Assembly: GCA_963733195.1 (NCBI GenBank) | Contig: CAVTCR010000026.1 | Coordinates: forward strand, 56,046 to 120,045 | DNA: 64,000 bases | From: an uncultured delta proteobacterium | GTDB lineage: Bacteria; Desulfobacterota; Binatia; Bin18 | Reading direction: 5' to 3' | Part shown: in pieces, positions 1 through 64,000 of the stretch | How positions within the stretch are numbered: the first letter of the stretch is position 1 | Layout: each line of letters begins with the position of its first letter | Translations under genes and position numbers: made by a program | The notes under the pieces: model-generated | What the model was told of the DNA's origin: nothing | The model's database searches: none | The model's input: the letters and a program-made list of their open reading frames with translations, nothing else

Positions 1-136
1 GTAACAGTTCGAGATATGCTTGAGCGGTGTTTTCAACGGCAACAGTTTTTTGCGGCATAGGTGGAGTCCTGAAGGTGGGATCATCGGGTCAGGAAGAGCA
101 AAGGATACCGACCCCTATTCCCTAATACTCTGGTCC

Positions 137-1234
137 TTAGTAGATGATAACGCTTCTCGCCACTTCGCCTTTTTCCATCCATTCGAAGGCGTCATTCACC
201 TGTTCCAGCTTGATTCGTCGTGAGACCAATTCGTCGAGTTTGAGACGCTTATTCATGTAGAGTTCGAGCAACCGAGGCATATCGACACTCGGACGGGCGG
301 AGCCGTAGATCGAGCCTTTGAGGGTTTTTTCTTGCAGCAGGGAAAGGGCAGGTATCATGACCATGTCGTCAGGCTTAGCGACGCCAACGACAACAGCCGT
401 CCCACCTGGGCAGATCGAGTGATAGGCTTGCACGACGGTGTCTGCCCGGCCAATAACCTCAAAAGCGTACTCCGCGCCTAATCCGTTGGTGAGGCCGAAA
501 ACTTGAGTGATCGGGTCGCCATCCGCAGGATTCACTGTGTGTGTGGCACCAAATTGTTTGGCGAGTGCTAGTTTCTTAGGATTGAGATCTACCGCGATGA
601 TCTTGTCTGCTCCCGCGAGTACTGCGCCTTGAACAACATTGAGCCCAACGCCACCACAGCCGATCACCACCACACTTGAACCTGGTTCAACCTTAGCAGT
701 GTTGATGACCGCGCCCACGCCTGTCATGACGCCACAACCGACCAGGGCAGCAGCTTCAAATGGAACATCCGAACGAATCGGTACGACGCCAGCCTCAGGA
801 ACAACGGCATATTCACCGAACGACCCCACACCAGTAAAGACGCGGATTTCCGTATCGCCTTTATGCAGGCGACTAGTGCCATCGGGCAGATAGCCTTGCA
901 GGATCGCCATGCTTCCGGTTTGGCAGAGTTGTGGACGACCAGTGACACAGTAGCCACACTTTCCGCACGACGGACGCCAGGAGAGAATTACATGGTCGCC
1001 AGGTTGTACACTGGTCACATCAGCGCCGACTTCCTGGACGATCCCGGCACCTTCATGCCCAAGCACCGCAGGTGGAGGAGGAAAGGGCAGGGTGCCGTTC
1101 ATTACCGACAGATCACTATGACACACGCCACTGGCGGCAACTTTGACCAGCACCTCTCCGCGTTTGGGTTTGTCGATATCGATCTCTTCGATCTTCAGGG
1201 GAGCGTTGTGCTCGTAAAACACCGCAGCTTTCAT
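137..1234 (-). CDS. Zn-dependent alcohol dehydrogenase (class III-like MDR family)
   Basis: GVCHSD, GHEGAG, structural Zn CGKCGYC..C and GCGGVG Rossmann motifs; RBS ggaggga upstream. Confidence 0.92.
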   Translation of the reverse strand: MKAAVFYEHNAPLKIEEIDIDKPKRGEVLVKVAASGVCHSDLSVMNGTLPFPPPPAVLGHEGAGIVQEVGADVTSVQPGDHVILSWRPSCGKCGYCVTGRPQLCQTGSMAILQGYLPDGTSRLHKGDTEIRVFTGVGSFGEYAVVPEAGVVPIRSDVPFEAAALVGCGVMTGVGAVINTAKVEPGSSVVVIGCGGVGLNVVQGAVLAGADKIIAVDLNPKKLALAKQFGATHTVNPADGDPITQVFGLTNGLGAEYAFEVIGRADTVVQAYHSICPGGTAVVVGVAKPDDMVMIPALSLLQEKTLKGSIYGSARPSVDMPRLLELYMNKRLKLDELVSRRIKLEQVNDAFEWMEKGEVARSVIIY

Positions 1235-1330
1235 GGTGCATCCCTCCTGTGCGACTCTCGTTGTGCCCCACTATGGCACACGGGATATAACGAGAACAGC
1301 ACAGGCGATGGTAATGTTGATGTGTCCCAG

Positions 1331-1352
1331 GTAGAACAGGCTTCCAGCCTGT
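1331..1352. repeat. REP-like GTAG-headed hairpin
   Basis: gtaga-acaggct-tcc-agcctgt in the intergenic region between divergent genes. Confidence 0.5.
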
Positions 1353-1368
1353 AATGAGGAGGAAAACT

Positions 1369-1914
1369 ATGCCCAAATTGACCAAAGCTGAAATGAGCGA
1401 ATTTTTACAGGAACGCGGACACCTCGCCCGTATTGCGACGATCAACGCCGACGGCGCCCCAAGTGTGGTACCGGTGTGGTTTATCTGTGAGGACGGCAAG
1501 ATCTTGATTACACCGCGTAAGTACTCGGCCTTTTACGCAAACGTCCAGCGCGACCCGCGTGTGGCGATTACCGTTGATGAAGAAGCTGGGCGCTATCGTA
1601 AAGTGTTGGTCGAAGGGAAAGCGGAGATTCTCTACACGCCGGGTCAGGATGACATCTGGCGTGATACCTACCGTCGCATCTCGCGTCGTTACATCGATGA
1701 TCAGTCAGCGGACTATTACATTACCGAAACGATCGACCAGCCTCGTGCACTGATAGGGGTAGAACTCACCAAAGCAAAAGTCACAACCTGGCGGATGCCG
1801 AAAGAAGGCGAAGCCTACACTGGCATTTGGCATAAGCGGTACTATGAGGAAGGCTCGAAGATGGGAGAAACAGGCGGAGGACGGGTGGTGCCGCGGCAAG
1901 CGGAAGTCAGTTGA
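1369..1914 (+). CDS. Pyridoxamine 5'-phosphate oxidase-like (PPOX/F420-type split-barrel) oxidoreductase
   Basis: ARIATINADGAPSVVPVWF and NVQRDPRVAITVD motifs; RBS gaggagg before ATG 1369. Confidence 0.8.
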   Translation: MPKLTKAEMSEFLQERGHLARIATINADGAPSVVPVWFICEDGKILITPRKYSAFYANVQRDPRVAITVDEEAGRYRKVLVEGKAEILYTPGQDDIWRDTYRRISRRYIDDQSADYYITETIDQPRALIGVELTKAKVTTWRMPKEGEAYTGIWHKRYYEEGSKMGETGGGRVVPRQAEVS

Positions 1915-1963
1915 AGATTGGTTAGGCGGAGGGTTTAGTATTCGGGGGAAGACACCTCAATAG

Positions 1964-2079
1964 TATCACCCTGAACCCTTTGCTTCCGCTCATCCTGAGC
2001 GTACGGGCGAAGTCGAAGGACGCTCAGGATAAACTGCGAAGGGTCTCCCTGAGAGATTTTCGCTCCGCTCAGAATGACA
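1964..2079. repeat. Nested palindromic REP-like element between convergent genes
   Basis: Outer arms tatcaccctga...ctcagaatgaca; inner hairpin atcctgagcgt...acgctcaggat. Confidence 0.65.
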
Positions 2080-2101
2080 AGCCTGAGATGTTAGTGTGAG
2101 C

Positions 2102-3304
2102 TTACGCCGCGCACGACGCTGCTAGACTCGATAGCGCCACCTGACGACGTCCTTCACGGACATCGTTGCGGTCAAAACCGTTAGTGAGATAGCTAAACGA
2201 GATTCCTGTTGCCGGATCGGCCCATGCGGTCTGGCCGCCGAAGCCAGGATGTCCAAACGACTCTGGCTGAATTGGTACGACCAAAGCCGCGTTTATTCGC
2301 ATTGCCGTCGCCGCCGGCAATGGCAATGCCGAGCCCGCGATTAGCGAGCATACCGAGATACGGATCTTTGAGTTCGCCGGTACGAACGCGACGGGCTTCG
2401 CGTAACATCTCTGGCTGCCAAATCTGTTTGCCATCGTACGATCGTCCGTCGTTTAACAGTGCTTGATAGAATAGTGCAATGTCACCGGCAGTAGTGATCC
2501 CGCCTGCCGACGGTGACCCTGCCATTCTCGTCGCGAGTTCATTGAGTTCAAGTACGCCTTCTTCGCTAATCGCCGATACGCCACCACGCGGTGGTTTCAT
2601 GCCCATTTTTGCATACTCTTCAGCAGTCATCGGCTGCCCAACCCAGCGCAGTTCAGCAACGCGCTTGTTCAGCTCCTCGGTGATCTTTACTCGCAAGATC
2701 GGGAATTCCAAGAGGTTCGGCGATACGGGTACGGACGAAATCGTGATACGCCTGTCCACTAGTACGTTCGACGATGTCGGCAATCGGCCAGAAGTTGGCA
2801 GAAATGTGATAGACAAATTTCTCGCCTGGTTTATGGTCGGTTTTCCACTGCGCGTACCGTTCCGTGCGCCGTTTTTTATCAGCCCAATCTTTCTGCCAGT
2901 GCGGTGCATACGGAATGGCTGACGTATGAATGAGACATTGCTCGACGGTGATCGCGTCTTTGCCGTTGGTGCCGAACTCAGGCACGAATTTCACGATCGT
3001 GGTCGCCTATCTGCAGTTTCCCTTCCTGCATCAACATCCACGCCGAGGCTGCAGTGAACGCTTTGGTGGCAGACATGATGACGAAGAACGTCTCATTGGT
3101 GGCCGGTTTTTCAACGCCATCTTGGACAGCGCGACCAAAGGTCTGCATCGCTCCGATCTTGCCATTACGGGCGATAGCAACCTGACAGGCAGGCAGAATG
3201 CCTTCTTTCACTTCACGTTCTGCACGTTCAAAGAGTGCTTGTACTTTCTGTGAATCAAGCCCGACTTCCTCTGGGCTCTTAGCGAAAAAATGTGATGCTG
3301 GCAT
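2102..3304 (-). CDS. Serine hydrolase, beta-lactamase family (split over 4 frames by indels)
   Basis: SATK (SxxK), LIHTS, PGEKFVYH and FGHPGFGGQ..WADP motifs in consecutive ORF fragments; RBS aaggaggg. Confidence 0.82.
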
Positions 3305-3420
3305 GTGACTCTCCCTCCTTATGCTTATTGTTCTAAAGGTAGCTCTACCAATAGTTCGGACAAAAATCAGACGGCGATAACGCCATAAGTCCTCGCTATT
3401 CATCCCGTCATCAGTTAATT

Positions 3421-4463
3421 CTAAGGCACTAGGACCCCCCGGCCAGGCAGACGGCCCGCAATGAGATCGTGCATCGCTTCATTCACCTGGTTAAGCCGGT
3501 ACTCACGAGTAGTGAGTTTTACTTGTCCTTGGGCCGCCAAGGATCATTAGCGCGGACAGCTCGGAATAATTGCCGACCAGCGTGCCGACTACGCTGAACT
3601 CACTAAAAATCATGTCGATCGCCGGGACCTGCACGACTCCCGCCATAGCCAACGACATAGTAAGTCCCGCCGCGCCGTAACATTGCCATGCCCTGGTCAG
3701 GCGTGCCCTTCTCGCCGACAAAATCGATCACCGCATCGGCTCCACCGTCAGTCAGGCGGCGAAGGTCATCCACTGCACCACGCCCGCCTAGCATGCGGTG
3801 TTGAAAGCCCATCTCTGCGGCGAACTGTAAGGCCGGTTCGGAAGTATCCACAATGATAATCGTTCCGGCACACAGGCTGCGCAGCACCTGGGCGGCAATG
3901 TGGCCCAGCCCACCAAAGCCGATAATGGCAGCGGTCATGCCTGGCTTTAAGATTTCTGAGGCTTTGCGTGCTGCCCGGTAAGCAGTGAGACCAGCATCAG
4001 CATACGGTGCCACGGTTTTGGGCTCAAGATTGGCGGGCAGTTTAATCAACGAGCGCTCTTTGGTGTGCAGGAACTGGGCAAAGCCGCCATTATGGCTGAT
4101 GCCTGGAAACCAACTATTCTGGCAGTGCATATCCTCACCACGCCGACAGGCCGGGCAGGTACCATCGGTGACCAAAGGATGGACAATCACCGGGTCGCCG
4201 GGTTTGACTGTCTTCACGTTCGTTCCTACCTCGTGGATCCAGCCAGCGTTCTCGTGGCCGAGAATATAGGGGAGGGGACGGTCTACTTTTGCGCGCCAGA
4301 TGCCTTCGACAATATGCAAGTCCGTCCGACACAGTCCAGCTCCGCCAACACGAACGATGACATCGTCAGGCTCGTGAATCTGTGGATTGGGAAGCTCTTC
4401 AAGTTGAAGAAGCTGTTCTCGTTTCAGCGTTTCATCGAATGCATGAAGTCGAGCTGCTTGCAT
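3421..4463 (-). CDS. NAD(P)-dependent Zn alcohol dehydrogenase (frameshifted near the C-terminus)
   Basis: GLCRTDLH, GHENAG and GFGGLG motifs; C-terminus ...GRLPGRGVLVP* recovered in another frame ending at 3421. Confidence 0.88.
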
Positions 4464-4681
4464 GGCTTCTCCTTATATCTGCCGTATTCTTTTGTTGTCC
4501 TTGCGCGCCTCATACACTACAGGCCGGGCGTTCGTCAACGCAAAAGCACGGCTTCGATGCAACTCGTCACGGCAAAAACGTTGACAATACAGAAGCGTAA
4601 TGCCAAGGTAAGCGCCGAAGTTTAGTCCAGAACGTGTAGCCCTGCTCGTGGCGATACGTAGAATGAGGAGGGGACCGGTTC

Positions 4682-5217
4682 ATGAAGAAAAATATCAATC
4701 GTCGTCAGTTCTTGCAGACGAGTGGTCTTGCTATTGCTGGCGCTGCTGTTGCTGGTACGACCGGGACACTACTGCTTGACCCGAGTGCAACTTGGGCAGT
4801 AGCAAAGGCAACACTCGATGACCATACGACTAAAACACTCGTTGTTATGTGTCGCCAGATCTACCCACATACAGTGATTGAGGATGCGGAGTATGCCAAG
4901 ACTGTCGAAGGGTTTACGAAGAAGGCAAGTACCGATCCCAGCCTTTGCTCAGCTATTGCGCGAGGGTGTTGCTACACTTGATGCCACTGCAAAAGGCAAA
5001 TGGCTAGAGGTTAAAGATGAGGACAAGCTTCAAGTCTTAAAAAGTATTGCTGACTCGCCATTTTTCCAAACAGTGCGAGGGACATTGGTCGGATGCTGGT
5101 GGACCGTACAACCTGCCAACGGTGTGGAAGAAGTTCGGCTACGAAGGGTCTTCGTGGCAGTTGGGTGGGTATCTTGCTCGTGGCTTTGACGACATCAAGT
5201 GGTTGCCAAAGGAATAG
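4682..5217 (+). CDS. Tat-exported small subunit of a GMC flavoprotein dehydrogenase (gluconate 2-dehydrogenase subunit 3-like), frameshifted
   Basis: NRRQFL Tat motif; C-terminal VWKKFGYEG..GGY..RGFDDIKWLP in a shifted frame; directly upstream of the GMC gene. Confidence 0.75.
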
Positions 5218-5231
5218 TGAGGGGAAGGATC

Positions 5232-6801
5232 ATGGCGAATTATGAATTAAAAGACGATAGCGTGGTCGTCATCATCGGCTCTGGTGCGGGCGGTGGTACC
5301 CTGGCCAATGAATTGTGTCAGAAGGGAGTGAAGGTCGTTCTCCTTGAAGCTGGCAAACGCATTGAAATTAAGGATTTTGTCAATGATGAGTGGCCGATGT
5401 TCAACAAGATCGCCTGGCTCGATAAGCGGACTACTTCTGGGTCGTGGCGTGTCGCCAAGAATTTCCCCAATCTTCCAGCATGGACAGTGAAAGCTGTCGG
5501 TGGAACGACTGTACATTGGGCTGGAGCGTCGTTGCGATTTAAGGACTTTGAATTCAAAGCCCGCTCGACCTACGGTGAGATTGCTGGTGCGAACTTGCTC
5601 GATTGGCCAATCACACTTAGCTGATTTAGAGCCGTACTATGCGCGCGCTGAGGATAAGATGGGTGTAACGGGGACCAATAGTATTCCTCGCTTGCCGGGG
5701 AACAATAATTTTAAGGTCCTTGCCGCTGGAGCGAAGAAACTCGGTTACAAGCAAGTCCACACTGGCAATATGGCGATTAACTCACAGCCGCGTGACGGAC
5801 GTAGCGGATGTATGCAAATTGGCTTCTGCTTTGAAGGTTGTAAGAGCGGAGCAAAATGGTCGACGTTGTATACGGAGATCCCCAAGGCCGAGGCGACAGG
5901 CAAACTTGACTTACGACCAGAGAGCCAGGTATTGCGTATTCTTCATAACGACAAAGGAAAAGTTTCTGGCGTTGTCTATGCCGACAAAAACGGCAAGCAG
6001 GTCGAGCAAAAAGCCCGGGTCGTCTGTGTCGCTGCGAACTCAATCGAAAGTGCGCGGCTGCTTCTCAACTCTTCCTCGAACACATTCCCAAATGGGTTGG
6101 CCAATTCTTCTGGACAGGTTGGGCGCAATTATATGCGCCATATGACTGGCAGCGTATATGGCATGTTTCCTAACGAAGTGAATATGCACCGTGGCACGAT
6201 AATGGCTGGGATTGTTGAGGACGAAGCGATCAATGATCCGAAGCGTGGTTTTGTCGGTGGCTATCATATGGAGACCATTTCACTTGGGTTGCCGTTCATG
6301 GCCGCGTTTCTTGATCCGGGAGCATGGGGACGCGACTTTACCGAGATGCTCGATCAATTTAATCACATGGCTGGCATGTGGCTGGTCGGTGAGGATATGC
6401 CGCGTGAGAGCAATCGCATCACGTTGCATGCAACTGAAAAAGACCAGTTTGGTATGCCCATTCCTAACGTGCATTTTGATGACCACGACAACGATGTTGC
6501 AATGCGTAAGCACGCCTATAAACAAGGATCTGCAATCTACAGTGCGGTTGGCGCGACGAAAAACTTTGAAACGCCGCCGTATCCTTCAACGCACAATTTG
6601 GGGACCAACCGCATGAGCGAGAAGTCGCGCGACGGTGTGGTGAACAAGTGGGGACAATCCCACGATATCGCTAACTTATTTATTTCTGATGGCAGCCAAT
6701 TTACGACCGGCGGGGCGTCAAATCCAACTTTGACGATTGTAACTCTTGCAATTCGGCAGGCTGAGTATATTACTGAGGCGATGAGTAAGCAGGATATCTG
6801 A
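5232..6801 (+). CDS. GMC family FAD oxidoreductase with Cys-rich 3Fe-4S-type motif (one frameshift near 5620)
   Basis: IIGSGAGGG, VGGTTVHW, CMQIGFCFEGC, HNLGTNRM and NPTLTI motifs. Confidence 0.9.
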
Positions 6802-6923
6802 ACGACTAAAGCATAATACGTAATAGCGTAATCCCCACCGCTCCCTTTACGTTTTACGTATCTCTACTAGCCGGAATAGCCCATGGTCTCATCCAGGGCC
6901 ATGGGTGTAGTAGGAGCGCGGCT

Positions 6924-7277
6924 CTACGACGCCGTAAACCCTTTCACGTATTTAATCAGCGCACGAATTTGCTCATCGTTGAGAATTCCCTCATACGAAG
7001 GCATGAGCGGTGATTTCCCGACACTGGCGCCACCTTCCTTGAGGAGTTTCGTCAGATACGCGGTATCCTTGCCTTTGAGGACAGTGGCCAAGTTTGCTGG
7101 CTTAGGTTGTAATACTTGAGCCGTTGGTCCGTCGCCTTTGCCCTCAGGACCATGGCACATGGCGCAGGTTTGGTCGTAGAGTTGCTTCGCTTCTTGCCCA
7201 TAGGCAGCCTCGGCGGCAAGATAAATAAAAAAGACACTCGCAGTGACTAAGAGCACTGGCTTCTGATACATCTTCAT
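6924..7277 (-). CDS. Monoheme cytochrome c
   Basis: Signal peptide, CAMCH heme motif and distal Met in LMPSY. Confidence 0.88.
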   Translation of the reverse strand: MKMYQKPVLLVTASVFFIYLAAEAAYGQEAKQLYDQTCAMCHGPEGKGDGPTAQVLQPKPANLATVLKGKDTAYLTKLLKEGGASVGKSPLMPSYEGILNDEQIRALIKYVKGFTAS

Positions 7278-7559
7278 TCATGTGTTCCCTTCAAAGACAG
7301 CAAGGATAATACACAAACGCTGACAATATAAACGAGGAAATGGGAAAACTAAAAGGGGGAAAGGCGAAACGGGGCAAAGGGGAAACGGAAAATAAAAAAA
7401 GCTCTAAACTACAGGCTGTAGGGAAAAACCAAACCGTTTGATCTACCCATCTCGCCGGCGCTCTCCCCAACGGCGCCGCCCCTGACTCCGCAGTGAAATG
7501 TCTGCCGGCCGGCTGACCGCCCCGCGACCGACCTTTGCCTGACGCTTCGTGCTTTTCCA

Positions 7560-7840
7560 GAGACGCTGCTATCTCTGTGGTTGAGCGCTCCTTCACGAAA
7601 ATCCCTTTTACTCGTATAGGTGTGTGAGATCGGAGTGGTTCCGATTAACGTCCAGCGTACATCCTTGGCCGAGATATTGAAGAAGGCCGTCCCGTCTCCA
7701 CACCACGTACCATAAAGAGCGCACAGTTTCGTTTCACCTGATCTTCCTGCCAGGTCAGACTGGGGCCAGCGCGCCAGCAATCCTTCCAACGCGATCATTG
7801 CTTCGAGCCGTGCTTAGCCTGCGCCCACGCAAAAATGGAT
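7560..7840 (-). pseudogene. Mosaic of gene remnants: cytochrome P450 C-terminal fragment plus SnoaL/NTF2-like fragment
   Basis: Minus-strand IHFCVGAG*ARLEAMIALEGLLARWP (P450 heme-Cys region with an in-frame TAA), followed by FFNISAKDVRWTLIGTTPISHTYTSK. Confidence 0.6.
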
Positions 7841-7984
7841 GCGCTCTTCATAAACGGCGACCATCGCCCGAGCCTCGTTCAGTGCGGAGCCGAAATCCTC
7901 TTCTAGGAACCCTTCGCGTCGGACAACGCGATGCTGCTTTCCTTGCGGCAAGTGGTGACCTCTTGAGGACGCGCGCACAAACCG

Positions 7985-9106
7985 CTAGAGCGTGAGCCCA
8001 TAAAACTCCGCTACGTTATCGTGGAGAATCCAGTTCTTCTGATCCTCAGTGAGCGACTGTGCGTGCGTGCGGAGGAGCTCCTGCGAATTCGGCCAGGTCG
8101 AATCGCTGTGCGGGAAATCATTCGCCCACATCAGGCGGCGCGGATTCAACATGCCGGCGCTCTTGAACGCCACCCAATCATCCTGGAAGGTCGTGTAGAT
8201 ATGCTCGCTGAAATACTCGCTCGGCTTCTTCGACAACTTGCTGGTCGTGAGCCAATAGCGATGGCGGTCATAAGCATGGTCCATGCGGTACATGAAATGC
8301 GGGACCCAACCAGCGTCCGCCTCGACGCAGGCGATCCTGAGGTTGGGATGCCGCTCGAACACCCCACCGAAAATGAACATCCCCATGATGTCCTGATTGC
8401 CGCGGATGATTGAGAGGAAGGAGTTGATCTTCGGCCCGCGGGGAGCGACCGCGATTCCTTCGCGCGACGTCAGAATATGGAAACTCAACGGCATTTGCAG
8501 CGCAATGGCCGCCTCGAAGAACTCATCATAGATCGGGCTGTCGTAGTCTTCCTGGATCGGGAAGCCGGGCATCATCACTCCGCGCAGGCCCATCGCCTTC
8601 ATCTTCTCGAGGTCCTTAATCCCTTCCTCAGGTGTCCGCATTGCGGTCTGGCCGAGCCCTAGCAGACGATCGGGATGGGCGCCGCAATACTCCGCGATCC
8701 ACAGGTTGTAGGCGTCGAAGCAGGCCTTCTTGTAGTCAGCATCGGGATGGTTGCACAGGACCATCCCGACGCTGGGATAAATGACCTCCGCGGCCACGCC
8801 GTCCCGCTCCTGGTCGGCCATGCGCGCCTCGGGGTCCCATCCCCCGCGATGGAGGTCTGTGAACTTGGCAAAACGCGCTGAGGTTGCCAAGCCCTCGGCG
8901 GAAACGCCCGCTGCCGCGACGAGTCCCATGGGGATGGTCTGCTGCATCCCGTCAATCACGTACGAGTCGCCGCTTTTGTCTTGCCACTCAACGTGCGGCG
9001 CAATGTCCTTGTACTTTTTGTCGATCCGTGCCGTGTACGTGTCCGGCGGCTCCATAATGTGAGAATCCGAGGAGATGATGGGTTTGTTGATGACGCTGTT
9101 TGCCAT
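7985..9106 (-). CDS. Amidohydrolase family protein (amidohydro_2 type)
   Basis: SSDSHIMEP, SFHI, VEADAGW and WANDFPHSDSTWP motifs. Confidence 0.9.
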   Translation of the reverse strand: MANSVINKPIISSDSHIMEPPDTYTARIDKKYKDIAPHVEWQDKSGDSYVIDGMQQTIPMGLVAAAGVSAEGLATSARFAKFTDLHRGGWDPEARMADQERDGVAAEVIYPSVGMVLCNHPDADYKKACFDAYNLWIAEYCGAHPDRLLGLGQTAMRTPEEGIKDLEKMKAMGLRGVMMPGFPIQEDYDSPIYDEFFEAAIALQMPLSFHILTSREGIAVAPRGPKINSFLSIIRGNQDIMGMFIFGGVFERHPNLRIACVEADAGWVPHFMYRMDHAYDRHRYWLTTSKLSKKPSEYFSEHIYTTFQDDWVAFKSAGMLNPRRLMWANDFPHSDSTWPNSQELLRTHAQSLTEDQKNWILHDNVAEFYGLTL

Positions 9107-9231
9107 GCTTCGCTGCTCCTTTCTTCAACTGCTCAGCCGCCTCGAATACTTGATAGGCGTGCCTGCATTATTTTATTTCAAATCTTCTCCAAATCGAGCT
9201 AGTTCATAGGTATAACTAAAAGTGGAGCACC

Positions 9232-9885
9232 TCACCGGGTGTCGTGCTCGAGCCGTACTGAAACTGGCGCTCGGTCTTCAGCTACATGCAGCGGAGCCGG
9301 CATCGCCCGCGCGTGATGCGAACGGTAGCTGCCAATGAGGATTACTTGCGCTAGGCCGCGACCGACGTTGCGCCAACGGTGTGGCGCGATACTCTTGTAG
9401 CGCACGCTGTCACCGACCCGCAGTTCAAACACGCGGTCACCGATGATGAGCTCGATCCGGCCTTGGATACAAATGAGCAGCTCTTCGCCTCGGTGCGTGA
9501 CGGTATCGGGCCCGCTGTCCTGCCCGGGCGGGATGAAGAATTCGTACGCGTCGAATTCGGGATCGCGAAGATCACCGGCGAGGGATTCAACACGCACGCC
9601 GTTCCGCGCCTGCACCGTCCGCCGACCGCGCGCCGGACAATAGCTTATGTCCAGCTCACCCGTGTCCTCGCCAATCAGGAAGCTCACGCGCTTGCGCAGG
9701 CCATTCGCGACCTTGGACAGGACCGACAAGGAGGGCACCATCTGCCCAGCCTCGATCTTCTGGATCGTGCTAACCGCCACCCCGCACCGCTGAGCGAGCT
9801 CCTGCAACGTCCAGCCCGCTTCCTGGCGGGCCGCGCGCACCCGTTCCGCAAGAACCGCTTCAGTGGAAGCTCGATTATCCGTCAT
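9232..9885 (-). CDS. XRE-family HTH plus cupin transcriptional regulator
   Basis: TLQELAQRCGVAVSTIQKIE HTH; HRGEE...GDS....PHRWRN cupin; start uncertain (ATG 9885 preferred over 10101). Confidence 0.85.
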   Translation of the reverse strand: MTDNRASTEAVLAERVRAARQEAGWTLQELAQRCGVAVSTIQKIEAGQMVPSLSVLSKVANGLRKRVSFLIGEDTGELDISYCPARGRRTVQARNGVRVESLAGDLRDPEFDAYEFFIPPGQDSGPDTVTHRGEELLICIQGRIELIIGDRVFELRVGDSVRYKSIAPHRWRNVGRGLAQVILIGSYRSHHARAMPAPLHVAEDRAPVSVRLEHDTR

Positions 9886-10621
9886 GATGAGCGCTTGTGA
9901 GCGCAGCTCCTGTTTCCAATATGCGTATACTTGTGCGTGTATCGGATTTTCCAATCCACCTACGGATATGAGCGTATCAGAAAACAGGACCACGTCAATA
10001 AGGAAGCCAGGCTCGTGCACTCGGGGTGTCTCAATCCGGGCCTGGCCGAAGGACGTGTTAATCCCGAGCTCGGGATACATACGTGTCTCGGTGTACCTCA
10101 ATTATGAATATAACTATTAGTGAATATCAACGTGAGAAAATACGAAAGTGATCAGCAGCTACCTATTTACGAAGCTTCACCTACAAGGCGTTTATCGGAC
10201 ATTTTGTGAGAGGAACGAGTTTGAGAGGTCAGTCTGAGCCTCGTTATACGGTTCCGGTGCAAATGTAGAGTCGAGCTGATAGTTATGCAGTATAAGCTTA
10301 TTTCACGAGGATTCTGCTGAGCTATTCAAAGGTCGTCACTTTAATTCCGAGATCATCACTCTCTAGATTCTGCCACGCTTACGAGCACCCACGTCTCGCG
10401 CTCTACTTTTCTGGAAACTGCCCACGCAAAGAGGAAAAATCCCGTATTCCCTGGGCGATTCCTTTACCACTAAAATAACTTGTTCGCCTCAGCATACGGG
10501 ATCGTATCTTCTGTGATCGCTTTGTAAGTGCCAGTTTCCATATGAGCGTGTGATGACTACCTGAGGACGGAACACACCACAGGCTGGCGGTTGGCTGGCA
10601 CGCCAGGAAAGGACACGAAAC

Positions 10622-10849
10622 ATGGGAACGAGGCAAGACCGTGAAGGGGACGGAGAAAACGCGGCCGCGCAACGCCGGATTGAGGAGCTGCGCGGTGAGC
10701 TCGAACGAAAACACAATGAACTGGACGGGCTGCTGCTGCGCAGTGAAACGCTGCACCCGAGTGCCTACGGGGCGCTGCAGGGGCAGTTGGAAGAGGAGAT
10801 TGAGAAGCTGCAGGCGGAACTCAAGAGCTTGACCGCAGTGGCCGGATAA
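10622..10849 (+). CDS. Small coiled-coil hypothetical protein
   Basis: RBS-like aggaaagga; heptad Leu/Glu pattern; GC-rich codon usage. Confidence 0.5.
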   Translation: MGTRQDREGDGENAAAQRRIEELRGELERKHNELDGLLLRSETLHPSAYGALQGQLEEEIEKLQAELKSLTAVAG

Positions 10850-11093
10850 ACAGGGACCAGCCGCCGGTGACACTGTGCGGGTGGTATCGGAAGGTGGCGG
10901 TCAGCGAGGAAGGGGAGCTGGAGACCACCATCCTGTGAAAAGTCGGTCAGTGACAAATGTGTATGGGAAGCTATTGGCACACTGCTCGGTAAAGGGTTGA
11001 CCGTATGTCTGCGCTCACAAAGCAAGACTGGAATCCTCCGCTGGGACGAGAGCACTGAGTGTCCAGGTCGTCACTCCCCAACTCTCGTCAAGT

Positions 11094-11519
11094 TTAGTCG
11101 CGGCCATAAGCCACACCTGATCGTTCACAGCGGGGAATTCGTGCAGTATCCTCAACCATGCGGAACAGAGGCGACTCTTGCGGAACGGTCGTCCCACGGA
11201 GCACAGCGACCGGCGTCACGCGGACGAGCGCATGGAAAAAGGGCGGCTCCCCCAGGCTCATGCCCACTGGGAGGACGTCCGTCAGGCGGCCGGTAAAGAC
11301 CAACGGCGATTGCGTGAATACATTGGTGCTCGTCATCTCCATCGTCGTCATACGTTGCTCCGGTAGTGAGGGGGGCGCGAACATACTGCAATCACCGGGT
11401 TTGCTCTCCGAGCCAGGTTCCCCACCGGACGCAAGTAGAGCACGGAGGCAGGAGGAGATGGCCCGCGCTGAGTCCACAGCGTCTACGAGCACAACGCTGG
11501 TCTGACCATGAAGGGTCAT
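11094..11519 (-). CDS. Hypothetical protein or remnant
   Basis: ORF with a protein-like central segment (SPLVFTGRLTDV...VTPVAVLRG); no family recognised. Confidence 0.25.
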   Translation of the reverse strand: MTLHGQTSVVLVDAVDSARAISSCLRALLASGGEPGSESKPGDCSMFAPPSLPEQRMTTMEMTSTNVFTQSPLVFTGRLTDVLPVGMSLGEPPFFHALVRVTPVAVLRGTTVPQESPLFRMVEDTARIPRCERSGVAYGRD

Positions 11520-11660
11520 ATGATGGAATAGAGCCGAGATACGAGAGACAGTTGAACCCTCAGCTCGGGGTTAACAGAGATTCAGCGATGGCCTCAGACC
11601 CCTAGACTCTTAGACTCTTCTTCCCATTTCCCCATTTATCCTTTCCCCTCTGCTACACCC

Positions 11661-11690
11661 TTGACAGCAGACGGTCTCTAATCGCATAAA
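11661..11690 (+). promoter_or_regulatory. Possible sigma70 promoter of the CuMMO operon
   Basis: Perfect TTGACA at 11661; only a weak -10 (cataaa) 18 bp downstream. Confidence 0.3.
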
Positions 11691-11779
11691 GGGCATGCAA
11701 TTATAGTTGGTTAGGCGAGTTTTTACTGTGGAGTCCGAGTCATTTGGATGTGCATGGCAAGCTTTAGATTATTCTATTC

Positions 11780-12355
11780 ATGATGACAATGATCGTTGGT
11801 TTGATAATGGGTTCGACAGCTTGGGCACATCGCGATCGAGGACCTGATGATCCATGTCGAAAGCAGATAGGAGATTCGCTATTGCACATCACACTCTACC
11901 AACCGCACTTTGATCCTGATGCTGAGTATTGCGAAGAGGTTCCGCGTGCAGGGAGGACAGTGGTGGTAGTAGATGTGACTGCTGGTGAATTGCGGCAAGT
12001 TCCAATCAGTGTGGAAATGGTAGCTCAGTAGTGAATCTGGGCAGTCGCGTTCGGTGTCTGTCGCTTCCGGCAAAGATATTGGATCGAGGGATGGTAGATT
12101 CTGAAGTGGTTTTGGACGAGGGCAACAATTACGTTGCTGAGGTTGTGGTTGACCTGGGGGCCGGAAAGGAACCGCAGAAATTTTCCTTTCCTATTCAAGT
12201 GGATCCATGGTATACCGCAATGGTGAAACCGGCATTGATGGTTCGTTGGGTTGCTCCTAGTAACGGTAATTTCGGTGATTCGTTATCAGATGAGTTCTCG
12301 ACAGCAGGAAGAGATGTCAGTAGGCAAAAGAAGGGTACGCCGAGTAGCAAATTAA
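11780..12355 (+). CDS. pmoD: PmoD/AmoD-family periplasmic copper protein with C-terminal TM helix (two frameshifts, ~12030 and ~12243)
   Basis: Signal peptide AWA|H; DDPC...HITLYQP...EYCEEVP.AG..VVVVD...ELR matches the PmoD/AmoD pattern; TM VGLLLVTVISVI and stop 12355 sit just before the RBS of subunit C. Confidence 0.75.
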
Positions 12356-12367
12356 GGAGGGTTCTAT

Positions 12368-13225
12368 ATGGCACAGTCACAAGTGGTGCGGCAGACGCCA
12401 CGAGAAAATGGCCACAGTACAACCACGACTGGGTATTCCGCCAAACCGACAGGCTGGATGGTTGGGTGGAAGTCGTTGTTTGTCAGCTGCGCGATCATTA
12501 TGGCAGCGAACGTGTTCCTCTGGTTCTGGAATTACGCCTATATGTTCACGGCCGGGTTGAACTCGGCGAGTCCAGAGTTCACCTATTATTACCGGTCGCT
12601 CTTTTGGGGCGAGGTCATCACGTTAGGCTTGTTTACCGGTATATGGTTTGGCTGGTTGATTAGAACAGGCCGTGAGATGGTCGGGCAACCGTGCGAGCGT
12701 GCGGAAGAGGTGCGACGAATCGCGGTTCTCTGGAGCTTGATTGGCGCTACGAGCCTCTGCGTGTATCTGATGGCTAGCTTCTGGCCGAACTGGGACGGAT
12801 CATGGCATCAGACAATGGTGCGCGATACTGCGCTTACCCCGACGCACATCCCGATGTTCTACTTCTTCTTCCCGTTGTCGGTAACTTTGGCTTTAGGCTC
12901 ATACATCTACGGACGTTTTCGTATTCCCGCGTTATATGCCAAAGAGAAGGGATTTCCGTGGTCGTTCTTCCTGTTGATTAGTGCTGCGGTGCTGGAATGC
13001 ATGACGGTTGCTGCCAATGAGTGGGGGCACAGCCTGTGGATTTCTGAAGAGATTTTCTCGGTCCCCTTCCACTGGCCGTTCGTTGTGTACGGCTGGCTAG
13101 CTAGCGGTATGTTTGCGGTGTGGGGCGAGACGATCATCCGCTTGTTCGAGATTGAAAAGGCTGAAGAAGCCGCGACCTCAGGGACGTCAGGCGCGTCGTT
13201 GCGTCAGCAGGCGGTCACAGACTAA
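12368..13225 (+). CDS. pmoC: CuMMO (pMMO/AMO family) subunit C, divergent; substrate unknown
   Basis: DGSWHQTMVRDTALTPTH (D-x3-H-x12-H) and NEWGHSLWISEEIFSVPFH motifs; RBS aaggagg. Confidence 0.95.
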   Translation: MAQSQVVRQTPRENGHSTTTTGYSAKPTGWMVGWKSLFVSCAIIMAANVFLWFWNYAYMFTAGLNSASPEFTYYYRSLFWGEVITLGLFTGIWFGWLIRTGREMVGQPCERAEEVRRIAVLWSLIGATSLCVYLMASFWPNWDGSWHQTMVRDTALTPTHIPMFYFFFPLSVTLALGSYIYGRFRIPALYAKEKGFPWSFFLLISAAVLECMTVAANEWGHSLWISEEIFSVPFHWPFVVYGWLASGMFAVWGETIIRLFEIEKAEEAATSGTSGASLRQQAVTD

Positions 13226-13335
13226 GGATAATGAAGAATGTGGAATGGAGAATGAAAAATTCAGAGCGAAACGTTCTGAACTCTTCGTTCGTTTTGTATT
13301 TTTCACATTCTTAATTCTTCATTCTTAATTTTTAA
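13226..13335. repeat. Inverted pair of ~7-nt-period tandem repeats between subunit C and subunit A genes
   Basis: aatgaagaatgtggaatggagaatgaaaaat ... atttttcacattcttaattcttcattcttaatt. Confidence 0.7.
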
Positions 13336-13356
13336 TTAGACAGAGAGGATCGCCTC

Positions 13357-14161
13357 ATGGCAGCAGGGACAACAACAGTAACTGACATTGCCGATGCCGC
13401 CGAACGGCAAAAACGGCTGGAACTCAAAGCACTCCTGAACAAGGAGTACAAGTGGATTGATCGCAGCTGGGATATCGTCTTCTGGGTAACGGCGATTTTC
13501 GTGGTCGCCGGTGCAGCGGATATCACGAAGCAGTTGTTCGCCGGTGACTGGGACTTCTGGACAGATTGGAAAGATCCCCAGTGGTGGCCGGTGGTTACCG
13601 CTTTTGCCACCATCATCATTCCCTCTGCTCTGCAATATATCCAATGGGCAGCGTGGCGCTTCCCGACAGGTGCGACATATACATCCTGTTGTTTCTTTCT
13701 TGCAGCCTGGGTTGGACGCTACTTTAATTGGCACATTGCAGAAGCCTATCCGATGAACTTCGTGTGGCCTATTTCCACGATATGCGCAGGGATCATTCTC
13801 GACTTCACGTTGATGAAGACAAAAAGTTTCCTCATCACGTCTTTTGTCGGTGCGCATCTCTGGGCAGTGCTTAGTGTGGGCGTACAATTATGTTCCGCTA
13901 GCTCCCTTTCTACAGCCTGCGATGTTCATGGACCATGTTTTGACGCTCGCTGACGTCCAAGGCATCGTCTACATTCGATCGCAGACGCCAGAGTATCTGC
14001 GACTCATTGAGCGTGGCGCATTGCGAAGTTTTCTGGGTGAGACTCAGTACGTTTCGTTAGCCTTTGCTGGGACTGCGGCTTTCGCTGGATACTGGATTGG
14101 CCAGTTCATTGGTCGGTATCTCGCTGTGTGGCCGATCCGACGATACCTGAAGACTCTCTAA
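13357..14161 (+). CDS. pmoA: CuMMO subunit A, divergent (one extra base near 13870)
   Basis: GDWDFWTDWKD, P.GAT, W..RYF, YPMNFVWP, ADVQG..Y.R..TPEYLRLIERGALR motifs. Confidence 0.94.
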
Positions 14162-14176
14162 GAACATAAAGTACGC

Positions 14177-14431
14177 ATGGGGAAACGGATGAAAACCCGA
14201 CTGGCCGTACCATCTCGACACACCTGGCTGATACATGTGACCATGTTGGCCTGCATGTTCGTGCTGCCTGCACTAGCACACGCACACGGTGGGATGGGAC
14301 CTGATGAAATTGGCCCACCTATTGGCACCGCAGGGTTGATCGGTTTTGCCAGCTATTGGGTGGTGATGCTGTGGCCTTCAAGAAAGAAGAAAGATGAGCT
14401 CACAGACTGGACCCAACAGTCAACACCCTGA
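14177..14431 (+). CDS. Small exported/membrane protein 'x' between subunits A and B (may extend to ~14533 through indels)
   Basis: Signal peptide ending AHA|HGGMG, a TM helix (GLIGFASYWVVMLW), then a basic stop-transfer RKKK. Confidence 0.7.
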   Translation: MGKRMKTRLAVPSRHTWLIHVTMLACMFVLPALAHAHGGMGPDEIGPPIGTAGLIGFASYWVVMLWPSRKKKDELTDWTQQSTP

Positions 14432-14562
14432 CGCTGCAGCGAATGACCTGGACGCCCACGCAAGAGAAAGAACCCTCGTGTGAAGCGGATTCCGCATCTG
14501 CGTAAGGTCGAGGCGGGCGCGACAGATTTCTAGCGACCAGCCCGCGAGGAGGAAAGCGAGCG

Positions 14563-15811
14563 ATGGATAGGAAGCTTTTGACAATCCTCATGACACTGGC
14601 TCTTGTGGTAACAGTCAGTGTCTCGAAAGTATTCGCTCATGGGGAAGCTGGTGACGAACCGTTCCTTAAGAACATGACCACTGCGTTTTATGACGTATCG
14701 GTCTCACCTACGGAAATCGAGGTCGGTCAACCAGTAACAGTAACGGGAACAGTCAAAATTCTCGAGACTTGGCCGCACACACTTGAGGCACCCGAGCTTG
14801 CTGCGATCGTTCCCGTAGTTCCGGGGCCTGTATTCGTCATGAAAGACCGGACTATCAATGACCAAGCCTCGGTAGGTTCGTTTTTTGCCGAGAAGGGTGG
14901 GATTTATCAGTTTAAGATGACACTCCTCGGCAAAGAGCCTGGAAAATGGCATGTCCATCCAGGGATCGCGATCAGTGGAACCGGAACGCTGGTTGGGCCT
15001 GGTGAATGGGTCAACGTGAAAGCCAGCGCGACGAAATTTGAGTTTCCTGTGACAGTTGCTCAATGGGCAGACAGTTGAACTCAACACCTACGGTGGCCAG
15101 TTCGTGTGGTGGTGGTCGTTCGCCGGATTTCTCCTTGGGATGGCGTGGATGGTGTACTGGACATTCACGAAACGAACAGTGACAAACCTTGCGGTGACGA
15201 TGCAACTTCCGGTGAACGATGACGGACCTGACATTGGTCTCATCACGCCACGTGACCACATGTGGATGAATGTCATCGCTGGCCTGACCATAGCGCTCCT
15301 GATCGTTGGCTGGACCTACTCAGCAACCCAATATCCAGTGCGATGGCCGCAGCAGACCGACTGGATTACCCCGCGTCACATTTCCTCGGGAGACAAGATG
15401 GCCGAGGTACATGCAGGCGGAGCCACCTACGATGACGGAACCGATACGTTAGTGATGAAGCTCCAAGTCAAGAACACTACAGCCAGCGCGCTTACTCTTA
15501 ACCGTGTTGTTATCGGGATGGCGACATTCGTGCCGGGCGGGGAAGCGGAACAGGCGAAAGCTGGACCGCGCGATTTCGTCGGACCGCTCGAAGTGGAACC
15601 AAAAGGTGAGATTGCTCCGGGTGAGACGAAAGATCTGACATTGACGATCGCGAGCAAGATTTTCAGTACGGCACGATTGATCCCGCTGAATGATCCGCAG
15701 CAGTTTGTTGCGGCGCTCTTACGCTTTGAGAACGCCCAAGGCGGTCAGCAGTTAGTGACAGTGCGTTCGGGCGTCGTGCCGACCCAGTTCCGTGGACAGT
15801 TCTTGCCATAA
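14563..15811 (+). CDS. pmoB: CuMMO subunit B, divergent (one extra base near 15055)
   Basis: Signal peptide VFA|HGE, GKWHVHP, GPGEW, two TM helices and second cupredoxin domain with IAPGETK; RBS gaggagg. Confidence 0.94.
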
Positions 15812-15921
15812 TCTTGCGAAGGTGGGGAGAAAATCCCCACCTCGTCAAGCTGCCAAGAGTAAACAGCGCTTCATTTTTCCTTACTTTCTCTGCTTTCCCC
15901 TTAGCCTTTAGCCTATTTCCC

Positions 15922-16395
15922 TTAATATCCGGTTGTGACCTCAACCAAAATGTCATCTGGGTCTCGCACGTAGACCGACCCTGCGGTTTCTGTGCCATGC
16001 AAAGAATACGGTACGTGCTTTTCCTTAAGTGTCGTCAGGATCGCAGAGAATTTTTCTGAAGTGGCCTTGAGCGCGACATGATGCATACTGCCGACGCCTC
16101 GGACCGTTCGTGCCGGCCCTTTCTCGGGGAAATCGAAAAACGCTAACTGGTTGCCACCGCCCATATCGAGAAAGATATGGGTAGACGTGGGTTCGTCACG
16201 GTTCGCCATAATCTTGCTGAGGCGCATGCCGAGGACCTCAGTGTAGAAACGGATAGTCGTATCAAGGTCTGAACAAATCAGCGCGAGATGATCGACCCCG
16301 CCAGTGTTGACAGCTTGAGGCGTTCCCTCGTCGGTGGATAGATAGCGTTGTTTGAGTTCTTCACGACGGGCCTGGTACATACTCAGGTCTGACAT
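15922..16395 (-). CDS. VOC (glyoxalase/dioxygenase) family protein
   Basis: GVDHLAL..FYTEVLG, HHVAL, YVRDPDDILVEV motifs. Confidence 0.88.
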   Translation of the reverse strand: MSDLSMYQARREELKQRYLSTDEGTPQAVNTGGVDHLALICSDLDTTIRFYTEVLGMRLSKIMANRDEPTSTHIFLDMGGGNQLAFFDFPEKGPARTVRGVGSMHHVALKATSEKFSAILTTLKEKHVPYSLHGTETAGSVYVRDPDDILVEVTTGY

Positions 16396-16681
16396 AGCAT
16401 TCTCCTACTGTTGCTTCACTCGCTACGGGTCTGATGCCCGAAGCTTGCTGCGAGGTTCTTCACTATTCCTCGCTCTTTTTTTGTTTGTCAACTGCAGATA
16501 GATACTGGCTGACCTCCGCGGTAGACTTTCATTCCGAGTTGCGGCTGCGGCCTCAGATCTGGAACGGCTCGATTGTGACCCTCTGTCCGCCCCAACCTTA
16601 AACGCTGCCTCATGAGGTTCTGCTGCAGCACCTGGCAATGCAAACTTGCCCTGTTGCGCAAGTCAGGATAAACCTCCCCCG

Positions 16682-18450
16682 ATGTTTATTCGTCGTGTTT
16701 TGACATTCATACTTTTTATGGTGATGTTGATGGCTGCTGTGCTGCTCGTGCCAGCTGCATGGCTTCCGCAATCGTGGCAATCTTATTACGCCGCATGGTT
16801 TGGTGAACCCTCGTACGAGGCTCCGCCCAGCAGCCAAAAAGTCGCCATTCCTCCAGCTGAACCATTTTGCCCGGACCTGCATCCTGAGTGGCGCAAAGCG
16901 CAGGAGATCGACGGTGTGACGATTGACGAGTCACTTGCTTGTTCTCCTGATAATCCGTGGGCCATTGCTGCGTTTGTCAAAGGGACGAACAACGTGTCGA
17001 TGGACACGTTGATGAAATCTGGCTTAGCGACCGATGCGGTCGTGATGGGCGAAGATAAAGATGGCGATGGTGATCCTGATGTCGTCACCATCAAGCTAGA
17101 AGTTGCGGAATTCAACGGACGCTCGCCCGATATGTCTGAAGTCATTCCTGCGTTTTTATCGCTCCGGGTATTCAACCGGGATTGTGGGTGTTTGCGCCAA
17201 AGATTGCCGGGATGGCAACAAAGAATGCAGAGACAGTAGAAGCGAACGAATTCCTACGTGCGCCGTCGCCGGTGATCCGCGTTGAACAAGGTGACACCGT
17301 GCAAGTGATTCTTGAAAATACGCACTATTTTCCGCATACGATACATTTTCATGGGGTCGATCATCCTTATTCACATCATGAAGGCCATGGCAACGACGGA
17401 GTACCAGAAGCAAATGAACTGCCTGTGATGCCTGGCGAGAGCCGTGCGTATGAATTTTCGCAAATGGCTCAGTCAGCGATGCATACTGGACATGGGGAAG
17501 TCGATCCCGGCAGACGTCGCACGTTCGAGATGGCACCACGGCATCCAGGGACGATGTTCTATCATTGTCACGTGCAACCGCAGCATCATATTCACATGGG
17601 GTTACAGGGGATGTTTGTGGTCGAGGAGAATCGCCCGAACAATTGGGTGCAGACGTTAAATATTGGTGCCGGTCACGTCCGTCATCCTTCCGTGGCGGTG
17701 CGCGAGAAATATGTGCGTGAGTATGATCTCCATTTTCAGGATATCGATAGTCAACTGAATGATCTGATCAAAAGTACGAACGACCCGCGGGTGTTAGAGA
17801 AGCGGATGAATCGGCAGTATAACATCACAAAGCGTAGCGCCAATTACTTTCTGCTCAATGGGAAATCTTTTCCATATACATTTCGTGATTCGTTGGTAGT
17901 CGTCGAACCGAACGAGAAAGTAAAATTGCGCGTGCTCGCTGGTGGTGAGGAAGGGCTATCGCTTCACCCCCATGGCCATAAAGTAAAAATCACGCACTAT
18001 GATGGCGTGGAGCACAATCCTGTAGCGCAAATTACGCGCGACGTTGTGTGGCTCAGCATGGCCCAGCGGGTGGACTTAGAACTCAACACCACGAATGACG
18101 GTTTACATGGCACTGGCGATGGTGTGTGGTTTCTTCACGACCACAAAGAGCGTGCGTTTACAACTGACGGAATGCATCCTGGTGGCAGTGCTACTGCGAT
18201 CGTGTATCGATCCTATCTTGATGAACGTGGCTGGCCAAAACTGCAAGGCGTCGATTGGTCATTGTTCTTTACTCCACAGTATTATCGGCGTGAGATTCCA
18301 GTGTGGACAACCTATGATCCGACCGGCATGTTTGGCGAACCCGGCCCTGCGACCTCGCGTCTCGGACGGTTTATCTTGCTTGGTTTTGTTGTCGGCGCGC
18401 TCCTGGGATGTTTGACTGTCTTGCTACTATCATTGCGAAAACGTGCGTAA
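16682..18450 (+). CDS. Membrane-anchored two-domain multicopper oxidase (frameshift near 17155)
   Basis: HTIHFHG, YHCHVQPQHHIHMG, LHPHGH and FLHDH motifs; N- and C-terminal TM helices; DKDGDGD loop. Confidence 0.87.
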
Positions 18451-19168
18451 GGCGGACGTGATGTGGTTCATAGTGCTGCTGTTCTTTGCTCTTTTTGTTC
18501 CATCGCGAACTATAGAGGCGCAACCTGCGACGGAGAACCTCACTCCGGCAGACTCAGGCCATGCTCACCACCAACACCAGGCTGCCTCTCATGAACACCA
18601 CGGCATGCAGATGGACATGGGTGGCATGGTGATGAATGAGAATCATGACCAACTGCCGCGGGACTGTGGCAGGATTGCTGGAGAACAAAAAATTACAGTC
18701 CATGCTGGCAGGAAGTACGCGCAGCAGTTCAACGGCACGATGTTCGCGTACGATCAGCACGAATGGGATGTTGCTCCGTGCACGAAAGTGACTGTGACGT
18801 TGGAGAATGAAGATACTGTGCGTCATCAATGGATGCTGCACGGATTGCCACGCTATCTTCATGCCGAGGGCATGTTTCATCTCGAAGTCAACGGACGAGG
18901 GAGTAAGAGTGGAACGTTTATCACACCGGGTGCGAAGAAAACCTACCTTGTTCACTGTGATGTTGCCCAACACATGGAAAAAGGCATGAAGGCCCAGCTG
19001 AAAGTTGGCGGAGGCGATGGTAATCTGCCAAGTATTCCTGGTATTACCGGGGCTCGTTACCCAGAAACATATTCGGGTGCACGAGTTGGATGGGGTACGT
19101 GGATAATTCTTCTTCTGTGTCTGTTTAGTGCTGCTTTGACTGTACGTGGGTTGAGACGGTGGGAATAA
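18443..19168 (+). CDS. Cupredoxin-domain (type 1 Cu) protein with His/Met-rich linker and C-terminal TM
   Basis: Signal peptide, GHAHHQH..HEHHGMQMDMGGM, HQW...HCDVAQHMEKGM; overlaps the MCO stop. Confidence 0.82.
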   Translation: MRKADVMWFIVLLFFALFVPSRTIEAQPATENLTPADSGHAHHQHQAASHEHHGMQMDMGGMVMNENHDQLPRDCGRIAGEQKITVHAGRKYAQQFNGTMFAYDQHEWDVAPCTKVTVTLENEDTVRHQWMLHGLPRYLHAEGMFHLEVNGRGSKSGTFITPGAKKTYLVHCDVAQHMEKGMKAQLKVGGGDGNLPSIPGITGARYPETYSGARVGWGTWIILLLCLFSAALTVRGLRRWE

Positions 19169-19170
19169 AG

Positions 19171-19200
19171 CGTAGGGGCGACCGGCCGGTCGCCCCTACG
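19171..19200. repeat. REP palindrome (perfect, 30 bp) upstream of the RAYT
   Basis: cgtaggggcgaccgg|ccggtcgcccctacg. Confidence 0.9.
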
Positions 19201-19216
19201 AAGGAGATGAGGGTGA

Positions 19217-19837
19217 TTGAAAAGATTTGAGAAACATAATCGTCGGTCTGTACGACTGTCTGGGTACGATTATAATCAGCCAGGAATGTATTTTGTCACA
19301 ATCTGTACCGTGAATTGCGAGTTGTTGTTTGGGGAGGTCGTGGGAGGGAAGATGGTAATGAGCGAGTGGGGAGGGGAGGTAAACGCATGTTGGCAAGCGA
19401 TAAACGCCCATTTCCGACACGTAGAATTGGATGAATTCCAGATCATGCCGAATCACCTACACGGGATATTAACCATTGCCCAGAGGTATGAGGAGGCTCC
19501 CTCGGTCGTAGGGGCGCAGCATGCTGCGCCCCTACAGCGAAATGTGATCTCTCCAAATGTCCATCCGGGCTCACTAGCGGCGATCGTCCGCTCCTTCAAA
19601 TCCGCGGTTTCTGCACACGTCAACCTCCTACGTCAAACCCCTGGTACCCCCGTTTGGCAACGCAACTACCACGAACACGTCGTTCGCGACGAAAACGATC
19701 TTCATCGAATTCGTGAGTACATCCAAACGAATCCCTTGCGCTGGGAACTGGATCGTGAGAACCCCAAGCGGCGAGGTGAAGATGAATTCGACAAATGGTT
19801 TGAGGGAACCACACAGCAAAAGAAGAATCGTCCGTAG
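19217..19837 (+). mobile_element. REP-associated tyrosine transposase (RAYT, Y1/HUH family)
   Basis: RRSVRL.GYDY...G.YFVTICT, IMPNHLHGI (HUH) and WQRNYHEHVVR...IREYI..NP..W motifs. Confidence 0.92.
19508..19535. repeat. REP palindrome (perfect, 28 bp) inside the RAYT coding sequence
   Basis: gtaggggcgcagca|tgctgcgcccctac, read as VGAQHAAPL. Confidence 0.88.
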
Positions 19838-19851
19838 CGTGCGTCGTTACC

Positions 19852-20987
19852 TCACTCCCTCATCCCTATCACGTTGAAGGTAGGTACAGGGTTACGGAAC
19901 CCCTTAAGAGAAAGTTCTTCTGTGGGTTCAGCCTCTACCAATCCTCTACCGCCGTATAAACTCGTTGACTAATGAGGATTTGTCCACCCTGAGCTTTATC
20001 ACACAGGCGAGCAGCGAGATTCGTCACTGGACCTATCGCACCATAATCAATGCGGCCTTCAAATCCGATCATTCCCAGAGTGGCATACCCTTGGGCGATA
20101 CCGACCCCGAAACCCAGATGATGTCCGCGTTTTCGCCACCTCTCGATTAACTCACTCATCTGCTGCCGCATGGCAATAGCCATCTGCACAGCCTGTACGG
20201 CATGGTCTGGACAAGGGAGGGGGTCGTTGAAGAAAACCATCAAGCCATCGCCGGCAAAGCGCTCAAGTGTACCCTCGAAGCGGAAGATCTGGGTCCCCAG
20301 AGTGCTGTGATACTCTCGCAGAACTCCCATTACTTCTTCGGGCTCGGCTATTTCAGAGAACGCCGTAAACCCTCGCAGGTCGCAGAAGACGACAGTGATC
20401 TCTCGTCGGTGGCTCTCCAGGAGTTTCTCTCCTCCCGCAGAAACAACGAGTTCGGCCAGCTGCGGAGAGAAAAACCGCTTCAGCCGTCCGACGCGTTCCA
20501 GTTCAGCGAGTTGCTCTTCTACCCGTTGTTCGAGTGTCCGGTTCCAGTCTGCCAACTGCGTCGACTGCGTTTCAAGGTGCGTGGCTTGCTCCTGGACCGT
20601 GTCGTGGAGCGCTTTGATCCGCAGCATCGACTTGACCCTGGCGACCAGGGCCGCTTGGTCTATGGGTTTCGTCAAATATTCTTCGGCGCCCGCCTCCAGA
20701 CCAGCGACGACATCCTTTGAGTCCGCCTTGGCCGTGACCAGAATGATTGGCATGAAGGGGAGAGAGGCGTCTGCTTTGAGGTGGCGACAGACGTCGATCC
20801 CATCTATCTTAGGCATCATGATGTCTAGCAAGATCAAGTCTGGTTGTTGGGCTGTCGCAACTGCCAGGGCTTCCTCACCGTTAGTCGCGGTGAGGATCTC
20901 ATAACCGTGGACACTCAAACGGGTCTGGAGAATATCCAGGTTCATTGGTTCATCATCTACGATGAGAATGCGTGGTGGGGTTCTCAC
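19852..20987 (-). CDS. Response regulator-fused class III adenylate/guanylate cyclase (frameshift near 19937)
   Basis: REC domain (ILIVDD, DLILLDIMMP, YLTKP); FCDLRGFT, AGDG and NLAARL motifs; C-terminal LSLKGF in a shifted frame ending at 19852. Confidence 0.9.
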
Positions 20988-21348
20988 GGTAGATACTCGC
21001 GAACTTTGGCCAACAGCGCGCGTGGACTGAAAGGTTTTGAGACATAGGCATCACAACCAGCCTCGAACGCTTTGACGTCGTCCCCGCTCAGCGCATACGA
21101 GGTCACAACAATGATCGGGATGTGACGGAGCGTAGGGTTGGCTTTAATTCGCCGCGTCGCTTCGTAACCATCGAGCCCAGGCAGTTGGATGTCCATGAGG
21201 ATCAGGTCAGGAACGTGGGTTTCGGCTGCCGCCACGCCGGCTTCTCCTGTCACTGCCTCAATGATTTCATAGCCAACACTTGTGAGCAGATCCGCACAAT
21301 GCGCCGGTTATCCTCTTCGTCCTCGACAACCAAAACCCGCTTGCTCAT
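20984..21348 (-). CDS. Single-domain response regulator (DivK-like), frameshifted
   Basis: [10 protein letters not shown] at 21348; [10 protein letters not shown] and YVSKP motifs. Confidence 0.88.
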
Positions 21349-22863
21349 GTCGCCTCCCTTTGCTGTTCGACACGAACCGGCAGCGTGAACCGGAAGGTCG
21401 AGCCGTTCCCCATGCTTGATTCCACCCAGATACGTCCGCCATGCAGCTCGATAATTTTTTTGGCGATGCTCAGACCAAGGCCGGTGCCACCCTTTTTTCG
21501 GGTACTCGAACTGTCAGCCTGGTGGAATTCCTCGAAGACTTTCTGCTTGATCGGCTTCCGCGATCCCTGTCCCAGTGTCAGACACCGCGACCACAAATGT
21601 GCCGTTCTCTGAACTCACCTGTACGCCGACCTTGCCGACCTCAGTGAATTTGATGGCATTTCCCACAAGGTTCGTGAGCACTTGCGTGATGCGTTGCTCA
21701 TCGCCTTTACCCACTGGCAAGTCAGGCTGTACGTTTACGTTCAAGACGAGCTGTTTCTCCGCTGCCAGTGGTTCCACAGCTGTGTAGACGGTCTGCACAA
21801 CCCCTGGCATCGAATAATCAGCGAGAGAGAGCGTCAGCCGTCCTGCCTCAATCTTGGAGAGGTCCAGGACGGCGTTGATCAGGCCGAGGAGACGATGGCC
21901 GCTTTGTTGTATGCGCTCCATGATCTCTTTGATTTTCTCCGGTACCTCGCCATAAATGCCGTCCATAATAAGTTCGGTATAGCCTTGGATGCCATTGAGG
22001 GGAGTGCGCAGTTCGTGGCTCATGTTAGCGAGGAATTGGGATTTGTGACGGTTCGCAGCCTCGATCTGCTGATAGAGTTGCCTCAGCTCTTCGTTCATGC
22101 GGTTCAGATTGGCCGCGAGGGTGCCGAGTTCATCCCGATTTGGCACCTCAACTCGATGAGAGAAGTCACCCGTGGCGATCTGCCGGAGTTGCACGTCCAT
22201 TTGCTTGACTGGTCCAATCAGCGACCACGAGATCGCGTAGCCGAGGATGAGAGCCAAGCCGATGCTCCCAACTGCGAATCCGATGATCACCCAACGAGCA
22301 GTGAGGTACGCAGCATGGCTGACCTCGACGCGTGCCACCATATCAGATTCGGCCTTGTTCACGAGCTCATTGGTGAGGCGCTCGAGGCGGTCTGCCAAAG
22401 GGCTTGCCTTGGCAAGTTGTAGTTCTCGACCTTCAGCGACCTTCCCGCCACGGATCAATTCGACGACAGTGGTCACGACCTGAATGAACTGGGTATACTC
22501 TTGCTGGACCCGGTCGAACAACTCAACCTCATCCTGCTCCACGAACTGGAGCCGGTCGAGGTCATAGCCAAATTGATTGAGTTGGCGAAGCGTTGCTTCG
22601 AGCGTCCGCTCATCCGGCGCCAAAAGAGTCGAGGCAACGCTGTAGAGCTGTCCGGTGGTGTCGTGCTGGAGCTGGCGGTAAGCGGCGATCTTGCGGTGGA
22701 GTTCCACCATCTCCTCGGCGCGGCGGTTCGCTTCGCCCAGCACATGAAGGCCAATGACTCCAACCATTATGAGCAGCACCACCATAGCCAGGAAAGCCGC
22801 CAAGAGCTTGGCGTGGACAGTGGCTGGGATGCGTGCGACCAGTCGAGGCAACCAGTCTGTCAT
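21345..22863 (-). CDS. Membrane sensor histidine kinase (periplasmic helical domain, HAMP, HisKA, HATPase), frameshift near 21550
   Basis: Two TM helices; NRDELG; SHELRTPLN; NAIKFT; DTGTGI; GTGLGL. Confidence 0.92.
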
Positions 22864-22928
22864 CGTGGGCTTTACTTAAGAATTTCTAAATACGATCGTT
22901 CCAGATGTTCATGCTTCTACCAGTTTTT

Positions 22929-24090
22929 TCATCCAGTCCATTGAGTATCGCCGTTCACCCTTCGACAATTCAGGGCGAACGGGGTAATGGGTGCGGGAAG
23001 AAAAACCGTTCGTGCTGAGCCTGTCGAAGCACGAACAGCTAGTGGCACGATTGAATTCGTCAACCCTTCTTCCTTTCTGATCTCATTGAGAAAGCGCCAG
23101 TCGGTACCCTCGGCGATGATCTTCTGTGGGCTGCTCTTGATCATCCCCACCTCATGGAGGCGCAGGGCGTAGAAGCGTACGGTGTCCTCAGGGTCGTACT
23201 CCCGCCACTTGCCATAGGGGATCTCCTTCAGCGTCTGGAGGGCGTGGTCGTAGCTTGTCGTGAAGCCCTTGTCCACAAGAAGCCGGGCGGCCCGTTCTGG
23301 TTCCAGCGCACAGATTCGGTTCGCTTTCAGAATGGCGCGCAGCGCCCGCTTGGTGGCCACCGGATGCTTCCGGACGAAGTCTCGATTCCCGACCACCATG
23401 CAGCAGAAGTACTGGGACCAGGGCCGGTCCTGCGTGGCGTTGACCACCACGTGCACGTGATCCATCTGCTTCGCCCGGAGTTCCTGCGGTTCCGGTGGGA
23501 AGCCCAGAAAGGCATCGATCTTCCTGTCGGCGAGGAGCTGCATCGCCTCAGCCGAGGGGTATGTCGACCCAGTGGATGTCCCTGCGGGGGTCCAGGCCCA
23601 CATACGCCGCAATGCTGGCGAGGAAGACGTGCTGGGGGGACCCCAGCTCGAGCACGGCGACGGTCTTCCCCTTCAAGTCGTGGATCGCGCGGACTCGCTC
23701 GGTCCCGAACAGCTCGAAGCAGCCGACGTGGCCCCCCGCCAGGATAACGATCTGGGTCCCCCGCATCCACCCGGATGATGACCGGCGCGGCGAATTGCAT
23801 GCTGATGTTAGCCTCGCCAGAGGCCAGGGCCGACTCGACCCCTGACGGTTTCCCCTTTCTTGACGTATTGCACCTCGGTGAACCCCTCGCTCCGCAACAA
23901 CTCTTCGGCCACATACTGCGGCGCTTCGCAGATGCCGCGTGGGTATCTGGACCAACCTGAGCGTCGTCGTCTCCGGAGGCGGCTCCGCGGCGAGCGGCTC
24001 GGGTTTCAGGCCAAGAAGTCCCGCGGTTCCCGCCAGGGTCATCCCCAGGAACTCTCGCCGGCTCCAGCCTTCAGCTTGTCGCTTGTTCAT
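22929..24090 (-). CDS. Tat-exported NitT/TauT-type ABC solute-binding protein, copy 1 (several indels)
   Basis: SRREFL; GGHVGCFELFG; DLKGKTVAV; PWSQYFCC; TDWRFLNE. Confidence 0.8.
22951..23038. repeat. Pair of REP-like hairpins (ccgttc...tcga...gaac family)
   Basis: ccgttcacccttcgacaattcagggcgaacgg and ccgttcgtgctgagcctgtcgaagcacgaacag, in inverted orientation. Confidence 0.75.
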
Positions 24091-24098
24091 GGGACACC

Positions 24099-24599
24099 TC
24101 AATCCGGCCAGAATTCACTGTCCATCACCTGCTCTACGGTAAATGGACAATGAATTGGGAAGATCTCTCCACTCAGTCCGGTCTCGTCAATCGCATCGGC
24201 CCGAGCGGCTACGTATTCATCCTCAAGCATTTGGGGGATATATCCCGTCAAGCTCGGACTATCGCGCAGGAGTTTTTGGATCTCGATTCGTCCGTTACGA
24301 ATAGACTGCCGCCAGGAAGCTCCGCGTTTCTCTGACTGAGAGCGCCATTTGAGCAGATGCAGTGTAACGTTCCGAAGGTGGCTCTCTAATGCCCGACGCT
24401 CACGTTTCCCCATGTCCTCTAGCTCCTCCGCGAGATGCGCAATATCAACCTCTGCAAAACGTCGCTGCCGCAGCAGCGCGGCGGTCATCATCGTCCAGGC
24501 GTAGAAATCCTCGTCATACAAGCATAACTCGGAGTGACGTGTGGTAGCGGCTGTACTCATGAGAAGATGTCTCCCCTCTGATGTTTCTTGCTGCTTCAC
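24099..24599 (-). CDS. DUF29 family protein
   Basis: LYDEDFYAW, LAEELEDMG, HLLKW, SW..SI, DSPSL and CPFTVEQ motifs. Confidence 0.88.
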   Translation of the reverse strand: MKQQETSEGRHLLMSTAATTRHSELCLYDEDFYAWTMMTAALLRQRRFAEVDIAHLAEELEDMGKRERRALESHLRNVTLHLLKWRSQSEKRGASWRQSIRNGRIEIQKLLRDSPSLTGYIPQMLEDEYVAARADAIDETGLSGEIFPIHCPFTVEQVMDSEFWPD

Positions 24600-24664
24600 T
24601 GTACGCTTTTTCTTCTTTTCCGACTATTCCTCGAGCGTGCATCGTGCGAGCATGATGCTCACGC

Positions 24665-25685
24665 TTATCCCTTCAACTCTTTCTTAATCTCATTGAGAAA
24701 GCGCCAGTCAGTGCCCTCAGTAATGATCTTCTGCGGGCTGCTCTTGATCATCCCAGCTCTCATGCAGGCGTAGGGCATAGAAGCGCACCGTATCTTCGGG
24801 GTTGTACTCTCGCCACTTGCCGTAAGGGATTTCTTTGAGCGCCTGGAGGAGGATGCTCGTAGTTGTCTGTGTAGCCCTTGCCTATGAGAAGCCGGGCAGC
24901 CTGCTCCGGCTCGCGGCCGCAAGATCCGCCCCCTTCAGAATCGCCCGCACTGCCCGCTTGGTGGCCACCGGATGCTTGCGCACGAACTCCCGGTTCCCGG
25001 CTACTATGCAGCAGAAATACTGCGACCAGGGTCGGTCGAGCGTGCCGTTGACCATCACGTGCCCGATATGCTTCGTCCGCAGTTCCTGTAGTTCTGGCGG
25101 AACGCCCATGAAGGCGTCGATCTTCCCCTCGGCGAGGAGCTGCATCGCCTCAGTTGGGGAATGCGTCACCCAGTTGATATCCTTCTGGGGGTCCAGGCCC
25201 ACGTAAGCCGCCATGCTGGCGATGAAGGTGATAGGGCCACTTCGCAGCTCGGGCACGGCAACAGTCTTCCCTTTCAGGTCGCGGACCGCGCGGACCTGAT
25301 CGGTCCCGAACAGCTCAAAGCAACCGATGTGGCCCCCCGCTAAGATAACGATCGGGTCCCCCGCGTCTAGCCGAATGACGGCATCCGGTACGAAGCACAT
25401 GTTAATGTTAGTCTCGCCAGAGGCCAGAGCTACCTCAAACTCGCGGGCGCCTTCTTTCTTGGCGTATTGCACCTCGGTAAAGCCCTCGTCCCGCAGGAGT
25501 TGTTCGGCCACGTACTGGGGGCCTGACAGAGGTCGCCGGGGTCGTGCCAACCTGAGCGTCGTTGTCTCCGGCGGCGGCTCCGCGGCGAGCGGCTCAGGTT
25601 TCAGCCAAGAAGTCCTGCGGTCCCGGCAAGGGCCAAACCCCCAGGAACTCCGCCGGCTTAAGCCTTGAGGGTGTCGCTGATTCAC
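24665..25685 (-). CDS. NitT/TauT-type ABC solute-binding protein, copy 2 (several indels)
   Basis: Paralog of 22929-24090: EPPPETTTLRL, GGHIGCFELFG, PWSQYFCC, TDWRFLNEIKKELKG. Confidence 0.8.
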
Positions 25686-25862
25686 AGGGGGCTCCTTTTC
25701 CTTTCTGTCTGTCCTGCCATATGTTTCCCCAGTTTATTGATTCCTCTTCTGATGTCATTCAGTGTGAGGAATTATCCTGCCAAGGAGCAAAGTCTGTCAA
25801 TAACAAAGAGGGTTTCTTTGATGGCCAAGCTCCTTACTAAATATCCCTGGCTGCTTCGTGTT

Positions 25863-26972
25863 CTAGCGCCAGAGTGACTTCTGTACGTACCGCCGCATCT
25901 GTTTCTCGGTCACGATGGTGCTGCAAAGCGTCTCTTGCTGATGTTCTGCGAACTGTCCCAACGCCCACGCAGCGTGACTGCGGACTAACGGTTCTGGGTC
26001 GTGCAACGCGGTCTGCAAAGAAGGGATCGCTTCGGGATTCCCACTATTGCCAAGCGCGATCGCGACGTTGCGCAACAAACCACGACGTTTTGTTCGGCGA
26101 ATAGCACTACGACCAAAGCGAGTACGAAATCCGGCTTCGTCAAGCGCTATCAAGTTCTGTGAGTGAAGGAAATAGTTCCTCAACGAGTTCTTCTCGTGGC
26201 TGGGAAAACTTTTCGTTCCACGGACATACTTCTTGGCACACGTCACAGCCAAAGATCCAGTTGCCCATTTTCGGGCGTAATTCGTGCGGTATTGCTCCTC
26301 GATGTTCAATCGTGAGATAGGAGATGCAGAATGGGGCTTTGAGGATATAGCCTTCTCGAATGCCCCAGTCGGACAATCTGTGAGACAACGTGTACATTTG
26401 CCACAATGCGCCTGCGGGATGCCTTCTCCTTCAAGTTCAAGACTCACAAGGATTTCTGCGAGAAAGAACCAAGAGCCGACTCCTTTACGCAGTAACATGG
26501 TGTTCTTGCCAAACCAGCCAAGTCCGCTGCGATACGCCCATTCGCGCTCGAATAACGGACCGGTATCGACATACGGTCGTGCCCAGAGACCAGGGACTGT
26601 TTCGTGGAGACATGTCACAAGTGTGTTCAGCTTGGCCTGAATAGTTTCGTGATAGTCGACTCCCGCGGCATAGGCGGCAATCCTCCCGCGTAACTCAGAT
26701 CGCCAGTCAATCTCTGGTACACGAGGTGGGGAATACGGATAGCCTAGGCAAATGACGCTTTTGGCTTGGGGAAAAGGGAGGGCTGGATCAATGCGACGTT
26801 GTGGATCGCGGGCAAGATACGTCATTTCTCCTGCATGTCCCTGTGCTAGCCAATTAGTGAAAAATTGTTCGCGGGGAAGGGGAGAGAGCCGCACAAACCC
26901 ACACAATGTAAAGCCTAACGCTGCGGCCTGGCTCTGAATCTGCTTTTCCAGCGACACAGTTTTGTGTAGCAT
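25863..26972 (-). CDS. queG: tRNA epoxyqueuosine reductase QueG (internal compensating frameshifts)
   Basis: [48 protein letters not shown] (shifted frame) and HEAT-like C-terminus. Confidence 0.9.
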
Positions 26973-27059
26973 GGAAGACTAGGGTGGAAAAAGGGATTGA
27001 CTCCCTGAGAGCAAAACCTTATCTCTAAAGACAGTCCGATTGTTCGTGAGGAGGACAGA

Positions 27060-27455
27060 ATGTCGCACGAAGCGCACGAAATGCACGAAGAAGAACTGCA
27101 AATCAAAGCCCCTGAGGGGGTTCCACTACTTTTGACCGATGAGGCCGTAGAAAAAGTGAAAGAAGTCATGAACAGAGAAGGACTGAAGGACGGCGGGCTG
27201 CGCGTCTCCATCGTCGGCGGTGGTTGCTCTGGATTTCAGTACAATCTCGGCCTTGATGACAGCCCGCGGGAAGATGACATGATCATTGAACAGGGTGGAG
27301 TCAGGCTGTTCGTTGATCCGATTAGCCAACAGTATGTGTATGGCACGACCATCGATTATGTGAACGGCTTACATGGCGCTGGGTTCAAATTCGTTAATCC
27401 CAATGCCGCTCGCACCTGTGGCTGTGGGTCGTCGTTCTCGACCGAAGGGGAATAA
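27060..27455 (+). CDS. A-type Fe-S carrier (ErpA/IscA/HesB family)
   Basis: GGGCSGFQY and NPNA..TCGCGSSF motifs. Confidence 0.93.
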   Translation: MSHEAHEMHEEELQIKAPEGVPLLLTDEAVEKVKEVMNREGLKDGGLRVSIVGGGCSGFQYNLGLDDSPREDDMIIEQGGVRLFVDPISQQYVYGTTIDYVNGLHGAGFKFVNPNAARTCGCGSSFSTEGE

Positions 27456-27494
27456 CCTTTACCCTAGGAGCACATCTGCGACCTTAACGTACCA

Positions 27495-27572
27495 TGTCAT
27501 TGCGAGCGAAGCGAAGCAATCTCATTTCCAAGACAGAGATTGCTTCGTCGCCTACAGCTCCTCGCAATGACA
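27495..27572. repeat. REP-like palindromic element
   Basis: tgtcattgcgag...cgaagcaatctc...gagattgcttcg...ctcgcaatgaca. Confidence 0.8.
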
Positions 27573-27683
27573 CTTCCTTCTCAGTTTGCGAACGCGACCT
27601 AATCCTTTTTCTCTTTGAGAGAAAGTTCGATTGAAGAGCAGGGAATCTGGGCATGGATAATCTCCATGCCTTTTTGTTTGTTT

Positions 27684-28334
27684 ATGTCTCGTTTTATCCA
27701 CCTGATCTTTGATCTTGATGGGACATTGGTCGATACCAAGGCCGATCTGGCTGCGGCAACAAATTACATGCTGCAAGCGCTCGATTTACCGGCACTGACC
27801 GTGTCGCAGGTCGAGCATTACATTGGTGATGGCGCTCGAGTGCTAGTTGAGCGTGCGCTCGGACCGAACCACAGCTTCCTTGTTGATCAAGGTCTTGCCA
27901 TCTTTCTAGAGTATTACTCCGAGCATTTACTTGCCCACACGCGACCCTATGAAGGTATCGAAATTCTTCTCGAAGACGCACAAGCACATGGCAGGGTACT
28001 CTCGATACTGACGAACAAACCCGAAGCACCAAGCCGTGCGATCCTCTCAGGCTTAGGAATCGCGAAGTATTTTATGGCGGTTATTGGTGGTGACACACTT
28101 CGAGTGAGGAAACCAGACCCACAAGGCATTATTTATTTGCAGCAGTTGACGGGAATTCCACTTGAGCAAACCCTGCTTATTGGTGATTCACGGATTGATG
28201 TGGAAACCGGCAGAGCCGCAGGGATCGCAACGTGTGGGGTCACATGGGGATTTGGTGCGGAGGGCTTGGTGACGACTCCGCCTGAATTCGTTGCCTCCTC
28301 GGCAAAGGAATTGCGGCAGGTAATCTTCGGATAG
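27684..28334 (+). CDS. gph: HAD-family phosphoglycolate phosphatase-like protein
   Basis: FDLDGTLVD, LTNKP, RKPDP and IGDS..D motifs. Confidence 0.82.
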   Translation: MSRFIHLIFDLDGTLVDTKADLAAATNYMLQALDLPALTVSQVEHYIGDGARVLVERALGPNHSFLVDQGLAIFLEYYSEHLLAHTRPYEGIEILLEDAQAHGRVLSILTNKPEAPSRAILSGLGIAKYFMAVIGGDTLRVRKPDPQGIIYLQQLTGIPLEQTLLIGDSRIDVETGRAAGIATCGVTWGFGAEGLVTTPPEFVASSAKELRQVIFG

Positions 28335-28450
28335 GAAAATCAAAAAGCAAAAGGCAAAGATCAAAAAGCAAAAATAAAGAATAGAACCGTCTTACTTTTC
28401 TGTCGTTTTCGTTGTTCTTATTCTTAATTCTTCATTTTTCATTCTTCATT
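28335..28450. repeat. ~7-nt-period tandem repeats between convergent gph and folP
   Basis: aatcaaaaagcaaaaggcaaagatcaaaaagcaaaa ... ttcttattcttaattcttcatttttcattcttcatt. Confidence 0.65.
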
Positions 28451-28454
28451 GCCG

Positions 28455-29327
28455 CTAATCGCGGCGCAGCCACTCCGCCATCCTTACTGCTTCGACGGTT
28501 TCCTTCACATCGTGTGCTCTGATGATATGCGCACCGTTGTAGACGGCGATGGCTGCGCAGGACAAAGATCCGACAAGACGATCCGCAGGGTTCGGTTGAT
28601 TGAGAATCTTGCCAATAAACGACTTGCGCGAGACGCCGACGAGTAACGGGAATCCTAACTCTCGTAAGTCAGCAAGGTCGCGAAGCACGACTCGATCCCA
28701 TTCGTGCCATGGGATGTCTGGCTGACGAAAGAAGCCAACGCCTGGGTCGAGTACGATGTGGTCACGGATAATGTTCGCCCGTGCCGCAATCTGGAGACTG
28801 TCTTCTAACGCAGTACGAACGCGGTGCATTGGGGTGCCTTGCTGCGGCGTGGTTTCGCTTGCCATGAGGACAACTCCAGCATTGGCCGTGGCAACGACTT
28901 CAGCCATCTGTGGGTCGAACTTCAATCCTCCAACATCGTTGATGATCGTGGCTCCGGCAGCGAGTGCCGCACGAGCAGGAACGGCACGTTTGGTGTCGGC
29001 TGAAATAGGAATCGAGACGTGGGAGGCGATTGCACTTATCGCGCGTGTCAATCGCTCACTTTCTTCTTCTGCAGAAATTGCAGTTTTTAGGTAGGGAGCG
29101 GTGGACATCGCCCCAACGTCAATGATATTTGCTCCTGCATTGACCATGGCCTGCGCAATGTCGGTGAGGCGCTCGAGTTGGGTCTGTACAGAGCCCTGGT
29201 AGAATGACTCCGGACTGACGTTTAGTACGGCCATGACCCGGACTGGAACTCCATCACCGATTTCGAGCCCAGCGAGTTGTGACTGCTGTAATGGGGAAAC
29301 GCTACGCATGCTGATGCAGTGTGGCAA
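28455..29327 (-). CDS. folP: Dihydropteroate synthase
   Basis: VLNVSPESF, IDVG..ST.P, INDV, LDPGVGF, GVSRKSF and RAHDV motifs. Confidence 0.93.
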   Translation of the reverse strand: MPHCISMRSVSPLQQSQLAGLEIGDGVPVRVMAVLNVSPESFYQGSVQTQLERLTDIAQAMVNAGANIIDVGAMSTAPYLKTAISAEEESERLTRAISAIASHVSIPISADTKRAVPARAALAAGATIINDVGGLKFDPQMAEVVATANAGVVLMASETTPQQGTPMHRVRTALEDSLQIAARANIIRDHIVLDPGVGFFRQPDIPWHEWDRVVLRDLADLRELGFPLLVGVSRKSFIGKILNQPNPADRLVGSLSCAAIAVYNGAHIIRAHDVKETVEAVRMAEWLRRD

Positions 29328-29432
29328 ATTTTTCTATACGAGGGAATGAGGAGTCTTGCAGGGTGCTTTTTTGCGTTGCGAGTCTGTAGCTTTTCTTCTA
29401 CACTGCCAGAGCCATAACAGAGGAGAAAATTC

Positions 29433-30053
29433 ATGATTAAGCTCTATGACTTTCCACAGAGCCCATATTGTCAGAAAGTTCGTCTCGTTCTTACGGAAAA
29501 AGATCTTTCCTACGACAAGGTTTTTGTCGACTTATTCAAGAACGAGCAAAAGAGTGCCGAGTTTTTACGCTTAAACCCGTATGGTAAAGTGCCAGTGCTA
29601 GTAGATGAGGATGAGATCGTCTACGACTCGACGATGATTAATGAGTATCTTGAAGATGAGTACCCGCATCCGCCGTTGATGCCCGAACAGTCCGGTGCGA
29701 AAGCGCGAGTCCGGATGTTGGAAGATTTTGCTGATAACTCGTTTACCGCGCAGGGCGGGTTCTTAGCTGCCGAGTTACGGAAACCTGCGGAACAAATTGA
29801 CCAAGATCGTGTGCAGCGTTATCGGGCTGATCTGGTCCGGGTGTTGGAATTTCTCGAACGACATCTTGAGGGCAAAGAGTACATGAGCGGGGTGTTCTCT
29901 GTTGCAGACTTGGCGTTCGTACCACGGTTGTTACAGATTCCCAAGCTAGGAGTTGAGATTCCAGCACGTTTAATTAACGTGCTGGCCTGGAGTGAGCGCA
30001 TCAAACGCCGCCCGTCAGTCAAACATCTGCAGCAAGAACTCGGATTAGTGTGA
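29433..30053 (+). CDS. Glutathione S-transferase family protein
   Basis: SPYCQKVR, NPYGKVPVL, DS..I.EYL and FSVADL motifs. Confidence 0.92.
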   Translation: MIKLYDFPQSPYCQKVRLVLTEKDLSYDKVFVDLFKNEQKSAEFLRLNPYGKVPVLVDEDEIVYDSTMINEYLEDEYPHPPLMPEQSGAKARVRMLEDFADNSFTAQGGFLAAELRKPAEQIDQDRVQRYRADLVRVLEFLERHLEGKEYMSGVFSVADLAFVPRLLQIPKLGVEIPARLINVLAWSERIKRRPSVKHLQQELGLV

Positions 30054-30096
30054 CACGACAGGTCCGGTTGTTGTCCGAGGAGAAAGAGAGGGGCAT

Positions 30097-30747
30097 ATGG
30101 TAGACCTGCCGTCGATTATTCCTATTTTCCCGCTCCCGAACGTAATCCTGTTTCCGCAAGTGATGTTGCCGCTGCATATCTTTGAGCCACGCTACCGCCG
30201 CATGGTGCGCGACGCGGAGACGCAAAGTCCGCCATTAATCGGCATGACACTCCTGCGCGGCAATTGGCAGGAGCAATACGAAGGAACGCCTGACATTTTC
30301 CCGATCGGTTGTGTCGGGGAAATGGTCCGCGTCAATCCGTTGCCTGATGGACGTTTTAATATCCTGCTGCAAGGGGTGCGCGAGTTTCAAGTTCTCGAAG
30401 AATCTGTCACTAAGAGTTATCGTGAAGCGAAAGTCGAATGGCGTTCATCTATGCGGGCATCGCTCGCGGACGGAGACCGTTCGCAGTTGCGTCGGCTTCT
30501 TGAACGCTACTTGCGGAATAATGAGAAAGTGCAGCAGTTTCTCACCGACCAGTCGATTGAAGACGAATTTCTGGTGAACTTTTTCGCGTTCCACTTGGAC
30601 TTTATGCCGATCGAAAAGCAGGGCTTGCTAGAAGCTGCGACGTTACCAGAACGGGCCGAACGCCTGTGCGATATGCTTGATTTTAAGCTCAGTGAGACAC
30701 AGTGGACTGACGGGGCAAGTGGTTCAGGGAAAACGCGATTACACTAA
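30097..30747 (+). CDS. LON peptidase substrate-binding (N-terminal) domain protein
   Basis: PIFPL..VILFP...LPLHIFEPRY, DGRFNI and EKQGLLE motifs. Confidence 0.88.
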   Translation: MVDLPSIIPIFPLPNVILFPQVMLPLHIFEPRYRRMVRDAETQSPPLIGMTLLRGNWQEQYEGTPDIFPIGCVGEMVRVNPLPDGRFNILLQGVREFQVLEESVTKSYREAKVEWRSSMRASLADGDRSQLRRLLERYLRNNEKVQQFLTDQSIEDEFLVNFFAFHLDFMPIEKQGLLEAATLPERAERLCDMLDFKLSETQWTDGASGSGKTRLH

Positions 30748-30753
30748 ACTGCC

Positions 30754-30781
30754 TTGACAAAGCGATCTTGCCCCATATAGT
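30754..30781 (+). promoter_or_regulatory. Sigma70-type promoter upstream of nuoI
   Basis: TTGACA-16 bp-TATAGT, 40 bp before the ATG at 30822. Confidence 0.55.
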
Positions 30782-30821
30782 GGACGCAAAAAACGCTACA
30801 TCTGACGCATAGATAGGACGC

Positions 30822-31409
30822 ATGAGACGTAAACAAGAAATGACGTTGGGGGAACGGCTGTATGTCCCGGAGATAGTTCGTGGACTTACGGTGACTCTGT
30901 TCCATTTTTTCCGCAATCTTTCTCTGCACCTCGCCCATTTCCTGGGCTTTGCCGAGGAAACCAAAGCTGCTTACACGACACAGTATCCCGAAGAGCGTAA
31001 GCAATATCCTGATACCTATCGTGGGAGCCATCGCTTGACGTTGAAAGAGGATGGTTCGGTGCGGTGTACGGCATGCTTTCTGTGCGCGACTGCCTGTCCG
31101 GCAAACTGTATTCATATCGAAGCTGGCGAACATCCTGACCCGACAGTCGAAAAGTTTCCTGTGCGTTATGAGATCGACACCTTGCGCTGTATCTACTGTG
31201 GTATGTGTGTCGAAGCCTGTCCTTGTGACGCTATTCGCATGGACACGTTCGTGCATCCACGGATCTGGGGATTCTCACGCACGGACTTTATTGAGCCGAA
31301 GGAAATCCTGATGGGACGCTCACGCACGCTGGCAGAGGGTGGGCGTGATTCGGTTATGGTCGAGATGCTGGAAAGTTACCAAGAAGCTGAACGTAAATCG
31401 CTTGAATAG
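30822..31409 (+). CDS. nuoI: NADH-quinone oxidoreductase subunit I (outside a nuo operon)
   Basis: QYPEE, RG.H.L, CTACFLCATACP and CIYCGMCVEACP motifs. Confidence 0.9.
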   Translation: MRRKQEMTLGERLYVPEIVRGLTVTLFHFFRNLSLHLAHFLGFAEETKAAYTTQYPEERKQYPDTYRGSHRLTLKEDGSVRCTACFLCATACPANCIHIEAGEHPDPTVEKFPVRYEIDTLRCIYCGMCVEACPCDAIRMDTFVHPRIWGFSRTDFIEPKEILMGRSRTLAEGGRDSVMVEMLESYQEAERKSLE

Positions 31410-31447
31410 TAACCGGGAATACTGCTGAGAATAGGGATAAAAGAATT

Positions 31448-32632
31448 ATGGCTAAGACGTACAAACAGCTCATGGAAGAAGCACGCAAAGCGATTCCAGA
31501 GGTCTCAATTGACGAAGTCAAGAATCGTGTAGAGCGCGGTGAAAATTGGACACTGCTCGACGTGCGAGAACGAGAGGAATACCGCGAAGGGCATCTTGAA
31601 GGAGCGATTTCACTCCCGCGTGGTTTCCTCGAAATGCGAGTTGAAGAAGCGGTTGCTGATAAGAGTAAGCCGATCATTGCCTACTGCGCAGGTGGGGTGC
31701 GTTCACTCATTGCTGCGCGGACCTTGAAAGAGATGGGATACGAAAACGTCGTGTCTATGTCCGGTGGCTATACAGCATGGAAAAATGCTGGTCACAAATG
31801 GGTTGCGGATCGGCAGTTTACACAAGAGCAAATTACCCGTTATGCGCGTCACTTCACGTTACCTGAAGTGGGCGAGAAAGGACAAGCAAAGCTGCTCGAA
31901 GGCAAGGTCCTTTGCATCGGTGCCGGAGGACTTGGATCTCCTGTGGCTTTTTATCTTGCGGCTGCTGGGGTCGGAACGATCGGTATCATCGATAACGATG
32001 TCGTCGATATGAGCAACCTACAGCGACAGATCCTCCACACCAACGATCGGGTTGGCATGCCGAAGGTTGAATCTGCACAGAAGACACTGAACGCTCTGAA
32101 CCCAGATGTCAAAGTGATTCCTATCAATGAGCGCCTGTCGTCAGAGAATGTCATGCGCATCATCAAGGACTTCGACATCGTTATTAATGGGTGCGACAAC
32201 TTCCCAACACGCTATCTCATCAACGATGCCTGTGTGATGGCCAAGAAGCCGTTAGTTGATGGCTCGATCTTTCAGTTCGAAGGGCAAGCTACAGTATTCT
32301 ACCCCGAACGCGGGCCATGCTACCGTTGCCTATTCCCTGAGCCGCCACCACCAGGAGCTGCTCCAAGCTGTGCAGAAGCAGGCGTGCTCGGTGTGCTTCC
32401 TGGTCTCGTAGGCTGCGTGCAAGCATTAGAAGCGATGAAACTGATTCTCGGGGCCGGGAGACCGCTAATCGGACGGATGATGCATTTCGATACTCTCAGC
32501 TCAGAAGTTCGTGTGCTCAAACTGCGTCGTGATCCGAATTGCCTGGTGTGTAGTGATCATCCCAAAATTACAGAGCTGATTGATTACGAAGAATTTTGCG
32601 GTCTGCGTAACCCGAGCGCGGCACATTCGTAG
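31448..32632 (+). CDS. moeB: Rhodanese-MoeB/ThiF fusion (MoeZ-like adenylyltransferase)
   Basis: N-terminal LDVRE..E...GH and YCAGGVRS; RYARH, GAGGLG, SNLQRQ and PCYRC motifs. Confidence 0.9.
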   Translation: MAKTYKQLMEEARKAIPEVSIDEVKNRVERGENWTLLDVREREEYREGHLEGAISLPRGFLEMRVEEAVADKSKPIIAYCAGGVRSLIAARTLKEMGYENVVSMSGGYTAWKNAGHKWVADRQFTQEQITRYARHFTLPEVGEKGQAKLLEGKVLCIGAGGLGSPVAFYLAAAGVGTIGIIDNDVVDMSNLQRQILHTNDRVGMPKVESAQKTLNALNPDVKVIPINERLSSENVMRIIKDFDIVINGCDNFPTRYLINDACVMAKKPLVDGSIFQFEGQATVFYPERGPCYRCLFPEPPPPGAAPSCAEAGVLGVLPGLVGCVQALEAMKLILGAGRPLIGRMMHFDTLSSEVRVLKLRRDPNCLVCSDHPKITELIDYEEFCGLRNPSAAHS

Positions 32633-32719
32633 ATACACTCGTCCCTCATACGTCTTGCCAATTCCTGCTGGGGGACATTTAATAATGCGGTGATGGTAGT
32701 GATGGACTGAATGATCGAT

Positions 32720-32750
32720 AGGGCACGGTACGCCGTGCCCTTTGTTTTTT
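32720..32750 (+). terminator. Probable intrinsic terminator or degenerate REP hairpin
   Basis: agggcacgg-tacg-ccgtgccct followed by ttgttttt. Confidence 0.5.
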
Positions 32751-32771
32751 ACCGTCTAGGAGTAGTACGCT

Positions 32772-34625
32772 GTGGCTGCAACACAAGAAGTTATAAATCT
32801 GCAAACGCTTGCTCGCAAACTGCGTATCCATTCTCTGCGTGCAACCGCAGAAGCTGGTTCTGGGCACCCGACCTCATGTCTCTCGGCTGCTGACTTAGTC
32901 TCTGCGCTGTTTTTTCACACGATGCGCTTTGATCCGAAGAATGCCGCACATCCTAATAACGACCGCTTTGTCCTCTCCAAAGGCCATGCTGCGCCGGTAT
33001 TATACGCGGCACTTGCAGAGGCGGGTGTATGGCCTGTCGAGCAGTTGCTGACCTTGCGCAATTTGACGAGTGACTTGGAAGGACATCCCACGCCACGGAT
33101 TCCATGGGTGGATGCGGCAACTGGTTCGCTTGGGCAGGGGCTCTCGGTTGGGGTTGGTCTAGCGCTCAACGGTAAATATCTGGAGAAGAGTGACTATCGC
33201 GTTTATGTGTTGCTGGGCGACGGTGAGATTGCCGAAGGCAGCGTGTGGGAAGCGGCGGCTTTGGCGACACACTATCGACTCGACAATTTGGTTGGCATTA
33301 TCGATGTCAACGGACTTGGGCAAAGCCAGCGGACAATGTACAACCACGATACAACCGTCTATCACAATCGGTTCGCGGCTTTTGGTTGGCACACCGTGAC
33401 CGTCGACGGGCATGATATGCCAGCGATTGTTGCTGCACTCGATCAAGCTCGTGATGTGAAAGATCGCCCGACCATGATTGTCGCCCGAACCTTGAAAGGG
33501 AAAGGCGTCTCTTTTCTTGAAGATCGCGAAGGCTGGCATGGTAAACCCCTGAAGAAAGGCGAGGAATTAGACAAAGCCCTCAGTGAGCTACCACTGAATG
33601 GAAGTGGTACTACTGTAAAGATTGCAGCTCCGACTGGAGCACAGTCTCGTTCCTCATCGATGTCCGTACCGTTTCCAGCGCCTGAGTACAAACTCGGTGA
33701 TAAGGTTGCAACCCGCTCAGCCTACGGGACTGCGTTGGCAAAACTTGGGACCGTGAATCCCAACATTGTTGCGCTTGATGGCGACACCAAGAACTCGACA
33801 TTTGCTGAGAAGTTTCTTGCTGTGCACAAAGACCGCTATTTTGAGAGTTTTATCGCCGAACAGAATATGGTCGGTGCGGCAGTTGGTCTTGCTGCGTGCG
33901 GGAAGATTCCTTTCGTGTCGACGTTTGCAGCTTTTCTAACGCGAGCATTCGATCATATGCGCATGGCAGCGATCTCTGGTGTGGCAATCAAATATGCCGG
34001 ATCGCATTGTGGAGTCTCAATTGGTGAAGATGGCCCCTCACAAATGGGGCTTGAAGATATCGCCATGATGCGTGCTATTCCGCACTCAACGGTCCTCTAT
34101 CCGAGTGATGCCGTGTCTGCTGAACGGTTAGTTGCTGCGGCAGCGAATCTCAAAGGGACGACCTATCTCCGGACTTCACGGCCAGCGACGCCAGTGCTGT
34201 ATGCCAACAACGAAGAGTTTCCTGTCGGTGGAAGCAAAGTGCTACGATCGAGTACTGATGATCGGATGACGATCGTTGCCGCGGGAATAACCCTCCATGA
34301 AGCGCTTTCTGCGTACGAGACACTGAAAGCGGCAGGAATCAACGTCAGAGTGATTGATGCTTATTCGGTGAAACCGATCGACGCACAAGGCCTTCTTGCC
34401 GCTGCCGCACAGACACGAAACACGATTCTTGTCGTTGAAGACCACTACTACGACGGCGGGCTGGGCGATGCGGTGCTCAATGCCGTTGCGACGCACGGCA
34501 TCCAGGTTCACAAACTCGCAGTGACCGAAGTGCCTCGCTCCGGCAAGCCGGAAGAATTACTTGACGCATACGGCATCAGCGCACGACGGATTGTGGAGAA
34601 GGTGAAGGGCCTAAGCGGCAAATAA
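32772..34625 (+). CDS. tkt: Transketolase
   Basis: GSGHP, SKGHAAP, EGHPTP, GSLGQG, GDGE (TPP) and GEDGPSQ motifs. Confidence 0.93.
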   Translation: MAATQEVINLQTLARKLRIHSLRATAEAGSGHPTSCLSAADLVSALFFHTMRFDPKNAAHPNNDRFVLSKGHAAPVLYAALAEAGVWPVEQLLTLRNLTSDLEGHPTPRIPWVDAATGSLGQGLSVGVGLALNGKYLEKSDYRVYVLLGDGEIAEGSVWEAAALATHYRLDNLVGIIDVNGLGQSQRTMYNHDTTVYHNRFAAFGWHTVTVDGHDMPAIVAALDQARDVKDRPTMIVARTLKGKGVSFLEDREGWHGKPLKKGEELDKALSELPLNGSGTTVKIAAPTGAQSRSSSMSVPFPAPEYKLGDKVATRSAYGTALAKLGTVNPNIVALDGDTKNSTFAEKFLAVHKDRYFESFIAEQNMVGAAVGLAACGKIPFVSTFAAFLTRAFDHMRMAAISGVAIKYAGSHCGVSIGEDGPSQMGLEDIAMMRAIPHSTVLYPSDAVSAERLVAAAANLKGTTYLRTSRPATPVLYANNEEFPVGGSKVLRSSTDDRMTIVAAGITLHEALSAYETLKAAGINVRVIDAYSVKPIDAQGLLAAAAQTRNTILVVEDHYYDGGLGDAVLNAVATHGIQVHKLAVTEVPRSGKPEELLDAYGISARRIVEKVKGLSGK

Positions 34626-34783
34626 TGTAGCGGAAAGAAGCTTGGCGTAGGGAGAGTGCGAGTAGTCATTCTCCGTGTAGGCGGGAATCCAGGCTTTTCA
34701 GCAATGTTGGACACGGTGTGCCGTGCCCAGACTATTGCTATCTGCATTGACGATCTTGCTGCCCGGTTCAATAGGCAAGTGGC

Positions 34784-35410
34784 TCACTCTGCGCCAAAGT
34801 CGTTCAGGTCGAGTGTTAATGCCATTTTCTCAAACCCAGCGTAGTAAATCGGCTGGCCTAATTCACGAAACTTACGCTCAAAATCCGTAAGAATTGGCTT
34901 ACCTCTCTTGTTGACGTGATCGCGTTTCCACGGGAACTGTTGCAGTTCAGGGACATTATTGAACTGCTGCACGATCTTGACGAAATACTCCTGTACGTCT
35001 GAAGCAAGAAGAATCTTTCCTCCGGGTACGAGTGTTTGCGTGAGGGCTGTGGCGAAGTCGTCGTGAAACAATCGTCGTTCGTGATGCCGCCGTTTCCACC
35101 ATGGGTCAGGAAAGTAGAGATGGTAGACGGAAACCCCGCCAGGCCACAGCGGCGTGCGTATCAAGCATCTCATGTCCGCATGGATCGCTCGGATATTTGC
35201 TGGTCCGTCGCGTTCGATCAGATACGCTAGACGAAACGCGCGGCGTTTGCAGATTTCCACGGCAAAAAAATTGCGCTCTGGCGTATGCTGGGCATGAGCG
35301 AGCAGAAACGCGCCTTTGCCAGGGCCAATTTCGACTTCAACAGGGTGGTCATTGCCAAAGATGTCTTGCCATCGCACTGTTGGTGCTGAGGAGGTCGGAG
35401 ACGTGTTCAT
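34784..35410 (-). CDS. trmB: tRNA (guanine-N7)-methyltransferase
   Basis: EIGPGKG, FPDPWWKRRH..RR and TDFERK motifs; start uncertain. Confidence 0.87.
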   Translation of the reverse strand: MNTSPTSSAPTVRWQDIFGNDHPVEVEIGPGKGAFLLAHAQHTPERNFFAVEICKRRAFRLAYLIERDGPANIRAIHADMRCLIRTPLWPGGVSVYHLYFPDPWWKRRHHERRLFHDDFATALTQTLVPGGKILLASDVQEYFVKIVQQFNNVPELQQFPWKRDHVNKRGKPILTDFERKFRELGQPIYYAGFEKMALTLDLNDFGAE

Positions 35411-35469
35411 AGGGACGAGAGGTTTTGTATACTGCTTTGTAGCTGTGCTCCTTGAGTGCGAAGGATCTC

Positions 35470-36201
35470 TCACGTAAGGACGCGCCCTCCATCAACATGA
35501 AATACTGACCCAGTGCTGTAGTCAGACCCGGCAATGAACGCCACCAACTCTGCCACTTCCTTTGGGGTACCCATGCGTTTCACCAACGTCTTGTTAATCT
35601 CTCGTTGACGTACGTCTTCGGGAGTGTCGTCCTGAAACAGGACCGGACCAGGAACAACGGCATTGACCATCACTTTTGGTGCTAATTCCATTGCTAATCC
35701 TTGTGTGAGGGTAAGCACGCACGCTTTCGCAACCGAGTACGGAACATAATCGATCCACGGGCGCAATCCGGCCACGTCTGCCATGTTGATAATATGGCCG
35801 GAGCCCCAGTCATACATGCGTAGCCCAATCTTCTGTGCGCACATAAACGTTCCGGTAAGGTTAGTGTCGATCACGCGCTCAATCTCTTCTGCCGTGAGCG
35901 TCTCGATTGGCGTACGATAAAACACTGAGGCATTGTTCACCAAGATGTCAATACGTCCAAACCGTACGATAGTGGCTTCGATCATGCGTTCAACCTCAGC
36001 CTCTTGGGTGATGTTTGCCTGGAGTGCGATCGCTTCATGGCCGGCTGCGAGTAACTCACGAACGGTTTCCTCGGCTTCCGCTTGAGAGGCATGGTAATGA
36101 ACGACGAGGTGACAGCCTCGATTGGCAAGCGTGTGGACAATGGCTTTCCCGACGCGTTTCGCGCCACCGGTGACAAGGGCGACTTTTCCGTTCAGATTCA
36201 T
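35470..36201 (-). CDS. SDR oxidoreductase, pteridine reductase/FolM-like
   Basis: TGGAKRVG, VHYH.S, NNASVF and YSVAK motifs. Confidence 0.85.
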   Translation of the reverse strand: MNLNGKVALVTGGAKRVGKAIVHTLANRGCHLVVHYHASQAEAEETVRELLAAGHEAIALQANITQEAEVERMIEATIVRFGRIDILVNNASVFYRTPIETLTAEEIERVIDTNLTGTFMCAQKIGLRMYDWGSGHIINMADVAGLRPWIDYVPYSVAKACVLTLTQGLAMELAPKVMVNAVVPGPVLFQDDTPEDVRQREINKTLVKRMGTPKEVAELVAFIAGSDYSTGSVFHVDGGRVLT

Positions 36202-36306
36202 AAATTGAGTAACGAGTAATAAGTAACGAGTGATGGGTGATGAGCAATATGTGATGATCTTGCTTTACGAACCACGTTTCACACATCACTCATCACGTAT
36301 CACGTG
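36202..36306. repeat. Inverted pair of 7-nt-period tandem repeats
   Basis: gagtaacgagtaataagtaacgagtgatgggtgatgag ... catcactcatcacgtatcacg. Confidence 0.7.
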
Positions 36307-36313
36307 TTGCGTG

Positions 36314-37057
36314 TTATGTCCTCAGCGGATCATGTTGCGGCTGTAGGATGATTTCTGTCGGGCAGACTCGTAGAGAAGCCACGGCAACAGAATATACTGC
36401 CTCTGCCACATCATCCGGGCTGATCATCTTATGGCGATCGATACGGCGATTGGGGGGAATGAGGGTAGTGTCTACGTAGCCGGGACATACCGTACAGACT
36501 TTAATGCCGTACTCACGAACTTCTTCAAATAAAGATTGGCTGAACCCACGTACGCCAAACTTTGCCGCTGCATAGGCTGATTCTCCAGCTTTTCCGCTGA
36601 ATCCAGCAAGGGAACTGATGTTGACGATAGTTCCTTTACGGCGTTCGATCATTGTCGGAAGGACGAGTCGAGAGAGGTACATAGTAGCCCATAAATTTAC
36701 CCGCAGTGTCCATTCCCAATCCCGTAGTTGAGCTTTGACTACTGGAGTGCGTGGTGTGCCGCCACCGGCATTATTGACGAGAATATCGATGTGTCCAAAC
36801 CGCTCTAAGATGACTTGTACCAATGCTTCGAGCTGTTGGTCGTTTGTTACATCGGTAGGCATGACCAGAGTCTCGGACGCACTCTGTTGTATCAGCGCTG
36901 CCACCGCATGAAGATCGGCAATCGTTCTCGCTGCTAAGACAGTCGTGGCACCAGCCTGAGCGAAACGGAGTGCAACTGCACGGCCAATACCGCGACTAGC
37001 ACCAGTAATAAGGGCGACGTTTCCTTCAAGCTGTGCGTTCATCTGCTGACTTCTCAT
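36314..37057 (-). CDS. Classical SDR oxidoreductase
   Basis: TGASRGIG, NNAG and YAAAK motifs; start uncertain. Confidence 0.88.
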   Translation of the reverse strand: MRSQQMNAQLEGNVALITGASRGIGRAVALRFAQAGATTVLAARTIADLHAVAALIQQSASETLVMPTDVTNDQQLEALVQVILERFGHIDILVNNAGGGTPRTPVVKAQLRDWEWTLRVNLWATMYLSRLVLPTMIERRKGTIVNISSLAGFSGKAGESAYAAAKFGVRGFSQSLFEEVREYGIKVCTVCPGYVDTTLIPPNRRIDRHKMISPDDVAEAVYSVAVASLRVCPTEIILQPQHDPLRT

Positions 37058-37219
37058 AGCATGCCCTTCAGTTCTCCACAGGTCCTGCCGATGACTCAAT
37101 GAGAGGAGGCGAAAATTATAAAGTAAGGGTGGTGTCTTTCTCAAAGCCACTGAAAAAATTGCACCCTGGTAACTTCCTCTCAACATTGCGGAAACACAAC
37201 CTCTGAAAGAATACTGCCG

Positions 37220-37720
37220 ATGGGCTTGTTCCAAACGCTCTATCAATTTTTGCATCCAAATGAGCTTCGTGATGCGGTACGGAAATCGTATCGTGAGCAC
37301 CGTCTCCACTCATCTCTTCCGGTCGAAACTCCCCCTCATCGAGCCGGACTCTATGGTGCTTTACGAGAGAGTTATAGTGTACGCGGGAAATCGGTAAGTG
37401 AATTGTATCTGTGGGCAGAACTTACCCCGTTCCTGCTTATGACTGAAGATACTGCCTGTGAGGCGTTAGCAGAATATGTCGTATACCAACAGATTCCTTC
37501 ACGGGCGCGAACGGTGTGGCTGACCAAGGTACTTAGTGCTGTTTTGTGTTTGCCCGCACTTTCGAAAAGTTCTCCTCGAACTATGGCTTCAATGGCCATG
37601 ATTAAAAATGTGGCGTGGTGCAAGCTGTTGGAGGATGGTGTACGAGGTTTGTTAGAGCAAGAGGTGAAAGAACTGAACAACGCCCTTGAAGATAGCAAAC
37701 TTCCCCTGCCACAGGACTGA
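37220..37720 (+). CDS. Hypothetical protein
   Basis: 166-aa ORF filling the gap between genes; no motif recognised. Confidence 0.6.
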   Translation: MGLFQTLYQFLHPNELRDAVRKSYREHRLHSSLPVETPPHRAGLYGALRESYSVRGKSVSELYLWAELTPFLLMTEDTACEALAEYVVYQQIPSRARTVWLTKVLSAVLCLPALSKSSPRTMASMAMIKNVAWCKLLEDGVRGLLEQEVKELNNALEDSKLPLPQD

Positions 37721-37848
37721 GCAGTATCACTACACCGAAGTTCTCTCTGCTTTTTCGTTGATTTGTCAGAGTGTGTCCGCTAGTATCCAAGCCGCGCAAA
37801 CTTCCTTATGCGCGAGATCCACTCCACAATCACGGAAAAGGAGGATGT

Positions 37849-38628
37849 ATGGCTTACGAGTATGCCATCTACGAGAAAAAGGGACATGTTGCGACGATTA
37901 CCATGAATCGCCCCGCAGTGATGAACTCCGTGCACCCACCGGCTACAGCCGAGTTGTCAGGGATTTGGGACGATGCCATTGCGGATGAGAATGTGTGGGT
38001 AGTCATTCTTACCGGTGCCGGCGATAAAGCCTTTTCTGCCGGCAACGATCTCAAGTATACCGCAACAAAAGGGTTCCCTTCAGGACCGCGTCCGAAGGGC
38101 GGATTTGGTGGTCTGACGGATCGCACGGATATCTGGAAACCACTGATTGCCGCAGTGAATGGCTTTGCTTTGGGTGGTGGGTTCGAGATGGCACTGTCTT
38201 GTGACATCATTATCGCTGCTGATCATGCACGCTTTGGTTTACCCGAACCTCGTGTTGGGCTAGCGGCACTCGCTGGTGGTGTTCATCGGCTCCCACGGCA
38301 GATGCCGGAAAAGATTGCGTTAGGGTACATGCTGACCGGTCGACATATGACCGCCCAAGAAGCCCATCGGTGGGGAATTGTTAATGAAGTGGTGCCGTTG
38401 AAGGATTTGATGACAACGGCAGAACGATGGGCCAATGAAATCCTTGAATGTGCACCGCTCTCTGTTCGTGCCACGAAGCAAGCGGCGATGATGGGACTTG
38501 GCCTACCTTTAGCTCAGGCCCTTGCCGGTCACTATCCAGCGATTCAGCAGATGATGTCGTCTGAAGATGTGAAAGAAGGGCCAACGGCGTTCGCAGAAAA
38601 ACGTAAGCCGAATTGGAAAGGGAAGTAG
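37849..38628 (+). CDS. Enoyl-CoA hydratase/crotonase (CaiD-like)
   Basis: AFSAGNDL, GGGFE, FGLPE and EG..AFAEKRKP motifs; RBS aggagg. Confidence 0.92.
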   Translation: MAYEYAIYEKKGHVATITMNRPAVMNSVHPPATAELSGIWDDAIADENVWVVILTGAGDKAFSAGNDLKYTATKGFPSGPRPKGGFGGLTDRTDIWKPLIAAVNGFALGGGFEMALSCDIIIAADHARFGLPEPRVGLAALAGGVHRLPRQMPEKIALGYMLTGRHMTAQEAHRWGIVNEVVPLKDLMTTAERWANEILECAPLSVRATKQAAMMGLGLPLAQALAGHYPAIQQMMSSEDVKEGPTAFAEKRKPNWKGK

Positions 38629-38673
38629 GAGTGAGGATTTGGGAGTTAGGGTTTGTAAAAAAGAGGACAAGGA

Positions 38674-39138
38674 GTGAACAAATATCAGTACTCTTCCTCG
38701 AAATCCCAAATCCTAAAGCCCAACTCCCATGTGTCTACGCTCCGCGTTCGTTACGCCGAGACCGATCAAGCCGGAATGGCACACCATTCGGCTTTCCTGC
38801 CCTGGTTCGAGGTCGGTCGTGTTGAGTTATTACGTAGCCTTGGCAAACCCTATCAGGAATTTGAAGCCGAAGGGTTATATTTCCCGGTACGAGAAGTCTT
38901 TTGTCGCTATTGGATGCCTGCACGTTTCGATGATCTCTTGCATATTGCTACCACGGTGGAAGACGTCGGTGGCGCAAGTGTACGGTTTGGCTACCGTATC
39001 ATACGCGAAGCCGATGAGGTTCTGATTGCCGAGGGCTCGACCCTTCATGCTTGTGTGGATGAGACAGGAAAAGTGAAGAGGCTTCCTCTTTCAGTCAGGG
39101 TAATGTTGGCCGGAACGGGCGTGAGGCCTAATTCTTGA
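38674..39138 (+). CDS. Acyl-CoA thioesterase, YbgC/FadM (4HBT) family
   Basis: RVRYAETDQAG..HH...WFEVGR motif; the N-terminus overlaps a heptamer repeat, so the start is uncertain. Confidence 0.85.
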   Translation: MNKYQYSSSKSQILKPNSHVSTLRVRYAETDQAGMAHHSAFLPWFEVGRVELLRSLGKPYQEFEAEGLYFPVREVFCRYWMPARFDDLLHIATTVEDVGGASVRFGYRIIREADEVLIAEGSTLHACVDETGKVKRLPLSVRVMLAGTGVRPNS

Positions 39139-39673
39139 CGATTCGGAGTTGATCGCGGTAGTGCTTCTGCACTCGGCGTAGAAAGGCATGGGTTTCTGGC
39201 CATTGATAATCTGGATAGGTATACACAAAGGGATGAAACTCGCCATGATAATACAAGAGGGTGACTTCGGCATAAATCCCATGCGATAGATACAGACGAT
39301 GCGCCTGATCCTTCGTGGAAGCAAGCACGAGTTTTGTGGCGTCAACATACCCTGGGTCGAGATTCACGCGACGAGGAGATGTTGGGCTCTCGCCCTCTGA
39401 GAGTGATGTTTCTAGTGCGTTCGTCGCGAGTTTGATACTCGCCAAGGCATCTGGCGCAATCAGCGTTTCAAACGTTATAAATTTCCGCAGTAAGTTTTCT
39501 CCCATCTCCTTGCGATAATAATTAGTCATATTCCAGGGAAAGGTCTCGCTTTCGAGGTCGACGAGGCCATATTGCGACTGCAGGTGTGTGATACTTAGCG
39601 AAAAGAACGCTGGATCGCTACTCAAAAGAGCAACAAACAGTTTGACTGGTTTTGGAGAAGTGGGAAGGCCCAT
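39128..39673 (-). CDS. DUF4416 family protein
   Basis: T.YY.KEMG, RRVNLDPGY, LASTK...HRLYL..GIYAE and YPDY motifs. Confidence 0.8.
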   Translation of the reverse strand: MGLPTSPKPVKLFVALLSSDPAFFSLSITHLQSQYGLVDLESETFPWNMTNYYRKEMGENLLRKFITFETLIAPDALASIKLATNALETSLSEGESPTSPRRVNLDPGYVDATKLVLASTKDQAHRLYLSHGIYAEVTLLYYHGEFHPFVYTYPDYQWPETHAFLRRVQKHYRDQLRIVKN

Positions 39674-39680
39674 ACTTCAT

Positions 39681-39810
39681 TGAAAAAGGGGGAAATGGGC
39701 AAATGGGGAAAAGGTAAAACGGGAAAAAACGAGAGGAGTCGATCTTCTTATTCCCCTATTTCTCTTTTTATCCGTTTCCCCTTTTATCCGTTTCCCCTTT
39801 TCTTCCCCTC
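39681..39810. repeat. Inverted pair of ~8-nt-period purine/pyrimidine tandem repeats overlapping the coaBC 3' end
   Basis: gggaaatgggcaaatggggaaaaggtaaaacgggaaaaaacg ... ttttatccgtttccccttttatccgtttcccc. Confidence 0.65.
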
Positions 39811-40991
39811 AGTCCGAGCAGTCGGTCATACACAACATGCGCAACCTCGTCTTTGCTCATGATTGGCAAGGTTTCCATTCGTTCGCTGCGATCGATAAGG
39901 GTTACGATGTTGGTGTCATGCGCAAAGCCTGCACCTTCTTGAGTCACATCATTGGCAACGATCATATCGAGGTTTTTGGTGCGCAACTTCCGTGTGGCAT
40001 TTTCAAGGACGTGCTCAGTTTCAGTAGCAAATCCAACGTGGAGGCGATTCCCTTTTTGTTGACTCAGTTCACTGAGAATGTCCGGGTTGCGAGTCAACTC
40101 AATGACAAAGTCGCCTTCCTTTTTCTTTATTTTTTGTGGTGCAACGTGCGTTGGCCGATAATCGGCAACTGCTGCAGCGGAAACGACTATTGTTGCTTGA
40201 GGATAGTGTTCGAGTATCGTTTGCTGCATTTCACGGGCAGTGCGCACTGGACAGAACCGTACCCCGCGTGGTGGCAGTAGGGACGTTGGGCCACTCACGA
40301 GCGTGACTTCCGCGCCCCGACGCCAAGCGACCCGTGCCATAGCGAATCCCATCTTGCCGGTCGAACGATTCGTGATGAAGCGTACGGGATCAATTGGCTC
40401 AGCGTTGGGACCGGCGGTGACAATAATCTTTTCTTGTGTCAGATCCTTCTTAGTCAATGCGGCGCGGGTATCCTCGACAATATCTTCCGGATCAGCGAGC
40501 CGCCCTTTGCCTTCATATCCACAGGCGAGAAACCCTTCTCCCGGCTCAACAAATCGATAGCCTCGCGCGGTGAGAACACGCATATTCTCCTGGACTGCTG
40601 GATGTGCATACATGTGCACATTCATTGCCGGAGCAACGAGGACCGGGGCAGTCGTTGCCAGCAACACCGTAGTAAGCAGATCGTCCGCGATGCCATGCGC
40701 GACTTTGCCGATGATATCAGCTGAGGCTGGCGCGATAAGAATCAAATCTGCCGTATCTGCCAAACGAATATGACCAATTTCCGATTCTTGCGTCAGGCTA
40801 AATGTTTCTGTGGCAACCGGATTGCCTGAGAGCGTTTGCAGGGTAAGAGGGGTAATGAACTCCTGGGCATTCTTGGTCATGAGAACCCGGACGATCGTCC
40901 CTTCTTTCACAAGCAAACGAGTAATCTCTGCGGCTTTGTAGGCGGCAATACCGCCAGTGATTCCCAGAACGATGGTTTTTCCAGCCAACAT
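39768..40991 (-). CDS. coaBC: Phosphopantothenoylcysteine decarboxylase/ligase
   Basis: GGIAAYK, APAMN, LACG..G.GRL, DPVRFITNRSTGKMG and AAAVADY motifs. Confidence 0.96.
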   Translation of the reverse strand: MLAGKTIVLGITGGIAAYKAAEITRLLVKEGTIVRVLMTKNAQEFITPLTLQTLSGNPVATETFSLTQESEIGHIRLADTADLILIAPASADIIGKVAHGIADDLLTTVLLATTAPVLVAPAMNVHMYAHPAVQENMRVLTARGYRFVEPGEGFLACGYEGKGRLADPEDIVEDTRAALTKKDLTQEKIIVTAGPNAEPIDPVRFITNRSTGKMGFAMARVAWRRGAEVTLVSGPTSLLPPRGVRFCPVRTAREMQQTILEHYPQATIVVSAAAVADYRPTHVAPQKIKKKEGDFVIELTRNPDILSELSQQKGNRLHVGFATETEHVLENATRKLRTKNLDMIVANDVTQEGAGFAHDTNIVTLIDRSERMETLPIMSKDEVAHVVYDRLLGLRGRKGETDKRGNG

Positions 40992-41181
40992 AACAGGTCT
41001 TTGTTCTTTCTCGGTCCTTCAAAGGAACAGTTGATATGAAAAACGTTTGCAAGGTAAAGCATAGGCCAAATGGCAAGTAAAGTCATGTTGCGGAATTATT
41101 GTGGTAGCTCTCCTTGACCTTTTCCCCACCTTTGGCATCATGAGGAAAATAACTTTCTGAAGCTATAGGTTATCGTACCAT

Positions 41182-42180
41182 TTGAGTGCTCTAGTGCCGC
41201 TGCAAGCCACACGGTCTGCTCTAAACGTTCCCGCTCCGCATCTACTCGTTACTGCTGAGCTTGAACTCGTTGAAAAGAAGCTTTCGAGTCTTGTTCAGTC
41301 TCGAGAGCCACTACTAAATGACATCGCCAACTATTTGGTGAAAGCGGGGGGAAAACGTGTCCGGCCAGCCGTTGCTATCCTCGTATTCCGTGCTTGCGGT
41401 GGAGAAAACCCGACGGATATTATTGACATCGCAACGGCGCTTGAACTCATCCACTCTGCTTCGCTTCTCCATGACGATATTATCGATGGCGGAGAGATGC
41501 GTCGAGGCAAGCCCTCGGCGTACTGTCGCTTTGGCTTACCGAATACACTGGTTGCTGGAGACTTCCTTTTTGGCCGCGCCTTTGCGCTCTGTGGCCGATT
41601 CGAAGAAAAGGTCGTTACGTGGATAACCGAGGCCTGTATTGGTCTGACTGAAGGCGAGGTGATGCAAGGACGCTTTCGTCGTAATCCTGCAGTTACGGTT
41701 GAGGACTATCTGGAGATCATCTCTCGCAAGACTGCCACCTTATTCGCCAATGGCGCGCGTGTAGGTGGATATTTGGCTGGCGCTTCCCAAGTTATAGTGG
41801 AAAGTGTGGCAACCAGCGGGTACTGCGCTGGCATGGCCTTTCAGATTGTTGACGACTTGCTTGATATTGAAGGTGATGGAGACCTGACGGGAAAACCGAT
41901 TGGCATTGACCTGAAAGATGGGAACCCATCGTTGCCGCTGGTGATGGCGATCCAGCTTGATGCAGACGTGCGCCGAGTTTTTGAAAAACAAGACCCGACT
42001 GCACAGGAGATCCAGGTAGCCTTAGAAAAAGTGCGACACTCTGGTGTCTTGGCTGAAGGCCAACGGATTGCCCGATCCTATGGGCAACAAGCGGTAGCTG
42101 CTCTGGAGAACCTTGAACCGTCCCCGTACTACGATAGCTTAGTCTATTTTACCCAACAACTCATCGACCGCATTGCCTGA
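41182..42180 (+). CDS. Polyprenyl diphosphate synthase
   Basis: GGKRVRP, LLHDDIID..RRG and FQIVDDLLD motifs. Confidence 0.93.
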   Translation: MSALVPLQATRSALNVPAPHLLVTAELELVEKKLSSLVQSREPLLNDIANYLVKAGGKRVRPAVAILVFRACGGENPTDIIDIATALELIHSASLLHDDIIDGGEMRRGKPSAYCRFGLPNTLVAGDFLFGRAFALCGRFEEKVVTWITEACIGLTEGEVMQGRFRRNPAVTVEDYLEIISRKTATLFANGARVGGYLAGASQVIVESVATSGYCAGMAFQIVDDLLDIEGDGDLTGKPIGIDLKDGNPSLPLVMAIQLDADVRRVFEKQDPTAQEIQVALEKVRHSGVLAEGQRIARSYGQQAVAALENLEPSPYYDSLVYFTQQLIDRIA

Positions 42181-42195
42181 CTATGGTAATCGGCA

Positions 42196-43026
42196 ATGAA
42201 ACCTGATGCTCCCCGCGAGGTCTTCCAACAGCTTACTGCCTCTCTGCGTTGGTATGTAGAGTCGCTGAAGGAGGGCGGGGTTACGGAACTGCCTGGCAGT
42301 CCTCGGCATGTTCCAGTGCCGACGGCCGAAAGTCCTATTCAGTCTGTACCTGTAGGCGCACAGAAAAAACAGAATGAGAATCCTCTATCGTCCCCGCCAA
42401 CTGTGCGTGTGGAGGTGCCAACAATGTCAGCACCAAGTAGTGATCTCTTTTCGGCTGCAAAGTTCGAGAAGGTTAACAGTTTAGAGGATTTACGTGCTGA
42501 GATTGGCGACTGTCGTCGTTGCAAGCTCTGCCAGGGGCGTACCAACATCGTGTTTGGGGTTGGCAACCCAAAAGCAGAGTTGATGTTTATTGGTGAAGGT
42601 CCAGGGCGTGACGAAGACCTCAAAGGCGAACCGTTTGTTGGTCGGGCAGGGCAGCTCTTGACAGAGATTATCACCAAAGGAATGAAAATGCGGCGGGACG
42701 AGGTCTATATCGCTAACGTGGTGAAATGCCGCCCGCCGGAGAACCGCAATCCTGAACCCGACGAGATCACTGCCTGTCAGCCCTTTCTGGTGAAACAAGT
42801 CGAATTAGTGAATCCGCGTATTATCGTTGCCCTGGGGACGTTTGCAGCGCAGACGTTGCTACAAAGTAAGACCCCGATTTCGCGACTGCGCGGGGTGTGG
42901 CACAGTTATCAAGGTGTTAAACTCATGCCGACACTTCATCCGGCGTATCTTTTGCGGAATCCCAATGACAAACGATTGGTGTGGCAAGATATTCAGGCGG
43001 TGCTGCGAGAAATGGGACGCTTATAA
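42196..43026 (+). CDS. Uracil-DNA glycosylase, family 4 (4Fe-4S)
   Basis: CRRCKL, GEGPG..ED, KCRPPENR and HPAYLLR motifs. Confidence 0.92.
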   Translation: MKPDAPREVFQQLTASLRWYVESLKEGGVTELPGSPRHVPVPTAESPIQSVPVGAQKKQNENPLSSPPTVRVEVPTMSAPSSDLFSAAKFEKVNSLEDLRAEIGDCRRCKLCQGRTNIVFGVGNPKAELMFIGEGPGRDEDLKGEPFVGRAGQLLTEIITKGMKMRRDEVYIANVVKCRPPENRNPEPDEITACQPFLVKQVELVNPRIIVALGTFAAQTLLQSKTPISRLRGVWHSYQGVKLMPTLHPAYLLRNPNDKRLVWQDIQAVLREMGRL

Positions 43027-44353
43027 GTTTGCTTGTCTCGGAGGCTTCGGAGTTTTCTTTCTTGCCTATAGCCTTCTCGCTTTGCCGGTACGTTCTGCCG
43101 AGACAGGTGGCGCTGCGAAGCATATCAATCTCATCGCGATTGATGCAGCGATAAATCCCGCTATTGCCGATTTCATTCACGAAAGTATCACCCGTTCGAC
43201 AGAGGAAGGGGCGTACGCTCTGGTGATTCAGCTCGACACCCCAGGTGGGCTGCTGAATTCGACGAGAACGATTGTCAAAGACATCCTTGGTGCCCCACTA
43301 CCGGTGATTGTGTATGTTGCGCCGAGTGGAGCTGGCGCCGGATCCGCCGGAGTGTTTATCACGATGGCCGGACATATTGCGGCGATGGCTCCAGGGACCA
43401 CGATCGGTGCCGCCCACCCGGTTGGTAGCGGAGGGCAGGATATCGAAGGCGATATGGGCGAGAAGATCGAGAACTTCACGACGTCGTTCAGTGAAAGTAT
43501 CGCGCAGCGTCGCGGGCGCAACGTAGAGTGGGCGAAGAAAGCCGTACGCGACAGTGTCGCGATCACGGAAATAGAAGCATTACAAAAGAAAGTCGTTGAT
43601 GTCGTTGCTACGGACATTCAAGACTTGCTTCGAAAAGCCAATGGCCGCAAGGTTGAGGTTGGCAGTACGCAGATCACTCTTGACTTCCGGCCGGCGCAAC
43701 TAGAAGGTGGTACCTTTCGAGTTTCCCAGATCGACATGCGGCTTAAGCATCGCGTACTCAACTTCCTTGCCGATCCGAATGTTGCTTATCTGCTCATGAT
43801 GGCCGGTATTCTCGGCCTTTACGTCGAGTTCACTAATCCCGGTGTGATTTTTCCAGGAGTAGTCGGAGGGATCTGCCTTTTACTTGCTTTTGCGGCCTTT
43901 CAAGTACTACCGATCAACTATTCAGGGCTTCTCCTTGTGTTGCTGGGGATCGGGCTGCTCATTGCCGAAGTTTTTCTTCCCACCTTCGGCGTTCTCGGGG
44001 TCGGTGGAGTGATTGCCTTCGTATTGGGCTCGCTGTTTCTCTTTGATGCGCCGGACTCGGATTTGCTCGTGGATCGCAGTATTATCGCGTCGGTGGGGGC
44101 TGGTGTTGCGATCATCATGCTCTTTGTTGGTACCCTTGCGGTTCGTACCTTCGGCCAACGATCGGTGTCGGGAATCGACGGATTAATTGGAACAACTGGT
44201 GAAGTGCAGGTACGTATAGCTCCACGGGGAAAAGTATGGATTCACGGAGAGTATTGGAGTGCCGAGAGCGATGAGAACCTCGAAGTAGGGCAGAAAGTCC
44301 AAGTCGTCAGTGTCAAAGACTTGGTGCTGCACGTGCGTAAAGCTGCGGTGTAA
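42965..44353 (+). CDS. nfeD: NfeD family membrane-bound serine protease (long form)
   Basis: LDTPGG, SAG, IGAAHP, TM bundle and C-terminal GE.WSA OB-fold; start uncertain. Confidence 0.88.
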
Positions 44354-44369
44354 GAAAGCGAAGGAGCAT

Positions 44370-45143
44370 ATGGGTGAATTAATTTCCGCCATCGGTTCAG
44401 TAGGACCAGCAACTATATTAGTGCTTGTCTTCTTGGCAAGTACCATTAAACGCTTCCTTGAATACGAACGAGGCGTGATCTTTCGTTTGGGACGGCTTCT
44501 GCCTACACCTCGAGGTCCAGGGATTACGTTTGTGATTCCGCTCATCGAACAAATGGTGAAGGTAGATATGCGCACCATTACTATGGACATTCCGCCGCAA
44601 GACGTGATCACCAAAGACAACGTCTCGGTAAAAGTGAATGCGGTTCTGTACTTCCGAGTTGTTGACCCGAACAAAGCGATCGTTCAAGTTGAAAATTATC
44701 TCTTTGCCTCCTCGCAATTGGCGCAGACGACCCTGCGGAGTGTGTGTGGACAAGGAGAGCTGGACGATTTGCTGTCAGAGCGCGACAAGATCAATTCCCG
44801 TCTGCAAGAGATTATTGATACCCATACCGGTCCCTGGGGGATAAAAGTTTCGCTGGTTGAAATCAAACATATCGACTTGCCACAAGAAATGCAGCGCGCA
44901 TTGGCGAAGCAAGCGGAAGCTGAACGTGAACGTCGAGCAAAGATCATTAACGCCGAAGGTGAATTTCAAGCCGCACAGCGGCTCGCGGATGCTTCGGCAA
45001 TTATCGAACAACACCCTGTCGCCCTCCAGCTTCGCTACCTTCAGACCCTCTCCGAGATTGCGACAGAGAACAATTCGACTACGTTGTTTCCAGTGCCGAT
45101 TGATCTTCTTACGCCGTTTTTTACGCCGAAGAAAACGAACTAA
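44370..45143 (+). CDS. SPFH/stomatin-like (slipin) protein
   Basis: [21 protein letters not shown] and LQLRYLQTL motifs; canonical partner of nfeD. Confidence 0.93.
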
Positions 45144-45345
45144 AGGGAGTCATAGAGAAACTGTGGGGTACTGTCCCCACACCCTCGAGATTCTTCGTCG
45201 TGCACTCTCAGAAGACACTTAGCAAAATCAACTTGTCTGACTCTCGGTTCCTCTTATAGTCGATCCGTTCCCGCGTCGTCCTCTACAGTTTCCGGTGCGT
45301 CCACCGATAATTCTTCCTAAGGAAAAGCTCGCTTAGGGAAGAATA

Positions 45346-47307
45346 ATGACCACGCCCCTCCGTGTCCTGATTCTCGAAGACCAAGAGGATGACTGTCTTC
45401 TCATGCTGCACGAACTGCGGCGTGAGGGCTTCCTTGCCGATTGGCATCGAGTCGAAACCGAGGCCGAATTCCGCGCCCATGTAACCGATCCGCTAGACTT
45501 AATTCTTGCTGATTACTCCCTGCCACAGTTTGATGCTATTCGTGCACTCAATGTGAGAAATGAACATGGTGTAGACGTCCCGTTCATTATTGTTTCTGGC
45601 AGCATCAGCGAAGAAGTCGCGGTGGAATGCATGAAACGAGGAGCGGCAGATTATCTGATCAAGGATCGTATGAGGCGGCTCGGGCCGGCTATCTCACACG
45701 CGTTACATGAAAAATACCTCAGAGAAGAAAAACGGCGAGCCGAGGTGGCACTGCGAGAAAGCGAGGCGCGGTTTGCCCTCGCTCTTCGTGGCACCAACGA
45801 TGGTTTGTGGGATATGAAATTTTCTTCCGAGTTCCCCTTGTTACACCCGCAAACTCCGGTGTACTACTCGTCACGTTTTCAGTCTTTACTCGGCTATCAG
45901 GAGGAAGAGTTCGGAACGTGTCTACAGAGCTGGTTGGAGTGTCTCCATCAAGATGACCAAGTCCGTGTTGGTGCCGCGCTCGAAGCTCACCTGTACGAAC
46001 AGGTCCCCTACTGCATCGAATATCGTGTGCGCACCAAGAACAATAACTACCTGTGGGTGATTGGGCACGGACAGGCTCTGTGGGATACTGCTGGACGTCC
46101 GACCCGAATGGCTGGGTCGATCCGGGACATTAGCGAGCGAAAGCAAGGGGAAGCCGCACTCCGCAAGGCTCACGACGAGCTTGAGCTGCGGGTTGACGAA
46201 CGCACAGCTCAACTTGCACAGGTCAACGAATCCTTACGCAAAAGCGAGGAGCGATATCGTAATCTCGCACAGCACTTCCCCAATGGCGTTGTCGCTCTCT
46301 TTGACCACGAACTTCGCTACACTTTGGCAGAAGGAGCGGGGCTGGCACAGTTAGGGATTACCAAAAACGTGATCGAAGGCAAAACAGTTGCAGAAGTGTG
46401 GCCAGCGGAGTTAGGCGCCATTATCGCGCAAAAGTACCATGCCGCACTGGCAGGTAAGGAGACAGTAACGGAGATCAGTCACAACCAGCGCATTCACTTA
46501 TTGTATGCACTTCCACTGACCAATGGAGAAGGCGAAGTTTATGCCGGGATGATGATGACGCAAGACATTACGGCTCGGATTGAAGTCGAGCGTCTGAAAG
46601 AAGAACTGGTAGGTATTGTCAGTCACGAGTTACGGACGCCACTCACCAGCCTGCGTGGATTTTCTGAGTTGCTATTGAACAAACAATTCTCTCCAGAGCA
46701 GCAACGAAAATTTCTGACGATCATTGAACAAGAATCGACTCGGCTTGCCAACTTAATAAACGACTTTCTCGACCTTCGCCGCATTGAGGCTGGCCGACAG
46801 GTACTTCATTTGGATACCGTCGATATCCGTGCGCTTATACGGGAACGCGCTGATATGCTTCCACCTAGTGACGGCCAGCGGGATATTATTCTTGTCCTCC
46901 CGGAATCCGACCTCTCTGTCTGGGCTGATGAAGATCGGGTACGCCAAGTCCTGGCAAATTTATTCTCTAACGCAGTGAAATACTCACCAAACGGTGGAGC
47001 GATTTGTGTTAAGGCGTATCAAGATGGTGGTGAGGTGGTCGTCTCGGTAACCGACCAAGGCATCGGTATTCCGCGAGATGCTATCCCGAAACTCTTTGGC
47101 AAATTCTTTCGCGTGAATCAAACCCAAACCAAAAACATTGGTGGAACCGGGCTTGGGTTAGCACTCGTAAAAGAGATCATCGAAGCCCACCACGGACGTG
47201 TGTGGGTAGAGAGCGCGCTCGGCGAAGGCAGTACCTTCTTCTTTTCCCTTCCAACTCCTACAGCTCTGGTGCAACGAGAGCCTCAAGCAAGTCTGACAGT
47301 TGCCTGA
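45346..47307 (+). CDS. Cytoplasmic REC-PAS-PAS histidine kinase
   Basis: N-terminal receiver; DGLWD...RDISERK PAS; SHELRTPL; NAVKYS; GTGLGL. Confidence 0.92.
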   Translation: MTTPLRVLILEDQEDDCLLMLHELRREGFLADWHRVETEAEFRAHVTDPLDLILADYSLPQFDAIRALNVRNEHGVDVPFIIVSGSISEEVAVECMKRGAADYLIKDRMRRLGPAISHALHEKYLREEKRRAEVALRESEARFALALRGTNDGLWDMKFSSEFPLLHPQTPVYYSSRFQSLLGYQEEEFGTCLQSWLECLHQDDQVRVGAALEAHLYEQVPYCIEYRVRTKNNNYLWVIGHGQALWDTAGRPTRMAGSIRDISERKQGEAALRKAHDELELRVDERTAQLAQVNESLRKSEERYRNLAQHFPNGVVALFDHELRYTLAEGAGLAQLGITKNVIEGKTVAEVWPAELGAIIAQKYHAALAGKETVTEISHNQRIHLLYALPLTNGEGEVYAGMMMTQDITARIEVERLKEELVGIVSHELRTPLTSLRGFSELLLNKQFSPEQQRKFLTIIEQESTRLANLINDFLDLRRIEAGRQVLHLDTVDIRALIRERADMLPPSDGQRDIILVLPESDLSVWADEDRVRQVLANLFSNAVKYSPNGGAICVKAYQDGGEVVVSVTDQGIGIPRDAIPKLFGKFFRVNQTQTKNIGGTGLGLALVKEIIEAHHGRVWVESALGEGSTFFFSLPTPTALVQREPQASLTVA

Positions 47308-47461
47308 TCATATCGCCCGAGTCTCATGAGTTTTGACTCGACCGAGACGAAGGCCCCGATTCGTTACAGCGGTTCCCTGGTTGTTTTGCGAACGACCACT
47401 ATAGCGGTTTGTGGAATTGAGCGACTCCTTGCTTATGCCCTTACAGTCCATGATGTGCTTT

Positions 47462-47489
47462 GTAGAGGCGCGACATATCGCGTCTCTAC
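47462..47489. repeat. REP palindrome, GTAG type
   Basis: gtagaggcgcga-cata-tcgcgtctctac. Confidence 0.75.
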
Positions 47490-47637
47490 GGGGCTAACTC
47501 CTAACTCCCGGTCCCTTTCCTCACAAGCCCTTGTCCCACTGCCATGGGCATGCTAGGGACCAAGAAGTACATACTTTTCGATGAAGTGATCTAACTGAGG
47601 GAGGGCATTTCTGATTCGCCCACTCTCCGGTTCTCCT

Positions 47638-49140
47638 ATGCCTTCCCGCTACGTTGCTGCCATCGACCAGGGCACCACCAGCACCCGCTTCATGGTGTTC
47701 GACCAGATAGGGCGCATCATTACTACTGCGCAACAAGAACACCGACAAATCTATCCCCAACCTGGCTGGGTCGAACATGATCCGCGAGAAATATGGCGGT
47801 GCGTCGAAGAGGTTATCGCTGCGGGCCTTCAGCATGGACGGGTGACGTCACAGGATATTGTTGCGCTTGGGGTGACAAACCAACGAGAAACGACCGTTGT
47901 CTGGAATCGCAAGACCGGGGATCCTGTATGCAATGCGATCGTGTGGCAGGACACGCGGACGCTTGATCTCTGCAAACGGTTTACCGCACAAGGCGCAGAA
48001 TTATGGCTTCGCCCTCGTGTCGGTTTGCCACTCGCGACCTATTTTTCCGGTCCGAAGCTGGCGTGGATTCTTGAAAACGTGCCTGGAGTGCGAGCCAAAG
48101 CTGAGCGTGGCGATGCTCTCTTCGGGACTATTGATACCTGGCTTATCTGGAACCTTACCGGAGGCGTACATGGGGGCGTGCACGTGACTGATGTCACCAA
48201 TGCCAGCCGGACCATGCTCATGGACTTACAGACCCTAGAATGGGACGAAGAGATTCTTGGGCTTTTTGGCATCCCACGGACGATGTTACCGGAGATCCTC
48301 TCCTCCAGTGAGACGTACGGTCTATGCGGTCCTCCATTATCTAATATTCCCATTGCTGGGGATCTCGGTGACCAACAGGCGGCGCTCTTTGGACAGACCT
48401 GCTTCTCTCCAGGAGAAGCGAAGAATACGTATGGCACTGGTTGTTTCATGCTGATGAATACTGGCCAGGCTATTGTGCCGTCGTCCGCTGGCTTGCTGAC
48501 TACAGTTGCCTACCAGCTCGGTCGTACGCCACCGGTCTATGCGCTCGAAGGATCGATTGCAATGGCGGGAGCACTCGTACAATGGTTACGCGATAACCTT
48601 GGCCTCATTGAGAAGTCTACTGACATTGAAGCTTTAGCACGGACAGTGACTGACAATGGTGGTATCTTTTTCGTTCCGGCGTTCTCTGGCTTGTTTGCTC
48701 CCTATTGGAAGAACGATGCACGTGGGGTTATTGTCGGACTCACTGGTTACGTGACAAAAGGGCACCTTGCTCGTGCGGTACTGGAAGCCACCGCGTGGCA
48801 GACTCGCGAAGTGCTTGAGGCGATGAATGTGGACGCCGGGCTGCCGTTGAAAGTGATGAATGTTGACGGTGGGATGGTGAACAACGAGTTACTCATGCAG
48901 TTTCAGGCTGATATTCTTGGGGTACCAATAATCCGTCCGAGGTGTACAGAAACGACGGCTCTTGGAGCGGCCTATGCCGCTGGGCTTGCGGTGGGAGTCT
49001 GGAGAACGGTGGATGATCTCCGAGTACAGTGGGGAAAGGACAAAGAGTGGACTCCGAAGATGGACTCGATAGTGCGGGAGAAGCTCTATCGCGATTGGAA
49101 ACGAGCCGTCACCCGAACATTTGCCTGGATCGAAGAGTGA
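47638..49140 (+). CDS. glpK: Glycerol kinase
   Basis: [31 protein letters not shown] and KNTYGTGCF motifs. Confidence 0.96.
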
Positions 49141-49173
49141 TATGTTTAGGGAGTGTGTAAAGGAGGGAGGATC

Positions 49174-50040
49174 ATGCGTAACAAAGTAGAGAGGATGCTG
49201 TTAGGTCCGCACTTCACTCGACGTGAGTTTGTCCTGACTTCATTAGCCGCTGGGTTTGCCTTGGCGGTTCAACCAGTGTCAGCACAAACGATGATTACGA
49301 CAGATGCTACTGGACTAGAAGTAGGCGAGATCAAGATTCCTGTCTCTGAGGGACAAATCCCCGCCTATCGCGCGATGCCGAACAGCGGCGGGCCATTTCC
49401 GGTGGTATTGGTGGTGCAAGAAATCTTTGGCGTCCATGAACACATCAAAGATGTCTGTCGGCGGTTTGCTAAACTCGGCTACCTTGCGATTGCACCGGAG
49501 ATGTATGCTCGGCAGGGAGATGTGTCTCAAATAGCCGACATTAACGAAGTCATTAGCAAAGTGGTCTCTAAAGTACCGGATGCGCAAGTGATGGCTGATC
49601 TTGATGCTGCGGTAGCGTGGGCAGAAAAATCAGCAAAAGGGGATGTAAGCAAGCTTGGCATCACGGGTTTTTGTTGGGGAGGACGTGTCGTATGGCTGTA
49701 TGCCGCGCACAGCGCACGACTGAAAGCCGGAGTGGCTTGGTATGGCCGATTAGTTGGGCAAGCAAGCGACTTGACCCCGAAGCACCCGATTGATGTGGCA
49801 GCCACCCTCAAAGCGCCAGTGTTGGGGTTATATGGTGGCGCAGATGCTGGCATCCCGAACGACACTGTTGAGCAGATGCAAAAAACCTTACAAGCGGCGA
49901 AGAGCCCATCACAAGTCGTGCTCTATCCCGACACTCCGCACGGCTTCTATGCGGACTATCGACCGAGCTATCGCAAGGAGCAAGCGCAGGATGGTTGGAA
50001 GCGGTTACAGGAGTGGTTTAAGAAGTTTGGTGTGGCATAA
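49174..50040 (+). CDS. Dienelactone hydrolase family protein (YghX-like, Tat-like leader)
   Basis: TRREFV, QEIFGV, GFCWGG and HGF motifs. Confidence 0.9.
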
Positions 50041-50070
50041 GTAGTGGCGCCAGTTGTTATAGGGGCTGAT

Positions 50071-50964
50071 GTGATTATCAAAGGGATCATTCTTGCTGGC
50101 GGGTCTGGTACGCGCCTGTACCCACTTACTCATGTGGTGAGTAAGCAGTTGATGCCTGTTTACGATAAGCCGTTGATCTATTATCCGCTGTGTACCCTGA
50201 TGGAGGCAGGCATCACTGAGATCCTTGTAATAACTACCCCTCAGGACCGCGAGGTATTCCGGTCCTTGTTGAAGGACGGGACGCAGTGGGGGGTTCGCAT
50301 CCAGTATGCTGTCCAGCCGAGCCCGGATGGCCTTGCCCAAGCCTTCATTATCGGTCGGGAGTTTATTGGAGGTGGTGGTTGTGCCCTCGTGCTTGGGGAT
50401 AATATTTTTTATGGACAAGGACTCTCAGAACGGTTACGACGAGCTGCGGCTTGCGAGTACGGAGCGACGGTGTTTGGCTATTGGGTGCACGACCCGCAAC
50501 GGTATGGCGTTGCGGAGTTCGATGCTAACGGAAATGTGTTGAGTATAGAAGAGAAACCTTCTCAGCCTCGGTCAAACTACGCCGTGACAGGGCTCTATTT
50601 TTACGATAATCAAGTGGTCGACATTGCCGCGAGGCTACGGCCTTCGCCGCGGGGAGAGTTAGAAATTACCGACGTAAACAAACAGTACCTCGACCAACGA
50701 GAACTCCGTGTGGAGCGACTCGGGCGTGGTGTGGCGTGGTTAGATACTGGAACCCCAACGTCGTTGCTACAGGCAGCAAACTTTATCGAGACGATTGAAC
50801 AACGCCAAGGCCTCAAGATTGCCTGTCCAGAAGAAGTAGCGTATAGCTTAGGACTTATCAGTGGCGAGCAACTAGAAGCCTTAGCCTTGCCGTTACAAAA
50901 AAGCGGCTATGGACAGTATCTGCTCGATCTGCTGCGCACTGGGCGCCCCTATGAACGTGAGTAA
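50071..50964 (+). CDS. rfbA: Glucose-1-phosphate thymidylyltransferase
   Basis: [28 protein letters not shown] and WLDTGT motifs. Confidence 0.96.
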
Positions 50965-51520
50965 TACTTCTCTGCCGGGCATTATTCTGATTGAGCCTCG
51001 CGTGTTTGCGGATGCGCGCGGGTTTTTCCTGGAAACGTGGCAGCAAGAGCGTTATCAGGAATATGGATTGCCAACCCATTTCGTGCAGGACAATCTCTCT
51101 TCTTCAGTACGCGGAACGTTACGCGGACTACACTTTCAGTATCCGCATGCGCAGGGCAAACTCGTCTATGTGGTGCAAGGAGAAGTGCTCGATGTCGCAG
51201 TGGATATTCGTGTTGGTTCGCCGACTTTTGGCCGCTCGTACGGAATCGTGCTGTCGAGTGAGAATAAGCGCCAACTGTATATTCCTGAGGGCTTCGCGCA
51301 TGGATTTTGTGTGATGAGTGAATATGCCGTAGTGATGTATAAATGCACTGACTTCTATGCGCCCCAGGCAGAAGGTGGTGTGTTGTGGTGCGATCCTGAC
51401 TTAGATATTGCGTGGCCGGTACGAGTACCGACGCTGTCAGATAAAGATCAGCGCTATCTTCCGCTTCAGAAGATTCCGCACGAACGCTTACCGCGCTATG
51501 GTGAGGAAGGGGTCGAGTGA
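50951..51520 (+). CDS. rfbC: dTDP-4-dehydrorhamnose 3,5-epimerase
   Basis: DARGFF, QDN.S.S..GTLRGLH and GFAHGF motifs. Confidence 0.95.
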
Positions 51521-52428
51521 TTGCAGTTCGTCTGTGGACTCCAAACAGTAAGACTTCTTCTATTCGTACCGCAGTGATACCGGCAAGAGTCATACGTCAA
51601 CAGAGGAAGGAGTGGAGCGCGCGGCTCCATCCGTTCTCTCCCTTTGTTATCTTGTGGCGTTATCGAGATCTGGTTTGGCAAATGACCAAACGCGAAGTGA
51701 TTGGTCGCTATCGTGGTTCGGTCCTGGGCGTCTTCTGGTCGTTCTTGACTCCGCTCTGTATGCTGGCGATCTATTCCTTTGTCTTCGGTTTCGTGTTGAA
51801 AGTCCGCTGGCGGGCCGAATCACAGAGCCAGATAGAATCTTCCCTTATCCTGTTTGCTGGACTGGTGATGTACGGCTTGTTTGCGGAGTGTGTTACACGG
51901 GCACCAGGGTTGATCGTGAGCAACGCGAACTATGTGAAGAAGGTGATTTTTCCGCTGGAAATCTTCCCCTGGGTGATCATGGGAGCGGCGCTGTTTCATG
52001 CCCTGATGAGCCTCGTTGTCGTGATCATCTTCACAATCGGTGTCTATGACGCTTTGCCATGGACAGTTCTCACACTTCCGGTGATTGTCGTACCGTTTGT
52101 ACTCATGACAGTGGGCATTTGCTGGTTCCTGTCTTCGCTTGGTGTTTTCCTCCGCGATATCAACCAGACGGTAGGGTTAATCACGACCGCCTTGCTATTT
52201 TTGAGTCCCATTCTCTATCCTACCTCGGCTGTTCCTCCGTCCGTACAATTTGTACTGTTAGTGAACCCCCTGACGTTCGTTGTTGAGCAAGTTCGTGGTG
52301 CGTTACTGTGGGGACAGGTACCCCATTGGGCAGGGGTTGGGTACTATTTCGTTGGCAGTGTTGTGGTAGCCTGGCTCGGGTTATGGTGGTTCCAGAAGAC
52401 TCGCCGGGGGTTTGCTGATGTCCTCTGA
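51517..52428 (+). CDS. wzm: ABC-2 polysaccharide export permease
   Basis: RYRGSVLG..W, NYVKKVIFP, RDI, P..YP and NP motifs; ends FADVL. Confidence 0.92.
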   Translation: MIAVRLWTPNSKTSSIRTAVIPARVIRQQRKEWSARLHPFSPFVILWRYRDLVWQMTKREVIGRYRGSVLGVFWSFLTPLCMLAIYSFVFGFVLKVRWRAESQSQIESSLILFAGLVMYGLFAECVTRAPGLIVSNANYVKKVIFPLEIFPWVIMGAALFHALMSLVVVIIFTIGVYDALPWTVLTLPVIVVPFVLMTVGICWFLSSLGVFLRDINQTVGLITTALLFLSPILYPTSAVPPSVQFVLLVNPLTFVVEQVRGALLWGQVPHWAGVGYYFVGSVVVAWLGLWWFQKTRRGFADVL

Positions 52429-53828
52429 GGCGATTATCTCGGCATCTGGGCTCAGTAAGCGGTATACGATCTATGATCAACCGCAAGATCGACTCAAACA
52501 CAGTCTCTTCGGTCGCTGGCGACAATATCATCGCGAGTTCTGGGCCCTTAAGGATATTTCATTCTCGATTCGCGCTGGAGAGGTGGTAGGGATTATTGGC
52601 CGCAACGGCTCAGGGAAGAGCACCTTGTTGCAGCTGATTGCTGGGACACTTGCGCCGACCGCAGGAGAACTTGTCGTCAATGGTCAGGTTGCAGCTCTCT
52701 TGGAATTAGGCAGTGGTTTCAATCCGGAGTTTTCTGGACGAGAGAATATCTTCATGAACGGTGCAATTCTAGGTTTGAGCCGGCGAGAGGTTGAGCGTTA
52801 TTTTCAAGAGATTGTCACGTTTGCTGATATCGGTGACTTTCTTGACCAGCCGGTGAAAACCTACTCTAGCGGGATGGCGGTGCGTTTAGCGTTTGCCGTG
52901 CAAGCGTTCGTTCCTAAAGATATTCTCATCGTTGACGAGGCGCTCGCGGTTGGCGACGAACTGTTTCAACGTAAATGTTTTGCCAGAATCGAAGAATTCA
53001 AAGGGCAAGGCGGAACGATTTTGTTCGTCTCACACGCCAGCGGCTCGGTCGTCCAACTATGTGACCGTGCCTTTCTCTTACATGCCGGAGAGTTGGTTTT
53101 GTCAGGGCCGAGCAAACATGTAGTGAACATGTATCATAAGTTTCTCTATGCACCACCCGAGCGTCAGTCCGCTTTATTGGCGGAGATACGACAAGGGCAC
53201 GAAGAACGGTCCGAAGAAGGGAAGTGAAGAGAAGATACGGCAGCAGCGAGATGTGATACCTGCTGTTGCTACTGCATCGCAACTCCAGAAACCTGAGCAG
53301 GGAGCAGTCTCCTTCCGGATGAAGGCATTCTATGATCCGGGATTACAATCGGTGAGCACTGTACACTATGAGTCACGGGGTGCACGGATTGGTGAGGCTG
53401 TGATTGTGACCCCAGAAGAAGAACGTGTTAATGTGCTCGTTGCGCGGGAGCACTATATCTGGCGTTATCACGTGCAGTTCGATCGTGACTGTTTCAATGT
53501 GCGCTGCGGCATGCTGATTAAGACGCTCAGTGGTATAGAGCTTGGGGGAGCGACGACTGCTCCGGTGTTCCGTGGCATTCCCCATGTTCCCGCAGGAACA
53601 ACACTCACAGTGGAATTTACCTTTACTGCAAGCCTCACAGCAGGCACGTATTTCCTCAACGCAGGTGTCTTGGGGATGGACGGTGGAGCAGAGGTGTATT
53701 TAGACCGCAAGGTCGAACTTGGAGTATGTAAAATTTTGCCAGATGAAACTGCTCTAACGACCGCGCTGGTGGATTTCCATATTGCGCCGCGTGTGCGTAT
53801 GCGCGACGCAGCCGCCTATTGCGATTAA
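52418..53828 (+). CDS. wzt: Polysaccharide ABC transporter ATPase with C-terminal Wzt_C domain (frameshift near 53200)
   Basis: GRNGSGKST, YSSGM and VDEALAVGD motifs; second fragment has the Wzt_C pattern (G..I.T..G...L.AG.YFLN). Confidence 0.9.
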
Positions 53829-53859
53829 GTAACGACGTGTGACGATAGGGACGAAGGAG

Positions 53860-56800
53860 ATGAATCAACTCAAACAGCAGGCCATTTGCGTGCTTGGTAT
53901 GCATCGCAGTGGGACCTCTGCTATTGCGCGCGCGTTAAATCTCTTGGGGGCGTATATCGGCCCGAGCGAGAAACTATTGCCACCGCAGGAGGACAATCCC
54001 GAAGGGTTTTGGGAGCACGAGACCATAGTCGATTTTCATCTGCGTATACTACGAACCTTGAACCGTTCGTGGTATAGCGTCACGCCGCTCCCGGACCGAT
54101 GGTGGCAACGTCCCGAGATTGAACCGTATCGACAGGAACTCGCAGATCTCATTCGCAGGGAATTTGGTGGACAACGGCTATGGATGTGGAAAGATCCACG
54201 GACAGCTCTCGTTCTTCCACTCTGGATTGAGGTCTTACAACAACTTGAGATCGAGCCGTACTATGTGATCTGCTTGCGCCACCCCCTCGACGTGGCGGCC
54301 TCATTGCACCGACGTGACGGCTTCTCCATCGAGAGATCGCTCGTGCTCTGGCAGTTCTACAACCTGTCCTCCTTTTATTGGACGAATGACACCCGCCGCT
54401 GGGTCATCAGCTATGACCGGCTCCTCGAAGATTGGGAACCCTGTTTGACGAACCTTATCAGTACCTTTGACCTCGATTGGCCATCGAGTGTGGCTGAGCA
54501 ACGTGTCGCACTGGGCCAATTCCTCCAACTGCAGCTTCGGCATAGTCAATCCGACCTAGCCGCGTTAGCTGCATCTGGGGATGCGGGAGAACTCGTTGCT
54601 CGTGCGTATCGTATCTTCCTGGAAGGGGAGCGCACCCCTGCGATTCTTCAGTCAGCGGACTTTATCCGGCAGATTGACCGCGAGTATCATGACTATTGTC
54701 GGTATCCTCGCGTGTTTGCCCACCTGGCTGATGTTGACGTGCAAGCCTATACCGAACGTCCAGCCATCGAAGTGTTCTGGCTTGTGAACGGAGAATTTTC
54801 CCAGAACGTTTCCTTCTCGACCGATGTCTTCGTTGACGGACAAGAGCATAGCTACGAGTGTCCACTCCCCTCCCTCAGTGGAAGAGTTCTTCGACTCGAT
54901 CCGGTGAATTTTCCTGCTGCTGTAGAAATCCGATCTATTGAGCTGAGTGTGCGCGAACCTTCCTTACCGGTGGGAACAATCATGTATTCATGGGGACCAG
55001 AAAATAATTTCCGCGACATTGTTGCTGGGCCAGATATCACGCTTCTGAGTGCTCATTCACAGGGACTCCTCTGTGTATTTTCGAGCAGCGACCCACAACT
55101 CCTCTTGTATAATGTCCCAGATATGAACCACCGAGAAGATCATGTTACTACGGTGCTGCGCGTGACTATGAGTGTCAAGAATGTGATTCCCCAACACCTG
55201 GCCGAGACGTTGGTCCACTGGCGCGACGAACAACAGCAAGCCGCGGCAGCAAACATGCAGACCGCATTGGAGGCAAAGGACGTTCATATTCATAACCTCG
55301 ACTGCGACGATTACCCATCTGCACGAGGCATTGGAGGCAAAGGACGTTCATATTCATAACCTCGACGCGACGATTACCCATCTGCACGAGGCATTGGAGG
55401 CAAAGGACGTTCATCAAAGGACGTTCACCATTACCCACCTGCAAACGATCAACATGCAACAGGAACAGACGGTACATCAGCTATCATGCCTAGCAGATCG
55501 AGCAGCCTACAGAGTCAGGAGAACCTGCCATCGGGCCTGCAGAGTCAGGAGTCACGGCTGCAGAGCCTCGACGCTTTGCTCCAAGACCGCACAGCGACGC
55601 TGACGGAAGCGCTGGCAACTGTGGCAGACCGAGAGGCTGCGCTGCAGCAGGCACAGGCACAGGTGCAAGAGTTAGAGCAGACGCTTGAACGGCGGATGAA
55701 ACCGTTCCGCTACCTGCGGCGGTTGCTCCGCTGGCCGCGTCTGCACCGAGTCCGTTTGCTACCAGATCACGACGCTCTCCGCGAAAGCGATGAAAGCCAG
55801 AGTGCAGGAGAGGATAGCTATTTCCTGCTGCAGAGTGAACATGGACAACTGCCGAGTGGATGGGTCATTCTTTCATATCAGACGCGAACCCTCCTACGGT
55901 GGCTCCATCCGACGTTATACATTGATCACGGGACCGGGTTTCTCGAATCGCAGCGACTGGAGTTGCGTCGACCTCTAAAGATCCACACAGCACCAACCAT
56001 ATCCCCTGTCCCGGAGTCTGCGGGGATAAGTGGCCACCGAGGAGAGGCGAGCGAAGAGCCACTCCTTGAGGTGCAATTTCTGATGTTCTTGACTGTTCCG
56101 GTGCGAGCGCTGCGGCTTAAGTTTGTTGCCTCGCCCACACAACTCGTGCTGAAGAATGTCACGCTCCGCGGGATCGGCATTCTTCAGGCTGCGACACTGC
56201 TGGGCTGGCGTCACCTGCGCCCTGCGTTGGTGAACCCTCGCTATGCGGTACCTATGATTCGCCAGGGTTGGGACATCCTAACGAACGAGGGACTCGGCAC
56301 GTTCCGACGTCGCTTTCTCTTGCAACAAGCGCGCCGGTCAAGTTATCACGACTGGGTCGTATTCTATGATACCCTCACAAACGAAGACCGCCGTGCCATC
56401 GGCAAACACCTCGAACGCCTGCCGCTCAAACCGTTGATAAGTGTCATCATGCCGACCTATAACACCCCTGAGTTGTGGTTACGCCGTACCATCGAGTCGG
56501 TACGCAAGCAATTGTACCCGCATTGGGAGCTCTGTATTGCGGATGATGCATCTACCACTCCGCATGTACGTCAGATCTTGCAGGAGTATCAGGCAAAGGA
56601 CACCCGCATTAAAGTGATGTATCGCGAACAGAATGGCCATGTTGCCGCTGCATCGAACAGCGCGATCACCCTGGCTACAGGCGAGTTTCTGGCACTCCTC
56701 GATCATGATGATGAACTGGCCGAGCACGCCTTATATGCGGTGGCGGTAGAGATAAACGCACACCCAGACGCGGCGATTATCTACACCGATGAAGACAAAA

Positions 56801-58056
56801 TTAGCGAACACGGAGAGCGGTACCAACCCTATTTCAAACCGGATTGGAATCCTGACCTCTTACTCACGCAAAACTTCGTTAGTCATTTGGGGGTGTACCG
56901 CGCCGATCTCGTCAGAGACGTTGGGAACTTTCGTGAAGGCTACGAAGGCAGCCAAGATTGGGATCTCCTCCTGCGGATTTCTGAGCGTATTCCTGCCTCG
57001 CGTATTCGACATATTCCCCAGGTGCTGTATCACTGGCGGGCGATCTCCGGCTCTACTGCGCTAGGAAGGGATCAGAAAACATACGCAACGGATGCGCAGC
57101 ACAAGCTGCTCACGTCTCATCTTGAACGGATCAACGTCGCTGCACAGGTCCTGCCAGGTCCTGGTGACTACTGGCGGGTGCGCTACACGCTCCCGCAACC
57201 ACCACCACTAGTGACGCTCATTGTGCCAACGCGCAACCGCTTCGATTTATTGCACCGCTGCGTAGAAAGCATTTTTGCCAAAACGACATACCCACGGTTT
57301 GAACTCATGATCGTCGATAACCAATCGGATGACCCACAGACGCTCGACTACCTCCGGCAACTGACACACGAGCGGGCAGCGCGCGTGTTGCAGTATGATG
57401 CGCCATTCAATTATTCAGCGATCAACAACTTAGCGGTTCAGCAAGCGCAGGGCGACGTCATCTGTTTGCTCAATAATGATATTGAGGTGATCACGCCAGA
57501 CTGGCTCGAAGAGATGGTGAGTCAAGCGCTGCGTCCAGAAGTCGGGGTAGTTGGTGCTATGTTGTATTATCCCAATGACACCATCCAACACGCTGGTGTT
57601 GTTGTCGGATTACTCGGAATTGCGGGACACGCGTATGCGGTACAACCACGCGGCCATGGTGGTCAGATGCTGAGAGCACAGCTGCAACAGAACCTGTCAG
57701 CCGTGACTGCTGCCTGTGCCGTGTTCCGGCGCTCGGTCTTCCTGGAGGTTGGTGGACTGGACGAACGGAACTTGTCAGTTGCTTTCAATGATGTGGATCT
57801 CTGCCTACGGCTGGTGGAGAAAGGCTATCGCAATGTGTGGACGCCATACGCTGAGCTGTATCATCATGAATCGGCTTCGCGCGGATTTGATGATAACTTC
57901 GAGAAGCAAGCGCGCTTTAAGCGAGAAATCGCCTACATGTCGAAACGGTGGAGGCATATCATCCGCAATGATCCGGCGCATAACCCCAACCTGACGCTTG
58001 AGCGTGGCGATGCGTCTCTTGCCTTTCCTCCTCGGAGTAGGAGGCCATGGTTGTAG
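53860..58056 (+). CDS. Probable single multidomain protein: sulfotransferase-like domain, beta-sandwich, coiled coil and two GT2 domains (compensating indels at 55303 and ~55480)
   Basis: LGMHRSGTS, NPEGFWE, KDPR and RHPLDVAASL motifs; GT2 SVIMPTYN..IADDAS..LDHDD and LLNND..SAVTAAC..NDVDLC; the 53839 and 55486 ORFs are in the same frame. Confidence 0.78.
55264..55443 (+). repeat. Coding tandem repeat, 63-bp unit (ALEAKDVHIHNLDATITHLHE), about 2.8 copies
   Basis: Units start at 55264 (extra T at 55303), 55328 and 55391 (scrambled). Confidence 0.92.
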
Positions 58057-60989
58057 AAGCACGTCCCGCCCGCTACTTCATTGCCAGCGGCTGTCCGATC
58101 GCGACAACGACTCGCTACCGTTGCCTTCATCTGCAGGAACAGTTGCAGTATCTCGGCTTCCACGCCACGGTGGTCGAGTGGTTTGACGAGACAAAAATCG
58201 CTCCTGAGGAGGCACTCACCTATGATGTCCTTATTCTGTACCGCTTGGGGATGTGTCCGCCACTGGCGCACCTCATTGACCGCGCTCATGCGTTGGGGAA
58301 ACGGGTGCTCTTCGATACGGATGATCTCGTCTTTGAGCCCGAGATGACCGAGTGGCACCGTGGGGTACAGCTTCTCTCTGCGAGTGATCAAGCCTTGTAT
58401 CTGGAGGGGGTCCGTCGCTATCTCGCCATGCTCGAAGCGTCTGATGCCGTGCTCACCGCAACCCCGTTGTTAGCTGAGCTTGCCCAGCGACGAGGAAAAG
58501 CTGCATTCGTCCACCGCAATGCCTTAGGTCAGGAAATGATGGCTCTCGGCGAGCATCTATATCACGAACGGGTACAGCGTACTCCGCAAGAACAGGTTGT
58601 GGTTGGTTACGGCAGTGGAACCCCGACGCACGATGTCGATTTTCAGGAAGCCGTCCCAGCCTTGGCCAACGTGTTAGCTCGCTTCCCCAACGTTGAGTTG
58701 TGGCTGGTTGGCCCTTTGGCCCTGCCGTCAGTGCTTGCGTCGTTCGGTGAGCGTGTCCGTCGCTTTCCGCTCACTGATTGGCGTGGGTGGTTTGCGTTGG
58801 CAAGTCAGATGGATATTGCGCTGGCGCCGCTTGAGCTGCACAACCCGTTCTGTCGCGCCAAGAGCGAGATCAAATTCGTCGAGTCTGGTGTACTAGGGGT
58901 GCCGATTGTTGCCTCTCGCATCGACGCATTTGTCGATGCGATCACTGAGGGAAAAGATGGACTGTTGGCGTCCAATGTGGCGGAGTGGCGTCAAGCGTTG
59001 GCACTCCTGATTCAGCAACCGGAACTGCGTCGCCAGATTGGTGAAGCTGCTCGTCGGACGGTACTTCAACGGTATAGCCTCACCGCCCGTGCGGTAGACC
59101 TGGCGGAGGTATTGCCCAAACTTGCAAAAACAATGAGTGATAGTGTCGAACGGGAGCGAAACCAACTACCGCTGTCCCCAATTCCTTTAGTAATAAACTG
59201 GCTCGTGCCTGAGCCGTTTCCCGGGGCCGGTGGGGATACGGGCATCTTTCGCACCATTCGTTACTTGGCGGAGTTTGGTCACGAGTGCCACGTCTACGTT
59301 GTCGCATTTAACCTAATGAACGATTACAGCACTGAGCAGGTCCGCGCCTATATGCAGACCCACTTCGGCACGACCAAAGCGCACTATTATCGTTGGGCCG
59401 GGCAGGTGCAGGATGCCGATTGTACCTTTGCGACCTTCTGGCGGACCGTGGAAGAACTGCCGTTCCTTGTGAACGGTGGTCGACAATATTATTTCGTGCA
59501 AGATTTTGAACCCTACTTTTATCCGGTTGGTACCTATTCGGTGTTAGCTGAAAATACCTATCGGGCTGGCCTGCACTGCATCACGCTGGGGCCGTGGCTA
59601 ACCAAACTGCTTCGGGAACAGTATCACGCGACCGCGGACTATTTTGATTTCGCCGTTGACACCGACATCTACTGGCCGCGATCAGTCCGGCGCGATCCAT
59701 GGCCGCGCGTGTGCTTTTATAGCCGTCCAAGTACACCGCGTCGAGCGTATGAACTCGGGCTCGAAGCACTGCAGTTGGTGAAGCAACAATTGCCAGAAGT
59801 CGAAATCGTCTTTTACGGAAGCAAAGAACTCATACCACCACCATCGTTCCCGGTGGTCAATCGTGGGCTGGTTTCCCAGTCTGAGCTAGCGGAGCTGTTT
59901 TCGAGTTGTGAGGTCGGCGTCGTGTTTTCACTGACGAATCCCTCGTTCGTGCCGCTCGAAATGATGGCCTGCCGTTGTGCGGTAATTGATGTTGCCAGTG
60001 AGCGCGTCGAGGGTGTCCTCAACCACGGACACAATGCCTGGCTGGTAGAGCCTACTGTCGCCGCAGTGGCCGAGGGCATTCTCAAACTCCTACAGGACCA
60101 ACCGCTGCGTGAACAGATCGTCGAAAACGCCTATCGCCACATCCAGAATTTGAGCTGGGAGAAATCCGCGCGCCAGGTCGAGGCTATCCTCCTGCGGGAT
60201 GCATTGTCTGCAGCTGACCATTCTCAGGACAAACACAATGACGCTGACAGGCGGTTTCTCCCAATGAGAAAGGATCGCCTCCTGTCGTCCATGCTGGGGC
60301 GATCCCCCAGACACCCCTCTCTTTCCCTCACCAAGTCTCCTCAAGCACTGGTTAAAGAAGCAAGTCGAACGACCAGGTTGTGTAGAGCGGTAAAAAAAAT
60401 CTTGGACGATGTGGGGCGTCTCGTCGGTCTCCATCTCTTGTGGCAGGTTTTTAAGAAACGAATCTTCTTTGCTTTGCCACTCTGGGTGTTAGGGCGGAAA
60501 CTGGTGAACCAAGTGGATCTTAAGGGCGGGTTGCAACAGAGCTTTGTTGCGGACGCTCCCTATCTGTGTCGCCTTGAATTCCTGCTTGCCAAGATTCCTC
60601 CGTCGGCATACTTGCAATTTACCTTGTCTGAAGAACATTCCCCTGGCAAGATTGTTGCCGACGGGCATCTCGATCCAAGGAAGGTTTCGCTGAATAAACC
60701 GGTAGTCGTAGAGTTTCCCGTCCAGGAAGGGTCATCCGGACGATCCTATATTTTTAGCCTCACACCAAAGGGAAGTGGAAAGTATTCTCTGTGGCGATAC
60801 TGGTGCAAACAAAACCGCGAAACTCAACTCCGTCGCGAACACCGGCGACTTCGCGGACAATTGGCGTGTGCGCTGTTTTACCAAGAAGAGGGGGCCGTCG
60901 TCCCTGGACGGCAGCCATTGCCCGAATGGGGTATGGTATTGCGTTACCTCCCGTATGTGCTGCGACAAGTGGTCACTCGTCGCAAATAA
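58047..60989 (+). CDS. Multidomain glycosyltransferase: GT4-like plus WsaF-like rhamnosyltransferase
   Basis: DTDDLVF and APL...F..AKSEIK; INWLVP...GG, YFVQDFEPYF, RPSTPRR and SFVPLEMMAC. Confidence 0.85.
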   Translation: MVVEARPARYFIASGCPIATTTRYRCLHLQEQLQYLGFHATVVEWFDETKIAPEEALTYDVLILYRLGMCPPLAHLIDRAHALGKRVLFDTDDLVFEPEMTEWHRGVQLLSASDQALYLEGVRRYLAMLEASDAVLTATPLLAELAQRRGKAAFVHRNALGQEMMALGEHLYHERVQRTPQEQVVVGYGSGTPTHDVDFQEAVPALANVLARFPNVELWLVGPLALPSVLASFGERVRRFPLTDWRGWFALASQMDIALAPLELHNPFCRAKSEIKFVESGVLGVPIVASRIDAFVDAITEGKDGLLASNVAEWRQALALLIQQPELRRQIGEAARRTVLQRYSLTARAVDLAEVLPKLAKTMSDSVERERNQLPLSPIPLVINWLVPEPFPGAGGDTGIFRTIRYLAEFGHECHVYVVAFNLMNDYSTEQVRAYMQTHFGTTKAHYYRWAGQVQDADCTFATFWRTVEELPFLVNGGRQYYFVQDFEPYFYPVGTYSVLAENTYRAGLHCITLGPWLTKLLREQYHATADYFDFAVDTDIYWPRSVRRDPWPRVCFYSRPSTPRRAYELGLEALQLVKQQLPEVEIVFYGSKELIPPPSFPVVNRGLVSQSELAELFSSCEVGVVFSLTNPSFVPLEMMACRCAVIDVASERVEGVLNHGHNAWLVEPTVAAVAEGILKLLQDQPLREQIVENAYRHIQNLSWEKSARQVEAILLRDALSAADHSQDKHNDADRRFLPMRKDRLLSSMLGRSPRHPSLSLTKSPQALVKEASRTTRLCRAVKKILDDVGRLVGLHLLWQVFKKRIFFALPLWVLGRKLVNQVDLKGGLQQSFVADAPYLCRLEFLLAKIPPSAYLQFTLSEEHSPGKIVADGHLDPRKVSLNKPVVVEFPVQEGSSGRSYIFSLTPKGSGKYSLWRYWCKQNRETQLRREHRRLRGQLACALFYQEEGAVVPGRQPLPEWGMVLRYLPYVLRQVVTRRK

Positions 60990-61014
60990 TCCTGCTTCGA
61001 ACCTTCGTGCCGCT

Positions 61015-62250
61015 TCACTGACGAATCCGACGAGAAATACATTGCTTGACCTTGTGGAAGAAGGATTTGGGTCCTTCGTTTACGAGGAGGGCCATTGCCG
61101 TCTGCCAGAGCGACCCTGTAGAAAGATGGACACTAGGAGTGAGGCGCTTTGTGGCAAGATGGGCATTCTCTCCCATTTCCTTATGGGGATCAAAACCGAT
61201 CGCGCCGAAGTACGGTTCTTCTAAGGGGAGAGCGTGAATGTGTGTCCGTTGCCAATCGCCGTCTTTCTTCGCAAATGGCTGGAGCGTCTCGAAGTATCGA
61301 CGAATTTCTTGATAGTGTGCTCGGCCATCATGTTTCGCCCACAGGAAAAGGTTGTCGGTCGTCGTGATTCTATTGGGTTCAGGAAACCGTTCGCGAAGAG
61401 TGGCGGTTGTTCGCCAAAGCCCGTGAATAGGCTCTGGAATTAACGTTGATGTCGATGTTTTTTGTTTGACCCCCGCAAAGTAGGTTCCTGCTGCAACTTG
61501 TAATGCCTCCTGCTCAGAAAAATAGATGTCGTACTGAATCAGATCTTCCGCGAGCACTTGCCGTAGCAACGAGGTCAAGCGTTTGCCGTGTGCATATTGA
61601 TCGGCATGGGAGACATTGAGGTAGGTTTGTATCAATGAGTTGAGAGCAAATGACGGCATCTGATACGTGGCCACGCCTTTCCGCAAGCAGGTGAAATCAG
61701 CAAAGACCTGTTCTAATCCTTGCAGGGTCGCATTAAAGTAATGATGTGGCACTCCGTGGTATGCATACACGAAGTTACAATCATGGAAACTATATCCGCC
61801 GTCTTTCAGGGTGTCGTAGATTGACCGTGCCGCAATGAAGGGATTGTGCAGATGTTCGAAGACCGCCAGGGAAAAAATGTAATCGACGCTCTCAGGCAAA
61901 AAGGGAAGATGATGGACGTCGCCAACCACATCGACATACGGAGTGAGCGTGACATCCATGCGGATAATGCAGGGATCATCAAGTGCCATGTTGCCTGCCC
62001 CTATTTCGATCACAATCTGATTGTCGAGAAGCGACTGCAGTATGACGCGATGGACCCATGGATCATACGACGTCCGTAGTTGCAGACCTGCTTGGTGCTG
62101 GTAGGTGGGAATACTCGCGTCAGGGAACATCACTGGGACTCCGTTGACAATAGGGAACGATTGCGCGCAACGACTGCATGTCAGCGCTGTCTCAGCTCGA
62201 ATAACCTTAACCTTACACGTTGGGCAGGCGAGGATATCGTACAGACTCAT
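61015..62250 (-). CDS. Trm112-like Zn-ribbon plus class I SAM methyltransferase
   Basis: LACPTCK...CSRC...FPIVNGVP; IEIGAG; DVHHLPF; VFEHL. Confidence 0.82.
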   Translation of the reverse strand: MSLYDILACPTCKVKVIRAETALTCSRCAQSFPIVNGVPVMFPDASIPTYQHQAGLQLRTSYDPWVHRVILQSLLDNQIVIEIGAGNMALDDPCIIRMDVTLTPYVDVVGDVHHLPFLPESVDYIFSLAVFEHLHNPFIAARSIYDTLKDGGYSFHDCNFVYAYHGVPHHYFNATLQGLEQVFADFTCLRKGVATYQMPSFALNSLIQTYLNVSHADQYAHGKRLTSLLRQVLAEDLIQYDIYFSEQEALQVAAGTYFAGVKQKTSTSTLIPEPIHGLWRTTATLRERFPEPNRITTTDNLFLWAKHDGRAHYQEIRRYFETLQPFAKKDGDWQRTHIHALPLEEPYFGAIGFDPHKEMGENAHLATKRLTPSVHLSTGSLWQTAMALLVNEGPKSFFHKVKQCISRRIRQ

Positions 62251-62396
62251 GATACTCCGTTCTCCTAACGGATCACCTCGCATTGGAGCAAGGGGGGACT
62301 GAGTGCCTGAAGACTCTTCTTATTATAGCGTCGATAACGTCCGATCGGTGCATCTTTGCTATTATCATTGCTACTCCACTGTAAAAACGGCTTGCA

Positions 62397-64000
62397 GTGT
62401 GTAATAGAGAGAGGCATCGTCGAGGGACGTATGGGGTTTGGGGGCGGCACGAGCAACAAGAAGTACCAAAGCAAGCAAGAGGACCTCTCGCTTCACCCCT
62501 TCATGCGTTTATCACTACGTGTGCAGCGATTGTTCTGACGCTGGGCCTGTTGATCATTAGAGGTGGGGGAGATTTTCCCTTCGCCTTCGTAGTGACGGTC
62601 CAATCCTCAACGACCGGTACTGCGCAGATCTTCTATGATCTCGGTGCTGGGTTGCGCGAGGAGGACTCTTCTCGGATGTCTATCGGCAAAATCGGTGAAC
62701 CGCTGACTCTGCGCTTTCCTCTGTCTGCGGGGGAGTATCATATGTTGCGGTTTGATCCGATCAACAAAGCCGGGACTGTGACACTATCGTCAGCGCATAT
62801 CGTTGATCGACACGGAACCGTCGTACTTCCGATTCTACCTCAGCAATTTCAGGCTAGCCAACAGATTCACTCGTTGACGGTTGTGGGAGATGGCGTGCAA
62901 GTGACGACTGTCGACGGAGCCTACGACCCGACGCTTACCCTTGGTCTGTCGTATCCACTGACGTTGCGTACGCCGCTGCCGTATCCGCTCAACAAGCCAT
63001 GGGGGATGTTTCTCTGGGTCTTCATACTTTGTAGTGGAGGACTTTGGCTAGCGGACTACCTGCTTGTTCGCTGGCACGATAGCGCTCTCAGGCTGTGTCA
63101 GCATGTCTCAAGCTGGGCTGGAGAACATCCCAAAACGGTGATTTTAGCAGCGGCGGTCTTGGCCACGATCGCAAGTTGTTATCCCGTGCTCTTGTACGGC
63201 AAAAGCTTTGTCTCCCGAACAACGGTACGCTGCTACTCTACGATCATTGGCCGACGGTACCTGGCTCGGTGGCGGCTACGACAGAAGACGCGAAAGGTTC
63301 TGATATTGCGGCTGTGCTGCTTGCTCATCTGCCGTACACTCGGGTTGAAAGCCAGGCTCTTTCCCGAGATTTTACGCTGCCGTTGTGGAATCGCTCCCCT
63401 GCCACAGGGCTACCGTTACTTGGTCAGGGCCAATCGATGTTCGGCGACCCTCTCCACGCATTGGTTCTGTTGATGGGAGGAGCGACGTGGGCATGGGATT
63501 TCAAGTATGTTGTGGCGAAGATCTGGTTTGCCCTCGGCATCGGAGTGATAGTATATGCCTCGACTCAGCATTTGCCCGCGAGCGTATTGCTGACTATGTC
63601 GTCGGTCTTCATTGGGTTCTTCTCTTACCGGTTTAATCACCCTGCCTTTTTTAGCTTTTGCTACGCACCGTGGATCATTTATTGTTGGCTGCGCATCACG
63701 TCCGCACCGACCCTGGCGAGCGGTCGATTGTGGATGTGCGGACTGCTGGCTGCCAGTTGGATGGAACTGACGAGTGGCACGGTCAAAGAAGCCTATATAT
63801 TACTTGTGAGTTTGCACGGTGGTGGGTTGCTACTTCTGGTGTTGTCACAGCAAGAGAGTGGAATGAAAAAGGGGAAATTGCTCCAGACCGGATGGATCGG
63901 CCTTCTCTTACTCGTGATCAGTAGTCCCTTATGGTGGACGTTCCTGGGGACGTTGCGGCAGTCCTACTCTCTCTATCTGGCCCCGCAAGTGTGGCAACAC
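62397..64000 (+). CDS. Large membrane protein, YfhO/GT-C-like (frameshifted, runs off the window)
   Basis: N-terminal beta-sandwich, then TM segments with YP....KSFVS, PLWNR...G.PLLGQGQS in shifted frames. Confidence 0.6.

Follow-up and report, generated by a model that had tools for sequence, protein, structure and literature searches.

A copper membrane monooxygenase gene cluster of an uncultured Binatia soil bacterium

How does a copper membrane monooxygenase (CuMMO) locus from an uncultured soil bacterium compare with those already described? The closest described systems belong to the Binatia. Murphy et al. 2021 (PMC8262859, in the portions of that text available) describe a CAxB gene order for Binatota, as the preliminary description of this DNA had stated. 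Excerpts of a 2026 preprint (10.64898/2026.02.02.703227) use the label “putative pmoA Binatales” for a group placed among hydrocarbon monooxygenases, while excerpts of PMC11264602 describe a Binatia clade as “closer to proposed butane monooxygenases.” Gene x is treated only as a “hypothetical protein” in the available parts of these three papers. PmoD proteins fall into motif classes, Cx9HxnC and the CuA-forming Cx7MxHxnC (Fisher et al. 2018, PMC6189053). Soils and sediments commonly harbor the Binatia CuMMO clade, and the question at stake is whether the clade's substrate is methane, short alkanes, or something else.

Operon layout and clade

The DNA analyzed here (the window, 64,000 nucleotides in all) carries at 11780-15811 the CuMMO gene cluster of an uncultured Binatia soil bacterium: five co-oriented genes for a PmoD homologue (D), PmoC, PmoA, a small membrane protein x, and PmoB. 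This arrangement, proposed in the preliminary description, is borne out by the reading frames, Pfam matches, and PmoD homology:

11780..12352, + strand: pmoD-like gene (D); open frames and homology to PDB 6CPD via an intact relative; start uncertain
12368..13225, + strand: pmoC-type subunit C, 285 aa, intact; Pfam AmoC (4e-44) and alignment to solved pMMO chains
13357..14161, + strand: pmoA-type subunit A, in two frames; Pfam AMO, profile positions 7-148 and 148-232
14177..14567, + strand: gene x, small membrane protein; conservation in relatives; open frame stops at 14431
14563..15811, + strand: pmoB-type subunit B; Pfam Monooxygenase_B, positions 1-140 and 140-379, and alignment to 3RGB chain A

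All three subunits exceed the Pfam gathering thresholds: PmoC for AmoC (PF04896; 151 bits against 26.7), the two PmoA pieces for AMO (PF02461; 126 and 57.5 against 27.5), and the two PmoB pieces for Monooxygenase_B (PF04744; 137.5 and 107 against 22.7). The AMO pieces at 13357-13953 and 13844-14161 cover profile positions 7-148 and 148-232, respectively, and the Monooxygenase_B pieces at 14563-15078 and 15056-15811 cover positions 1-140 and 140-379. An AAGGAGG ribosome-binding site lies ahead of pmoC at 12353-12359, and the source genome holds only this one AMO-family locus.

Alignment to solved pMMO chains confirmed that all the catalytic copper ligands expected from the first inspection are in place. 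In PmoC, a CuC-type set, D143-x3-H147-x12-H160, occupies 12794-12847, and a CuD-type set, N217-x3-H221-x13-H235, occupies 13016-13072. The alignment also recovers the replacement of FTEQD by WPNWD noticed earlier: WPNWDGSWH stands where pMMO has FTEQDGAWH, with CuC-type ligands inside it. PmoB has a signal peptide and a His brace of H26 (14638-14640), H130 (14950-14952), and H132 (14956-14958); VFA followed by H26-GEAGDEPF, together with W-H130-V-H132, aligns with the His33/His137/His139 brace of M. capsulatus. The copper ligand residues of PmoB and PmoC are invariant in 34 clade members.

Where else is the operon found? Of 24 genomes sampled from the same family, 20 carry genes 73-91% identical to PmoC. 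Two further families also gave matches, in 1/1 and 1/2 genomes, and the remaining nine families in the sample gave none. Across the phylum, 2 of 401 genomes drawn contain PmoC, the source genome counted. GTDB species genomes yielded 485 PmoC relatives. The best 80 of these share at least 66% identity with the window's PmoC, and most come from metagenome-assembled genomes titled Binatia, Binataceae, or “delta proteobacterium.” A synteny survey of relatives, as first proposed, found the C-A-x-B order, with x between A and B, in all 74 complete loci among these best 80 of 485, and D upstream in 57 of the 75 with room for it.

In each of the C, A, and B trees, the window's gene and those of Binatia (from sources named Candidatus Binatia or Binataceae) form a monophyletic clade with 100% support. 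The clade stem measures 1.04 (C), 1.75 (A), and 2.12 (B) changes per column, and the window's own end branches measure 0.041, 0.012, and 0.087. These trees came from a “quick” search, with a small set of pMMO/AMO-type references (orphan pmoC and amoC copies) in the C tree only. There, the clade stands apart from Methylocystis pmoC, Nitrosomonas amoC, Methylomagnum pxm, and Mycolicibacterium chubuense NBB4 hmo, and falls into the same half as NBB4 hmoC, away from the pMMO/pxm/AMO half (split at 99% SH-aLRT). Neither A, B, nor C reached the equivalog cut-offs of NCBIfam AmoA/B/C_BACT and TIGR03078-03080. C scored 166 bits against 319 and 146 against 281; scored from an intact relative, A reached 198 against 290 and 170 against 318, and B reached 269 against 336 and 180 against 395.

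Two assignments were rejected: pMMO/AMO proper (the clade does not nest with pmo, pxm, or amo in the C tree, and the equivalog cut-offs are missed) and membership of the actinobacterial Hmo/Bmo group (the clade is separate in all three trees, with a C identity of 32-38%). The initial suggestion of a CuMMO clade outside the classical methanotrophs and nitrifiers is supported by the 100% clade, the long stems, the missed equivalogs, and the Binatia carriers. The novelty that it implied was overstated: three papers or more describe the clade, and its species-level genomes number at least 80. Rather than a new kind of operon, the window brings a further member of the Binatia CuMMO clade. As for nesting with short branches in a characterized clade, the branches are indeed short and the clade is a described one, but not one characterized biochemically.

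A different second copy in another order (G026, L113) groups with pxm in the trees. Because of this grouping, and because the present clade is common in Binataceae-titled genomes, we infer that it is non-TUSC, the published candidate labels being TUSC cluster 2 on one side and “Actinobacteria/SAR324-type” or “putative pmoA Binatales” on the other.

Frame breaks in the assembly

The operon had been called intact, with two indels (~13870 and ~15055). Both indels are there, but they belong to a total of about seven frame breaks within D, A, x, and B, the further ones lying in D and the x tail. The D frame shifts at ~12030 and returns at ~12244. PmoA has one extra base at ~13869-13872, and on either side of it is 98% and 92% identical to the intact 267-aa PmoA of a congener. 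The x tail is shifted at ~14399, 14447, and 14522, and pmoB has one extra base at ~15053. Related contigs have one base fewer at 13870 and at 15054, and bases at 14399 and 14447 are also absent from them.

Do these breaks belong to the organism or to the assembly? If they were real, the operon would be a decaying pseudogene cluster, and this strain would have stopped producing the enzyme. About seven breaks in 4 kb, spread over D, A, x, and B, are a denser crop than the 2 in ~4 kb of rpoB or the 3 or more in ~4 kb of rpoC, and among the sequencing runs searched none held the source strain (the best run shares 0.10 of words), both of which speak for decay. Yet the essential genes rpoB and rpoC are broken likewise in the same assembly, into three and at least four pieces, and at least five other genes of the window are split or shortened (the GMC oxidoreductase, Wzt, a Zn-ADH, a histidine kinase, and the multicopper oxidase). 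Substitutions have produced no stop and no radical change, dN/dS values computed with two relatives stay within 0.005-0.21 to the left and right of each break, and the PmoA end branch of 0.012 is among the shortest of the clade. Decay is therefore very improbable. In all 10 related loci taken from sampled genomes, every operon gene is in frame. Related sequence occurs at up to ~97% identity in three RNA libraries, as contigs, which are not proof of transcription.

Because rpoB and rpoC are also split and dN/dS is this low, the breaks are best explained as consensus errors in the assembly, and the operon genes are therefore most likely functional in the organism. Breaks in this assembly should not be taken as gene decay.

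Neighboring genes and the likely substrate

Four features flank the operon:

5199..6801, + strand: GMC-family flavin oxidoreductase, frameshift at ~5500-5620; Pfam GMC_oxred_N and GMC_oxred_C
6924..7277, − strand: small c-type cytochrome; Pfam Cytochrom_C, 4.5e-13
16646..18450, + strand: membrane-anchored multicopper oxidase (MCO), two-domain-laccase-like, frameshift at ~17190; Pfam Cu-oxidase_3, Cu-oxidase_2, and Cu-oxidase
18443..19168, + strand: membrane-anchored protein with a His/Met-rich N-terminus and H...C-x5-H-x4-M; from its translation (HCDVAQHMEKGM)

Among the best 80 of the 485 PmoC loci, the MCO gene follows pmoB in 33 of 69 with room for it, as does the gene at 18443..19168 (33/69). 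An intact relative of the MCO matches PDB 2ZWN (9.7e-25) and 3G5W (2.9e-21), the latter a Nitrosomonas protein. The 18443..19168 product has weak matches to a blue copper domain (E 0.17) and to Cu-oxidase_2 (E 0.0036, below cut-off); it may be cupredoxin-like, with a residue pattern that resembles a type-1 copper site. Within the same best 80 of 485, the small cytochrome is present in 26 loci, directly upstream of pmoD in close relatives; copies of the GMC oxidoreductase, 72-88% identical, are present in 38 and a Zn-ADH in 9. The GMC oxidoreductase is a candidate for the alcohol-oxidizing step. The conserved partners—PmoD-type protein, x, MCO, cupredoxin-like protein, and GMC oxidoreductase with cytochrome c—make up a gene set for expression.

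The enzyme would be a membrane complex of the PmoABC type that hydroxylates a small hydrophobic compound with the help of copper and O2. A short-chain alkane or alkene is a likelier substrate than methane or ammonia, with short alkanes as our best guess, and the alcohol product would pass to neighboring or genomic dehydrogenases (the GMC flavoprotein with cytochrome c, Zn-ADH, or PQQ-ADH).

Methane has to be weighed first. A particulate methane monooxygenase, oxidizing methane at, for example, atmospheric levels as first proposed for Binatota, would fit with the presence of every pMMO copper ligand, and Binatia methanotrophy is discussed in the available text of PMC8262859 and PMC11264602. The source genome also has four genes for methanol/ethanol-family PQQ alcohol dehydrogenases above the model cut-off, an intact copy scoring below it, and a further fragmented copy; these could be XoxF-type methanol dehydrogenases, compatible with methane oxidation. 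Against this, the clade does not nest with pMMO-type references in the C tree, and all the NCBIfam pMMO/AMO equivalog scores are far under cut-off. Searches limited to fae, hps, RuBisCO, and SDIMO detected none of these in the 93%-complete source genome; the first three of these absences count against methane. The excerpted preprint (10.64898/2026.02.02.703227), besides placing the Binatales clade among hydrocarbon monooxygenases, reports methane-processing modules as incomplete or missing in the TUSC-type pmoA Binatia MAGs examined in detail. Methane oxidation is thus unlikely.

CuMMOs are promiscuous, as established for pMMO and AMO. That promiscuity leaves some room for an ammonia monooxygenase, or for an enzyme of alkenes, ethers, trace gases, or another small substrate in place of an alkane hydroxylase, and the conserved two-domain MCO, most similar to 2ZWN and 3G5W, could be read the same way. 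We judge this quite unlikely, since the C tree does not bring the clade near Nitrosomonas amoC and the alcohol-oxidizing neighbors better suit a hydrocarbon product. A PF13447-type multihaem protein had zero matches in the source genome and likewise zero in the control genomes.

Taken whole, then, our reading is probably correct: this is the source genome's single CuMMO operon, in a clade already described for Binatales/Binataceae, with frame breaks that are assembly errors and a short-chain alkane or alkene as substrate.

The PmoD homologue, protein x, and comparison with known enzymes

The 11780 gene encodes a genuine homologue of PmoD, as its sequence matches show. D has a signal peptide, a cupredoxin-type periplasmic domain, and a C-terminal TM helix, with a predicted mature N-terminal His17 (11828-11830), Cys26 (11855-11857), His36 (11885-11887), and Cys51 (11930-11932). 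It is similar to proteins adjoining orphan amoC/pmoC; an intact relative (L017:1323-2012) matches PDB 6CPD (E 1.2e-8) and is 33% identical to a protein adjoining a Nitrosomonas amoC (E 2e-25). All 68 D relatives carry the Cx9HxnC motif and none carries Cx7MxHxnC, by which the CuA-forming PmoD subclass was rejected. Both cysteines are conserved in at least 90% of the 68, the predicted N-terminal His is present in 53, and a C-terminal SCO1/SenC domain makes 14 of them natural PmoD-Sco fusions.

Protein x has a signal peptide ending in AHA, one TM helix (YW..L.WP), and a basic tail, which runs on through shifted frames to ~14567, over the pmoB start (ATGGATAG). Its predicted mature N-terminal residue is His37 (14285-14287), in H-G-G-M-G-P-D-E-I-G-P-P. 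The product of 14177-14431 matched no Pfam or NCBIfam family, and all 481 homologues found are unnamed; conservation was assessed in 87 sequences and in 34 sequences. Some relatives have natural x-PmoB fusions as single ORFs. D, x, and B each have a predicted mature N-terminal His, a feature that is less described, as are the x-PmoB and PmoD-Sco fusions.

What might D and x do? They may serve in copper loading or as accessory subunits of PmoB. It is possible, though we hold this only tentatively, that x is a fourth CuMMO component whose periplasmic N-terminal His-Gly-Gly-Met binds copper beside PmoB, as a stoichiometric subunit or a His-brace loader, and that the PmoD homologue is a Sco-linked chaperone feeding x; with the MCO and the cupredoxin-like protein, the locus would then be a self-contained copper- and electron-supply module. 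The two kinds of fusion are testable hints on copper delivery to such enzymes.

D shares with the PmoD/AmoD/AmoE family (6CPD) a signal peptide, a two-cysteine periplasmic domain, and a C-terminal TM helix; it differs in the CuA ligand set, Met49 of 6CPD being replaced, by Leu in the aligned D relative L017. With proteobacterial pMMO/AMO (3RGB, 3RFR, 7S4H, 9CL6, and others), the locus has in common three subunits, the CuB/CuC/CuD ligands, and a PmoD/AmoD-family protein; its subunits match the solved chains at E ~1e-19 to 1e-39, and PmoC is 31-34% identical to proteobacterial pmoC, pxmC, and amoC copies found on plasmids. However, D is upstream rather than downstream, with Cx9HxnC in place of Cx7MxHxnC, and gene x is extra.

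Actinobacterial HmoCAB (M. chubuense NBB4 plasmid pMYCCH.01, M. dioxanotrophicus, and Rhodococcus sp. ZPP) is likely, by analogy, a functional counterpart of the Binatia CuMMO. NBB4 Hmo acts on C2-C4 alkanes. The two share a half of the PmoC tree (NBB4), and HmoCAB has a C-A-B order with small unnamed genes nearby, at identities of 32-38% (C), 40-49% (A), and 25-43% (B). In contrast to the window, HmoCAB lacks x between A and B, gave no PmoD-like match at E 1e-4 or better, and forms a separate, well-supported clade.

From the Binatia CAxB CuMMO (PMC8262859, as far as its available text goes), the window's operon shows no essential difference, and its assignment to one of the two published Binatota clades is provisional. 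Lineage, C-A-x-B order, and pmoD are the same, C is 66-91% identical, and the PmoB histidines are conserved in the window as that paper reports for Binatota.

Operon genes and copper sites

What does the stretch at window positions 11780-15811 encode? Five genes lie there in one orientation on the + strand: a pmoD-like gene (D), subunit genes C and A, a gene for a small membrane protein (x), and subunit gene B. The preliminary description had recognized a copper membrane monooxygenase (CuMMO) operon in them; we confirm that observation and consider its interpretation sound. The three subunits match Pfam profiles as follows.

Profile matches of the three monooxygenase subunits
12368-13225, + strand: PmoC (Pfam AmoC, 4e-44)
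13357-13953 and 13844-14161, + strand: PmoA, each piece one half of AMO (profile positions 7-148 and 148-232)
14563-15078 and 15056-15811, + strand: PmoB, as two halves of Monooxygenase_B (profile positions 1-140 and 140-379)

No Pfam or NCBIfam family was found for either D or x, and the window's genome yielded no second AMO-family locus. The copper ligands that had been placed in PmoC and PmoB are each borne out, at the coordinates claimed, by alignment to solved pMMO chains. These are D143/H147/H160 (12794-12847, within WPNWDGSWH) and N217/H221/H235 (13016-13072) in PmoC and, in PmoB, the mature N-terminal H26 that comes after VFA, with H130-V-H132 later in the chain.

Sequence comparison shows that the operon's first gene is a genuine homologue of PmoD. 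The crystal structure of PmoD, 6CPD, is matched by an intact relative of D (E 1.2e-8), as are proteins that adjoin orphan amoC/pmoC on plasmids of Nitrosomonas (2e-25) and Methylocystis (6e-16). D falls into the Cx9HxnC class, a motif present in all 68 D relatives, whereas the CuA-forming Cx7MxH is present in none; Fisher et al. describe proteins of the Cx9HxnC class as binding copper without CuA formation (PMC6189053). Because D runs on into a SCO1/SenC copper-chaperone domain (PF02630, 2.9e-18) in 14 of the 68 relatives, these fusions point to a putative role in copper delivery. The fused forms occur in one subclade (L075:4683-5900 and 13 other loci).

Gene x is conserved across 87 sequences—AxA|H-(G)-G-M..E.GPP, then a transmembrane helix with YW..L.WP—and has 481 homologues, none of them named and none with a Pfam domain. 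In close relatives its 3' end runs into the start of pmoB. In 1 of 84 loci (L079:7681-9303), x and PmoB share a single reading frame, as they also do in six protein clusters (P0416-P0421). Of these clusters, two comprise 47 and 39 members, and one has a frameshifted tail end. The fused frames are about 490-540 amino acids long, and the PmoB signal peptide persists in them as an internal segment. A mature N-terminal histidine is predicted for D, x, and B alike. An apparent PmoA-x fusion at another related locus (L104) was ruled out by a stop codon, and two single-member PmoA-x protein clusters (P0422, P0423) were set aside, as they look frameshifted.

The pmoC-pmoA spacer (13226-13356) is A+T-rich and of low conservation, with a stem-loop at 13260-13280; the alignment of several related contigs is interrupted here, with joints or loose ends at 13223-13355. 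Immediately 3' of the pmoB stop codon, at 15822-15845, is a G+C-rich hairpin (GGTGGGGAG/loop/TCCCCACC). The congener, a close relative, has a similar hairpin, followed by a T-run. The hairpin at 15822-15845, which is absent from the calls of a consensus scan, is likely the operon's terminator. The site counts of that promoter/terminator scan, 10 and 11 where 6.8 and 7.3 would be expected, are uninformative; it called no promoter 5' of D.

Origin of the frame breaks

Two indels had been claimed in the operon, near 13870 and 15055. Both are there, but as a full tally the pair falls short, since we found about seven breaks. D leaves its frame at ~12030 and regains it at ~12244, while A and B each contain a single extra base, at ~13870 and ~15053, respectively. 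The tail of x shifts frame at ~14399, ~14447, and ~14522, so that the true end of x lies near 14567, overlapping the pmoB start.

Do these breaks reflect decay of the operon? Most likely they are consensus errors instead, a reading drawn from sequence data other than the strain's own reads and favored for four reasons. First, the same assembly splits the essential genes rpoB, which is in three pieces, and rpoC, in at least four, and one of three uvrA-type genes is divided. Second, other genes of the window are likewise split or shortened (the GMC oxidoreductase, Wzt, Zn-ADH, histidine kinase, and multicopper oxidase). Third, dN/dS is 0.005-0.21 for all pieces flanking all breaks, measured against two relatives, and the PmoA end branch of 0.012 is among the shortest of its clade. 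Fourth, among contigs aligned to the window, all of them from related strains, those of two runs are without a base at 13870; a base is likewise missing at 15054, and one contig also lacks bases at 14399 and 14447. That such contigs turn up in RNA libraries does not prove transcription, and window segments that they leave uncovered carry no meaning. We found no sequencing run containing the window's strain, the best match sharing 0.10 of sampled words.

Breaks occur throughout the assembly (e.g., at window positions 5199/5500, 16646/17182, and 52412/53148 and at C71:133111-141235 of the genome), and their density is somewhat greater in the operon than in rpoBC. Every gene is in a single frame in all 10 loci fetched from related genomes, and similar breaks are seen in a few other MAGs (L039, L059, L102). 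“Pseudogene” calls anywhere in this genome call for comparison with reads.

Relatives, gene order, and phylogeny

How widespread is this operon? PmoC has 337 relatives in a protein collection clustered at 90%, the best 120 of which are 54-92% identical to it and, where they give an organism name, give Candidatus Binataceae or Binatia. Among 10 clusters examined, four have a named member, two names give an organism (Binatia and Entotheonellia), and no name is that of a characterized enzyme. When the collection is clustered at 50%, the whole clade forms one cluster with 80% identity to its representative, and full-length clusters next in line share only 37-43% identity; the nearest outgroup clusters (P0125, P0126, P0129), also 37-43% identical, are unnamed or have a generic subunit C name. 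Only 2 of 401 phylum-wide genomes, the window's own included, encode this PmoC.

Sampled genomes encoding PmoC at 73-91% identity, by family
Same family: 20 of 24 genomes
Second family: 1 of 1 genome
Third family: 1 of 2 genomes
Other nine families sampled: PmoC in 0 genomes

A search of GTDB species genomes with a 10-sequence PmoC alignment found 485 stretches encoding PmoC relatives. We took the closest 80, which include no pMMO/AMO references; all are at least 66% identical, and their titles are mostly Binatia, Binataceae, or “delta proteobacterium” MAG.

Gene order at the best 80 of 485 loci
C-A-x-B order: 74 of 74 loci in which A and B are complete
PmoD-like gene no more than 500 nt upstream of C: 41 of 75 loci with room
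PmoD-like gene farther upstream of C: 16 of 75 loci with room
PmoD-like gene undetected with the query used: 18 of 75 loci with room
Second D-like gene after B, 30-39% identical: 28 of 71 loci with room

Many members of the family also have a second, very different CuMMO operon in C-A-B order, without x and with a subunit C only 30-35% identical (loci L110-L114, from relatives G017, G009, G023, G026, and G021). In G026, which belongs to another order, this second CuMMO clusters with pxm, and a D-like gene follows its B. No such C-A-B-type copy was found in the window's genome.

Built from “quick” searches and a small reference set, the three subunit trees (65 rows for C, 30 for A, and 29 for B) recover the clade as monophyletic with 100% support, on stems of 1.04 (C), 1.75 (A), and 2.12 (B) changes per column, and all three place the window's genes on short branches beside the congener. 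The references were NBB4 hmoCAB and two other actinobacterial operons in every tree, Methylomagnum pxm in the C and A trees only, and the orphan pmoC of Methylocystis and orphan amoC of Nitrosomonas in the C tree only. The C tree puts the clade in the half with the actinobacterial hydrocarbon monooxygenases and the pMMO/pxm/AMO references in the other half, a split with 99% SH-aLRT support. Scores against the NCBIfam pMMO/AMO equivalog models are all far under their cut-offs.

Neighborhood, substrate, and known systems

Two genes for putative copper proteins, a multicopper oxidase (MCO) and a cupredoxin-like protein, follow the operon.

Genes downstream of B
From 16646, + strand: membrane-anchored, two-domain-laccase-like MCO, with a frameshift at ~17190
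Following the MCO, to 19168, + strand: membrane protein whose N-terminus is rich in His and Met, and which has a motif resembling a type-1 copper site

In 33 of the 69 loci with room, this pair comes after B; it may supply electrons or copper. An ORF at 19217-19837 has a weak match to an IS200-like Y1 transposase (9.9e-5). On the upstream side, a small cytochrome c gene directly precedes pmoD in the closest relatives (L015, L017), and in the window ~4.4 kb lies between the two. The genes at 7400-11700—an amidohydrolase, an XRE-cupin regulator, and unassigned ORFs—have no counterpart in related loci, so this segment looks like an insertion.

Which substrate might the enzyme use? The sequences show that the copper sites of the three subunits are complete and that the accessory genes are conserved; a PmoABC-type membrane complex of this kind would activate O2 at copper and hydroxylate a small hydrophobic substrate. 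The gene neighborhood favors a hydrocarbon-to-alcohol route. Among the best 80 of 485 loci, 38 have a GMC flavin oxidoreductase, a family to which AlkJ, the alcohol dehydrogenase of the alkane pathway, belongs, 26 have the small cytochrome c, and 9 have a Zn-ADH immediately 3' of B. Short-chain alkanes or alkenes are, tentatively, the likeliest substrate. The genome has PQQ alcohol dehydrogenase genes: four score above the model cut-off, an intact one scores below it, and a further one is fragmented. Methane oxidation seems improbable; neither fae, hps, nor RuBisCO was found in the 93%-complete assembly. We give ammonia and other substrates still lower odds. PF13447, a stand-in for hydroxylamine oxidoreductase, had zero matches, in the control genomes as well, which makes that result uninformative. 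SDIMO (PF02332) had no match in the 93%-complete assembly, and the controls likewise gave none.

The portions of the literature consulted on CAxB monooxygenases, Binatales CuMMO, and Binatia copper membrane monooxygenase contained no biochemical study and took x no further than “hypothetical protein.” The clade and its CAxB layout have already been described in print. Murphy et al. (2021) describe 11 Binatota genomes that encode CuMMO, with CAxB or CAxxB order in eight and pmoD in five, and assign the genes to two clades—TUSC cluster 2 and one affiliated with Actinobacteria/SAR324—of uncertain substrate (PMC8262859). In two further reports, Binatia pmoA is put “closer to proposed butane monooxygenases” (PMC11264602), and TUSC-carrying Binatia MAGs are missing methane-processing modules, with a “putative pmoA Binatales” clade of 81 MAGs lying away from verified pmoA, among hydrocarbon monooxygenases (10.64898/2026.02.02.703227).

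Follow-up and report, generated by a model that had tools for sequence, protein, structure and literature searches.

The window, i.e. the whole stretch of 64,000 nucleotides analysed here, harbours an operon for a copper membrane monooxygenase (CuMMO) in the order pmoD-like gene, xmoC, xmoA, a small spacer gene (x) and xmoB, followed by a multicopper oxidase gene (Table 1). Both xmoA and xmoB accompany xmoC in the operon, each with one frameshift in the assembly. The protein of a related locus (L068), to which the pmoD-like gene is homologous, matches PmoD (6CPD) with an E-value of 2e-7. The spacer gene (cluster 6), which gives the CAxB layout, was present in 49 of 80 related loci. Low-complexity intergenic DNA of inverted-repeat character was seen at positions 13228-13340 and 11590-11660, and a promoter and terminator scan remained at chance level. 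Further downstream, a REP-associated tyrosine transposase gene (19217-19837) and two or three tandem, frameshifted genes of SsuA-like binding proteins (22929-25733) were found, the latter adjoining the genes of a histidine kinase and of a response regulator whose C-terminus resembles a cyclase.

Table 1. Features of the CuMMO locus (positions refer to the window).
Feature	Position	Strand	Evidence and remarks
Zn-dependent alcohol dehydrogenase, prm-cluster type	3424..4463	-	two frameshifts
gmcB-like small subunit	4682..5208	+	tblastn match to gmcB queries from Methylocella, Bradyrhizobium and Binatia; frameshifts near 4939 and 5093
gmcA, GMC oxidoreductase, acetol-dehydrogenase type	5232..6801	+	+1 insertion near 5614
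c-type cytochrome adjoining the GMC pair	6924..7277	-	
pmoD-like gene	11780..12313	+	homologous to L068 protein; frameshifted (insertions near 12056 and 12242)
xmoC, CuMMO subunit C	12368..13225	+	285 aa, intact; Pfam AmoC, E 4e-44
CuC ligands D143, H147, H160, preceded by Pro-Asn-Trp (140-142)	12785..12847	+	alignment
Ala155 (= HmoC Ala151) and Leu156	12830..12835	+	translation, alignment; Ala155 codon 12830-12832, gcg
CuD ligands N217, H221, H235, and Leu223	13016..13072	+	alignment
xmoA	13357..14161	+	profile match, alignment; one +1 insertion near 13870
small conserved hypothetical gene between xmoA and xmoB	14177..14535 (3' end approximate)	+	frameshifted near 14396 and 14518
xmoB with CuB histidines	14563..15811	+	profile match, alignment; one +1 insertion near 15053
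glyoxalase/VOC-fold protein	15922..16395	-	Pfam Glyoxalase; homologue in 6/80 loci
multicopper oxidase and cupredoxin-like partner	16646..19168	+	34/80 loci; one deletion near 17154

Frameshifts affect pmoD, xmoA, the spacer gene, xmoB, gmcB, gmcA, the alcohol dehydrogenase gene and the multicopper oxidase gene, and xmoC is intact. About ten of them fall within 3-18 kb, and the housekeeping genes at 25-64 kb give profile matches of nearly full length, as would be expected if the cluster were a decaying pseudo-operon in this genome, in which Ala155 would have no current function. Such a decay is nevertheless improbable: the alignable breaks are single-base events, almost all of them insertions, the tested pieces contain no in-frame stops, and the synonymous versus non-synonymous changes specific to the window amount to 10/3 in xmoC, 18/0 in xmoA, 20/1 in xmoB and 53/4 in gmcA. 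The single-base insertions in xmoA and xmoB are probably sequence errors, and assembly error appears likelier as the cause of the frameshifts than very recent decay. Single-base frameshifts are numerous between positions 2000 and 26000 and the housekeeping genes between 26000 and 64000 look whole; assembly quality is probably uneven between these two parts.

By domain and by fold, XmoC is a CuMMO subunit C. Beside the Pfam domain, sequence matches to 14 chains of solved PmoC and AmoC were obtained, and the predicted model (pLDDT 86.6) superimposed on PmoC/AmoC chains with Z-scores of 25-26 and an rmsd of 2.5-3.0 over 236-240 residues (7s4m_C: Z 25.8, rmsd 3.0, 239 residues). The ligands of CuC (Asp, His, His) and those of CuD (Asn, His, His) are intact and all align with solved PmoC. 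The labels CuC and CuD were assigned by alignment together with the pMMO numbering.

The original prediction had drawn attention to an Ala directly following RDT in subunit C. Translation of positions 12821-12847, which lie within the xmoC ORF, gives RDTALTPTH and thereby confirms Ala155 at the proposed codon. In the alignment, this residue shares its column with Ala151 of HmoC from Mycolicibacterium NBB4 (plasmid NC_018022, L001; 295 aa, numbered from the upstream Met) and does not land elsewhere. In this column, PmoC of Methylocystis has Asp, AmoC of Nitrosomonas has Ser and PxmC of Methylomagnum has Pro, so that the states named beforehand for pMMO, AMO and HmoC reappear in the aligned references. 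A shift of HmoC toward smaller substrates upon exchange of Ala for Asp, which the original prediction had likewise named, is backed by two secondary sources: the A151D variant loses far more butane activity than ethane activity (PMC13058606), and Ala is given as characteristic of HMO and Asp of pMMO, with Glu in PMO3, which oxidises acetone (PMC8630023). NBB4 HmoC reads RDT-A-F and XmoC of the window RDT-A-L. The Leu noted in place of Phe is thus present as Leu156, but its interpretation as a specificity signal was rejected, since this position varies within the clade (64 of the 80 genome loci have Leu there, the other 16 Phe).

All 120 listed homologues, out of 337 found, possess Ala in this column (followed by Leu in 117 and by Phe in 3); Ala155 is therefore not a sequencing accident. 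The 80 genome loci give no independent count for Ala, as the scan pattern itself contained DTA[LF]TP. Family-wide, the motif was readable in 56 of 150 cluster representatives, among which Ala (25) was the commonest residue ahead of Asp (16), with a bias toward Ala because the representatives were ranked by similarity to the query. On a quick tree of 49 rows, on which the column changes six times in all, Ala represents the ground state in that half which comprises the actinobacterial HMO, the Binatia clade and several unnamed lineages. As Ala is the ground state in about half of the family, it holds little information on which larger substrate is used. The residue permits a substrate larger than methane and does not select one; it is a weak marker, passed on by descent, that speaks against pMMO and AMO and is no fingerprint of alkane use. 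Three XmoC lineages (P0125, P0129 and P0152) have His in this column, a residue that is absent from the five given for it in the available part of PMC8630023; on the quick tree, the first two of these lineages branch as sisters of the Binatia group.

For sponge-associated Binatota, a divergent methane monooxygenase has been assumed: transcription of pmoA was seen in sponge bin18 and taken as a methane sink (excerpt of PMC9999580), and a methanol dehydrogenase is also encoded in five of the nine Binatota genomes that have this CuMMO type (excerpt of PMC8262859). For the enzyme of the window this function is nonetheless highly improbable, with Ala instead of Asp at position 151, a score of 146 against a cut-off of 281 for the NCBIfam equivalog of pMMO subunit C and no methanol dehydrogenase among the 73 window ORFs scanned. 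Furthermore, a survey from 2026 groups the sequences with hydrocarbon monooxygenases and, in the parts available, describes TUSC-encoding Binatia MAGs as lacking methanotrophic potential. An ammonia monooxygenase can be considered because the fold resembles AmoC and PmoC equally closely and AmoC_BACT is the best-scoring NCBIfam model. It is extremely improbable, however, given that AmoC has Ser in the column, that XmoC scores 166 against a cut-off of 319 for the equivalog of bacterial AMO subunit C, and that no hao was found among the 73 scanned window ORFs or the annotated conserved neighbours.

Other positions of the active site are more distinctive than Ala155 and Leu156. Pro-Asn-Trp precedes the CuC Asp in 80 of 80 loci, where reference CuMMOs have x-Glu-Gln/Glu, and Leu223 replaces the Phe that the references carry in the CuD loop (81 of 81 clade rows). 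In XmoA of the window, Asp-Ile-Thr-Lys-Gln stands at His38-Ile-His-Ala-Met42 of pMMO PmoA, and Asp-Ile-Thr-Lys/Arg was present in all 78 copies read. These altered positions in XmoC and XmoA presumably line a polar site near the metals. Our literature search yielded no account of structural roles for Asp168, Phe233, Phe240 or Glu154 of pMMO.

A scan of GTDB genomes returned 275 matching stretches, and the best 80 of these showed 66-89% identity; most of them bear the label Ca. Binatia/Binataceae, Deltaproteobacteria or unclassified proteobacteria, and a few have other labels. XmoC of the window is 86% identical to that of a Ca. Binatia locus (L010) and 89% to that of L008. In quick trees, the Binatia XmoC loci form one clade (100% support against four actinobacterial rows), and the window sequence lies outside the actinobacterial HMO/BMO clade, in a separate clade on a long branch. 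Operons of the Binatia type were also observed in records titled Proteobacteria, Klebsiella, Enterobacteriaceae, Methylomirabilota and Verrucomicrobiae (L009, L011, L013, L014, L015, L043, L049 and L055), for which either loose labels, misbinning or transfer may account. The operons accompanied by a GldA-like enzyme (L021-L042 and similar) are flanked by a conserved block that encodes CoA-transferases, outer-membrane proteins of the DUF1302/DUF1329 families, F420-type LLM oxidoreductases and a lipoprotein resembling Ser esterases. In L021-L042, L048, L052, L062, L065, L066 and L068, xmoB is followed by another pmoD-like gene, and a subset of L043-L067 has either a fusion of the upstream pmoD-like gene to an SCO1/SenC domain or such a domain in its place.

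The state of position 151 would also fit an enzyme like HMO, i.e. a monooxygenase for C2-C4 alkanes with mainly terminal oxidation, whose neighbours are general alcohol dehydrogenases. In line with this, Ala151 is found in NBB4 HmoC, the closest named sequences in the plasmid records are actinobacterial HmoC proteins (32-38%), the available part of Murphy et al. (PMC8262859) places most Binatota pmoA with actinobacterial/SAR324 bmoA, and a PedH-like PQQ alcohol dehydrogenase occurs in 27 of the 80 loci. The identity to HmoC over the full alignment is only 30-34%, however, the quick tree gives no supported sister relation, and the site is rebuilt unlike that of HMO, with Pro-Asn-Trp in XmoC and Asp replacing His38 in XmoA. 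In addition, the gene neighbourhoods differ: the four actinobacterial hmo loci have neither gmcA nor gldA in flanks of 4-6 kb and instead contain mdo (2/4) and/or an acyl-CoA ligase gene (3/4), whereas no homologue of these gave a match in the 80 Binatia-type loci. We consider this alternative unlikely.

The most informative neighbours belong to two unrelated enzyme types. Within flanks of up to 10 kb, gmcA was found in 41 and a gene for a GldA-like enzyme in 31 of the 80 loci, and both together in none; this exclusivity is local to these 10 kb and applies to the best 80 of 275 loci, which share ancestry. One or the other was present in 72 of 80 loci and in 51 of the 53 full-length loci; six of the eight loci with neither are truncated contigs. 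The two states swap at least four times on the XmoC tree. Among the 41 gmcA loci, 37 also have gmcB and 24 a cytochrome c gene. As gmcA and GldA are unrelated, alternate beside the operon and have acetol as a common substrate, an acetol route is suggested, chiefly on this ground.

The product of gmcA in the window is 71-72% identical to the GMC oxidoreductase of the prm cluster of Methylocella tundrae. It keeps the equivalents of Phe194, His297, Met318, His458 and Asn501 of AceDH with equal spacing, as well as the FAD-linked His motif, and its Fe-S motif (5806-5838) has three Cys as in the Methylocella GMC, identically in all 40 copies read. In M. silvestris, the GMC oxidoreductase Msil_1641 is induced together with prm and is required for growth on acetone; its mutant accumulates acetol and no longer grows on acetone and 2-propanol (excerpt of PMC7364539). 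Verrucomicrobial GmcAB was purified as an acetol dehydrogenase that is inactive on four other alcohols, according to the available part of bioRxiv 2026.06.11.731722. The window protein is a putative counterpart of Msil_1641 and of GmcA of strain SolV. Seven plasmid-borne GMC homologues out of 703 records were inspected: four adjoin a prm-type di-iron monooxygenase, one adjoins gloB and a D-lactate dehydrogenase gene, and all seven have a VOC gene. Homologues of gloB and dld gave no match in the 80 Binatia-type loci. Additionally, the Zn-dependent alcohol dehydrogenase of the window is 53% identical to the enzyme adjoining prmA in Bradyrhizobium CB82. With regard to the second type, GldA of E. 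coli converts acetol to 1,2-propanediol (excerpt of PMC5697356), and the GldA-like protein of Binatia scores above the NCBIfam cut-off for glycerol dehydrogenase and below that of the propanediol-specific model (401 versus 700). The PQQ dehydrogenase of these loci is unlikely to be XoxF; its best solved match is of the PedH type (6ZCV, 421 bits; best methanol dehydrogenase, 342 bits).

The same neighbours could serve the epoxidation of ethene or propene, or another small oxygenate, the resulting diol or hydroxy-carbonyl being taken by GldA, the PQQ dehydrogenase or the GMC oxidoreductase. CuMMOs of the NBB4 type and others accept alkenes, the GldA-like proteins reach 447 against a cut-off of 550 on the glycolaldehyde reductase model, and propene oxide would likewise lead to 1,2-propanediol and acetol. 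Among the annotated conserved neighbours, however, no epoxide-handling gene was recognised, and the adjoining alpha/beta hydrolase, which was tried as an epoxide hydrolase and rejected, is esterase-like, all 27 copies having the motif of a Ser nucleophile. This alternative is improbable.

We consider it probable that XmoCAB feeds an acetol route, in which it would take the slot held by the di-iron Prm/Mim enzyme in proteobacteria. The intact copper ligands, the Ala151 state and the gene linkage are observed features, from which the hydroxylation chemistry is set apart as what we infer. The CuD/CuC centre would hydroxylate a C3 substrate at one of its C-H bonds, most probably at a methyl group of acetone to yield acetol, as is described for Mim-type enzymes (excerpt of PMC7176365), and possibly also at C2 of propane to yield 2-propanol, which the Zn-dependent alcohol dehydrogenase would convert to acetone. 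Acetol would then be oxidised to methylglyoxal by the GmcAB/cytochrome c module and channelled onward to lactate and pyruvate. In relatives without GMC, GldA may convert acetol to 1,2-propanediol, which would be oxidised by the PedH-like PQQ dehydrogenase. That acetone is the main substrate is a more tentative assumption than the route itself. With respect to the substrate, the original prediction was supported in turning away from methane and ammonia; in place of generic C2+ alkanes, the gene context favours a C3 oxygenate metabolised via acetol.

The support for the acetol route is association throughout, and several observations stand against it. The sole proven acetone CuMMO, PMO3, has Glu and not Ala at position 151. 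GMC oxidoreductases of this family are common (61 plasmid records show 60-80% identity) and also occur without monooxygenases, as in three of the seven plasmid homologues inspected; the type of Zn-dependent alcohol dehydrogenase was beside prm in only three of six loci inspected; and GldA and PQQ dehydrogenases are broad enzymes acting on glycerol and glycols. The VOC protein of the window is not of the prm-cluster type, as VOC proteins of prm clusters gave no tblastn match to it, and xmoA, xmoB and gmcAB are frameshifted in the assembly. The main CuMMO of Binatia might even be a dedicated monooxygenase for acetone (or short-chain ketones) that arose separately from PMO3, with Ala151 and a rebuilt polar site made up of Pro-Asn-Trp in XmoC and Asp/Thr/Lys in XmoA; we put this forward as a tentative possibility.

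Taken alone, the Ala residue repeats what phylogeny had suggested, and as an observation it is known in kind. The placement of the Binatia CuMMO as hydrocarbon-type is already in print, and the available part of a preprint (bioRxiv 2026.02.02.703227) puts it among the hydrocarbon monooxygenases. The assignment to an acetol pathway appears to be new: in the openly accessible listings and passages searched, no paper was found that ties this enzyme to acetol metabolism. The main text of Murphy et al. (PMC8262859) mentions neither acetone, acetol, GMC nor methylglyoxal, and in the places shown of its supplements acetone appears only for AcmAB. As the Binatia CuMMO is widespread, judging from the 275 GTDB matches, is counted as a methane sink in sponges and has a substrate stated in print to be unresolved, the linkage to acetol leads to a specific prediction, namely the conversion of acetone or propane to acetol. 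If this is true, a false marker of methanotrophy would be removed, a route for the turnover of oxygenated volatiles would be added, and a second CuMMO solution to ketone hydroxylation would exist. If the enzyme is dedicated to acetone, Binatia would be a widespread, unrecognised acetone sink, and transcribed 'pmoA' would be no sign of methane oxidation.

Among known systems, the Binatota/Binatia CuMMO described as 'Actinobacteria/SAR324' or 'putative pmoA Binatales' (PMC8262859; bioRxiv 2026.02.02.703227) shares the CAxB layout and pmoD with the window, and in their available parts these papers do not decide whether methane, alkanes or both are the substrate. HmoCAB of NBB4 has Ala151, the CuB, CuC and CuD ligands and the CAB order in common with the window at about 32% identity. 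In contrast to it, the window has Leu in place of Phe at positions 156 and 223, Pro-Asn-Trp ahead of the Asp ligand of CuC and Asp for His38 in subunit A, and the Binatia loci have gmcAB/gldA as neighbours instead of mdo and an acyl-CoA ligase gene. In the PMO3 cluster of Methylacidiphilum, the CuMMO adjoins pmoD, gmcAB and the glyoxalase-fold gene gloA, a linkage resembling that of the window; PMO3 oxidises acetone and butanone, not methane or propane, with acetol as the proposed product (available part of PMC8630023). PMO3 has Glu where the window has Ala. AceDH of strain SolV carries a four-Cys/Asp Cu-4Fe-4S motif, whereas the GMC oxidoreductase of the window is devoid of the Asp and the fourth Cys, as is the Methylocella type. 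From the Prm/Mim di-iron clusters of Methylocella, Bradyrhizobium, Azospirillum and Skermanella, the window differs in the monooxygenase itself, which is of the unrelated copper membrane type (no prmA match in the window or the 80 loci), but the same GMC pair and Zn-dependent alcohol dehydrogenase, as judged by sequence, and a cytochrome c are shared by both.

Follow-up and report, generated by a model that had tools for sequence, protein, structure and literature searches.

Within the window, the 64,000-nucleotide stretch of Binatia DNA analysed here, a CuMMO operon reads in the order D-C-A-x-B and is followed by genes for a multicopper oxidase and a cupredoxin-like protein, two genes that are syntenic in five further loci, L028-L032 (Table 1). 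It is the single CuMMO locus of the source genome. Among solved structures, XmoA is closest to PmoA and AmoA (E ~1e-44), and the "Binatales pmoA-like" clade has been classed among hydrocarbon monooxygenases (10.64898/2026.02.02.703227; PMC8262859). Several genes of the operon are broken in frame in the window; xmoA and xmoB are unbroken in relatives, where they encode 260-267 and 413-422 aa, respectively, with start codons chosen by rule. Here, we describe gene x, which lies between xmoA and xmoB.

Table 1. Features in and around the CuMMO operon. Positions count from the first letter of the window; a slash within a sequence marks a predicted cleavage site.
Feature	Position	Strand	Remarks
Intact 437-aa gene in same-genus contig	2138-3319		4 frame pieces in the window
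Intact 185-aa gene in same-genus contig	4682-5214		3 frame pieces in the window
Intact 533-aa GMC oxidoreductase in same-genus contig	5199-6798		2 frame pieces in the window
Gene D, PmoD-like	11780-12350 (end approximate)	+	Signal peptide AWA/HRD; C-terminal TM helix; frame-broken, window frames 2 and 1
xmoC	12368-13225	+	Intact, 285 aa; Pfam AmoC E 4e-44; 90.5% identical to same-genus ortholog
xmoA	13357-14161	+	Interrupted by a single additional base near 13870-13873; Pfam AMO positions 7-148 and 148-232 on ORFs 13357-13953 and 13844-14161
x, predicted signal peptide	14189-14284	+	Ends in AHA cleavage motif; alternative ATG 14177
x, predicted mature N-terminus and arm	14285-14320	+	His1 codon 14285-14287; Pro/Gly-rich acidic periplasmic arm (HGGMGPDEIGPP)
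x, predicted single TM helix and KKK stop-transfer patch	14321-14392	+	...GFASYWVVMLWP; hydropathy, AF2
x, predicted basic cytoplasmic tail	14393-14570	+	Motif RVKRIPHLRKV; ends ...RRKASDG; TAG 14568-14570
xmoB Shine-Dalgarno and start	14547-14565	+	AGGAGG 14547-14552 and ATG 14563; inside the last codons of x
xmoB	14563-15811	+	Signal peptide VFA/HGE...; interrupted by a single additional base near 15054; Pfam Monooxygenase_B positions 1-140 and 140-379 on ORFs 14563-15078 and 15056-15811
Multicopper oxidase	16646-17239 and 17182-18450	+	Pfam Cu-oxidase_3/_2; single 588-aa gene in same-genus genome
Intact 588-aa multicopper oxidase in same-genus contig	16682-18399		2 frame pieces in the window
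Cupredoxin-like protein	18443-19168	+	Follows the multicopper oxidase

The ORF list places an 84-residue frame, ORF x, at 14177-14431 on the forward strand. Its translation agrees with the description in the earlier note. A positively charged N-terminus leads into a signal peptide ending ...LPALAHA, with the HGG that opens HGGMGPDEIGPP directly behind it; a second hydrophobic segment, which closes with YWVVMLWP, precedes KKK. The gene more probably starts at the ATG at 14189 (MKTRL...), which corresponds to the gene caller's product of 80 aa (P0001); the ortholog from the same genus also opens MKTRL. Relatives of x are about 105-130 aa long, with a short-tailed group of 77-83 aa, and a word-indexed search returned 25 homologs, mostly of 123-132 aa, whose aligned tails are conserved and end in ...RRKASDG. 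Pieces of this tail are present in the window in alternating frames, and alignment with the relatives carries the full gene to 14570. Gene x is a real protein-coding gene and is longer than the 84-aa ORF; its many homologs and the strong purifying selection on it, both detailed below, go far beyond what chance would give. The extent given in the earlier note was accordingly inaccurate; its suspicion that x might continue is borne out by the relatives' alignments and the terminal TAG, but the continuation that it quoted from shifted frames (VKRIPHLRKV...DF and a stop ending at 14533) sits in the same frame as ORF x, behind two TGA stops.

A full-length x in the window needs corrections for +1 near 14396-14399, +2 near 14447 and +1 near 14522. 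DNA alignment with four relatives places the extra bases accordingly, one after the KKK codons, two about 50 nt on and one about 75 nt later. Related Logan contigs of at least 85% likeness, which come from four studies (three runs of RNA libraries and one whose kind is unrecorded), omit one base at 14396 or 14399, two at 14447 and one at 14522; they also omit one base at 13870 or 13873, which is the xmoA break, and one of them omits one base at 15054, which is the xmoB break. Public sequencing runs were also searched for the window itself, and none contains it (best word share, 0.12).

Frame breaks are not confined to x. When the window was compared with the syntenic contig of a same-genus genome (L041), breaks were also found in xmoA, xmoB, gene D, the multicopper oxidase, and unrelated genes at about 2-7 kb; farther along the window, long ORFs of up to 980 aa are unbroken. 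The number of operon genes affected (D, A, x, B, and the multicopper oxidase), together with the position of the break sites outside homopolymer runs, would fit an operon that is decaying here. Against decay, unrelated genes at 2.1-6.8 kb are broken as well, XmoA and XmoC still share 91-98% identity with their same-genus counterparts, and we noticed no stop codons created by substitution when comparing the two contigs. Because the breaks also hit unrelated genes and the identity of XmoA and XmoC stays this high, assembly or consensus errors are likelier than gene decay. Where assemblies carry such indels, as in this window, gene x is overlooked or shortened in annotation.

We compared x with known proteins by several methods. 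An exhaustive profile search over 1.84 billion representatives (clusters at 50% identity) gave 96 matches at E<=1e-3, 80 of them at E<=1e-10, and returned x-type sequences only; in two of the 96, gene calling had merged x with xmoB or with the end of xmoA. Pfam had no match on the window's own x, Pfam and NCBIfam scans of eight homologs produced sub-threshold noise only, and the best score in the ESM Atlas, 0.76, was below any useful level. We found no longer, fused forms of x, which is weak evidence. An origin of x from the 5' end of xmoB is unproven; hhalign gave it a probability of 43%, carried by the signal peptide and AHG only.

The anatomy of x was evaluated on 104 of 117 homologs, after 13 that were truncated, fused or without anchor had been dropped. 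All 104 have His at the predicted mature start, as do all members of a set of 64 diverse homologs (64/64), in which H, P, W and P are invariant and the Ala before His and the Tyr of YW reach at least 90%. His1, to which the earlier note had drawn attention, is thus conserved, and it is the sole invariant polar residue of the family. Around it, Ala occupies position -1 in 102/104 homologs, a small residue position -3 in 99/104 (A 82, V 13, G 3, T 1), and Gly position +1 in 91/104. The Met of HGGM (+3) is kept in 70/104 and replaced in 34/104, including the operon-linked HRGF of a sister-family locus. Upstream of the site the homologs carry a median of 4 K/R and a median best 10-residue hydropathy of 2.56, and a Sec-type signal peptide with a signal peptidase I site is predicted by the -3/-1 rule. 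The proposal that three products of the operon would expose an N-terminal His agrees with conservation at the predicted sites, which hold in 17/17 sequences for D, 104/104 for x, and 21/21 for XmoB; in XmoB, A25/H26 is invariant and the A/HGE and HxH motifs are kept.

Selection differs strongly along the protein. By the Nei-Gojobori method over 11 ortholog pairs, dN/dS is 0.53 in the signal peptide, 0.38 in the linker, 0.17 at the C-terminal end, and 0.036 in the arm and TM helix (pN 0.07, pS 0.70, with synonymous sites saturated). At the level of sequence, this pattern is the signature of a predicted cleaved signal peptide before a tightly constrained mature core. The resulting anatomy comprises a signal peptide, the A-x-A/His site, a 13-residue Pro/Gly-rich acidic arm, a TM helix ending in WP, and a basic tail. 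One hydrophobic segment is left after the signal peptide in the alignments, as in a small protein with one TM helix, and the distance from His to the Tyr of YW is 22-24 residues in 103/104 homologs. Over the 104 homologs, the arm carries a net acidic charge and the residues behind WP are net basic (median +2); this charge pattern and the hydrophobic profile fit an N-out, C-in topology. The single TM helix and basic tail read in the earlier note were recovered by hydropathy and, for the helix, in an AF2 model of the same-genus ortholog, which has helices at 3-34 and 45-74, a coil at 35-44 and a disordered tail (mean pLDDT 66).

The same model leaves room for another topology, in which x stays uncleaved as a two-helix hairpin (N-in, C-in) that holds AHGGM...GPP in a short periplasmic loop, with the His internal; the first hydrophobic segment is long, and AF2 draws it as the helix 3-34. 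However, the Ala at -1 and the small residue at -3 are kept at the frequencies given above while the surrounding signal peptide is under so little constraint, and the same A/H-G arrangement in XmoB is the cleaved N-terminus of PmoB (PMC11725843). We therefore regard the hairpin as very unlikely.

Gene x is closely joined to xmoB. Its stop codon overlaps the xmoB start by 8 nt in the window (ATGGATAG), and its last codons, ...RRKASDG and the stop, which correspond to AGGAGG-N10-ATGGATAG, are nearly invariant across 5 loci. Among 30 x-xmoB junctions, we counted 19 with the 8-nt overlap, 2 with a 4-nt overlap, 8 with spacers of 13-45 nt, and 1 that is read through; six short-tailed x orthologs all fall among the eight junctions of the spacer type. 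Because the Shine-Dalgarno sequence and start of xmoB lie there, the conservation of the tail end of x is partly a nucleotide constraint. The A-x-B interval holds no promoter-like or terminator-like site. In three RNA libraries of related organisms, contigs run across both junctions, from A to x and from x to B; this gives no more than a weak hint.

This arrangement raises the question of whether ORF x acts in cis only, as a translated spacer that brings ribosomes to xmoB. That x overlaps the start of xmoB and contains its Shine-Dalgarno sequence would suit such a role, but a spacer would not account for the low dN/dS of the arm and helix or for a His that is invariant across 96 clusters, and paralogs of x occur without xmoB downstream. 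Taken together with the decay of the operon considered above, as the two forms of one alternative, we judge this explanation improbable.

The tail is the most variable part of x. In the same-genus ortholog it has 18 K+R and 5 D+E in 59 aa, and distant subgroups retain the motif [RK]x[KR]xPxL[RK]x[IV]E at the protein level. Both features could point to a single-pass sensor or regulator, whose His arm would sense copper or substrate and whose strongly basic tail would signal to a cytoplasmic partner. Any role of the tail is not general, however, because the tail is absent in 6/27 operon-linked orthologs; it is likewise missing in the stand-alone paralogs, is modelled as disordered, and its last seven codons are constrained by the ribosome-binding site of xmoB. 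We consider a sensor most improbable.

The earlier note had placed a candidate subunit between A and B, and homologs do occupy this syntenic place. By comparison of coordinates, x lies directly downstream of xmoA on the same strand in 32/32 family genomes that carry the window's xmoA type, and it also adjoins xmoA in one sister-family genome. The gene order is C-A-x-B in 34/34 fetched CuMMO-linked loci, which comprise tallies of 8/8, 21/21 and 2/2, one sister-family locus, and 2/2 soil metagenome contigs with a distant x subgroup. A Pfam AMO match was present in 33/36 other sampled genomes of the window's family, and x is present in 51/55 genomes of this family, the window's own included. Named relatives are MAGs of Candidatus Binatia or Binataceae, or bear delta-proteobacterial labels.

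Other CuMMO operons of the same genomes have the order C-A-B, with short A-to-B gaps and no match to x. They comprise the second CuMMO operon that two genera carry and pmoA/amoA-like operons in three genomes, one from the window's family and two from another. A phylum-wide sample contained x in 2/301 genomes, both of the window's family, when 14 candidates per genome were scored. Gene x is specific to one clade of CuMMO operons in Binatia. One distant x homolog used as a query against genome contigs gave no match, and one of three matches in a metagenome scan was spurious, as it sits in a ribosomal-protein region.

A stand-alone short paralog of x (AYA/HRGFGPAELG..., about 55-80 aa) occurs at seven loci far from any CuMMO, flanked by aminopeptidase-like and FadB-like genes in closed genomes of one genus, most of whose genomes show both copies. 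The x family is therefore not tied to the operon.

The copper protein PmoD/AmoD combines a cupredoxin-like domain with a TM helix at its C-terminus. In this operon, the PmoD-like protein is encoded by gene D, not by x. Orthologs of D are intact at 178-223 aa, the AF2 model of D has a pLDDT of 85, and its top Foldseek match is the PmoD soluble domain 6cpd (E 1.5e-8, TMt 0.71); A/H17, C26, H36 and C51 are invariant in 17 sequences. Both proteins would be accessory and tethered to the membrane on the periplasmic side, but x lacks a cupredoxin-like domain and has the 13-residue arm only.

With such neighbours, x could be a periplasm-facing copper chaperone or assembly factor that hands copper to XmoB or XmoC or aids their insertion, acting only for a time and staying outside the finished enzyme. 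Genes of copper trafficking surround the operon, including the PmoD-like gene D, which is fused to an SCO1/SenC domain in 9 relatives, and the multicopper oxidase; the stand-alone paralogs are more in keeping with a general helper than with a dedicated subunit, and the invariance of His1 is also compatible with this role. On the other side, the overlap with xmoB in 21/30 junctions and the strict position of the gene suggest stoichiometric rather than catalytic production, and a lone His without a conserved Met or Cys makes a weak copper site. We hold a chaperone to be possible but rather unlikely.

We instead favour the reading that x is a fourth, accessory subunit of the CuMMO, encoded in the operon and made in step with XmoB, and give it a probability of about one half. 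The precursor would be exported by Sec and cut after A-x-A, so that the mature protein would start with the invariant His on a periplasmic arm of about 13 residues, Pro/Gly-rich and net acidic. Its single TM helix (...YWxVxLWP) would anchor it N-out, C-in as a type I single-pass protein, with the Lys/Arg-rich tail of variable length in the cytoplasm, and the stop/start overlap would couple its production to that of XmoB. Like the supernumerary helices of pMMO and AMO, the helix would then dock to the enzyme's membrane part, and the His1 tip would be held near the periplasmic membrane face, by the enzyme's copper sites. All of this we infer, from cleavage and topology to the docking with the enzyme and a possible part of His1 in binding copper. 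In a complex prediction, residues 33-80 of x were combined with the XmoC, XmoA and XmoB chains of the same-genus genome, each entered as an alignment, and the scores were 0.62, 0.60 and 0.60. Both controls in which the partner was replaced scored 0.00, but the one with XmoB replaced reached 0.50, too high for the prediction to speak for binding or against it.

Histidine-brace copper sites are found in CopC, LPMOs and YcnI. In the CuB site of PmoB, His33 ligates copper through both its amino group and its side chain (PMC11725843). Like PmoB and the brace proteins, x has a small residue followed by His-Gly, and cleavage would free the alpha-amino group of the His; XmoB of the same operon begins A/HGE, as x begins A/HGG. 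Unlike the brace proteins, x has neither a second His nor a folded domain. No homolog has a second His in mature residues 2-25 (0/104), and judged from these sequences a classical two-histidine brace within x alone is therefore excluded; a brace would need its second His from a partner protein. The earlier note's suggestion of a minimal copper-binding peptide or a supernumerary subunit is supported in part, by synteny, by His1 and by the dN/dS of the core.

Copper binding by His1 is nevertheless plausible. A stronger form of the proposal, which we consider unlikely, is that x is a copper-binding subunit in which cleavage frees the amino group of His1. Together with the imidazole, and carried on a short, rigid Pro/Gly arm at the surface of the membrane, this group would complete one of the enzyme's copper sites or supply it. 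Candidate sites could lie on XmoC or XmoA, or beside the CuB site of XmoB. If true, x would be the first component of a CuMMO metal site to come from a separate gene within the operon, and this would explain why the gene is welded to xmoB.

Small supernumerary proteins have been described in related enzymes: a 23-residue protein in the pMMO of Methylocystis sp. Rockwell, a 46-residue ORF in the AMO of Nitrosomonas europaea, and a single-TM "AmoD" in the AMO of N. halophila (PMC11725843, PMC12804982). These single-TM subunits sit beside PmoC or AmoC; they were identified only recently and their roles are unknown (PMC11725843, PMC12804982). Gene x resembles them in encoding a small, single-pass protein tied to a CuMMO, whereas no sequence similarity to them was found, as the x profile had 0 matches at E<=10 among PDB chain sequences. 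The genes of the bacterial extra helices lie outside the operon, and these helices lack a signal peptide, while x lies between A and B; its product is also larger, with a predicted cleavable signal peptide, an invariant His and a long basic tail. Physical association with the enzyme is established for the known helices and proposed for x.

Archaeal CuMMOs offer a parallel in gene position. The archaeal AMO has AmoX, AmoY and AmoZ, and Ca. Angelarchaeales have "amoX/pmoX" with genes arranged as C-A-X-B (PMC9038741; 10.1101/2022.04.06.487334), so that, as these sources present it, a gene for a hypothetical small protein stands at the same place as x. AmoX is genetically linked to CuMMO genes, as x is and the bacterial extra helices are not. 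The archaeal proteins and x belong to different domains of life, and the likeness drawn here is one of position.

The order "CAxB / CAxxB", with x a hypothetical protein, was reported from 8 Binatota genomes by Murphy et al. 2021 (PMC8262859), and their "x" is almost certainly the gene described here. Where that paper treats the gene order, the gene is marked as hypothetical only, and its signal peptide, His, TM helix, coupling to xmoB and paralogs are not described (PMC8262859). In the literature, we found no account of how x is built, of the invariant His, of the coupling to xmoB, of the confinement of x to a single CuMMO clade, or of paralogs.

The composition and the copper sites of CuMMOs are long-standing open questions, and x bears on both. 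For x, the genome itself indicates the partner, as the gene has A on one side and B on the other, shows coupling to xmoB and is co-inherited with the operon, and His1 offers a single invariant residue that can be mutated. Gene x thereby gives clear predictions for heterologous expression of the hydrocarbon-type monooxygenases of the widespread, uncultured Binatia.

The first 19 kb of the window (2100-19200) are dense in frame breaks, whereas ORFs of 500-980 aa within 25000-64000 are unbroken. Comparison with the syntenic same-genus contig revealed at least 12 breaks within 2100-19200 that hit genes intact in that contig, and homopolymer runs were absent at the break sites of this stretch, which may be a low-coverage or strain-mixed part of the assembly. 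P0010, an 81-aa x product from a 24.5-kb contig of another public assembly, has a ...QSTP end like that of the window's truncated reading, and additional frame slips occur there as well; this type of break thus recurs in a related assembly. In one relative, x and xmoB are read straight through as a single 541-aa ORF, probably owing to an indel of that assembly and not to a natural fusion.

By fold, gene D, upstream of xmoC, is PmoD-like, and its predicted N-terminal His and two Cys are all invariant. In nine relatives, a SCO1/SenC copper-chaperone domain is fused behind its TM helix. Within the operon, the C-A spacer holds a 9-bp stem-loop and then a T-rich run, directly 3' of xmoC; no other terminator-like site of the operon lies close to a gene end on the + strand. 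Downstream, a 197-aa ORF and a 422-aa multicopper oxidase are encoded separately in the window but form a single 588-aa gene in the genome of the same genus, and the synteny of the multicopper oxidase and cupredoxin-like genes with the operon is kept in several relatives.

Features in the window and in fetched loci (L) of related genomes
Feature	Location	Remarks
Gene D	window 11780-12350 (+)
Stem-loop and T-rich run	window 13260-13280 (+)
197-aa ORF and multicopper oxidase	window 16646-18450
Cupredoxin-like protein	window 18443-19168	after multicopper oxidase; His-rich N-terminal region, hydrophobic C-terminal end
Gene D-SCO1/SenC fusions	L043-L047, L049, L050, L055, L062
x-xmoB read-through	L052:3980-5605
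Stand-alone short x paralog	about 4930-5170 in each of L034-L040
Second C-A-B operon and pmoA/amoA-like operons	L009-L023, and L006-L008	listed together

Two genera of the window's family have a second, divergent CuMMO operon with plain C-A-B order, whose subunits share about 30-45% identity with those of the window. A pmoA/amoA-like operon (Pfam AMO E-value about 1e-105 to 1e-113) is present in three genomes, of which two belong to another family and one (G024) to that of the window.

Outside the operon, x also has a short paralog with one TM helix and KKK (AYA|HRGFGPAELG...). Closed genomes of one genus carry it hundreds of kb away from both CuMMO operons, with an aminopeptidase-like gene on one side and a FadB-like gene on the other. 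This stand-alone paralog could act in trans for the CuMMO that lacks x, or it could have a different role.
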